Origin: a virus
Reading direction: 5' to 3' (one strand)
Length of the DNA: 42,872 nucleotides
IMG/VR virus record: IMGVR_UViG_3300045988_175311
Span: 1-42,872 of that record
The position numbers were made by a program, and so were the translations under genes. Positions 1-42,872 of this stretch are shown here, one piece after another (within the stretch, counting starts at the first letter, position 1; the number at the start of each line of letters is the position of its first letter). Below the pieces are notes generated by a model. It saw only the letters and a list, made by a program, of their open reading frames with translations. It was not told where the DNA came from and did not search any database.

Positions 1-55
1 AGCGGATCTAAGAATACCGTTAACAAATTTTCGGAATTTCTTATCATGCTGGTAT
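1..55. repeat. 55-bp terminal overlap; bases 1-55 are identical to 42818-42872, the signature of a circular assembly
   Basis: Both window ends were compared directly. The overlap lies inside an open minus-strand reading frame, so it is not a biological terminus. Confidence 0.9.
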
Positions 56-1773
56 AGCTTAACTAAGACTACAATTGCCGCAGTAATACCTGCAATCCAC
101 AAAGCCCAGGGAAGCAATTTAATGGCTGCTCCCATTAATCTAGTTGATGATGTGAACTCTAAAATGTACTTTCTTAGTCTCCAAATCCCACTACCCATGT
201 CTAAAAGCTTCTTGGCGGCAAACATACCCGCAAGAACCATACCTACAGACTGAATAGCTCTCTTGTGCTTAGAAATAGCATTTAACGCGTCCCCAAATCC
301 ATGCAAACCTTTAGATGCTTTGCCACTTTGGCCACCAATAGTTTTGATGATCGACGCAATAGGCTTCCAAGCCCCAATAGCTAAATTTTTTACAATTGAA
401 AAAAGCGAAGTAGCAGTCTTATTCAAGTCACCATGATGTTGGCCAATAAAAGCAACCGCTTTACCAGCAAAATCGCCAACCTTTGTCCCTAATAGCTTAA
501 CAATATTCTCTAATTCTTTGCGGGCGGACTTTAAACCACCATTTCTACCAGTCATTGAATCCATGCCCTTAGCAAACCCAGCAGATAAAGGTTTGGCAAA
601 AGCCACTTCCAAATTCTGCCATTCGCCTTTAATGGCAGCTATCTGCCCAGCAGTGGTTTTACCAAATGCTTTCCATGCCGATCCACTACCTTTAGCAGCC
701 TTCATCATCCATCTTTGCATTTCAGTACCGGTGATTTTACTGCTTTTAAGAGCGGTATTAAAAGCAGCGTTGGTCATGCCACTAGCTTGTTGTATTTGCT
801 TACGTAATGCCGGCATTTGGCCAAATACCCGGTTAAAGAATCCAGCACTAACTGTCTTTGCTCCCAAAGATTTGGCCACCATGTTAGTCATCTGGACTAT
901 TTGATCGCCAGTCTTACCTGCTTCAGAACCATAAGCAGCCATTTCATTAGTTAAAGTTTTGGTGACCGGGACACTATTCGTTAGCGCATAAAGTTTCTTC
1001 TGCATTGAATCTATTGCGCCCCCCGACATATCGGCTTTAGAACGAATATCACCTATTTGATCGCCTAATTCCTCTGTTTGTTTGCTGGTTATGCCAATCG
1101 TTTTCCACTGGCTTTCAATACGTTCACCTGCTTCGGCTAGTTCAAAACCATTCTTAGCAGAGTTCCAAATACCTGAAGCTAAATTCTGAATACCATTAGA
1201 AACTGCTGTCCCAACAAAACTACCGAAAATAATATCGTGTAGTCGTTTAACGCGATCATGCGCTTTATCAACATGATCACTATAATCTTTGATTAATTTT
1301 GAACCATTTCCGGCAGATTTGTTTGAGTTATCAAAATTAGTTTTAATATCCGCAACTTTTTTAGTTGGTAAATCACGCAGCTCATCTTGAACTTTATGAA
1401 TTGCATCAGCATCTTTTTTGGCTTCATCATTCAGTCCTGAATTCAGCTTGATTTTTTTGGCGGCATCACTCGTATACTTAAATTCTTGCTGCATTTTATG
1501 AACATTTTCAGTAACCTGGTTTGTTTCATTCTTTGCAGAATCCATACTGTGATAAACGTCTTGAACTGCATCACGAGTCTTTCTGACTTCGTCACTACTC
1601 TTACCACCAAAGCCACTAAAATTGTTTTTGAATTTATCAGTAATTCGAGAGGCTTCTTTCATTGTCTCCAGGAAGTCATCCATCATGCTGTTAGCCCGTT
1701 TGAAATCGTCTAGTCCATTCATACTGAGATCAAGTCCAATGCCAGCATGACGAACTTCTTTTGCTTCAGCCAT
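1..1773 (-). CDS. Tail tape measure protein, N-terminal 591 codons; continues in frame at 42817 across the circular junction
   Basis: The ATG at 1773-1771 lies 2 nt after the stop of the upstream gene. Translation begins MAEAKEVRHAGIGLDLSMNG... with no stop down to base 1. It sits after the tube and chaperone genes, and 1773 nt is exactly 591 codons. Confidence 0.85.
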   Translation of the reverse strand, partial: MAEAKEVRHAGIGLDLSMNGLDDFKRANSMMDDFLETMKEASRITDKFKNNFSGFGGKSSDEVRKTRDAVQDVYHSMDSAKNETNQVTENVHKMQQEFKYTSDAAKKIKLNSGLNDEAKKDADAIHKVQDELRDLPTKKVADIKTNFDNSNKSAGNGSKLIKDYSDHVDKAHDRVKRLHDIIFGSFVGTAVSNGIQNLASGIWNSAKNGFELAEAGERIESQWKTIGITSKQTEELGDQIGDIRSKADMSGGAIDSMQKKLYALTNSVPVTKTLTNEMAAYGSEAGKTGDQIVQMTNMVAKSLGAKTVSAGFFNRVFGQMPALRKQIQQASGMTNAAFNTALKSSKITGTEMQRWMMKAAKGSGSAWKAFGKTTAGQIAAIKGEWQNLEVAFAKPLSAGFAKGMDSMTGRNGGLKSARKELENIVKLLGTKVGDFAGKAVAFIGQHHGDLNKTATSLFSIVKNLAIGAWKPIASIIKTIGGQSGKASKGLHGFGDALNAISKHKRAIQSVGMVLAGMFAAKKLLDMGSGIWRLRKYILEFTSSTRLMGAAIKLLPWALWIAGITAAIVVLVKLYQHDKKFRKFVNGILRSA

Positions 1774-1775
1774 TA

Positions 1776-2060
1776 CTATTTTCCTCCTTTCTTACCAAAC
1801 ATTTCATTCACAATTTTAGCCACGCCATAATACACGCCTTGGGCAATAACCGATTCCTTTTCTTGTCGAACTAATTTAGCTTTGGCTCGATTAAAAATAT
1901 ATTCATCTTGAGTCATCAAATTAATCTGATCTTCACTAATTCCCAATTCAACTGACATAACCAGAAAATCTTTATTGATCTCATCCTCTGCCAAATGGTC
2001 ATCGATTTTGCCAAATTCATTAACATATTTGGAATTACTTTGGTCGTAACGTTGTTGCAA
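1776..2060 (-). CDS. Second tail assembly chaperone ORF; possibly the frameshift extension of the upstream chaperone
   Basis: It lies between the chaperone and the tape measure and overlaps the upstream ORF by 26 nt in the +1 frame. The only start is a TTG with no Shine-Dalgarno sequence. Confidence 0.5.
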   Translation of the reverse strand: MQQRYDQSNSKYVNEFGKIDDHLAEDEINKDFLVMSVELGISEDQINLMTQDEYIFNRAKAKLVRQEKESVIAQGVYYGVAKIVNEMFGKKGGK

Positions 2061-2661
2061 GAAAGCGAAACGATTCCATCAAAATATTTAACAGACCGTT
2101 CCGTGCTAATAGCGAACCAAGATATGATTGAGCCTCACTCAAAGCCGTAGCGCCCAAACCAGAACCATGTTCACCAACATTCCAATACTTCATCTTGACG
2201 ATTTGTGGAGTGCTTTCATCAGTACGCAAAACTTCCTTATTAAGAGAAACCAAGGTGTCGTGCATATTAAGTGCCCCAGAAGGACGGTTAGTCATCATGA
2301 AGATTTGTAAGGCCGTACGATAATCCGGAAATACCATATTAATCTTTACTTCATCACCAGCACTGTTTTGCTTAATAACGGTTTTCTTAGTTAATTTTTC
2401 TGGCAGTTCATGATTCAAACTACCATAATCCAAATGCGGACTAACCAAGACGTTTTGCATCAACATCTCAAACGCCTTACCATAATCAGAACTATCGCTA
2501 CCGACATTCATTAAATCCATGATTTGAGTAGCTACTCCAATACCTGGATCTTGCAAAGTGATCTTTGTTGTGTGTTTTTTATCCTTATCGTCTGTCCATT
2601 CAACCGTTTTATGAATCTCATTGCCCATCAAGGCTTCGAGCTTTTTTTCATTATTTTCCAT
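2035..2661 (-). CDS. Tail assembly chaperone (XkdN-like position)
   Basis: RBS AAGGAG precedes the ATG. It lies immediately after the tube gene and before the tape measure. Confidence 0.6.
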   Translation of the reverse strand: MENNEKKLEALMGNEIHKTVEWTDDKDKKHTTKITLQDPGIGVATQIMDLMNVGSDSSDYGKAFEMLMQNVLVSPHLDYGSLNHELPEKLTKKTVIKQNSAGDEVKINMVFPDYRTALQIFMMTNRPSGALNMHDTLVSLNKEVLRTDESTPQIVKMKYWNVGEHGSGLGATALSEAQSYLGSLLARNGLLNILMESFRFLATTLRPK

Positions 2662-2720
2662 TTTAATTTACTCCTTATGTAGAGGGCTACCGCTGCGGTA
2701 GCCCCCTGTTCCATTTTAAT

Positions 2721-3218
2721 TTAAGAAAACATTGAATCGTCTGGCTTATTACCAGTATTTTGATAGTAACCAACTAATACCGACCAAGCCAATGAATATG
2801 CTGATTCGTTACCTTGGTTAGATGGTAAGCCAGCAAGTCGGCAGCCTTCTGCAGTAATCTTTTCACCAGTTGATGTGTTAACAATATTTAATCCAAACAA
2901 ATCATCAGCAGTTAATGGACCTTCTTCCATTAAGTCATGCTGAGCATGATACATATAGAACAGAATATCTGTCGTAGATGTTCCTGGGTAGGTGTTTAAG
3001 GTAATCGTTCCAGTTTCATCTTCTGTATCAAAAAACATAACATTCGAATGAAAATCGCTTTGCATAGTAGTATCAGCACTCGTTCTCTGTGAACTGAACG
3101 CTTCACCATTTTGAAAACCGCCAAGTTCTTTAGATTGGTTCTTCCATAGCAAATAAATGTGAAGGAAACGAGCCGAATATAGGTTTTCTTCTTTACCATT
3201 GGATAATGTAATTGCCAT
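2721..3218 (-). CDS. Tail tube protein (XkdM-like position)
   Basis: 165 aa, RBS GGGAGGG, directly downstream of the putative sheath. Assignment rests on synteny with PBSX-like contractile-tail modules. Confidence 0.6.
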   Translation of the reverse strand: MAITLSNGKEENLYSARFLHIYLLWKNQSKELGGFQNGEAFSSQRTSADTTMQSDFHSNVMFFDTEDETGTITLNTYPGTSTTDILFYMYHAQHDLMEEGPLTADDLFGLNIVNTSTGEKITAEGCRLAGLPSNQGNESAYSLAWSVLVGYYQNTGNKPDDSMFS

Positions 3219-3234
3219 TAGTATTTCCCTCCCT

Positions 3235-4329
3235 TTACAAAGTCAAATCAAGTTTGGCATTAATTGTATCAATGTCGTCAGCAATTTGAGCGCTTAAACT
3301 AAACCCATTATATTTGCGAGCAATGACGTCACTGTTCAACACCTTAGATCTAGGCACACTGTTAACAGCAATTGCCGTATACAAAACACCCATTTGTAAT
3401 AAGCTTGTGCTGACAGCATTGATAGTCTGTGTCATCTCTTTGATTGTTGCATCATTGTAAATTGGGAAACTCTTACGGTTAAGATATTTCTGCAAATTAG
3501 TTTGTAATGTATCAATCACTAATTGAGTATGAACAAATTGATCAATATAATTACCAGCTAACGCTTTACCATTTAACAACATATAATCGCCAGCCTTATT
3601 AACGACCAAAGTGGCATTCAAGCCAGCAATTGTATCATAATCATCGGTTGTTAAACCAGCATCTGGTTCAAACTGTGAAAGGTTACCAATATGCTGAAAG
3701 TCAACTGGTAAGTTAGCTGCGGCGTACGCTACCGCCTGAGCAGCAGGATAGCGATCCGTAGCTGTTTCAACAATTGCAGCAGTGTTGCCTAATTGGTTCT
3801 TTACTGTTTGAACACCGGCAACATGAGTTGCTAACGTTTGCAGTGCGGTAACCGAGTTCGGTTGAGTTACCAACATAATTCTTTGGTTATCATATAGAAA
3901 ATCAGAAAGCGCCTCGATCTCAGTCTCGGTTGCTCCGTCAAGTACTAAATATTTGAAACCATCAAATAGATGCTGGGTAATTCCAACAACAATTCCCGGT
4001 GTTTGGGTAGCCGTAACCGTACCACCGGTAGTTGTCCCTTGAGATTTAACCCCTGAAGGTGTATTGGAATCCACATTAGGATATGCAATAACTTCAAGAG
4101 GCCCATTAAAGCCATTAACATCAAACATCGCCGCTGCTTGAGCGTAGACACCTGTGTTTTCTTTATAATCTGCCGATAAACTATCTAAGTCATCATAAAT
4201 GTTGCTCTTAGTAGTAGCATCGGTATTTTTTGTAGCAATTGCTACCAATGGAGTACGATCCGGATTGGTTAAGGCATGAATAGCAACAATGAAATGTACA
4301 TCCGTAGTTTGTTTAACAATATCTGACAC
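3235..4329 (-). CDS. Tail sheath protein (putative)
   Basis: 364 aa with a GTG start after AAGGAG. It precedes the tube, and the genome also encodes baseplate J, gp25-like and LysM proteins typical of contractile tails. Confidence 0.6.
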   Translation of the reverse strand: MSDIVKQTTDVHFIVAIHALTNPDRTPLVAIATKNTDATTKSNIYDDLDSLSADYKENTGVYAQAAAMFDVNGFNGPLEVIAYPNVDSNTPSGVKSQGTTTGGTVTATQTPGIVVGITQHLFDGFKYLVLDGATETEIEALSDFLYDNQRIMLVTQPNSVTALQTLATHVAGVQTVKNQLGNTAAIVETATDRYPAAQAVAYAAANLPVDFQHIGNLSQFEPDAGLTTDDYDTIAGLNATLVVNKAGDYMLLNGKALAGNYIDQFVHTQLVIDTLQTNLQKYLNRKSFPIYNDATIKEMTQTINAVSTSLLQMGVLYTAIAVNSVPRSKVLNSDVIARKYNGFSLSAQIADDIDTINAKLDLTL

Positions 4330-4817
4330 TATGATTCAGCTCCTTTTTTTATATTAAATTCTGGATTAACACTAGCAATATTTCCTGTTTGCGTCTGATC
4401 AGTGAAGTTGTCTTGAACTTCAAACGTATAATCGGCGCCTGCCGTAAACTGCCAATCAACATCTAAATATTGATCAACTGGTGGAATAGCATCACAGCGT
4501 TTAGCCACAATGCCTTTTTGAAGCAAATCATATTCAGGCTGCTGTAGAAAAAACAATTTTCGTAACTGATGTCCTAATGATTTAGCTTCATTCTCATCAT
4601 TTGAAATAGCCTTAAATTGAACATGCAAATCAAACGTTTCGTTTTCCACATCATTAAACAATACCCGATCATAGTCATCGTAAATTTTGTAAACGATATA
4701 TGGATAAGTTGGCGAAGCATTGTTGACACTTTGTGGACGTATGGGTACATCAGGGAAATATTGCTTAATCTCGGCAACTAAGGCCGCTGAGAAAGCATGA
4801 TAAAAATTGTTACTCAT
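4329..4817 (-). CDS. Neck or tail-completion protein (putative)
   Basis: Likely start is the ATG at 4817, after AGAGGTTGG. Position between the head-tail joining genes and the sheath. Confidence 0.5.
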   Translation of the reverse strand: MSNNFYHAFSAALVAEIKQYFPDVPIRPQSVNNASPTYPYIVYKIYDDYDRVLFNDVENETFDLHVQFKAISNDENEAKSLGHQLRKLFFLQQPEYDLLQKGIVAKRCDAIPPVDQYLDVDWQFTAGADYTFEVQDNFTDQTQTGNIASVNPEFNIKKGAES

Positions 4818-5181
4818 CAGTACCAACCTCTTTTATCTGGTAGTAAGTCATTCCAGCGGATAAATCGTCCGCATGATTGACTACTTCATACTTCGACCCA
4901 TTAGCTCGTTGGACTATCGTTCCTTTAGGACAAGCTACCATATGAGATAACCAATATAAGGTGCCAACCGGTAATTGGCCACCATCTTCCTGGCTGTACG
5001 TCATGTTAGGGTTGGTTGTATTAGTTATTACTTCGGAAACGTGATAGACCACATTTGGTCCCAAAATCGGTTTCCCAAGATCATCTGTTTCACCAGTATC
5101 TTTCCCAATAACGGTAATAGTTAAGTCTTCAGCTAACTGATCGTTCATAAAAGCAAAGTTGTTAAAGTTTTGAAACGCCAT
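4810..5181 (-). CDS. Head-tail joining protein (putative)
   Basis: 123-aa ORF packed tightly in the neck-gene block; assigned from synteny only. Confidence 0.45.
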   Translation of the reverse strand: MAFQNFNNFAFMNDQLAEDLTITVIGKDTGETDDLGKPILGPNVVYHVSEVITNTTNPNMTYSQEDGGQLPVGTLYWLSHMVACPKGTIVQRANGSKYEVVNHADDLSAGMTYYQIKEVGTDE

Positions 5182-5183
5182 GA

Positions 5184-5570
5184 TTACTTACCAGCAGTTG
5201 CTTGACTATTAGTAGTTGAAGGAGCATCTGAGGCTTGTGTAGTGCTCTGATCACCCAAGCTTACGTCACCACCAACTTCTGTTGGTACCACTTTGACATT
5301 GCCAGGGGTTGATTCACCGGCAACGGTAAAACCCGGCACGGCAATAAATTGTCCTAAGAATTTTTGAGTATCTGGATCATAAAAAGCAGTATAATATTTT
5401 CCATCGGGAATACTATCGCCAGCATCATAGCCAATAATATGAACTACATAGGGATCAGAAGCATTAGGCAAAAATGCAATATTTTCTGGTTTTTCAGTGC
5501 TACGGTCCGGTTTTACATAAACTCCGTTATTATCTTTAGTAGCTTCTACAACAATTAATTCTTTACTCAT
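5184..5570 (-). CDS. Hypothetical structural protein
   Basis: Start chosen at the ATG at 5570 (MSKELIVVEA...), which avoids a 53-nt overlap with the upstream gene. The C-terminus is Ser/Thr-rich. Confidence 0.45.
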   Translation of the reverse strand: MSKELIVVEATKDNNGVYVKPDRSTEKPENIAFLPNASDPYVVHIIGYDAGDSIPDGKYYTAFYDPDTQKFLGQFIAVPGFTVAGESTPGNVKVVPTEVGGDVSLGDQSTTQASDAPSTTNSQATAGK

Positions 5571-5574
5571 AAAA

Positions 5575-6177
5575 TCAAATCCTTTCTGTAATCCAATGAA
5601 TGGAGTCGCGTAACTCGCCTTTTTCAATCAATGGATCATCAAATCCTTTGTTTGCAATTGTCAATGGCGCATTTTTGGGATCGCTGAATTCTTTTATAGT
5701 TCGCTTAATATCTTCAACAACGGCATCGCCTAAAACAGGAAAAACGTCCTGATAATTTATCTCTCCAACAAATACTTTAAATGCCAAATCAGCCGCTAGT
5801 TCGGTCCAATTATCAAGGTAGTGGTCAAACGTGTAACGTAAAAAAGGACGCGGTGGAATATGCACCTCATCCTTTAAAATAAACATTATCCGCATACCAT
5901 ATGGCTGCGATTTATCCGGAACCGCCAAAACATGATTGTGCGGTGGCTTTGGTCGAAAAAGATTAGCAATCTCTCCGGGTTTACGCCCTTTGGCTTCTTT
6001 AGTTGGAATTGTTAGATATGCTTTATTCTTAGGCTTTATATCAGCGCCATATTCATTAACTAAAGCAATCATGTTTAAGCGCTGATTAGTCCAGGGCACC
6101 CCAATGGATAATCTGACACTTTGCAACTTTTCCAGCTGTTCAATACCACTGGTTAAATGATTAAAGTCTTCTGTCAT
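5575..6177 (-). CDS. Head-tail adaptor or head-closure protein (putative)
   Basis: The ATG at 6177 overlaps the upstream TGA (ATGA coupling). Position after the connector gene. Confidence 0.5.
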   Translation of the reverse strand: MTEDFNHLTSGIEQLEKLQSVRLSIGVPWTNQRLNMIALVNEYGADIKPKNKAYLTIPTKEAKGRKPGEIANLFRPKPPHNHVLAVPDKSQPYGMRIMFILKDEVHIPPRPFLRYTFDHYLDNWTELAADLAFKVFVGEINYQDVFPVLGDAVVEDIKRTIKEFSDPKNAPLTIANKGFDDPLIEKGELRDSIHWITERI

Positions 6178-6515
6178 TCTGTCCACACGGCTCCCAGACT
6201 GTCTGAAACACCATAATCATCGACTATTTGGTTATATTCTTGTAAGTATGGATCAACACCATTGAAGTTAACCATTGTTTGAGTATTGCCAAAAGTGGAG
6301 GCAGACTGGACACCACCATAGTTCATAAACCAGTCTGCATACAATAAATGACGCGCCCAAGCGATAATTCCCCTAGCTAACGCGTCATCACTAATTTGAT
6401 CATGCTGAGCTTTTGCGATTGCATCATTAGTCCTTTCGGTAATATGGTCATCACTGAAACTTTGAAAAATTTTATAATCACTTTTCACATCAACAATTGT
6501 GGGTGTTTCAGCCAT
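6174..6515 (-). CDS. Head-tail connector (gp6-like, putative)
   Basis: 113 aa, RBS AGGAGG, immediately after the major capsid gene. Confidence 0.55.
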   Translation of the reverse strand: MAETPTIVDVKSDYKIFQSFSDDHITERTNDAIAKAQHDQISDDALARGIIAWARHLLYADWFMNYGGVQSASTFGNTQTMVNFNGVDPYLQEYNQIVDDYGVSDSLGAVWTE

Positions 6516-6528
6516 CGCTGATTACCTC

Positions 6529-7608
6529 CTATTTACCAGTTCCAGATCCGCTAGTTGATGAGCCAGAACCGCTGGTTGATGAACCTGAGGCTTTAGATTT
6601 AGGTGAATTAATAGTTGGGACAACATAATCAGTTCCAACTTTAAAACCATATTTAACTAATTGAATGTTACGTGGATCATAGGATACTTGGAATAACGGC
6701 TTAGTTCCTGCTGCCAAGTCAGCTAAATAAGTGTCGGGCTTAGTTTGAGTCAAGTCAACATCTGTTCCGGCAACGTGGCAAGTAACTACTCGTTTCTGAG
6801 TAATGGCTACCATGCCACCCTTTTGAAATTCGTCACGCTGAACAACTAGGCCATTAGTCGGAGTAGCAGTTGCATAATCAATGGCTCCAGGGCCGAAGAT
6901 GAGTGCATAAGTAGTTCCATCAGAAGCAACCGGAATGCTATCATCTTGAACGATGCTCATACCTTGATAAGTGGCAATTGGAGTAGCTGCTCCAGCAGGT
7001 TGCAGATATTCAATCAATTGTTGTTCGCGCATTTCTGAATAGGCTGCTGAGTTAACAACTAATGTCGATAAGGTGTTATCCATTACATCACCCATGCGGG
7101 CAAGTGCCTTAACAAAGTCCGCAGCAGATAATTCCTTCTCAGAACCAACACCGTAAGACTTTGCAGTTGCAATATCTGTGTTATTGAAAGTTGCTTTAAC
7201 AGTATCCAGCAAAAGCTTTGTATCTTGGCGAGTCCACCAGTTACCAAAACGATTGGCAATCTGCTGTTGGGTACTTGCACCAGAAATTAAATCTCCCCAG
7301 TCAGTATTACCGAATGACTTGAATTGATACATTTTAATGCCGTATTCCATAGCAGAATCAACACCATTAGTTTGAATATCGTTAGTATCATTCCACTCGT
7401 CAGCGTCACCGCTTAAATCATTCATTGCAGGGATCTCAACCGTTCGTCCCGGTTGAAGCAATCGGCCACCTAATACTGGGTCATTTTTCAAGACACCAGA
7501 TTGAACAAAGCGGTTAGTTTGAGTATTTTGACGATAGATCCAGTCCAAAAAAACTTTTGGTTCAATTAAATTACTAAAATTCGTAGGGTTTCCGTTAATT
7601 ACGGTCAT
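6529..7608 (-). CDS. Major capsid protein
   Basis: 359 aa, RBS GGAGGTG, follows the scaffold gene. The C-terminus ends in a Ser/Gly-rich repeat, SGSSTSGSGSSTSGSGTGK. Confidence 0.8.
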   Translation of the reverse strand: MTVINGNPTNFSNLIEPKVFLDWIYRQNTQTNRFVQSGVLKNDPVLGGRLLQPGRTVEIPAMNDLSGDADEWNDTNDIQTNGVDSAMEYGIKMYQFKSFGNTDWGDLISGASTQQQIANRFGNWWTRQDTKLLLDTVKATFNNTDIATAKSYGVGSEKELSAADFVKALARMGDVMDNTLSTLVVNSAAYSEMREQQLIEYLQPAGAATPIATYQGMSIVQDDSIPVASDGTTYALIFGPGAIDYATATPTNGLVVQRDEFQKGGMVAITQKRVVTCHVAGTDVDLTQTKPDTYLADLAAGTKPLFQVSYDPRNIQLVKYGFKVGTDYVVPTINSPKSKASGSSTSGSGSSTSGSGTGK

Positions 7609-7620
7609 TACCTACACCTC

Positions 7621-8280
7621 CTATTTAAGTTTGTTGTACAAATCTGGGTTTTGACGATAAAGGTTAGTCTGCTCTTCAAGGCTCATCTGCGCAAAATCTT
7701 CGCGTGTCATAGAAGCGTTAAATTGTTGACCGCCATTCTGTGGTGATTGATTACCCGTAACTTTCTTTTCAACAGCTTCCTGAACTGCTTTATTAAACAA
7801 GTTTGTAAACTTATCCAAGTTATTATTACGAACATCTTCCTTAACATCACTAATAAACTCGGCAAATTCAGCTGGAATGTGCTTGTCAGTTAGAACAGTT
7901 TTAGTTGCATTTAAAGCATCCTTACGGTTCGCTTCATCTAACTTCTCTTGAAGGCGATCTTGCTGCTCCTTCAGAGCTTGTCGTTGCTCTTCTAAATCGG
8001 CTTGGGCCTTCTCACTAGCATTCATGCCGGCTCGCTTTTCGCCCTTTTCAAGCCATTCTTGTTCCTTTTGCTTAAGCTTAGTTTCAAAGTCATCTTTGAG
8101 ATTGCTTTCAACTTCCTTAGCTTTAGCAGCCATCATTTTCCCAATATCATCCTGTGTATAGGTTTTACCAGATGGCTTGGGATCTTTAGGATCTTGAGCA
8201 GGATCGTTAGATGTTGGCTTTGGATCAGTTGGTTCAGGGTCATTACTTGGATCAGCAAAGAATTGCAAATTAGTTTTCAT
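7621..8280 (-). CDS. Capsid scaffolding protein
   Basis: Charged, coiled-coil-like sequence (KQKEQEWLEKGEK...). The ATG at 8280 lies 8 nt after AAGGAG. Position between the head morphogenesis and capsid genes. Confidence 0.7.
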   Translation of the reverse strand: MKTNLQFFADPSNDPEPTDPKPTSNDPAQDPKDPKPSGKTYTQDDIGKMMAAKAKEVESNLKDDFETKLKQKEQEWLEKGEKRAGMNASEKAQADLEEQRQALKEQQDRLQEKLDEANRKDALNATKTVLTDKHIPAEFAEFISDVKEDVRNNNLDKFTNLFNKAVQEAVEKKVTGNQSPQNGGQQFNASMTREDFAQMSLEEQTNLYRQNPDLYNKLK

Positions 8281-8405
8281 TGTCAAAACTCCTTTTTTAA
8301 GTCCGTAGACTGAATTGTTTGTAAGTGCAATAACTAGATCGATTATTCTTTAACGCCTGCAATCGAGAAAAAGGCAAATCAAAGAACTAGTTTTTAAGTT
8401 TCATG

Positions 8406-9341
8406 TTATTCAAATACTCTATCAAGTTCACCAGACAGCAGATTTCCATCTTCATCACAGGCTACCAGCTGGCAACGACAATTTGGATGAGTATCCGCGA
8501 CTGGAATCGGTGCTTGTCCATAGGCAAATGTTTGTCTATCAAGTGGTTCACAAATATCACAAACACGGCCATCTTCCTCGGTTAGCCACATCACATACTG
8601 AACATTCTGTTCATCATACGCTCTGTTCTTACCACTGTTGCTATTGCGTATAGCTTCATTAGTTGTTAACGTATGAATTCTGGACAGCATCTGATTCATT
8701 GGCGTTGCTAAATTGTCATCAATTCGATCACCGCTTTGAGGAATACTGCGGGTCATTTTATTGATGTCTGATTTCTGCATGCCGCGACTCAAGCCTTTAT
8801 TCAGGGTTTCTTTCATTCGTGTCGTCATGACGTCGCCATGCACCCAAATTCGTTGAGAATAATCAGCTTGGTTGGCTACTTTAGCCGGAACCGTTGTTAA
8901 CTTATTAGGGCTAGAGTCCTCATATCCATCGATATACTGCTGTTTGAGTTCATTAACTGCAAATGATTCACTTTTTGCTGTAGCAATGCTCATACCGGCA
9001 CCAATCATTGCACCCAACATATCACGCCGAGAAATAGATGCTTGGGCAAAGATTGCTTGCAAGCGTTTAGACAATTTATCACTAGGACTAGCGTTAGCTA
9101 GCATTTCATCAATTGCTTGGTAAAAGCTCTGAATATCCCAGGAATTAACCTGTTGAGACACTTGATTAAGAGTTAAACCATTATCATCGGCATATTCGTT
9201 ATAAAACTCTTGGAGATGATTACCAATGATACTTAAGGCCTGCTGATAAAAACCGTCAATCGTCTGATTGTTGCGGTTGTCCCGTTGAATCAGTTTGTTG
9301 ATCTTCTTGCGCTCCTGCTTGATCGTTGTCATCATCATCAC
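8406..9341 (-). CDS. Head morphogenesis / minor capsid protein (SPP1 gp7 / Mu F-like)
   Basis: It follows the portal gene. The C-terminus has a Cys motif, RVCDICEPL...HPNCRCQL, typical of this family. Confidence 0.75.
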   Translation of the reverse strand: MMMMTTIKQERKKINKLIQRDNRNNQTIDGFYQQALSIIGNHLQEFYNEYADDNGLTLNQVSQQVNSWDIQSFYQAIDEMLANASPSDKLSKRLQAIFAQASISRRDMLGAMIGAGMSIATAKSESFAVNELKQQYIDGYEDSSPNKLTTVPAKVANQADYSQRIWVHGDVMTTRMKETLNKGLSRGMQKSDINKMTRSIPQSGDRIDDNLATPMNQMLSRIHTLTTNEAIRNSNSGKNRAYDEQNVQYVMWLTEEDGRVCDICEPLDRQTFAYGQAPIPVADTHPNCRCQLVACDEDGNLLSGELDRVFE

Positions 9342-11040
9342 CCGATCCGTTGTTCATCTTAGCTTGTGCATTGGCAATCAGTGTAGCGGTCCGATCATCC
9401 TGTTGAGATCCTTCATCGTCAGATCGCTCTTCTTCCTGACTAGCAGGAATCCCAGTAATTGGTTCAGCTAATTCACGTAATGTTTGTGCAGAGAACTTGC
9501 CGGTTTGATTCAGACCTTGAATTAATGTCATGGTTTCCTGGTTGTTTTTAGGCAGGTTTGGCGTAAACGTAATGGTTACATTATCAGCTGGATTAACGTC
9601 ATTCGTCACTTTGATACCTGTGCTCGAAACATAATTCCAATAAATTGCCAATAGTCGCAGCCGTCTTCTCAATCCCCGCTGATAAAGCGTTTCTGACATT
9701 GCCATTTCCTGATCAGACCCCCACAGTTTATAAGCCATAGCAACACCAGAGGCGTTGGCTGCAAAGTTCTGATCTGTTGTATCTGGTGTGTTAGTGTCTT
9801 TATGAATATCAGATAGCAACTGCTGAATGTATATCTGCCACTCACTAGCATTCAATGACTTGGTTAAATAGGCCGCTGAAGTATTGCTGATAGTTGGCGA
9901 ACCATTAGGATTATCATGCACGTATGGCTTTAGATAAAGCACATTGGCCTTGGTATCAAGGACTTTCTGAACCATGACTGGCGCGTTAGGCTTGCCGTTT
10001 GTCGTTGACTGGTTTGTATAGCCGCCACTCACGTTATCGAGATATACTGGCTGGCCTTTGGGATCTAGCATTTGCTCAGTCTTACCAGACTGATTAGAAA
10101 CTTTCCCATTAATCATCAACATCGCGTTGCTAAAATCTGCTTGTGAGTTAGCCATTTCAGATAGAGCTTGGTCATAAGCATCAATTTCATCTAGTTTAGT
10201 TTCCCATGCGCCAACCCGTTCCTCATTCAATAGATATTCAGTTAACGGTACTTGTTGGAAATAGTGTTCCTCGTCACTAGTTAATGTCCAATCAGAATCA
10301 GGATTGGCACCAGCAGTAAAGTGATAGATTTGGTTGTCAGTGTATACCTCAATTTGATAATACGTTTCATCAGCAACGTTCACGGCATAATAACGAACAG
10401 CAAAAAGTTCTACAGGTTCTACGTCGGTAGACCAGACTACGAACGCACTGTTGGGGTCGATGGCCGTAATCTTAGGCTGCTTAGTTCCCTGAGGTACATA
10501 CAGTAATTCATAAGCTCGTCCAACATTTGCTAGATTTTTCCCCATAACCTTTTCATGATATGGTTCATCATTGGTCTGATTAAAATCATTTACAGCCTGA
10601 ATAACATTTTCGCCAGTGTCATTTTCATCATCTTTATTTTGATAACCAAAAGTCAGCGGCGTTCCAAACTCATAACCAACTTGAATATTGGTAATGTATC
10701 GTGCTAAAGCGCTTGATATCCGATTGTCAGCCCGATTAGAACGCTTATTAGACAGCCAGTAATGAATATTATTATCGGCTAAGTAATAACGTTCCAGCTC
10801 CAAGATTCGGGGCAGTTGATTATTAAAATGATCGCTGACGTACCATTGAACTAATTCTTGAAATTTATTTGGATCATCTTTAATTGGTTGCCATGAGGAT
10901 GCTGGAATGTTGTATGACTGATTGGTTTGAAATGCATATCGATTACCATAACGTCGACCATTTAATAGATTAATAGAGTTTGGCTGTGGATTGATTGAGC
11001 GATAATGTGCTGATAAATCATTTGTTTCCGCCACTGTCAT
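9256..11040 (-). CDS. Portal protein (SPP1 Gp6-like)
   Basis: 594 aa, downstream of the large terminase, with an acidic C-terminal tail. Confidence 0.85.
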   Translation of the reverse strand: MTVAETNDLSAHYRSINPQPNSINLLNGRRYGNRYAFQTNQSYNIPASSWQPIKDDPNKFQELVQWYVSDHFNNQLPRILELERYYLADNNIHYWLSNKRSNRADNRISSALARYITNIQVGYEFGTPLTFGYQNKDDENDTGENVIQAVNDFNQTNDEPYHEKVMGKNLANVGRAYELLYVPQGTKQPKITAIDPNSAFVVWSTDVEPVELFAVRYYAVNVADETYYQIEVYTDNQIYHFTAGANPDSDWTLTSDEEHYFQQVPLTEYLLNEERVGAWETKLDEIDAYDQALSEMANSQADFSNAMLMINGKVSNQSGKTEQMLDPKGQPVYLDNVSGGYTNQSTTNGKPNAPVMVQKVLDTKANVLYLKPYVHDNPNGSPTISNTSAAYLTKSLNASEWQIYIQQLLSDIHKDTNTPDTTDQNFAANASGVAMAYKLWGSDQEMAMSETLYQRGLRRRLRLLAIYWNYVSSTGIKVTNDVNPADNVTITFTPNLPKNNQETMTLIQGLNQTGKFSAQTLRELAEPITGIPASQEEERSDDEGSQQDDRTATLIANAQAKMNNGSGDDDDNDQAGAQEDQQTDSTGQPQQSDD

Positions 11041-11353
11041 TTACCTTACTTTCATCATTTTTGTGTAATTCACAATATTTATGAGCAAATTTAACGGCCA
11101 ACAACTTTTTGGAGTCATTGACCGATTTGTCTTTTTCATTAATATTGTCATTCACTAATTTTGCTAAACTTTCAAATATCATTTTGACATCCAGCCCAAT
11201 TGGTACCGAATAGGTGATACCTCGGTCTTCAAATTCAAGCGGTTTACCATTAAGCATCGGCTCAAACACATTCATATCAAGCGGTGCTGTGTCCTTGGTA
11301 GTTGCTTGCTTTTTCCATTCTTCCATTGTCATTAGCTTTGACATTTTCATCAC
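11018..11353 (-). CDS. Hypothetical protein between terminase and portal
   Basis: 111-aa ORF in the operon; no motif recognised. Confidence 0.45.
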   Translation of the reverse strand: MMKMSKLMTMEEWKKQATTKDTAPLDMNVFEPMLNGKPLEFEDRGITYSVPIGLDVKMIFESLAKLVNDNINEKDKSVNDSKKLLAVKFAHKYCELHKNDESKVNDSGGNK

Positions 11354-11355
11354 TC

Positions 11356-12675
11356 CTAAAACAAATCATCGGGATAATCGATCAATCCTTTGTCAGCGAG
11401 CAGTTGATCTTGCTGATCATAATTATCATGTGGCTGACTATATTCGTGATTCCATTGACGTGTTGCAACCGCGTAACGAATCGCATCCATCACGTGGTCA
11501 TGTTCTTTGACTGGTTCACCCGTTTTGTCATTCCAGACGTACTGATAAACCTCATCTAAGAACTGCTGTATGCCTTCTTGAACAGCCATAAACTTATGCT
11601 GCTTAATAAGCCCTGCAACTTGTTCAATGCCCTTTAAAACGGATTTATACGCATACTGAGCGTTGATGCTATTTTCCTTGAACTTGTCAATATGTTCAAC
11701 TCTGGCCGTGTCACAATAAAATGGAATATTGTAGCCATAATCTTGTTGAACCTGTTTGGCAATCTTGACCCAGTGCATAATCTGCTCCAAATGCCCAGTA
11801 TGCTCTTCAACTAAGTAAGTATTGCCATCATTATCATCAGCCAATACAACAATTGACGTATCGTGCTCATAGCCCCAATCGACGCCACAATAGTAAGTTA
11901 ACTGTTGATCAGCAGTTCGTTTGTCAAACTCGGCGCGAGTAATTAGATTCTTTGATTTGTCAAAGTCTTGATAAACTAGTCCTTCACCAGCAACCCATAA
12001 TCCGAGTATCTTACGATCATAGAACATACCAGATGGAGTTGTTGATTTCTGACCAGCCACATATTCTGGATCTAATACGGTGTTATCGTCCATTGTAAAG
12101 TGATTGCTGATGATTTCGCTAGAATGCTTAGGATTATCTATATAATCCGTTTTGAGCCAATGTGTGGGCACATCCGGGTTAGTATCACAAACAACTCGTG
12201 CACCTGGTGTAGAGCATCGTGAACGGATCTCTTCAAATACTTCTTTATTGGCAAGTGAGGCTTCATTAATGTAGGCTCCAAACGAAGTCATTCCACGAAT
12301 TGCTCCTAACCCAGATATAGATCCTGTAAACGTCTGAACTATTTTAACTGCCGGCAAACCAGGGAATTTAATCTTGAACGAATTGTGTTTATCGAATTTA
12401 AAGGTCAATCCAAATGTATTAGCAATTTCATTCAAGATGTTATTGGCAATTGATTTGCTTGAAACTCCGGCGAGAATGTACATTGGATATTTAACTTTCT
12501 TAGATCGTGCAATTTCAGCAGCATGTTTAACTTCATATAGAAAAACAAAATTATCAACAAATGTTTTACCAGCCCGAACGGCACCGTAATTAATCATCAA
12601 TTTCCAATGACGATTATTCAGTTCTTGGTTTAAAACTTGCTGTTGTTTTCTAGTGAATAGATTATCAATCGTCAT
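11356..12675 (-). CDS. terL: Terminase large subunit (PBSX/XtmB-like)
   Basis: Walker A-like motif YGAVRAGKT. The ATG at 12675 follows GAAGGA and overlaps the end of the small subunit gene. Confidence 0.9.
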   Translation of the reverse strand: MTIDNLFTRKQQQVLNQELNNRHWKLMINYGAVRAGKTFVDNFVFLYEVKHAAEIARSKKVKYPMYILAGVSSKSIANNILNEIANTFGLTFKFDKHNSFKIKFPGLPAVKIVQTFTGSISGLGAIRGMTSFGAYINEASLANKEVFEEIRSRCSTPGARVVCDTNPDVPTHWLKTDYIDNPKHSSEIISNHFTMDDNTVLDPEYVAGQKSTTPSGMFYDRKILGLWVAGEGLVYQDFDKSKNLITRAEFDKRTADQQLTYYCGVDWGYEHDTSIVVLADDNDGNTYLVEEHTGHLEQIMHWVKIAKQVQQDYGYNIPFYCDTARVEHIDKFKENSINAQYAYKSVLKGIEQVAGLIKQHKFMAVQEGIQQFLDEVYQYVWNDKTGEPVKEHDHVMDAIRYAVATRQWNHEYSQPHDNYDQQDQLLADKGLIDYPDDLF

Positions 12676-13147
12676 TTTGATCATCCTTCGGAACGTTCTT
12701 AGCAAGCTTGCTCATCATATCAGTTAATGCATCCATTTGATCATCTTTATTGTCCTGCATATCAGCTAGTTTAGCTTCGGCCATTGCAGCATCGGCGTTA
12801 GCTTTACGCTGCTGTGCATCCTCTAAGGTTGATACAGTCATCGAACGATCAAGAATATCTTTAGCGGCGTTAAACCTTACCATTTCAGACTTGGCGTTTA
12901 GTAGCTTGCGCATCGTGACAATGGCTTCTGGTGTCAGATCAATCAACATGTAATGGTTATATTCTTGCTGGGCTTTGCGGAATTGTTCATGAGTTTTCCA
13001 ATTGTAAAATGTCGAACTGGCTACTTGGAGATCAGCAATGATTTTCTCTTGTGTGAGATTTCCCGGAAACATTAGCATGATCGCTTTGCGTTGCTTTAAT
13101 GGCAATTCATAAAAAGTTGCCAAATCTCTAATTTTCTCCTTAGCCAT
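12665..13147 (-). CDS. terS: Terminase small subunit (putative; start ambiguous, 13147 or 13168)
   Basis: It lies immediately upstream of terL and overlaps it. It has an N-terminal HTH-like segment and an acidic tail. Confidence 0.65.
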   Translation of the reverse strand: MAKEKIRDLATFYELPLKQRKAIMLMFPGNLTQEKIIADLQVASSTFYNWKTHEQFRKAQQEYNHYMLIDLTPEAIVTMRKLLNAKSEMVRFNAAKDILDRSMTVSTLEDAQQRKANADAAMAEAKLADMQDNKDDQMDALTDMMSKLAKNVPKDDQNDD

Positions 13148-13185
13148 TACATACCACCACACCTCCATTTAGTTATTCTATGTAT

Positions 13186-13211
13186 TAAAAAGCACCGCAA
13201 TTAAGCGATGC
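13186..13211 (-). terminator. Intrinsic terminator-like hairpin just upstream of terS
   Basis: Minus strand reads GCATCGC-TTAATT-GCGGTGC (7-bp stem with one G-U pair), followed by TTTTTAAT. Confidence 0.5.
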
Positions 13212-13284
13212 CAATTTTTACATATTGTGTTCTTCCCATAACTGTTTCAGTCGTGAAATTGCTTCGTCCCAATCTAAAGTATCG

Positions 13285-13560
13285 TTATTCATTTTCAACC
13301 CGGCTTTCCATTCCATGTATCAAATTGCTTACTGCTCCCAAAATGCTAAGCCCATTGACAGCCGGTTCGCCATCGTCCCAGGAAACACCGTAGTTAGCAA
13401 CCGGCTCACCATCTTCAACTGTCAAGTAAACGTAAGCAATTCCCTTAAGATTATGCTTGATTCGATCCTCATTAATTGTTGAGATACAATCATCAACTGT
13501 CGTGTGCCGACCTTTTTGCTGATGCTTTTGATTGAGTGTGGTGATTTTTTCTTTTGCCAT
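13285..13560 (-). CDS. Hypothetical protein
   Basis: 91 aa; RBS AAGGAGA precedes the ATG. Confidence 0.55.
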   Translation of the reverse strand: MAKEKITTLNQKHQQKGRHTTVDDCISTINEDRIKHNLKGIAYVYLTVEDGEPVANYGVSWDDGEPAVNGLSILGAVSNLIHGMESRVENE

Positions 13561-13583
13561 GTTGAGATTTCTCCTTTTTGTGC

Positions 13584-13615
13584 AAATTAAAAGCGCCCTC
13601 TTTGCGAAGACGCTT
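13584..13615 (-). terminator. Intrinsic terminator-like hairpin
   Basis: Minus strand reads AAGCGTCTTC-GCAAA-GAGGGCGCTT (10-bp stem including G-U pairs), followed by TTAATTT. Confidence 0.45.
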
Positions 13616-13647
13616 ATTTAAATCCTTATCAAGCTATGTGCAGCCTC

Positions 13648-13914
13648 CTAATAAAGCAATTCGCCATCATCAAAAGATTTTTCAACCGCTTTGGCCAATT
13701 TATCAGTTAAATCTTTTTCGTGGTTTTGAAACATCTTAGTATCACCATCAACCGTCAATGCAATACACGGAACAAATTGATTTTCTGGATGAGCTTGCTC
13801 ATATTTATTCATCCGCTTGACCCATTCTTTTGCTTGATCCTGAGCCAACTTCTTACGACCTCGCCTGTTAAGATATTTAGGATCAATTTGCTTTAATAAT
13901 TCTTTTTGTTTCAT
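13648..13914 (-). CDS. Hypothetical protein
   Basis: Start chosen at the ATG at 13914 (MKQKELL...), after GAAGGAGA. Confidence 0.55.
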   Translation of the reverse strand: MKQKELLKQIDPKYLNRRGRKKLAQDQAKEWVKRMNKYEQAHPENQFVPCIALTVDGDTKMFQNHEKDLTDKLAKAVEKSFDDGELLY

Positions 13915-14053
13915 GACGCTGTCTCCTTCGCTTATCATTCAAATAATGCTGTTTCTCGCGTTTGTTGTGCTGGTTAAAGTATTTGTTCAGCTCACCATCA
14001 CACTTAGCTTCTGTGGGCGATTCATAGCCAAATTTGGTGTGTATCATTCTCAT
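13883..14053 (-). CDS. Small basic hypothetical protein; only the C-terminal third of tracked ORF 13883..14275 is taken as coding
   Basis: The ATG at 14053 is preceded by GAGGTGGGA. The upstream two-thirds of the tracked ORF has no RBS and lies in a structured non-coding region. Confidence 0.35.
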   Translation of the reverse strand: MRMIHTKFGYESPTEAKCDGELNKYFNQHNKREKQHYLNDKRRRQRHETKRIIKAN

Positions 14054-14401
14054 GGTTCCCACCTCAACTGTAAGTAATATAAAATTATTAAGAGTGCCAG
14101 CATGATTGCGAATACAACAAAATCTTCTCTTTTCATGCTGCACCTTCTTTCCAAAATAAAACGCCCAGATTTTCCACATCTGGACGATACTCGCTGTGTT
14201 AATCAAACGAAACGTTAAAAATGCGAGCAAAAGTTGTCGGTGAGGGTTACACTCACCATCGTGCATTGGCGGCAACCGACTAACTGGAGCTTATCAAGTC
14301 GATTTAATCTAAAGGATAATTTAGGGGGTAATTACATAACGTACAGTAGTTTAACAATCACATATTTTCAGGAGAAAAAACAATACCCCAGTTAGTCATA
14401 T

Positions 14402-14444
14402 AATCGCCAGTGGGAATCGAACCCACTTACGTCCAACAGCGATC
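14402..14444 (-). other. tRNA-like fragment: canonical T-arm plus a short acceptor-like stem, not a full tRNA
   Basis: Minus strand reads GTGGG-TTCGATT-CCCAC (14426-14410), closed by ATCGC (14443-14439) pairing with GCGAT (14407-14403). No D-arm or anticodon arm could be folded by hand. Confidence 0.3.
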
Positions 14445-14492
14445 TTTAATTTTTTCTACGATACCAATATAACCCCTGAAATTGCATTAATC

Positions 14493-14547
14493 CTGCGGTG
14501 TTTCTGCGGTAAAACTGCGGTAAAACTGCGGTAAAACTGCGATTTTT
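14493..14547. repeat. Five phased 11-bp direct repeats
   Basis: The units are CTGCGGTGTTT, then CTGCGGTAAAA three times, then CTGCGATTTTT. They start at 14493, 14504, 14515, 14526 and 14537, abutting the stop codon of the ArpU-like gene. Confidence 0.9.
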
Positions 14548-14989
14548 ATTTCGAATTAATAAAAACGTGAAGGTCTTCGAGCAAATAAGCATCTGCAAAT
14601 TCTAAGAAGGCACGATTTTTGTAAAAATAATATCTGTTCTCGTGATAATGTAGCTGTTTCATTATTTGCCAATCAAGTGGCTTCTCACGTGTAAAATACA
14701 ATTTGCTAATAATAATTTTAGAAACATTAGAACAATTCTCTATGGCCTCAATAGTCCGCTTTAAAACTTCTTGAGCGTATAGATGCTTATAAATAGTCTC
14801 TTCAGCGCTATTCCCTACATGGTTCGCTTTGGGCATGTCAGAAATTGTCGGTGATTTAATGTCCGTAATGCTTTGATGCGCATACCGCTCCATTTTAGGA
14901 ATTGTGTGATTAAAAAAATGCTTAACCCGGTCAACCGTTTCTTTTTTATTTACTTCTGGAAATAATTCAATCATGTCAGTCTTACCCAT
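14546..14989 (-). CDS. ArpU-family late transcriptional regulator (putative)
   Basis: 147 aa, RBS AAGGAG. It is the last gene of the early/middle block, just before the packaging genes. Sequence resemblance to ArpU-type regulators is from memory. Confidence 0.65.
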   Translation of the reverse strand: MGKTDMIELFPEVNKKETVDRVKHFFNHTIPKMERYAHQSITDIKSPTISDMPKANHVGNSAEETIYKHLYAQEVLKRTIEAIENCSNVSKIIISKLYFTREKPLDWQIMKQLHYHENRYYFYKNRAFLEFADAYLLEDLHVFINSK

Positions 14990-15058
14990 AACGCAACTCC
15001 TTTATTGTCACCTTAGTTGATGTTATACTGAAATTGCCTATTAATTAGCATCACCTTG

Positions 15059-15088
15059 GCTCCCGGAAACGGGAGCTTTTTTATTTTT
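15059..15088 (+). terminator. Plus-strand intrinsic terminator-like hairpin inside a minus-strand gene block
   Basis: GCTCCCG-GAAA-CGGGAGC (7-bp perfect stem), followed by TTTTTTATTTTT on the plus strand. Confidence 0.5.
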
Positions 15089-15164
15089 CCTCCAAATTCT
15101 GAAACGTTCATTTAGATATCTCTCTTTTTAAAAAGCATCAAGTAAACAATTAAGCAATTTCATG

Positions 15165-15575
15165 TCATCGCTCATTTGTTTGCCTCCAATTTTCCTCCAA
15201 TAAGTCCTTATCTTCGTGAACATTCCCAACAATTTCAATGATATTAGCATCTTTACGGCAAGCACAATCCAGCCATTCTGGTGAACTATAGGACTTATCG
15301 CTCTCTTGTACCGCAAATCCAGCTCCGCGATACATAACTAATCCTACCCAATCATGCTTTCTATAAATGTTTGAATGCCAAGCTAGAATATCCCCCTCGT
15401 AAACATCTTTGCCATTCTTATCTTTTAAACCGGTAAATTGCTCAACAATGTAAGCGTCCGGATTCATTTCAGCAAAGCTCAAAATGCTACTTGCACGTCT
15501 ATGAAGCATCTCTTGCATTGGCTCCTTGCTGCCGAACGGCATATACCACGCTCTAAATTTAATTTCTCTGCTCAT
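15165..15575 (-). CDS. YopX-family protein
   Basis: The N-terminus MSREIKFRAW... is typical of YopX. The ATG at 15575 follows AAAGGAGAG. Confidence 0.7.
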   Translation of the reverse strand: MSREIKFRAWYMPFGSKEPMQEMLHRRASSILSFAEMNPDAYIVEQFTGLKDKNGKDVYEGDILAWHSNIYRKHDWVGLVMYRGAGFAVQESDKSYSSPEWLDCACRKDANIIEIVGNVHEDKDLLEENWRQTNER

Positions 15576-15580
15576 TACTG

Positions 15581-16042
15581 TCACTCTCCTTTCATAAATA
15601 CAAGCCATCTAGTCTTACTTCTCTTATCTCCAAATAAAGGAGCTTGACCAAAACATTCCAAAACTTGGTTCATAGGTATTTGACAAGTATTCCATTTAAA
15701 AATTAACGTTCCATGTGGTTTGAGAACTCGCATACATTCAGAGAATCCTTTGGCTAAATCAGTCTGCCAAGTATCCTGATCTAGCTTGCCGTACTTTTTG
15801 ACCAACCAGGATGTTTTGCCAGCGTGAATTAAATGTGGCGGATCCCATACAATCATGTAGAAACTATTATCAGAAAATGGCATCTCCGTAAAATCAGCTA
15901 TCACATCAGGATTAACGTCGACGATGTGTCCTGTGGGTAGTTTCTCATAATGCTGTCGATTATCCATGAAAGTGACGTTCTGATTGGCTTTATCAAACCA
16001 GAACATTCGGCTTCCACAAGCTGCATCTAAAATGTATTTCAT
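15581..16042 (-). CDS. Small SAM-dependent (DNA) methyltransferase with no adjacent restriction gene
   Basis: Motif I-like LDAACGSRMFW and motif IV-like DPPH; 153 aa. Confidence 0.6.
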   Translation of the reverse strand: MKYILDAACGSRMFWFDKANQNVTFMDNRQHYEKLPTGHIVDVNPDVIADFTEMPFSDNSFYMIVWDPPHLIHAGKTSWLVKKYGKLDQDTWQTDLAKGFSECMRVLKPHGTLIFKWNTCQIPMNQVLECFGQAPLFGDKRSKTRWLVFMKGE

Positions 16043-16044
16043 TT

Positions 16045-16470
16045 TTAATACTCCTCAAATATGCCGTTCTTAGCGTCGTACTCGGCGATTACCACCGGTA
16101 TCTGATACTTAGCCATGAACATCTTCATACGCAAGACAGACGCTCTGGTTAACGTTGCACGACCGCCTTTCACATCCACCACGCTGACCAAATTACCGTG
16201 TTCGTATATGCTGAAATCTGGCGTATAGGTGCAACCACGGACATGCTTCCTAGGATTTTGTAAATCGAAACTTGGTAAGGTCTCAAACTTCTCATGGATT
16301 TTAAAATCCAATTTCAAGTTCTTCAAGTGCAGGTAGTACGCACCCTCGGCCTTGCTATCAAATTGGTGACCATCAATACTCATTTTGTGGGCGTTGAACT
16401 TATTGCCCTTTCTTGGCAATTTAATTGCCGACTTAGGTGGATCTTGGACACCTGTGGGATAGTTTGTCAT
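16045..16470 (-). CDS. DUF1064-like protein (putative resolvase/nuclease fold)
   Basis: 141 aa. The segments FDSKAEGAYY...YTPDF...VDVKG resemble DUF1064 phage proteins. Confidence 0.55.
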   Translation of the reverse strand: MTNYPTGVQDPPKSAIKLPRKGNKFNAHKMSIDGHQFDSKAEGAYYLHLKNLKLDFKIHEKFETLPSFDLQNPRKHVRGCTYTPDFSIYEHGNLVSVVDVKGGRATLTRASVLRMKMFMAKYQIPVVIAEYDAKNGIFEEY

Positions 16471-17154
16471 TTAAATCATTCCTTCATCAATTTCGTCCAT
16501 CCGTTTCCGTGTCATGATATGCAGCGCAATCAGGTCATCTTCTGACAACTTAATTGGTCGTATATGATATTTCTCGATGAAGCTCTTAGCACCCATCTGG
16601 TGGCGCTCCATGTGATGCTCTCGGCAGAGGCACTCAAAGTACAACTTGCGATGATCCACTAGCTTGCGACTACCTCTGCCTACCGGCGTGAAGTGATCGA
16701 TGTCGCTATGCAGCTTGCCACAAATCACACACTGCCGATGACGTAAGCACTGGACAGCTTTCGGGTAAGTATTAGGAATGGCATCCCATGTCTTCGTTTT
16801 GAACGGAATCCCATTCTCAAAACAGAAGTCGAGTATAAAGGTCAGGAACTTATTTGCTTGATCCATACTGCAATCACTCATTGAGAAGCTCTCTGCACCC
16901 GTTTTGGCGTAGTAGAAGTATTTCATCCACTGTTCCATGTCCCGAATATCATAGCCGGTGTACATCGCCATATCCCGCAACATCGCAAATATTTTCTTCC
17001 GTTGTTCAGGTGAGATGTGCCGGCCATCATCGATATCAATCTGGATAGTTGGCTGCTTGTTATCGGCAAACTTTCGTAATCGGTGCATATTCAATTTGTC
17101 GTCAAGTTTGATGGTTAATTCATCGCCCTTGATACCTTTGAGTTTGCCAAACAT
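16471..17154 (-). CDS. HNH-like zinc-binding nuclease-domain protein
   Basis: The C-terminal half contains CVICGK...DIDHF...CLCREHHMERH. Confidence 0.5.
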   Translation of the reverse strand: MFGKLKGIKGDELTIKLDDKLNMHRLRKFADNKQPTIQIDIDDGRHISPEQRKKIFAMLRDMAMYTGYDIRDMEQWMKYFYYAKTGAESFSMSDCSMDQANKFLTFILDFCFENGIPFKTKTWDAIPNTYPKAVQCLRHRQCVICGKLHSDIDHFTPVGRGSRKLVDHRKLYFECLCREHHMERHQMGAKSFIEKYHIRPIKLSEDDLIALHIMTRKRMDEIDEGMI

Positions 17155-17233
17155 CTAATCACCTCGTCACTAACATTTTTGTGAATCACGACAGTATCAA
17201 CTTTCTGACGTTTTACTGATTTTTCGGGTAAAC

Positions 17234-17791
17234 TCACGCAACAAATATTTTGTAACCGTTTATTTCGTTTTTGCCTTTTGAAAGAATCTCGTTAAGAAAG
17301 CTTGGATTTTTGCCTAGAAAAATACTTGCCTTTGCTTCACTGTAAAAGTACAAGCATTCTTTACTTTCAAGATTGCATAAAACAATTTCAGAATTTGCTT
17401 GATTCAAATTATGAAGATAGGCATGCTTCATATTTTCAGCATAAGAACACCATTCAAGATTTGATTGTTTATTATTTAATGGATTCCCGTCAATATGATT
17501 GATGCAGGGCTTATGCCGAGGATTCGGAATAAATGCCGATGCAACCAAACGAGAAACCAGCTTAGTTTTATGCGATCCGTTTTTCCAAAGTTCTACTCTG
17601 GCATCTTTGCGTGTAGACCCTTTTCGTATTTCATGCTTAAACTTCAGCCTTCGACGTTTCCAAACTCGGATCTGAAAGGTCCCATCTGCTAGCTTACGGT
17701 AAGTCGTTTTCCCTTTACATGTCCAAATTGTTCCATCTGAACCAGCTTCATAGATACCTTCGTAATCAGGAATTGGTTTATAAGATGTCAT
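17234..17791 (-). CDS. Free-standing HNH homing endonuclease (NUMOD4 plus HNH)
   Basis: IPDYEGIYEAGSDGTIW (NUMOD4-like) and INHIDGNPLNNKQSNLEW (HNH). Confidence 0.75.
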   Translation of the reverse strand: MTSYKPIPDYEGIYEAGSDGTIWTCKGKTTYRKLADGTFQIRVWKRRRLKFKHEIRKGSTRKDARVELWKNGSHKTKLVSRLVASAFIPNPRHKPCINHIDGNPLNNKQSNLEWCSYAENMKHAYLHNLNQANSEIVLCNLESKECLYFYSEAKASIFLGKNPSFLNEILSKGKNEINGYKIFVA

Positions 17792-17805
17792 TCTTTCATC
17801 TCCAA

Positions 17806-18219
17806 TCAGAACGGTAACGAATCATCACTGATATCAATCGGATCACCTGAATTAGCAAACGGGTCGTTGCTTCGTTGGCTTGATTGATTGTTTGCCCGCT
17901 GTTGCTTTGGCCGTTGTGGTAAATCAAAGTCATTCACATTCAACTCCACTGCGAATTGCGGTTCACCCTGCTGGTTCGTCCACTGGTTAACTGACCATTG
18001 ACCAGAAACCGCCACGTTGTCACCTTTGTGAAAATACTTCATGATCGTATCAGCACGCTTGCCAAAGACTGAGCACCGCACCCAATCAACGCCATAATCG
18101 CCATTACGATCCGGCCGGTTCTGTCTCACTGCCACCGTGAAGTCAGCGACTTGACTACTACCAACCTGCCTCGTGGTTGGATCCTTACCGATGTTGCCTG
18201 AAATTGTCATTGTTCGCAT
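17806..18219 (-). CDS. ssb: Single-stranded DNA-binding protein
   Basis: OB-fold-like N-terminus, a Gln/Asn-rich linker, and the acidic tip DISDDSLPF. Confidence 0.85.
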   Translation of the reverse strand: MRTMTISGNIGKDPTTRQVGSSQVADFTVAVRQNRPDRNGDYGVDWVRCSVFGKRADTIMKYFHKGDNVAVSGQWSVNQWTNQQGEPQFAVELNVNDFDLPQRPKQQRANNQSSQRSNDPFANSGDPIDISDDSLPF

Positions 18220-18232
18220 TTCAATTACCCCT

Positions 18233-18628
18233 TTACTCGACTAATTCGAGCGCCTCATTTTTCTGCTGATTGACAGCCATGTCTCCTAATCGATAAATTA
18301 ACAGTAACTTTTTCAAATCCTCTAAATCATTGACGAAATCCACATCGCCATATTTGTCATTCAATTCGTGGAGATAATGCGTCTTGTCTTCAAGCAATCG
18401 CCAATGCTGTTTTTTCTCCATGTCAGCAACTTCAATGGCCTCACAAATGTATTTTGCCCGGCTGTTCTCGCAAGCCTCTAACTGGCTCTTATCCTGCAAA
18501 TTCTTTACTCGGGTTGTGTACCGGACAGCCTGCTTTAGGAGAATGGCGACCGCTTTGGTGACGTGTAAATCCTCTTTCTCAAACAATTCTTTTAATTCGT
18601 CTTTACTCATGTATTGGTTCGACATCAT
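18233..18628 (-). CDS. Hypothetical protein
   Basis: 131-aa ORF overlapping the end of the helicase gene; no motif recognised. Confidence 0.5.
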   Translation of the reverse strand: MMSNQYMSKDELKELFEKEDLHVTKAVAILLKQAVRYTTRVKNLQDKSQLEACENSRAKYICEAIEVADMEKKQHWRLLEDKTHYLHELNDKYGDVDFVNDLEDLKKLLLIYRLGDMAVNQQKNEALELVE

Positions 18629-19883
18629 GACTCACCTCAACAATTTTTTGAATATTCTTTTGGAAGTAGAATTCCAGCTTACCTAATTCACCATCACGGT
18701 TTTTCTTGATGGATAAATTAAGATTTTTGTCAGTTGGATCCTCACTTGGTCGCCATAAGAAACCAACGATGTTGGCGTCCTGTTCAATGGCACCGGTTTC
18801 CCGCAAGTCACGGAGCTGTGGTTCATTACTCTCACGAGATTCAACGCCCCGGTTCAATTGGCTTAAAGCGATGATGGAAATCTTTAAATTCTGTGTCAGC
18901 AATTTCAACCGCCGTGACACTTCTTCAAGCGATTGACGGGCATCTTGCTTTGAGTTGCCGGTCTCCACCAACCCAATGTGGTCAACAATTGCCAAATAAT
19001 GACCGGATCCAAACCGTTGGGCGTGTTGTTTGATTACTGAGCTTATTTCATCAATTGATACAAGCCGATCGTTTGACCAGAACCGAATATCACCAATTTG
19101 CTTGATTGTTTCGGCGGCGGCTTGCTTTTGTGAAGCTGACATTCTAACGGCTGGGTTTTTCCAGTAATTTAGGGCAATACCCGAATTGGCAGCATAGATC
19201 CGGTGCATGTTTTGCTTGGAACTCATTTCGAGTGAAAATAATTCCACTGTCAAATTAGAGTCGTACATAATCGCATTCATGCCGATGTTTAACGCAAAGG
19301 CCGTTTTTCCAACTGATGGTCGGGCACCGATGACCATCAACTGGTTAGGTGCCAACCCACCGCCAAGCAACTTGTCCAGACCCGCATAGGTTTTGATAAA
19401 GCCAGTCGTTGGTGTATTAAGTTCTTCAAGAGCATCATTGACCAGCTCGCTGTTATCATGATCGGTTTGGGTATCCGTCCGCATCGCTTCATCCCGCAAC
19501 ATATCCAAATGGTCAAGGTTAAAATCACTTGGATCTTTGGAGGCATTCAAGGCCGCCTCTTTAATCATGCGTGTGTAATAATAACTGCGAAGCTCTTTAA
19601 AAGTTGCCTTTGGATCCAATGGCCGGTCAACTCCCTGAATTGAATTGATAATCTTTTGAACATCCAGCCGTTTGCCAAACGGTGTGTCGCTAAAAGCCGC
19701 AGCAATTTGTTCGGCATTTTTATAGCGGGTCCCCCAAAGGTTGATAAAGCTGGCTAGAATCCGATAAGAATTATTGGTAAACCAATTCTCATCAACGGTA
19801 TTGGATTCCAGAACTTGGGGTTGGTTGATTAGAAACCACATTGCTTTTCGTTCGATTTGTGGAAAATTCGTGTTAGTTGGCAT
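18603..19883 (-). CDS. DnaB-type replicative helicase
   Basis: Walker A motif GARPSVGKTAFALN. The ATG at 19883 follows GAGGTG. Confidence 0.85.
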   Translation of the reverse strand: MPTNTNFPQIERKAMWFLINQPQVLESNTVDENWFTNNSYRILASFINLWGTRYKNAEQIAAAFSDTPFGKRLDVQKIINSIQGVDRPLDPKATFKELRSYYYTRMIKEAALNASKDPSDFNLDHLDMLRDEAMRTDTQTDHDNSELVNDALEELNTPTTGFIKTYAGLDKLLGGGLAPNQLMVIGARPSVGKTAFALNIGMNAIMYDSNLTVELFSLEMSSKQNMHRIYAANSGIALNYWKNPAVRMSASQKQAAAETIKQIGDIRFWSNDRLVSIDEISSVIKQHAQRFGSGHYLAIVDHIGLVETGNSKQDARQSLEEVSRRLKLLTQNLKISIIALSQLNRGVESRESNEPQLRDLRETGAIEQDANIVGFLWRPSEDPTDKNLNLSIKKNRDGELGKLEFYFQKNIQKIVEVSHDVEPIHE

Positions 19884-20745
19884 TTTCAACACCTCGTTTC
19901 GATAAATATTTTTCTGGATGGAATATCCGATCGGCTTTTTCCCAGGTAATATCCGGATACGTTTCTTGAATCACTGGTAACGCCTTTTCGATGCTGCCAA
20001 ATTCGGAACATTTGTTATAAATCAAGTCTTCCCGTTTCTGAATGGCAATGACTCTGTCCAATTCAGACTGTTTGGAGGACTGAGGTTTAGGGGTCTGGTA
20101 ATCATCATCCCAGGCTTGATTATTAAACCAAGTTGATCCGTATTTGATGTATTGTTCATCCGTTTTGAGATGTTTAATCTCACTCAGATATTTCACGATG
20201 CCATCTTGAATTTCCTTGTTAGTAACTCCATTTTTCAAAGCTCGCTTATAAGCTAAAAATGCTTTTGCTTTGCCCTTTTTCTTTGGATAAAGTTTCCAAA
20301 GTTTATCAAAATTATCTTTGACCTCTGAACCACTTGGCTTTGGCAAAAGTGCATTATCTTTTGTATTACTATAACTTGTATTACTACCTTCACAATTTTC
20401 TAAATACCCCTGTTTAATAAATTTACTAGGGGTGGTTAATTTATTAACTACCCACAAATGGCGTTTAGTTATTTGTTTTGTTTCTGCACGATCATAAGTT
20501 GCAGTTACAAAACCTTTTTTGATTAATCCAGTAATAATCTGTGAGCTCCGACTTCTACTTACACCAAAGAACTCTGCAAAGTGGTTGTTGCTGGCAAAGC
20601 ATCCCTGCTCGTCTTGTTCTAAACTGTCTATCTCGGCTAGAAACAACATTTCCATGACTGATAATTTAGGATTAAGCCATAAGTCCCTCGGAATCCAGAT
20701 TCCTTTAAAGCCTCGATTTTCGCTTTTGATAATGCGCTCACCCAT
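19873..20745 (-). CDS. Replication initiator / replisome organiser (winged-HTH N-terminus)
   Basis: The N-terminal segment GIWIPRDLW...FASNNHFAEFFGVSRSRSSQIITGLIKKGFV is typical of phage replication proteins. It lies upstream of the helicase. Confidence 0.6.
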   Translation of the reverse strand: MGERIIKSENRGFKGIWIPRDLWLNPKLSVMEMLFLAEIDSLEQDEQGCFASNNHFAEFFGVSRSRSSQIITGLIKKGFVTATYDRAETKQITKRHLWVVNKLTTPSKFIKQGYLENCEGSNTSYSNTKDNALLPKPSGSEVKDNFDKLWKLYPKKKGKAKAFLAYKRALKNGVTNKEIQDGIVKYLSEIKHLKTDEQYIKYGSTWFNNQAWDDDYQTPKPQSSKQSELDRVIAIQKREDLIYNKCSEFGSIEKALPVIQETYPDITWEKADRIFHPEKYLSKRGVENAN

Positions 20746-20757
20746 GGTTTACACTTC

Positions 20758-21477
20758 CTAAACTTTCAGACTGTCCCACAGTTCATCGGTTGACTCATCA
20801 GTAGACTTGTTGGAGTCCTTTTTCTCATTCTTTTGTCGAAATTCCATCAGCTCGGTGGTCAACTCATGATCCATGGCATTCAAATCATCTTTAGTCATTT
20901 CTTTCCAGCTGGTAACTTTGGCATTTTTCATCGAAGCCACCGTTAATGGTTTAGGTTCCATTGCCATCTCTTTGCTGAGGGCGGCTATCTTGTCCTTTAA
21001 CGTGTCTTTGTCTTCTTGGGAGGCCATTGGCTTACTAGACTTCTTTGGAGCGTCACGGCGCTTATGTGGCGCTTCTTTGGGTGCTGATTTGGTGGCTGAA
21101 TTGCCATCATCATCAACATCACTGGTAACCCCAAACACAGCCGACAAAGTATAACGGCGAGCATAGGTTTCAGCCGAGCCAAACGCCTGCGCATCATTCT
21201 TGGTGACTGGGACATTCAGTGGATCAAACTGAATATATTGACCGGACTCGTGGAGCAAGATGGTCGACACCGAGATTTGATTGCCATCACTGGTAACTTC
21301 TTGCGTGTAGGTGAACCCTTTCGGCAAGGCCTTGTCAATGGCATCAACGACGCCTTCCAGCATTACATACTTGGATTTAAAAAATGGGTTGTTGGCACTC
21401 TTCTCGGGTTGTTTGATGTTCTTACGAACTTCGTTTAATCCTTTTGCAATTTCTGAAATACTTTCACTGGTTTTCAT
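20758..21477 (-). CDS. ERF-family single-strand annealing protein
   Basis: FKSKYVMLEGVV...AQAFGSAETYARRYTLSAVFG, followed by an acidic/basic C-terminal tail. Confidence 0.7.
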   Translation of the reverse strand: MKTSESISEIAKGLNEVRKNIKQPEKSANNPFFKSKYVMLEGVVDAIDKALPKGFTYTQEVTSDGNQISVSTILLHESGQYIQFDPLNVPVTKNDAQAFGSAETYARRYTLSAVFGVTSDVDDDGNSATKSAPKEAPHKRRDAPKKSSKPMASQEDKDTLKDKIAALSKEMAMEPKPLTVASMKNAKVTSWKEMTKDDLNAMDHELTTELMEFRQKNEKKDSNKSTDESTDELWDSLKV

Positions 21478-21965
21478 TTGATAACCGCCTTTCTGTTGGG
21501 TGCCAACATGGCTCCAGGGACTTCCTCGCCATTCTTCAACTTTTCGTAAATAGCTTTCTTATCAATCTTTTGTGTTTCGACAATTTCAACAAAATCTACT
21601 GGAATTTTGAGCTCGTCTTCAATCACCGTCGAAGCCCGATAATTCCGGGTGGTAACAATGTGATTGTCAGTCTTAATTTTTTTCATGTTGGCTTGATCTA
21701 ATGAATCAACAATGTACTGGTTGAGTGATTTGTTTTTGCTCTCCAATGATTTCTTGGCCTGCTGAAGCAACTTAATCTTCTTGGTGTAGAAGTCGATGTC
21801 AGCGTCGTTGGAATCCATCCAGCTGGCGATGTTGTCAATCTTATCGGCCATCGAGTCGTTAATGGCATCCAAAGTATCTTTGATGGCCGCTGGATCCAAG
21901 TCATCCCTGCTCTGTAACTCTCTAAATGTATCAGCCAGGCTGTATAAGCTATTTAGATTTTGCAT
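21474..21965 (-). CDS. Gp157-like protein (recombination-module partner)
   Basis: Coiled-coil protein directly upstream of the ERF gene, with ATGA start/stop coupling. The ATG at 21965 follows GGAGG. Confidence 0.5.
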   Translation of the reverse strand: MQNLNSLYSLADTFRELQSRDDLDPAAIKDTLDAINDSMADKIDNIASWMDSNDADIDFYTKKIKLLQQAKKSLESKNKSLNQYIVDSLDQANMKKIKTDNHIVTTRNYRASTVIEDELKIPVDFVEIVETQKIDKKAIYEKLKNGEEVPGAMLAPNRKAVIK

Positions 21966-22098
21966 GATTTTTTGCCTCCAAAATTTCATTTTCCCGATTT
22001 AACAATTTTTTAACTGATTTGAAGTCTTGATGTTTAATTGCGATTCGCTTAACTCGGTTCACAGCTTGAATTTGAGTACTGTCATAGTCTTCAGTCAT
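21949..22098 (-). CDS. Small hypothetical protein (49 aa, hand-called)
   Basis: The ATG at 22098 lies 9 nt after GGAG and overlaps the upstream stop. Sequence begins MTEDYDSTQIQAVNRVKRIAIKHQDF... Confidence 0.35.
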   Translation of the reverse strand: MTEDYDSTQIQAVNRVKRIAIKHQDFKSVKKLLNRENEILEAKNHAKSK

Positions 22099-22237
22099 TA
22101 AAACCATCTCCTAAGTCCATCTCATCTTCATATTGGTCTTCGTAAGCGGCATAGTTGGCTTCATCCAATTCTTCTTGGGTCGGTTTCGGATCTTCGTATT
22201 CATCAGCCATATTTTCGTAATACTCATCCTCATTCAT
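22091..22237 (-). CDS. Small, extremely acidic protein (48 aa, hand-called)
   Basis: The ATG at 22237 lies 9 nt after GGAGG. Sequence: MNEDEYYENMADEYEDPKPTQEELDEANYAAYEDQYEDEMDLGDGFND, with 20 Asp/Glu and 1 Lys. Confidence 0.4.
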   Translation of the reverse strand: MNEDEYYENMADEYEDPKPTQEELDEANYAAYEDQYEDEMDLGDGFND

Positions 22238-22385
22238 GGTTAATTGCCTCCTTCACACGTTGCCATATTCCCTTGCGGGGGTTAGAATAGACGTATAAAT
22301 GAATTTGATTTGCACCTAATCGTGTATTTGAAGCGTTTTGCAATGTCCGTTGCGGAGCGCTTTTTTTGTTGCCTGAATTTTCCAT
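22230..22385 (-). CDS. Small basic hypothetical protein (51 aa, hand-called)
   Basis: The ATG at 22385 follows AAGGA. Sequence begins MENSGNKKSAPQRTLQNASNTRLG... Confidence 0.35.
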   Translation of the reverse strand: MENSGNKKSAPQRTLQNASNTRLGANQIHLYVYSNPRKGIWQRVKEAINHE

Positions 22386-22390
22386 TTCAA

Positions 22391-22576
22391 TCATCCTTTC
22401 CTTATTTCGTTGATATCTGCTTTGACATGTTTAAAATACTTTTTAATGCCATTTTTGATATCTTCTTTTGAGATACCACCGTCAAAATACTTCTTGGGAT
22501 TGCTGAACAAAATCGTCGCAATCACTAAGAAAATTGAATAGAAAGCAATGCCACTCAATGTAAAAGTAATCACCAT
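22391..22576 (-). CDS. Small single-pass membrane protein
   Basis: The ATG at 22576 follows GAGGAGG. Hydrophobic core: ITFTLSGIAFYSIFLVIATILF. Confidence 0.4.
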   Translation of the reverse strand: MVITFTLSGIAFYSIFLVIATILFSNPKKYFDGGISKEDIKNGIKKYFKHVKADINEIRKG

Positions 22577-22589
22577 ACATAACCTCCTC

Positions 22590-22796
22590 TTAGAATCCGT
22601 AGACCGTGTGATTATGGATCCATTTCTCAACTTCTGGTGCTGGATACAATGGCCGTTTCTTACCAGGAATAATCAACTTTGGAAAGTCATTCTCGTAGAA
22701 AACTGGATTAACGGTGTTATATCCACATCCCGGAAAATATCGCTTGATGACTTGCATCTTGGTAAGCAACTCAATGGCGGTACTGGTTTCATTCAT
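22590..22796 (-). CDS. Small DNA-binding protein, excisionase-like (putative)
   Basis: 68 aa, RBS GGAGGTG. The pattern LLTKMQVIKRYF...PEVEKWI resembles MerR/Xis-type HTH proteins. Confidence 0.4.
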   Translation of the reverse strand: MNETSTAIELLTKMQVIKRYFPGCGYNTVNPVFYENDFPKLIIPGKKRPLYPAPEVEKWIHNHTVYGF

Positions 22797-23340
22797 ATTT
22801 CACACCTCCAAACTCTTGATTAAATTGCTTGCCCCAATCGACCATGTCGTAGTCAGCAACTTCACTGAATTGCTTCGCCATCAACGTGGATAAGCTGATC
22901 GTCTTGAGTAAGTCGATCATCCAGTCATGAGCTAAATGTTTCTGTTTCGCCGTCCATTTGTGATGGTCATTAACGGCAAATGCAAAGACATCTTCACCCA
23001 TTGCAATCCGCTTTTTCTCAATTTCGCGCAACTGGAACCAAGTGGCATACGGTGCATTCTGAAATTGTTTCGCCCATTTACTTGGATCGAACATTGAAAT
23101 GGCTTCAAAGTAGATGGCCGCCATCTGCTGGTTGAACTTTGGATCATGCAGATACGTGGCATACTCAACGGCTTTGGCTGGCGTGGTATCAATGCCGTGC
23201 GAATGATTTGAAATATTTTGCTTGGACGTTTTCAAATCCTCTGCCATCTCATTGACGCCAACTTGGTTGTCCTTAATTGCCTGCCACAAGGGTTTGCTGA
23301 TATTTCTTGTTGTCTTAATCTGATACGTCTTCGTCAACAT
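22789..23340 (-). CDS. Early regulatory protein with an HTH-like segment, function unknown
   Basis: The ATG at 23340 follows AGAGG. HTH-like segment: VNEMAEDLKTSKQNISNHSHG. It is the second gene of the early lytic transcript. Confidence 0.45.
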   Translation of the reverse strand: MLTKTYQIKTTRNISKPLWQAIKDNQVGVNEMAEDLKTSKQNISNHSHGIDTTPAKAVEYATYLHDPKFNQQMAAIYFEAISMFDPSKWAKQFQNAPYATWFQLREIEKKRIAMGEDVFAFAVNDHHKWTAKQKHLAHDWMIDLLKTISLSTLMAKQFSEVADYDMVDWGKQFNQEFGGVKYE

Positions 23341-23407
23341 GTAATCGCCTCTTTTACAAAACTGAAAATGTACAACCACGATTGATGTACCTTGAACTTA
23401 GAGGTTA

Positions 23408-23707
23408 TTAACTACTCGCTTCTTTATCTTTCTCTTGGATGTGTAATTCGTTGTTTACATTTTGGACAGGAAAAAGATATTCACTAGTGGTATTTAACGC
23501 TTCCGCTAATCTGTTACTAAGATAGGCAGACGGGACTTGCTTACCACGCTCCAAATTGCTGATATATGGGCGGGTTAAGCCAATCCGTTTAGCAAGTTCT
23601 TCTTGCGATATATCAACAGCTAAGCGTGCTTTTCGGATGTTGTTGTTAGCTTCTTTGATCTTCAATGTTTTCATCTCCTTCTCATCTACAAATACATTGT
23701 ACAACAT
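23408..23707 (-). CDS. Cro-like XRE-family HTH regulator (exact start uncertain)
   Basis: ISQEELAKRIGLTRPYISNLERGKQVP. The gene is divergent from the repressor. Confidence 0.7.
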   Translation of the reverse strand: MLYNVFVDEKEMKTLKIKEANNNIRKARLAVDISQEELAKRIGLTRPYISNLERGKQVPSAYLSNRLAEALNTTSEYLFPVQNVNNELHIQEKDKEASS

Positions 23708-23722
23708 GAATTACTTGATGTA
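23694..23722 (-). promoter_or_regulatory. Early lytic promoter candidate
   Basis: Minus strand has TTTACA (23722-23717), a 17-nt spacer, and TACAAT (23699-23694), upstream of the Cro-like gene. Confidence 0.5.
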
Positions 23723-23792
23723 AACATTAAAATACACTTTTTTTATATATTTTTTGTATACAATGAATTACAATAATTTTGGAGGTGCTTCA

Positions 23793-24512
23793 ATGGATAA
23801 AAATAAGAATCAATTGGGGAACTATCTTAAAAGTTTGCGTGGAAACTTATCCTATCGAGAGGTTGCCAAACGTACTGGAGATCGGATTAGCCACAGTGCA
23901 GTCGCACAAGCAGAAAAAGGAATTAACACACGTGGGAAGCCTTACGTTCCGTCACCAGAAACTCTTAAAGAATTAGCTGGCGTCTATCATGTCAGCTTTG
24001 ACGATTTAATGATGCGAGCAGGCTATCTAATTAATCCTACAAACGTTAGGACTCATCCAACATCGGATGGCGCCAAGGTTACAGCAGACGTTGGGTTTGA
24101 ATTAGCCAAGCAAAGCATCCCTGTTTACGGCACGATTCACGCTGGCGAGCCAACATTTGCCGATCAATATATCATTGGAGAAACGCCAATTACTGATAAG
24201 ATCATTGATGACTATGGCAAGGACAATTTGTTTGCACTTCAGGTTAAAGGCGACAGTATGAGTCGAGCTGTCCTGCCAGGCTATGTTGCCGTGTTTTCAA
24301 AAGACGCTAACATTGAGAATGGTGATATTGTTGCCGTGTTAATTGATGGTGATGAGGCAGCCATTAAGCGTTTCAGGAAAACATCACGTGCGGTCATGTT
24401 TGAACCGGATTCTTTTAACCCGATTTATCAACCAATTATTTTTGCCAGAGATCAGGATCAAGATTACAGGATTTTGGGAAAATTCATTTATGCAACATCA
24501 ATGCCAATTTAG
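23793..24512 (+). CDS. CI-like repressor (XRE HTH plus S24/LexA-type autopeptidase domain)
   Basis: The ATG at 23793 follows GGAGGTG. HTH segment: LSYREVAKRTGDRISHSAVAQAEKG. The C-terminal half contains LQVKGDSMSRAV...AIKRF. Confidence 0.85.
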   Translation: MDKNKNQLGNYLKSLRGNLSYREVAKRTGDRISHSAVAQAEKGINTRGKPYVPSPETLKELAGVYHVSFDDLMMRAGYLINPTNVRTHPTSDGAKVTADVGFELAKQSIPVYGTIHAGEPTFADQYIIGETPITDKIIDDYGKDNLFALQVKGDSMSRAVLPGYVAVFSKDANIENGDIVAVLIDGDEAAIKRFRKTSRAVMFEPDSFNPIYQPIIFARDQDQDYRILGKFIYATSMPI

Positions 24513-24524
24513 GAAGTAATTATT

Positions 24525-25628
24525 ATGAACAAGATTCTGAATCATCTAATCAAAGCTATCGCTGATTTTATAAGGTTTACTGTTTCAATTTTGCTACTCA
24601 TCTTTTTTGAAATAAGTATTGGAGCGCTATTTAATACTGACGGTGAAATTGGAACATTTATCGGTATATTAATCATTTCTGTAGGATCTATTGTGGCTGC
24701 ATACTATGTATTGCCACCCAAGGCGCGCTTTCTAAAACGACTGATTCCGCATGTTTTAAAGCCAACCAAATTTAAATATGGTAAAGATGTCTTGTATAGC
24801 TTTCCTTCAAATAAGGGTAATTTACCTCAGCTCAAGCTAATCAATCTGAACTCACAAATTTCTGAAGCTCAAAATGATTTGCGGAGCCTGAACTTTCAAG
24901 AAGAAAATTTAGAACAACAAATTGATTTTGATAAACAAGATCATTTGACTTGGACTAATAAAGTTAAGAATTTGCAGTCCGAATATAACGTTTTGCAGTC
25001 AAAATATGATGATATAAAAGCCACTCTTTCGAATAACAAACAGGAAGTCAAATTTGGTGGCAAACTAATGACTGTTCAGGAAGCAATGAAACAACGGGAT
25101 CAAATAATTCGGGACTTTGACGACATTAAATCCAGAAAACAGCAAATTGAATCTTTTTATTCAGGAAAAACATTTCAGGGCTATCTGAAATATCGTGTAA
25201 CTTTAGAGCTGAATAAAATTGACGATCTAACTGGATTAGAATTTGAAAGCTATATTACCAATTTGTTGAAAAAACTTGGATTTAAAGATGCAAAGTCCAC
25301 TGTTGCTACAGGTGATAATGGAATTGATGTCTTAGCTCATAATGGTGACACCTATTATGGAATTCAGTGTAAATTGTATTCTAATCCAGTGGGTAATCAG
25401 GCGGTACAACAGGCTTATGCCGGTGGATCATATTACAAAACTGACAAGAATATAGTTGTTTCTAATAATTATTTCACTCCCAGTGCATTGCAAGCTGCAG
25501 ACACTATGGATGTTGACCTATGGGATAGAGATAAATTAGCTGAACTTATCCTTGATACATTCAAGGCGTTTCAAGAAATTCCCGTTTCTAGTCAACCACA
25601 ACATATTGAATCAAAAGAGATGGTTTAA
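24525..25628 (+). CDS. Membrane-anchored coiled-coil protein with a C-terminal Mrr-type restriction-endonuclease domain
   Basis: Two N-terminal hydrophobic helices and a Q/N/K-rich heptad region. The C-terminus reads LEFESYITNLLKKLGF...GDNGIDVLAH...GIQCKLY...VVSNNYFT. Confidence 0.7.
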   Translation: MNKILNHLIKAIADFIRFTVSILLLIFFEISIGALFNTDGEIGTFIGILIISVGSIVAAYYVLPPKARFLKRLIPHVLKPTKFKYGKDVLYSFPSNKGNLPQLKLINLNSQISEAQNDLRSLNFQEENLEQQIDFDKQDHLTWTNKVKNLQSEYNVLQSKYDDIKATLSNNKQEVKFGGKLMTVQEAMKQRDQIIRDFDDIKSRKQQIESFYSGKTFQGYLKYRVTLELNKIDDLTGLEFESYITNLLKKLGFKDAKSTVATGDNGIDVLAHNGDTYYGIQCKLYSNPVGNQAVQQAYAGGSYYKTDKNIVVSNNYFTPSALQAADTMDVDLWDRDKLAELILDTFKAFQEIPVSSQPQHIESKEMV

Positions 25629-25886
25629 ATGGCAATTGTCTTGTTATTAATTTTGGGAATAGCATGTATTTGGATGTTCTTCACTCGTTGGGTATGGTGG
25701 ATTTTAGGGATTATGATTTTGATTAACATATTTACTTGGTGGGATAAGTTAATTGACTTTTTGTTTGGTAATCTCGTGACGGGTTTAGGAATTGTGTTCT
25801 TTCTCATTCTGGTCATTATCAACGAAATTCCCGCTTGCTTTCATCACCCCACCTACTTGCAAAGATTTAGAGCACGCAATAATTAG
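25629..25886 (+). CDS. Small multi-pass membrane protein
   Basis: The ATG directly abuts the upstream TAA. There are three Trp-rich hydrophobic segments. Confidence 0.5.
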   Translation: MAIVLLLILGIACIWMFFTRWVWWILGIMILINIFTWWDKLIDFLFGNLVTGLGIVFFLILVIINEIPACFHHPTYLQRFRARNN

Positions 25887-25897
25887 GAGGCAGCATT

Positions 25898-26209
25898 ATG
25901 GCGCTATTTGAAACTAAGGAACAAAAAGAAGAAAAGCTCCAGCAAAAGGTTGACGCATTTTTAACCGATCATGGACTAAATGATCTTAACCCAGAGGACA
26001 ATCAATTGGTTAAAAATGCCATGAGTCAAAACGGAGTGATGGATGCGTTAGTTTATGGGTTTGGTGCCAGAATGCACGGCTCGGACGCTGAAAACATGAT
26101 GATTAATAATCTGCAAACCATTGTGGAGCAAAATTGGCTTTTGATTAAGCAAAACGATACTTTGCAAAAACAAAATGCTGAAATCATCAACAATTTAAAA
26201 AATAAATAA
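25898..26209 (+). CDS. Hypothetical soluble protein (103 aa)
   Basis: RBS AGGAGG. It is the last gene of the repressor-side cargo block. Confidence 0.5.
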   Translation: MALFETKEQKEEKLQQKVDAFLTDHGLNDLNPEDNQLVKNAMSQNGVMDALVYGFGARMHGSDAENMMINNLQTIVEQNWLLIKQNDTLQKQNAEIINNLKNK

Positions 26210-26213
26210 CCTT

Positions 26214-26236
26214 GGCCCTTTCGGGGGCTTTTGTTT
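26214..26236 (+). terminator. Weak terminator-like hairpin
   Basis: GCCC-TTTCGG-GGGC followed by TTTTGTTT; the stem is only 4-5 bp. Confidence 0.3.
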
Positions 26237-26278
26237 AACTCACATAACGAACATATGTGCGAAAGGAGATGAGAGTCT

Positions 26279-27442
26279 ATGGCATCCATCTACAAGCTTA
26301 ATAAGTCATGGGCAGCAAGATTATCCTACCAAGAGAATGGAAAGCGTAAGCGGCTTAATAAAGCAGGATTTTCTACCAAGTCAGCTGCACGTGCATGGGC
26401 AACCACTCAGGAAGCGGAGCTACAGAAGCACGGTGGCAATCACCTTTCCAAGCAAAGCATCATAGAATACTATCAAGAATGGTTTGACACTTTCAAAAAA
26501 CCAAGGGTTGCTTCGGCAACACAACGGCGCTACATGGCAACAAAAGAAGTAATTGTGCGTTATTTTGGTAATCGGTCTTTAGACTCGATTGACTATGCTG
26601 ATTATCAAGAATTTATCAACAAGCTTGCTAGCAGCCATAAATTAGGCACGGTAAAAAAAGTGCATGGACAAGTTCGGGCAGCTATCCGCAAGGCATTTCA
26701 AATGGGCAAAATTTCAGCAGATTTTACCGACGGTGCCGAGATATCCGGAAAACCGGGTAAAAAACCTGAAGACAAATTTCTTGACCTAGATGATATGCAA
26801 CGACTTCTGGAATACTGTCTTATGAATATCAAATTCATCACTGATGTTGATCGAGCTATGTATATATGTGCCCTTCTTACAGGTATGCGCTATGAAGAGG
26901 TTGCTGGACTAACATGGGATTGTGTCAACTTTGAAAAACACACGCTGAAAGTTAATAAAGCGTGGGATCACGTGGAACATAAATTTGGACCAACTAAAAA
27001 CGAATCATCCATGCGGACAATCAAGATCGACAGCCAGTTAGTGTTGATGCTCAAGGAATGGCGTCAAATTGTTAACGAATACATGAACCGACGGCATAGG
27101 TCGAATCCTAATAATTTTGTCTTTCTTGCTCGCAGTCGTGGAGCCGTTAGCCCGGAAACAGTTAACCATTTGCTACGAAAAGTATATCAGCAAGGCATTA
27201 TCTCTAAACCAATCACATTTCACGGTCTCAGGCACACACACGCAAGCTATCTGATATCAAGTGGTATCTCTACCCATTACATTTCTGAACGCTTAGGACA
27301 TAAAAATACGATCGTGACAGAAACCACGTATGCACATCTTTTTAAGAAAAAAAGGATTGAGGAAGAAAACCGAGCAATGAAAATGCTCGAAAATTTAGAT
27401 AAAAGAAAGCAAAAAACATCGTCTGAAATTCATCAAAAATAG
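26279..27442 (+). CDS. int: Tyrosine site-specific integrase
   Basis: RBS AAAGGAG. The C-terminal catalytic region reads HGLRHTHASYL...LGH...TYAH. Confidence 0.9.
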   Translation: MASIYKLNKSWAARLSYQENGKRKRLNKAGFSTKSAARAWATTQEAELQKHGGNHLSKQSIIEYYQEWFDTFKKPRVASATQRRYMATKEVIVRYFGNRSLDSIDYADYQEFINKLASSHKLGTVKKVHGQVRAAIRKAFQMGKISADFTDGAEISGKPGKKPEDKFLDLDDMQRLLEYCLMNIKFITDVDRAMYICALLTGMRYEEVAGLTWDCVNFEKHTLKVNKAWDHVEHKFGPTKNESSMRTIKIDSQLVLMLKEWRQIVNEYMNRRHRSNPNNFVFLARSRGAVSPETVNHLLRKVYQQGIISKPITFHGLRHTHASYLISSGISTHYISERLGHKNTIVTETTYAHLFKKKRIEEENRAMKMLENLDKRKQKTSSEIHQK

Positions 27443-27459
27443 CATTTTTTGTCTTCGAT

Positions 27460-27476
27460 GGTCAAAAAATGGTCAA
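27460..27476. repeat. 17-bp direct repeat, copy 1: GGTCAAAAAATGGTCAA
   Basis: Identical to 27668-27684. Each copy holds two GGTCAA units 11 bp apart. Confidence 0.85.
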
Positions 27477-27570
27477 TCATGTCTTACAAACGTTGATATA
27501 TCAGCAAGTTTAAAATCTCTCTTGCGACATAGTGTACCATTTTTAGCAGTTTTACTGCAACGTTGATATG

Positions 27571-27616
27571 ACGCCTCAAATCCTTTTATATGATGGATTT
27601 GAGGCGTTTTTATTTT
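27571..27616 (+). terminator. Strong intrinsic terminator hairpin downstream of int
   Basis: ACGCCTCAAATCC-TTTTATATGAT-GGATTTGAGGCGT (13-bp perfect stem), followed by TTTTTATTTT. Confidence 0.6.
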
Positions 27617-27667
27617 AGCTGAAAGTTGTCGTTATTTTCTCTTGCTTTATCTCTTTTTCAGAAATTG

Positions 27668-27684
27668 GGTCAAAAAATGGTCAA
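27668..27684. repeat. 17-bp direct repeat, copy 2: GGTCAAAAAATGGTCAA
   Basis: Identical to 27460-27476. Confidence 0.85.
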
Positions 27685-27898
27685 CAAGATTCTAGAAGAC
27701 AAAACTATCTGCTTTCGTATGTATTATTCGAGATAATGATAATGGATCAAAACGAATTAATTAATAACAAATTGTACTTACGTTATCAAGATGATTCAAT
27801 CATATAATAGTAGAAAAACCGCTTGAGGTCGAAATGTTAACTGTTTTTCCAAACACTTTGAAAACTAAAAAATCCACCTCGAATTAACAAGATGGGAT

Positions 27899-27939
27899 TA
27901 ATATCAGTGTTTTCACATTGATGTAAACATAAATACACT
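27899..27939 (-). promoter_or_regulatory. Second copy of the early promoter/operator-like sequence
   Basis: TTGATGTAAACAT plus AAATACACT (27918-27939) matches 23713-23725 plus 23728-23736. On the minus strand, TTTACA (27927-27922) is followed after a 17-nt spacer by ATATTA. Confidence 0.4.
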
Positions 27940-27983
27940 ATTTATTAAAAAGTGTAAACGCCCACTCAGTTAAATTTAATCTC

Positions 27984-29016
27984 GGCAAATTACAAGTTTA
28001 ATCCGAACAAGCCCGGAATCTTTCAATGGCAGTCTGTTGATGATGTATTTTTAATGGTCGTTGATTAATTAGTTCAAGTGCTGCTAGGATCTCATCAGTC
28101 GTTACTTGGCTAAAATTGGTCTTTTTCGGGAAGAACCAGCGTAACCGTCTATTAAAATATTCATTGGAACCTCGCTCCCATGGTGAATATGGATGGCAAA
28201 AATAAACTTTGATCTGATAATCCTGTTCTAAGGCCTGATAATTGGCAAACTCTTTACCATGATCAACAGTAATGGATTTTACTTGGGGACCGAAGGCCCC
28301 CATAAACTTGCCAAAGGCGGTGTTTAGAGCCTTAGCCGTTCTATTAGGGGCTTTGATGGCCCATAGAAGTCGGGTCTTACGTTCTACGAATGTAACCAGA
28401 CATGATCGTGACTCACTTCGACTAGAAAGCACCGTATCTACTTCCCAATGACCAAAAGCTAACCGTTGATTAACAGTTGTTGGCCGTTGTTCGATGGAAG
28501 TCCCACTTGTAAATTTCCCACGATTTTCGCTCACTCGGTGCTGGCGGACATTCCGATTGGGTAGATCAGTCAATTTGAAGGGGAGCCAGCCACGATTAAG
28601 CCAATTATAAATTGACGCAGTGCTCAAGTTATAAGCGGCCGCAATGGTTTCTGGTGACCAGGTTAATCGTAAGTGATTGGTAATTAAAGTCGCTAATGCT
28701 GCCGTCAGCATCGAACGACGACCGCAATTCCGCCTTTTGCGATCTGCATCTTGCTGAGCTAATTCTGGATCATAAGGTTTAACCCGGTCCAACTCATAGC
28801 TAATCGTAGCTTTGGCGACGCCTAAGGCGTCAGCCATTACTTGGTAAGATTTATTCCCCTCATTGACCAGTTGTGCTAGTGCGCCACGTTGAAAACGTGA
28901 TAAAGTAGATGTACCCAAAGTAATCACTCCCTATATTGGTTGGAATTAGCTACTACCATTGTAAGTGATTGCTTTGGGCTTTTTAATTTCTGTTCGGATT
29001 AATTATAGAATTTGCC
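27984..29016 (-). mobile_element. IS30-family insertion sequence (1,033 bp)
   Basis: Imperfect terminal inverted repeats: GGCAAATTACAAGTTTAATCCGAACA versus GGCAAATTCTATAATTAATCCGAACA (21 of 26 positions). The dinucleotide TC flanks both ends (27982-27983 and 29017-29018). A single transposase ORF fills the element. Confidence 0.85.
27998..28927 (-). CDS. IS30-family DDE transposase
   Basis: N-terminal HTH, and the rve-type core ...HWEVDTV...ITVDHGKEF...PWERGSNE. Confidence 0.85.
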   Translation of the reverse strand: MITLGTSTLSRFQRGALAQLVNEGNKSYQVMADALGVAKATISYELDRVKPYDPELAQQDADRKRRNCGRRSMLTAALATLITNHLRLTWSPETIAAAYNLSTASIYNWLNRGWLPFKLTDLPNRNVRQHRVSENRGKFTSGTSIEQRPTTVNQRLAFGHWEVDTVLSSRSESRSCLVTFVERKTRLLWAIKAPNRTAKALNTAFGKFMGAFGPQVKSITVDHGKEFANYQALEQDYQIKVYFCHPYSPWERGSNEYFNRRLRWFFPKKTNFSQVTTDEILAALELINQRPLKIHHQQTAIERFRACSD

Positions 29017-29026
29017 TCTCCAATAT

Positions 29027-29054
29027 AAAAAAAGCCCACCCTGAACTGGGAGGC
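29027..29054 (-). terminator. Terminator-like hairpin downstream of the DUF3800 gene
   Basis: Minus strand reads GCCTCCCAG-TTCA-GGGTGGGC (imperfect stem), followed by TTTTTTTATA. The plus-strand left arm GCCCACCCTGAACT nearly matches the lysin terminator. Confidence 0.45.
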
Positions 29055-29191
29055 TTTCAAATTATGTAAATTCCCTTCTCCAGGGAACCCAACAAGGACG
29101 GCGTACTTACAGTACGCTTAATATTTCTATCGCTACCCTGTTGTGGCCAGTACGGTATTAACTCCGCCTGCATGTTTAGTATAAAGGAAGA

Positions 29192-29899
29192 CTATGGCAT
29201 ATTCAAGCATAAATGATTGGGAATTTCTCTTAGATTCTGGTCACCAAAATAATAAGAATTTTCAATTCTGTTGGCTAATATATCGGCGCTTTGAATTAAA
29301 TAGTTCATGGATGAATCACAATACTGTACCGAGACTATAACTTTCCCCTCCATCACCGGATCGTGGAACGTCCCGTAATCATAGTTTGAAATGCCTTCGG
29401 CCAGTTCTTCATAAATAGACTCTTTAAGAGTATAGACACCGTTAGTAGCCGTTGCTTGCTCATCCAAATAGATATGAATTTTCAAATCATCTTTGACATC
29501 TATAATATTTTTATTGATATAATTCAAAATTTCGCGTTTAATGATACGTTTTAAAACATAATCCTTATATCGATGGATAGAATTTTTTGATCCTAATATG
29601 TGATCATAAACTTTAGAGATATCAACAGCAACAGAAAAGCTTTGTTCATATTTAAATACTTGGAATAACTTATTCTTATACTTCTGCTTTAACTTTGAAG
29701 CTTTAATCTCACCGTCAATATGAGTTGCATTTTTAACAATATGTACCATATTACGGTATCTTCGCTTAGCATCTTCCATTTTTATTTTAGACAAGAAAGA
29801 ATAGCCTGCATAAATAAAATCCTTGCAGGGATCATTTTTGTTTAAAACACCTGAATCATCGACAAAGAAATATATTGACTTTTGGCTTGATCTGTTCAA
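29192..29899 (-). CDS. DUF3800-like protein (moron cargo)
   Basis: The TTG start lies 7 nt after GAGGA. N-terminal motif FFVDDSG and C-terminal motif LIQSADILANRI resemble the DUF3800 signature. The gene looks AT-rich by eye. Confidence 0.5.
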   Translation of the reverse strand: MNRSSQKSIYFFVDDSGVLNKNDPCKDFIYAGYSFLSKIKMEDAKRRYRNMVHIVKNATHIDGEIKASKLKQKYKNKLFQVFKYEQSFSVAVDISKVYDHILGSKNSIHRYKDYVLKRIIKREILNYINKNIIDVKDDLKIHIYLDEQATATNGVYTLKESIYEELAEGISNYDYGTFHDPVMEGKVIVSVQYCDSSMNYLIQSADILANRIENSYYFGDQNLREIPNHLCLNMP

Positions 29900-29930
29900 A
29901 TTTAAAATCCTCGTTTTTTAAGTTAATCTA

Positions 29931-29959
29931 AGTATACAAAGCAAACTCTCCTAAATCAA
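29931..29959 (-). promoter_or_regulatory. Sigma-70-type promoter candidate for the DUF3800 gene
   Basis: Minus strand has TTGATT (29959-29954), a 17-nt spacer, and TATACT (29936-29931). Confidence 0.45.
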
Positions 29960-29974
29960 TATATTGCTTGCAAG

Positions 29975-30011
29975 CAAAAAAGGCCCACCCAGAACTTAAT
30001 CTGAGTGGACC
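29975..30011 (-). terminator. Intrinsic terminator of the lysis/late operon
   Basis: Minus strand reads GGTCCACTCAG-ATTAAGTT-CTGGGTGGGCC (11-bp stem with two G-U pairs), followed by TTTTTT. Confidence 0.6.
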
Positions 30012-30023
30012 CTTTTGCATACT

Positions 30024-30848
30024 TTATTTAATTTCTTTGATCAATTCTACATAATCCTTGTTGGCCGTTAAATAGCCAACTTGCGTTTTGAGTGAGTAGA
30101 TGTCACCGTCTTTAACTGCGACTCCATAAAAACGGCTGCCCTTGGCCAAACGCACATACCGTTTGTTTTTATCGCCTTTTAGCGGGAGCTTATTATAAGC
30201 ATGAATCAAATCCGTTTTAACTTCATACAGACCCTTAGCGGTGTAATACTCTGGTTTAATCGGGGTGGCTGATTTGCCGTTTGACTTCAATAAATTTTTG
30301 AAATCATAGCTGGCATCAAGCGACATTCCTTTAAACCGATCAGTGTATTGCCAGATATCCACATGATTAATTCCTGGTTGTGAAGTGCCGTAAGCCGCTA
30401 CCCATAACTTAGCATGCTTGGACAACGTTGCTTGATTAATCCGGCCTTCTTTAAACCATGAAGTGGAACCGTAAATCATTAAGTTATGGTAGCCATTGGC
30501 ATAGAGATATCCTAGGAACTTATTGATGCCGGCAGTACATTTTTGCGGTAAATCTGGGGCTTCCACATCAAGCGCCAGCCAAGTTGTTTTGTCTAACCCC
30601 ATTTTCTTAACTTTATCGAGGAAATATTGAGCTTCATTAGTGCCATAATGCCAAAAATGATACACACCAACAACACCATAGGCCTTATAAGCATTGGCAA
30701 TTTGATTGGCAGCCTTGGGTGAAGTATATTTAACACCTTCACTTAGCTTGACCATTGCACCAGAAACATCGTAAGATTTTAATCCGTTAAAAAAAGAAAT
30801 GGAATCGGGTTGGTATGCGGAAGTGTCAACAACAATTGAATGTGCCAT
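30024..30848 (-). CDS. Endolysin: GH25 muramidase with a C-terminal cell-wall-binding domain
   Basis: VVDTSAYQP...GVYHFW...DVE... in the N-terminal half. It immediately follows the holin gene. Confidence 0.85.
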   Translation of the reverse strand: MAHSIVVDTSAYQPDSISFFNGLKSYDVSGAMVKLSEGVKYTSPKAANQIANAYKAYGVVGVYHFWHYGTNEAQYFLDKVKKMGLDKTTWLALDVEAPDLPQKCTAGINKFLGYLYANGYHNLMIYGSTSWFKEGRINQATLSKHAKLWVAAYGTSQPGINHVDIWQYTDRFKGMSLDASYDFKNLLKSNGKSATPIKPEYYTAKGLYEVKTDLIHAYNKLPLKGDKNKRYVRLAKGSRFYGVAVKDGDIYSLKTQVGYLTANKDYVELIKEIK

Positions 30849-31366
30849 TATTTCTCAACCTCACCTTCAAGTTGCTTAATGTCACTTGCACCGTCACTTT
30901 CCACAGTATCGGTGCTATCTGATTTTGAAGCATCTGCTGTGGCATTCGTGTTGTCGGTTGTTGGTTGAGCATCGGATTCAGGCTTATCTTTAACAACGTC
31001 AGAACTAGGAGTAGTAATGACAGGGGCAACATTTTTACCTGCACTCTTGTACTCTTGATAAATGCTTTCAATGAATCCTTTAACCAATCCTGATTTAGCC
31101 CACGTGTAACCACGATCACTAGCAAAAGTTAATGCTTCGTTAAGCACGGCATCAAAACGGTCTTGCTTACTTAACGCTGCTACCTGGGCATATCGGGCAA
31201 CCAGTCCTTCAATTGCGGTTAAAAGGGATTTCTCTTGGGCGGTCTTAGCGTGTGCTTGAGCAAGTGGCAAAGCGGCTTTCCAAACGGCTAGAATAAAAGC
31301 AATTCCTGCAGCCAAAACGCCAGTTGATTGTAAATAGTTAAAAATCTTAGTTAAAATTGCAATCAT
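30848..31366 (-). CDS. Holin (LL-H-type, putative)
   Basis: N-terminal transmembrane segment VLAAGIAFILAVW with a long hydrophilic tail. RBS AGGAGG. It directly precedes the endolysin. Confidence 0.6.
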   Translation of the reverse strand: MIAILTKIFNYLQSTGVLAAGIAFILAVWKAALPLAQAHAKTAQEKSLLTAIEGLVARYAQVAALSKQDRFDAVLNEALTFASDRGYTWAKSGLVKGFIESIYQEYKSAGKNVAPVITTPSSDVVKDKPESDAQPTTDNTNATADASKSDSTDTVESDGASDIKQLEGEVEK

Positions 31367-31581
31367 TATTTAGCTACCTCCTGACTATCATTTTTTGCAA
31401 AACCATTACCAGAATCTGTTGAAGCTGCTGGTAAGGTTGGTTCACTAGATAATTCATCTGTTTTGAGTAATGCTTGAACATCCGCTTTAAATGGTGTCGG
31501 AACTTCATCAATCGTCCGGCCACCATCGGCAACATTTGCAGCAAACAAAATTGATACTGTACAATACTTTTTATCTAACAT
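31366..31581 (-). CDS. Hypothetical lysis-module protein
   Basis: 71 aa, RBS GAGGAA. Confidence 0.45.
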   Translation of the reverse strand: MLDKKYCTVSILFAANVADGGRTIDEVPTPFKADVQALLKTDELSSEPTLPAASTDSGNGFAKNDSQEVAK

Positions 31582-31594
31582 TTTTAAATTCCTC

Positions 31595-31921
31595 CTAATG
31601 AATAAAGTGCATTAATTGTTGTAGAATCAAATAAATTACGGAACTGGACCCGATCGCAATGGTAACCACCTTCCACAAGTTCTGACGATTGATAACTTCC
31701 ATCTCATTTTTATGATTTTCACTTTTCTCGTCTCCACGGATGACTGCTTCCAAGATACGGTTGTTTTGTTCCCGCAAGTATTTGTTGCTTTCATCGACAC
31801 TTTTTAGCGTGTCGGTCATTTTATTGTTAAGATCAGTAATCCGACGTTCGTGATCCGATAGTTCTTTGCCATGTTTCAATAACATTTGATGATCCTGATC
31901 GCTTAGTGGCAACGGCCTCAC
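31595..31921 (-). CDS. XhlA-like coiled-coil protein with a C-terminal membrane anchor (start may be the ATG at 31885)
   Basis: Coiled-coil followed by LWKVVTIAIGSSSVIYLILQQL. Position upstream of the holin, as in PBSX xhlA. Confidence 0.5.
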   Translation of the reverse strand: MRPLPLSDQDHQMLLKHGKELSDHERRITDLNNKMTDTLKSVDESNKYLREQNNRILEAVIRGDEKSENHKNEMEVINRQNLWKVVTIAIGSSSVIYLILQQLMHFIH

Positions 31922-32132
31922 TTCCCTTCTATTTTTGGGTAAAATAAAAGCACCTATCCAACAGATAAGCGCAACTTCATATATGGGGATATATGAAATT
32001 AAATCATAAATAAAAACAGAAAAGATATATTTGAGGGTAATATCTTTTATATATGGCTAGTAACCGGTGTACCGGTTACCCAGCCATCAGTATCAAGTGT
32101 TACATAATAAGTCATAAAAATTTTCCTTCTTT

Positions 32133-33698
32133 CTAATTAAAAGTGCCTACGATGTGAATATAGCCGTAAAAAGAAAGTGAGCCAGTGGGGAAAGGACCAT
32201 ATCCAGAATAAGAATTTTTATAATAAATTTTATTCGCGGCTGTTGAACAAAGGGTCATAATTCCTCCATAAAAGGAACTGGATGGCGCATCTGTTAGCCC
32301 AAATTCACCGTAAACGCTGTAATCACTGAGCTTGTCAAAGTTGTGAACCTCAGGATCTTGAAACAAAATACCCTTTTTATCAATACCATTCTCATCGGTT
32401 CTACCGATAACAAACAATTCGTACGTCATTTTGGTATTGTCCTTTTTGTAAAACGCATTCTCTATAGTGAAATTAGCCATCGAAACACTTACTGGATGCC
32501 AAGCCGATTTTTCAACGCTTTTCAAATCGGCCATAGTAGCGGCCTGATTACCCCCTTTATTTGTCGAGGCGTCATTTATGACTGGCGCAATACTAAATGT
32601 CTGTTGAGCTGTAAATGTTTGAGGCTGTCCCGTTCGTGCAACGTCACTTGGTACACCATCTTTAGTGATATATGGATGACCGGTTGTCTTGTCAATTGGC
32701 GCAGTATCAAACGTGTTCTTACCTGTAAACTCTTGATCCGAACCCGTTCGTGCTAGGTCAGACGGCAAACTGCTTGCTAGTAATAACGGATTATTATTAA
32801 CCGTTGGAACAGTGTCAAAATTGTTAGCACCAGATAGGTGGGCTACTTTGGAATCGTCAGCAATTGTTGCCCATGGTAACCAATTAAAACTTGTAGAAGC
32901 AAAACGAAAGTATCTTATATCATCATCCGTGTAAAGCTCCTGTAAATACATGCTTCCTTTAAATGTTACTTTTAGACAACCCCAATGTTTAACAGTTTTA
33001 GGAGCATTAACAAGTGCTACACCCACAAAAGGATAAACTCCCTCAATAGTAACTGTATTGAGATCAGTTCCGTCAGCTAAATTATTTTGATTTAAAGCAG
33101 TCGAAACATCTTCCATTCCCAATACATCACTAGCAGGTTTACGCATATCAGCAATATTCACTTTTTTATCAAGTTGCTGATTAACGTCAACTGTCTTGGC
33201 GTAAGGCTGTAATGCCTCAGCTAAATCAGTATCTGAAACATAAATGTCATCCGAATTACCAAAAGTGATATTACTGGTATTGCTAATATTCACTTTGTAT
33301 GAATAAGTAACAGCTTGCGGGGTTACACCATCATATTCTGGCAAATAATTAGGATTAGGGGATACCGTAATTCCATATAATATCTCATTGCTTGAATCAT
33401 CTTTAGCATAAACAGCATAAGTTTTAACATAAACACCATCAGTTAATGCTTTATTATTACCAGTTGCTCGAATTCGAGTTTCACCAGTGCCATTATCCAG
33501 AGTAACTTCTGGATTATTAACCACAATTTCTTGTGGCGCAACTGTAGTTAATGCTTTTATCTGGTCATCAGTTAGTTGATTATTATTCATGCTGGAAAAA
33601 ACAATTTTGCTAAAAGTAATTTTAGTTTGACCAGCATTAACTCGATCAATTAAATTTTTACCTGCATTCGTTAAGATCCCTACGTTTGGCGTTGCCAA
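32133..33698 (-). CDS. Tail fibre / receptor-binding protein
   Basis: 521 aa with a TTG start after GAGGAG. It is the last structural gene. Internal repeat: DLARTGSDQEFTGKNTFD / DVARTGQPQTFTAQQTF. Confidence 0.65.
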   Translation of the reverse strand: MATPNVGILTNAGKNLIDRVNAGQTKITFSKIVFSSMNNNQLTDDQIKALTTVAPQEIVVNNPEVTLDNGTGETRIRATGNNKALTDGVYVKTYAVYAKDDSSNEILYGITVSPNPNYLPEYDGVTPQAVTYSYKVNISNTSNITFGNSDDIYVSDTDLAEALQPYAKTVDVNQQLDKKVNIADMRKPASDVLGMEDVSTALNQNNLADGTDLNTVTIEGVYPFVGVALVNAPKTVKHWGCLKVTFKGSMYLQELYTDDDIRYFRFASTSFNWLPWATIADDSKVAHLSGANNFDTVPTVNNNPLLLASSLPSDLARTGSDQEFTGKNTFDTAPIDKTTGHPYITKDGVPSDVARTGQPQTFTAQQTFSIAPVINDASTNKGGNQAATMADLKSVEKSAWHPVSVSMANFTIENAFYKKDNTKMTYELFVIGRTDENGIDKKGILFQDPEVHNFDKLSDYSVYGEFGLTDAPSSSFYGGIMTLCSTAANKIYYKNSYSGYGPFPTGSLSFYGYIHIVGTFN

Positions 33699-34301
33699 TT
33701 AAACCATCTCCTCAACAGTAATTTGTGGATAAGACTGGGCATGAACTCCTACATAAAATTGATTGTTAACTGTCGTTGCATACTGTAAATCATTTAATAA
33801 ATATTCTGGTGGCAGCATTGACTGAATAGCATTGGTTAAAATTTTACGTTTAACTTCTGCCTTGTCACCTGAATTAAAATCAAAGGGAATATTGGTCACT
33901 TCGATCTCTTCTGGATTATCGGTACCGTTAATGTCGAACACATCTGTGCCAATATTTAAAACCGTTGCAATCAATATTTTTAAATCATTAGTTGTAATGC
34001 CCATATGGTTTTCCAATAATTGTAAACGAACTTCAAATCGTAAAAAATCATCGTCATCATCTATCCGATTGATGCCATAGTCCAGGGCAATATCTGTTAA
34101 TGTTTGCCCACTGGCATTATTTAACAAAACCTGATCTGATATACTGAGCAAGTCATTTTGATGTTCATTAAGAAGATCAGCAATCAAGTTTAATAAGTTT
34201 TGATTATTTGATTCATCTTCCTGATTCATAATCGCCGGAAACATTGAAACTAACCAGTTCCGTAAAGTACTATCAGATAAATTCCTTTCGGTTTGATACA
34301 T
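33699..34301 (-). CDS. XkdU-like baseplate/tail protein (putative)
   Basis: 200 aa, directly after the baseplate J-like gene. Confidence 0.5.
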   Translation of the reverse strand: MYQTERNLSDSTLRNWLVSMFPAIMNQEDESNNQNLLNLIADLLNEHQNDLLSISDQVLLNNASGQTLTDIALDYGINRIDDDDDFLRFEVRLQLLENHMGITTNDLKILIATVLNIGTDVFDINGTDNPEEIEVTNIPFDFNSGDKAEVKRKILTNAIQSMLPPEYLLNDLQYATTVNNQFYVGVHAQSYPQITVEEMV

Positions 34302-34314
34302 TTAGCATCCCTCT

Positions 34315-42872: not shown

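Follow-up and report, generated by a model that had tools for sequence, protein, structure and literature searches.

The window analysed here is the whole 42,872-nucleotide stretch of IMG/VR record IMGVR_UViG_3300045988_175311, the genome of a temperate Lentilactobacillus phage. A megablast search of its lysogeny region against 50,697 GenBank phages returned no match. Between the repressor and the integrase lie three plus-strand open reading frames, and the gaps of 12, 0 and 11 nt given for them in the first-pass annotation agree with the ORF coordinates. The features of the region are as follows.

23408..23707, minus strand: Cro-like HTH_3 regulator, divergent from the repressor operon (Pfam HTH_3, E=4e-16)
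23793..24512, plus strand: CI-like repressor with HTH_3 and Peptidase_S24 domains, gene 1 of the lysogenic operon (Pfam Peptidase_S24, E=7e-22)
24512..25675, plus strand: exchangeable cassette consisting of the nuclease gene and codons 1-16 of the small membrane gene (blastn breakpoints)
24525..25628, plus strand: Mrr_cat nuclease of 367 aa, predicted to be membrane-tethered (Pfam, structure prediction, Foldseek)
24576..24713, plus strand: transmembrane (TM) hairpin of the nuclease, residues 18-36 and 45-63 joined by an acidic outer loop of 8 residues, predicted N-in, C-in
24714..24824, plus strand: basic, disordered juxtamembrane linker, residues 64-100, rich in Lys and Arg
24825..25223, plus strand: helical, coiled-coil-like stalk, residues 101-233 (predicted secondary structure and heptad score)
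25224..25565, plus strand: Mrr_cat PD-(D/E)xK nuclease domain, residues 234-347 (Pfam, alignment, Foldseek)
25629..25886, plus strand: small Trp-rich membrane protein of 85 aa, a backbone gene that is not nuclease-specific
25898..26209, plus strand: acidic helical protein of 103 aa, phrog_16443 (PHROGs, E=1e-19)
26210..26239, plus strand: intrinsic-terminator-like stem-loop and T-run that begins right at the stop of the 103-aa gene and closes the repressor operon
26279..27442, plus strand: tyrosine integrase (Pfam Phage_integrase, E=7e-28)

For the repressor, ATG 23793, which has GGAGG upstream of it, is the most likely start; the mechanical ORF start is TTG 23754. The nuclease gene has the ribosome-binding site AGGAAG 8 nt upstream. 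The ribosome-binding sites, the tight spacing and the terminator 3' of the 103-aa gene argue for an operon with the repressor, and because a stem-loop and T-run at 26210-26229 directly follow the 103-aa stop, a single transcript seems to cover the repressor, the nuclease and the two small genes, apart from the integrase. The nuclease gene had been placed in a slot expressed in the lysogen, and this placement is supported by the HTH and Peptidase_S24 domains of the repressor upstream and by the tyrosine integrase 3' of the trio. Since it appears to be co-transcribed with the repressor, the nuclease would be made in the lysogen.

The C-terminal part of the 367-aa protein was analysed for its fold and active site. 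Mrr_cat matches residues 232-342 (Pfam, E=4e-24), and the Foldseek neighbours of the domain (AF1548, MspJI and AspBHI; the matches include 1y88 and MspJI) bear out the Mrr_cat-type fold recognised earlier from the letters. Absence of catalytic residues from an alignment had been named as one outcome that would speak against the nuclease. Instead, E241, D264, D268, Q281 and K283 are invariant in an alignment of 27 sequences, by which measure the active site is intact. The domain was also considered as an "inactive nuclease" of the NA-iREase1 type, a reading that was rejected because the Mrr_cat score is far higher and every catalytic residue is invariant. Domains of the Mrr_cat type can act on RNA too; for the protein studied here, DNA is the presumed substrate. 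It is very improbable that the protein is simply a conventional, modification-dependent type IV restriction enzyme of the Mrr family that is incidentally associated with the membrane. The strong Mrr_cat match, the modification dependence of the structural neighbours MspJI and AspBHI, and a weak PADLOC match to mREase_IV are what one would expect of such an enzyme, but the mREase_IV match covers the catalytic core only and no Mrr_N, SRA or other modification-reading domain is present, the N-terminal 233 residues being taken up by the TM hairpin, linker and helices.

That N-terminal part is predicted to tether the nuclease to the membrane. The two N-terminal TM helices claimed for the protein are indeed predicted at residues 18-36 and 45-63, with Kyte-Doolittle peaks of 2.3, and the predicted structure has helices at residues 2-37 and 42-62 with a pLDDT of about 90. 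Past the second TM segment, Lys and Arg outnumber Asp and Glu by 8 to 1. Because the hairpin obeys the positive-inside rule, the nuclease domain should lie in the cytoplasm, and both the stalk and the active site are predicted to be cytoplasmic. Residues 81-100 of the linker have pLDDT values below 50, and the basic linker is missing from the L. hilgardii homologue. The heptad-like region had been put at about 150 aa. A helical stalk is present, but it is shorter (about 130 aa), is interrupted by a beta-hairpin at residues 174-183, and is preceded by the disordered linker. Stalk length differs among homologues, which are proteins of 332-400 aa.

The behaviour of the locus in sibling Lentilactobacillus prophages indicates that the nuclease gene is a stand-alone, swappable cargo gene and not part of a three-gene system. 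It is precisely exchanged, along a segment that starts at the stop of the repressor gene and ends with codon 16 of the small membrane gene, for either a K+ channel gene (Ion_trans) or an unrelated 234-aa membrane protein gene. Homology with the siblings on the repressor side stops at 24510-24511; the blastn breakpoints are 24510 and 25676 against prophages L107-L110, and 25877 and 25694 against L095 and L101. Every cassette carries its own version of codons 1-16 of the small gene. When the nuclease is swapped, the integrase keeps the 84/85-aa and 103-aa genes as neighbours, except that the 85-aa gene is missing (L095-L097) or truncated (L101) in the type C prophages, which keep the 103-aa gene. 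Because strains differ in the nuclease gene and unrelated cargo can take its place, the gene is not essential to the phage switch. The precise exchange of nuclease and K+ channel cassettes would amount to a natural experiment on interchangeable membrane-level defences.

A side observation concerns the nature of the cargo. The alternatives to the nuclease in this slot, the K+ channel and the 234-aa TM protein, are likewise membrane proteins, which counts for the exclusion reading proposed below.

The two small genes would be adjoining backbone genes with roles of their own. The 85-aa protein is hydrophobic and Trp-rich, as described in the first-pass annotation, with 6 Trp, but the number of hydrophobic segments is two to three and not firmly three. 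Its family is confined to Lentilactobacillus, with weak homologues in L. hilgardii, about 360 nt downstream of the nuclease, and in Lactobacillus phage Lb, which has neither nuclease nor channel; in the siblings, the family is paired with the Ion_trans channel in place of the nuclease. The 103-aa protein was called soluble, in keeping with the lack of a predicted TM segment. It is acidic (15 Asp/Glu versus 10 Lys/Arg) and predicted with low confidence to be all-helical (AlphaFold pLDDT 60), and a tblastn search with it against phages gave no match. Its gene is always immediately upstream of the integrase, regardless of cargo, and the two form one block with 93% DNA identity among sibling prophages (blastn). 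In related elements, a gene for an Ltp-family lipoprotein adjoins the homologue of the 103-aa gene. A role as an excisionase was considered and judged unlikely: the protein is acidic, has no HTH match and is encoded on the lysogenic transcript.

The proposal that the nuclease, the 85-aa and the 103-aa proteins form one system is not supported because the trio is not conserved. The full trio was found only in near-identical L. parabuchneri/L. buchneri prophages. Beside nuclease homologues in five other lineages the 103-aa gene is absent and a weak 85-aa homologue occurs only in L. hilgardii, and both small genes are lacking beside the homologues of the metagenomic prophage, Secundilactobacillus, Ligilactobacillus, Apilactobacillus, a Clostridia MAG and Roseburia phage Jekyll. 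A looser arrangement, with interchangeable effectors all served by the 84/85-aa protein, and perhaps by the 103-aa protein too, as shared sensor, regulator or immunity partner, seems to us distinctly improbable. Effector swapping is known in many defence systems, and several features would fit: the small gene follows its effector gene very closely, with a gap of 0 nt after the nuclease and an overlap of 4 nt with the Ion_trans gene; codons 1-16 of the small gene travel with each cassette; L. hilgardii retains its weak homologue; and in L110, which has lost the channel, both the 84-aa and the 103-aa gene persist, as one would predict for an immunity partner. These features are countered by the type C prophages, which dispense with an intact 85-aa gene, by the lineages and elements in which the nuclease has neither neighbour, by the phage Lb small protein that stands without any of these effectors, and by the 103-aa gene, whose DNA homology block lies with the integrase and not with the cargo. 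We likewise assign little probability to the broader notion that the post-repressor slot is a plug-in effector site for membrane surveillance, filled by the nuclease, the K+ channel or another effector, with the nuclease version cutting entering DNA.

The nuclease belongs to a large and widespread phage family, and its relatives define an unnamed class with three features, all of which the studied protein has: a Mrr_cat domain of the QCKLYSxPVGN type, at least one TM segment, and a gene directly 3' of a repressor or ImmA gene on the same strand. Relatives are encoded on 212 IMG/VR contigs, and at least one TM segment was found in 70 of the 79 IMG/VR loci analysed. An HTH or ImmA gene lies no more than three genes upstream in 25 of 31 viral-contig clusters, and a tyrosine integrase no more than three genes downstream in 17 of the 31. 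Among the best library representatives, 98 of 145 have a TM segment, compared with 2 of 49 other ORFs of the studied phage, which served as the control; overall, membrane anchors are predicted in roughly 70-90% of members of the QCKLYSxPVGN domain subfamily. Full-length homologues were found in L. hilgardii, a metagenomic prophage, and prophage remnants of Ligilactobacillus and Secundilactobacillus. In these four the gene is always directly 3' of the repressor or ImmA gene, and the genes downstream differ. Identity among relatives is 48-82% in the nuclease domain and 8-53% across the anchor, linker and stalk.

Not all relatives reside in prophages. Three Apilactobacillus species carry an orthologue at the same chromosomal site, in a conserved housekeeping context with no prophage, and outside the Firmicutes the nuclease subfamily has heterogeneous neighbourhoods, in which neither a conserved partner nor a defence island was found and only 5 resolvases turned up in 114 neighbours. 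Because of the Apilactobacillus orthologues and these heterogeneous neighbourhoods, a cellular role is conceivable. For the prophage gene, a function as a housekeeping membrane nuclease (in DNA uptake, repair or segregation), a component of the switch linked to ImmA and the repressor, or a prophage-stabilising toxin is in our estimate improbable. Apart from the shared chromosomal context in Apilactobacillus, such non-defence roles draw on a natural fusion (P0006) that joins ImmA (Peptidase_M78), a TM segment and Mrr_cat, and on the FtsK_gamma DNA-binding domains of some relatives. The gene nevertheless sits in a classic moron slot, and a conserved antitoxin-like partner was not found.

The reading we favour, and to which we give slightly less than an even chance, is that the gene encodes a single-gene, lysogen-expressed, membrane-tethered nuclease for superinfection exclusion. 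The 367-aa gene would be a self-sufficient moron, co-transcribed with the prophage repressor. The TM hairpin (N-in, C-in) would fix the protein at the inner face of the membrane, and the flexible basic linker and helical stalk of about 130 aa, which probably dimerises, would keep the nuclease cytoplasmic and near the membrane. From this position it could cleave foreign DNA as it emerges through the membrane during phage injection. The chromosome and the replicating genome of the induced prophage would be spared mainly by location, a logic that has been shown for SNIPE, and localisation or phage specificity would be determined by the diversifying N-terminal and stalk part. With about 40 disordered and about 130 helical residues, the tether is so long that the nucleoid may not be safe through location alone, and more regulation would be needed.

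The long tether also argues for a need to regulate the activity, and the architecture is equally compatible with an abortive infection (Abi) effector. In such a mechanism, which we regard as fairly unlikely, the tether would hold the nuclease inactive or sequestered until a membrane perturbation by the phage, or a phage protein, frees or activates it, whereupon host and phage nucleic acid would be degraded and the cell would die. There is precedent in PdpSau and AbiP, which are encoded by prophages or plasmids, combine a membrane anchor with a domain that binds DNA in the cytoplasm, and act by abortive infection (PMC10127798), and the swapped-in K+ channel would be a plausible depolarising Abi effector. 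On the other hand, the protein has no evident sensor domain, its outer loop comprising just 8 residues, and a constitutive Abi nuclease could kill the host upon induction of its own prophage. Moreover, the only characterised membrane-bound nuclease, SNIPE, acts directly and not via abortive infection.

If the exclusion reading is correct, it would account for the presence in a prophage of a non-specific nuclease that leaves the prophage's own induction unharmed, and it would provide a function for hundreds of phage genes annotated "restriction endonuclease". It would also reveal a common repressor-linked exclusion device in temperate Firmicutes phages, including those of gut Clostridia and food lactobacilli, and would bear on the phage resistance of dairy and silage Lentilactobacillus strains.

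As to known systems, the earlier suspicion that this is not a named defence system held up, with no full-length match in Pfam or PADLOC. An NCBIfam search gave coiled-coil noise only, and the literature searches turned up no prophage-borne, membrane-anchored Mrr nuclease that has been characterised. Membership in PDC-S02, ZorD, LmuA or mREase_IV (PADLOC) was rejected because the alignments are limited to the nuclease core. The catalytic domain is homologous to that of Mrr and other type IV enzymes (Mrr_cat, PF04471), with the D...QxK motif common to both, whereas their Mrr_N DNA-recognition domain is replaced here by the anchor and stalk. PDC-S02 resembles the studied protein in being a single gene of similar size with a C-terminal Mrr-like nuclease (HMM E=1e-13). 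However, in the studied protein and ten relatives the profile aligned only over about positions 142-317 of 334, and never over the N-terminal half of the model; in the test for a full-length match the aligned part was 191-314. PDC-S02 is itself an unvalidated PADLOC candidate, whose sole tested representative gave no protection against T4, T5 and T7 in E. coli B. Lamassu, which pairs an SMC-like LmuB ATPase with an LmuA effector in one operon, was likewise rejected: the weak LmuA and LmuB matches correspond to the nuclease core and coiled-coil region only, and there is no ATPase head. Sie2009 and Ltp, classical superinfection-exclusion genes in phages of lactic acid bacteria, share with the studied gene the slot between repressor and integrase and a membrane location, but there is no homology and no Ltp domain in the protein (Pfam). 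Sie2009/Ltp proteins lack an enzymatic domain and act at the outer face of the membrane, where they keep DNA from entering.

Zorya also combines a membrane complex, a long helical element and a Mrr-type nuclease acting near the site of DNA entry (review PMC12904381). The C-terminal Mrr-like nuclease of ZorD is the best PADLOC model of the domain (E=2e-19; 1e-22 for relatives), but the match is confined to model positions 937-1061 of 1071 and the studied protein has no Snf2 helicase part. Zorya is built from ZorC, ZorD and a ZorAB membrane motor that bears a long coiled-coil tail, whereas here everything is in one 367-aa chain; no ZorA/ZorB (MotAB-like) or ZorC was found beside the nuclease, whose neighbours have no MotA, ExbB or OmpA matches (Pfam, PADLOC). 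Also comparable are AbiP of Lactococcus and PdpSau of S. aureus prophages, Gram-positive, membrane-anchored proteins whose cytoplasmic part binds nucleic acid, a plan resembling the one predicted here. Both protect against phages, and PdpSau is a prophage moron (PMC10127798). They differ in having a single TM segment, an OB-fold-like domain and no nuclease, and in causing abortive infection with membrane depolarisation; in the studied protein no OB-fold was matched in Pfam and the cytoplasmic domain is the nuclease. Furthermore, pdpSau adjoins the lysis genes and the studied gene the repressor.

The closest functional analogue would be SNIPE, a nuclease bound to the membrane that cuts phage DNA while it is being injected (Saxton et al., bioRxiv 10.1101/2025.11.03.685801). 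Through SNIPE, the cutting of incoming DNA at the membrane is a demonstrated strategy; without its TM segment SNIPE is toxic, and an induced prophage is unharmed by it (bioRxiv 10.1101/2025.11.03.685801). The analogy does not extend to sequence or fold. SNIPE has a globular DUF4041 domain and a GIY-YIG nuclease, whereas the studied protein has a coiled-coil-like stalk and a PD-(D/E)xK nuclease of the Mrr_cat type. DUF4041 gave no Pfam match in it at E<=0.1, the corresponding region being the helical stalk, and there is no GIY-YIG nuclease, the C-terminal domain being Mrr_cat. A membrane anchor is predicted in the studied protein as in SNIPE, formed by a hairpin of two TM helices (N-in, C-in) where SNIPE has one. 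The sources differ as well: SNIPE came from defence screens in E. coli, and the studied family lies 3' of the repressor in temperate Firmicutes phages. The two are nevertheless alike in overall plan, each being one polypeptide with an N-terminal anchor, an elongated cytoplasmic middle and a C-terminal nuclease, and in both families conservation is strongest in the nuclease domain, while the N-terminal region varies greatly. Should the exclusion reading hold, discrimination between incoming and resident DNA by location would have evolved at least twice, on unrelated folds (GIY-YIG in SNIPE and PD-(D/E)xK here). The SNIPE logic, by which resident DNA including that of an induced prophage is spared, fits a prophage-borne gene.

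Coordinates and Pfam calls agree with the first-pass annotation in placing three plus-strand ORFs, with gaps of 12, 0 and 11 nt, between a repressor gene and an integrase gene:

24525-25628, plus strand, nuclease ORF, 367 aa
25629-25886, plus strand, small-protein ORF, 85 aa
25898-26209, plus strand, ORF, 103 aa
26279-27442, plus strand, tyrosine integrase, 3' of the trio

Their 5' neighbour encodes an HTH_3 and Peptidase_S24 repressor, which probably starts at ATG 23793. A plausible Shine-Dalgarno sequence precedes each of the three ORFs, the ATG of the 85-aa gene directly abuts the nuclease stop codon, and a stem-loop with a T-run (26210-26229) lies immediately 3' of the 103-aa stop. Based on these features, the repressor gene and the three ORFs after it look as if they share a single lysogenic transcript, with the integrase apart. 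Two GTAyACAATGAATTAC-like copies, identical at 13 of 16 bases when read by eye (23699-23714 and 23757-23772), lie within the 85-nt gap that separates the repressor gene from the divergent cro-like gene; judging from sequence, they are probable operators.

Positions 1-55 of the window are identical to 42818-42872, and this 55-nt terminal direct repeat comes from the assembly of a circular molecule running past its own start. Together with the portal, baseplate protein, tail lysozyme, GH25 endolysin and further phage proteins encoded elsewhere, it indicates that the window is the complete circular genome (~42.8 kb) of a temperate siphophage rather than a chromosomal segment. The host is judged from a 99% identical protein to be Lentilactobacillus parabuchneri. 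An IS30-type transposase gene (rve and HTH_38; 27998-28927, minus strand) lies between the integrase and lysis genes, and an IS110-type one (DEDD_Tnp_IS110 and Transposase_20; 38770-39969, minus) within the tail/baseplate region. The gene for a 235-aa DUF3800 protein (29192-29899, minus) adjoins the GH25 endolysin gene (30024-30848) and is probably a second moron site at the opposite prophage end. Also beside the endolysin gene are ORFs 30848-31366 and 31595-31921 (both minus), the sole phage ORFs besides the cargo genes above the TM threshold, whose products are probably holins.

The AlphaFold2 model of the 367-aa protein (mean pLDDT 83.7) has the following parts:

residues 2-37 and 42-62, helices of a TM hairpin
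residues 64-100, basic disordered linker
residues 101-168, long helix
residues 174-183, beta-hairpin
residues 184-233, two further helices
residues 237-347, compact alpha/beta domain

Both the N-terminal pair of TM helices and the C-terminal Mrr_cat-type fold that had been read from the sequence were borne out. Hydropathy peaks at residues 18-36 and 45-63 accompany the modelled hairpin, Pfam matches Mrr_cat at residues 232-342 (E=4e-24), and the Foldseek matches of the alpha/beta domain (AF1548, MspJI, AspBHI and Hjc) are all PD-(D/E)xK nucleases. The outer loop between the TM helices is 8 residues long and acidic, and the stretch downstream of TM2 has 8 K/R versus 1 D/E, which predicts an N-in, C-in topology with the stalk and nuclease in the cytoplasm. 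A check for absent catalytic residues found all five (E241, D264, D268, Q281 and K283) invariant across a 27-sequence alignment, so the nuclease is predicted to be active; a weaker Pfam match to an "inactive REase" was set aside because of this invariance.

The proposal that the trio acts as a system is refuted on the ground that the first-pass annotation itself had set, since a survey found no conserved co-occurrence: the partner genes were mostly missing at homologue loci and were present with other cargo. Full-length homologues of the 367-aa protein are few: a protein search found them in L. hilgardii (54% identity), a metagenomic prophage (40%) and two Secundilactobacillus species (37%), and a genome scan added others in Apilactobacillus and Ligilactobacillus. 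In every prophage context the nuclease homologue lies directly 3' of a repressor or ImmA-type Peptidase_M78 gene. The genes 3' of it vary: L. hilgardii has MscL and a beta-lactamase-like gene, the metagenomic phage a gene for a DUF4428/SHOCT protein, Secundilactobacillus genes for secreted proteins, and Ligilactobacillus genes for membrane proteins and lipoproteins. By tblastn, no 103-aa homologue was found at any full-length nuclease homologue locus, and the only 85-aa homologue at these loci is a weak one in L. hilgardii, ~360 nt 3' of the nuclease with another ORF between.

In those L. parabuchneri prophages where a 234-aa membrane protein replaces the nuclease, the 103-aa gene is directly 5' of the integrase. 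In other Lentilactobacillus siblings, an 84-aa gene follows a 245-aa Ion_trans K+ channel that has a TVGYGD filter and a C-terminal coiled coil and occupies exactly the nuclease position (sibling prophages L107, L108 and L109, 3267-4004); in L110 (1480-1587) an internal deletion has left a mere 35 aa of the channel. In L. brevis phage Lb, an 85-aa-like protein is encoded in the lysogeny module with neither nuclease nor channel. By blastn, sibling homology ends at the repressor stop (24510/24511) and restarts at 25676 (small-gene codon 16) or else at 25694 and 25877. These exact breakpoints, the replaced cargo and the partner genes without nuclease indicate that the nuclease gene is an exchangeable cassette, and that the 85-aa and 103-aa genes, present without the nuclease and absent beside its homologues, belong to the phage backbone. 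Reading the same arrangement as a modular system, with the small proteins as common partners of interchangeable effectors, strikes us as quite improbable. The sibling K+ channel, which would be expressed together with the repressor, makes a candidate exclusion or abortive-infection effector in its own right.

Between nuclease and integrase, the lysogeny module of the L. hilgardii prophage (L001-L004; for example L002 4459-4836 and 5477-6409) carries genes for the mechanosensitive channel MscL, for a Beta-lactamase2-like protein and for several small membrane proteins. In three related loci (L098 5001-5878, L099 and L100), a 56%-identical homologue of the 103-aa protein is encoded directly 5' of an Ltp-family lipoprotein gene, and in L098 it adjoins a type I-E CRISPR-Cas locus. 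Ltp-family lipoproteins are a known superinfection-exclusion family.

The central gene falls within a class of repressor-linked, membrane-tethered Mrr nucleases that is widespread and uncharacterised. Its nuclease domain is of an Mrr_cat subfamily that can be recognised by a motif (GDxGIDVLA...QCKLYSxPVGNxAVQE), and for which a profile search across 1.84 billion cluster representatives gave 18,554 matches, 745 of them at E<=1e-30. At least one hydrophobic segment above the Kyte-Doolittle threshold was present in 98 of the 145 top representatives examined, compared with 2 of the 49 other ORFs of the window phage, both holin-like. Relatives are encoded by 130 species-representative genomes (TM segment in ~66 of 78 proteins analysed) and by 212 IMG/VR viral contigs (70 of 79). 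Of 31 viral clusters (~70% identity), 25 have an HTH or ImmA gene within three genes 5' of the nuclease, and 17 a tyrosine integrase within three genes 3'. The 117 viral-locus neighbours include, by Pfam, 27 HTH_3, 12 Phage_integrase, 7 Peptidase_S24, 7 Peptidase_M78 and 4 serine recombinases. Roseburia phage Jekyll matches this order (Xre, a gene annotated as a putative toxin, nuclease, HslV-like protease, integrase); non-Firmicutes neighbourhoods are heterogeneous.

Relatives range from linkers of ~10 residues to stalks of ~250, with recurrent coiled-coil stalks (proteins P0190, P0136, P0193 and P0099) and added TM2, zinc-ribbon or FtsK_gamma modules. Members of the full-length clade share 48-82% identity in the nuclease domain but only 8-53% in the anchor, linker and stalk. 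In the metagenomic protein P0006 (366 aa), an ImmA/IrrE Peptidase_M78 domain, TM segments and this Mrr_cat domain are naturally fused; the fusion may tie the nuclease to the anti-repressor protease or have arisen simply by the joining of neighbouring genes. Among P0062, P0063 and viral loci L126, L129, L145, L159, L172 and L183, some lack a TM segment, some carry the FtsK_gamma winged-helix DNA-binding module, and two have a tandem double Mrr_cat. Three Apilactobacillus species (L017, L018 and L019, ~5850-6920) encode a 311-aa orthologue with TM, stalk and Mrr_cat in a conserved housekeeping context without prophage genes (GtrA, PMT_2 mannosyltransferase, GT2, orthologue, CNNM, NrdI); this cellular copy is domesticated or else ancestral. 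For the phage protein, non-defence roles are improbable.

An active cytoplasmic domain, a tether, the repressor transcript and a slot otherwise holding membrane proteins point to a lysogen-made nuclease at the cytoplasmic membrane face. Produced from the repressor transcript and held there, it could break down foreign DNA where it enters the cell. With SNIPE as a working precedent, superinfection exclusion through such cutting would be the most economical function, to which we give somewhat less than an even chance; expression, dimerisation, substrate and phenotype of the 367-aa protein are all things that we infer. An abortive-infection variant of the tethered nuclease, suggested by analogy with the membrane-anchored DNA binders AbiP and PdpSau (PMC10127798), seems rather unlikely, and an ordinary type IV restriction enzyme very improbable.

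Membership was rejected for SNIPE (neither DUF4041 nor GIY-YIG is present), Zorya (ZorAB genes are absent and the ZorD match covers its C-terminal nuclease alone), Mrr proper (Mrr_N is absent) and Lamassu. It was also rejected for the candidate single-gene family PDC-S02 of PADLOC, since the alignment spans no more than the nuclease half of the profile, both in the 367-aa protein and in ten relatives; one PDC-S02 representative was unprotective in E. coli. A 2026 review names Zorya, Kiwa and SNIPE as membrane-localised DNA-targeting systems (PMC12904381), and our literature search found no description of a TM-anchored Mrr_cat prophage nuclease. The TM-Mrr_cat class is common and easily tested, and brings with it a natural exchange of nuclease and K+ channel cassettes. 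SNIPE, a GIY-YIG nuclease anchored by a TM segment, cuts lambda DNA into fragments as it is injected; its nuclease is conserved and its N-terminus variable, and in homologues without TM, PH and DUF4428 domains serve as the N-terminal modules for membrane targeting (bioRxiv 10.1101/2025.11.03.685801). The gene following the nuclease in the metagenomic prophage (L010 4293-5168) has DUF4428, PH_gly_zipper and SHOCT matches that recall these modules. Without its TM segment SNIPE is toxic, and an induced prophage is unharmed by it (bioRxiv 10.1101/2025.11.03.685801), exactly the property that a prophage-borne nuclease needs. By this analogy, the 367-aa nuclease is probably a convergent analogue of SNIPE.
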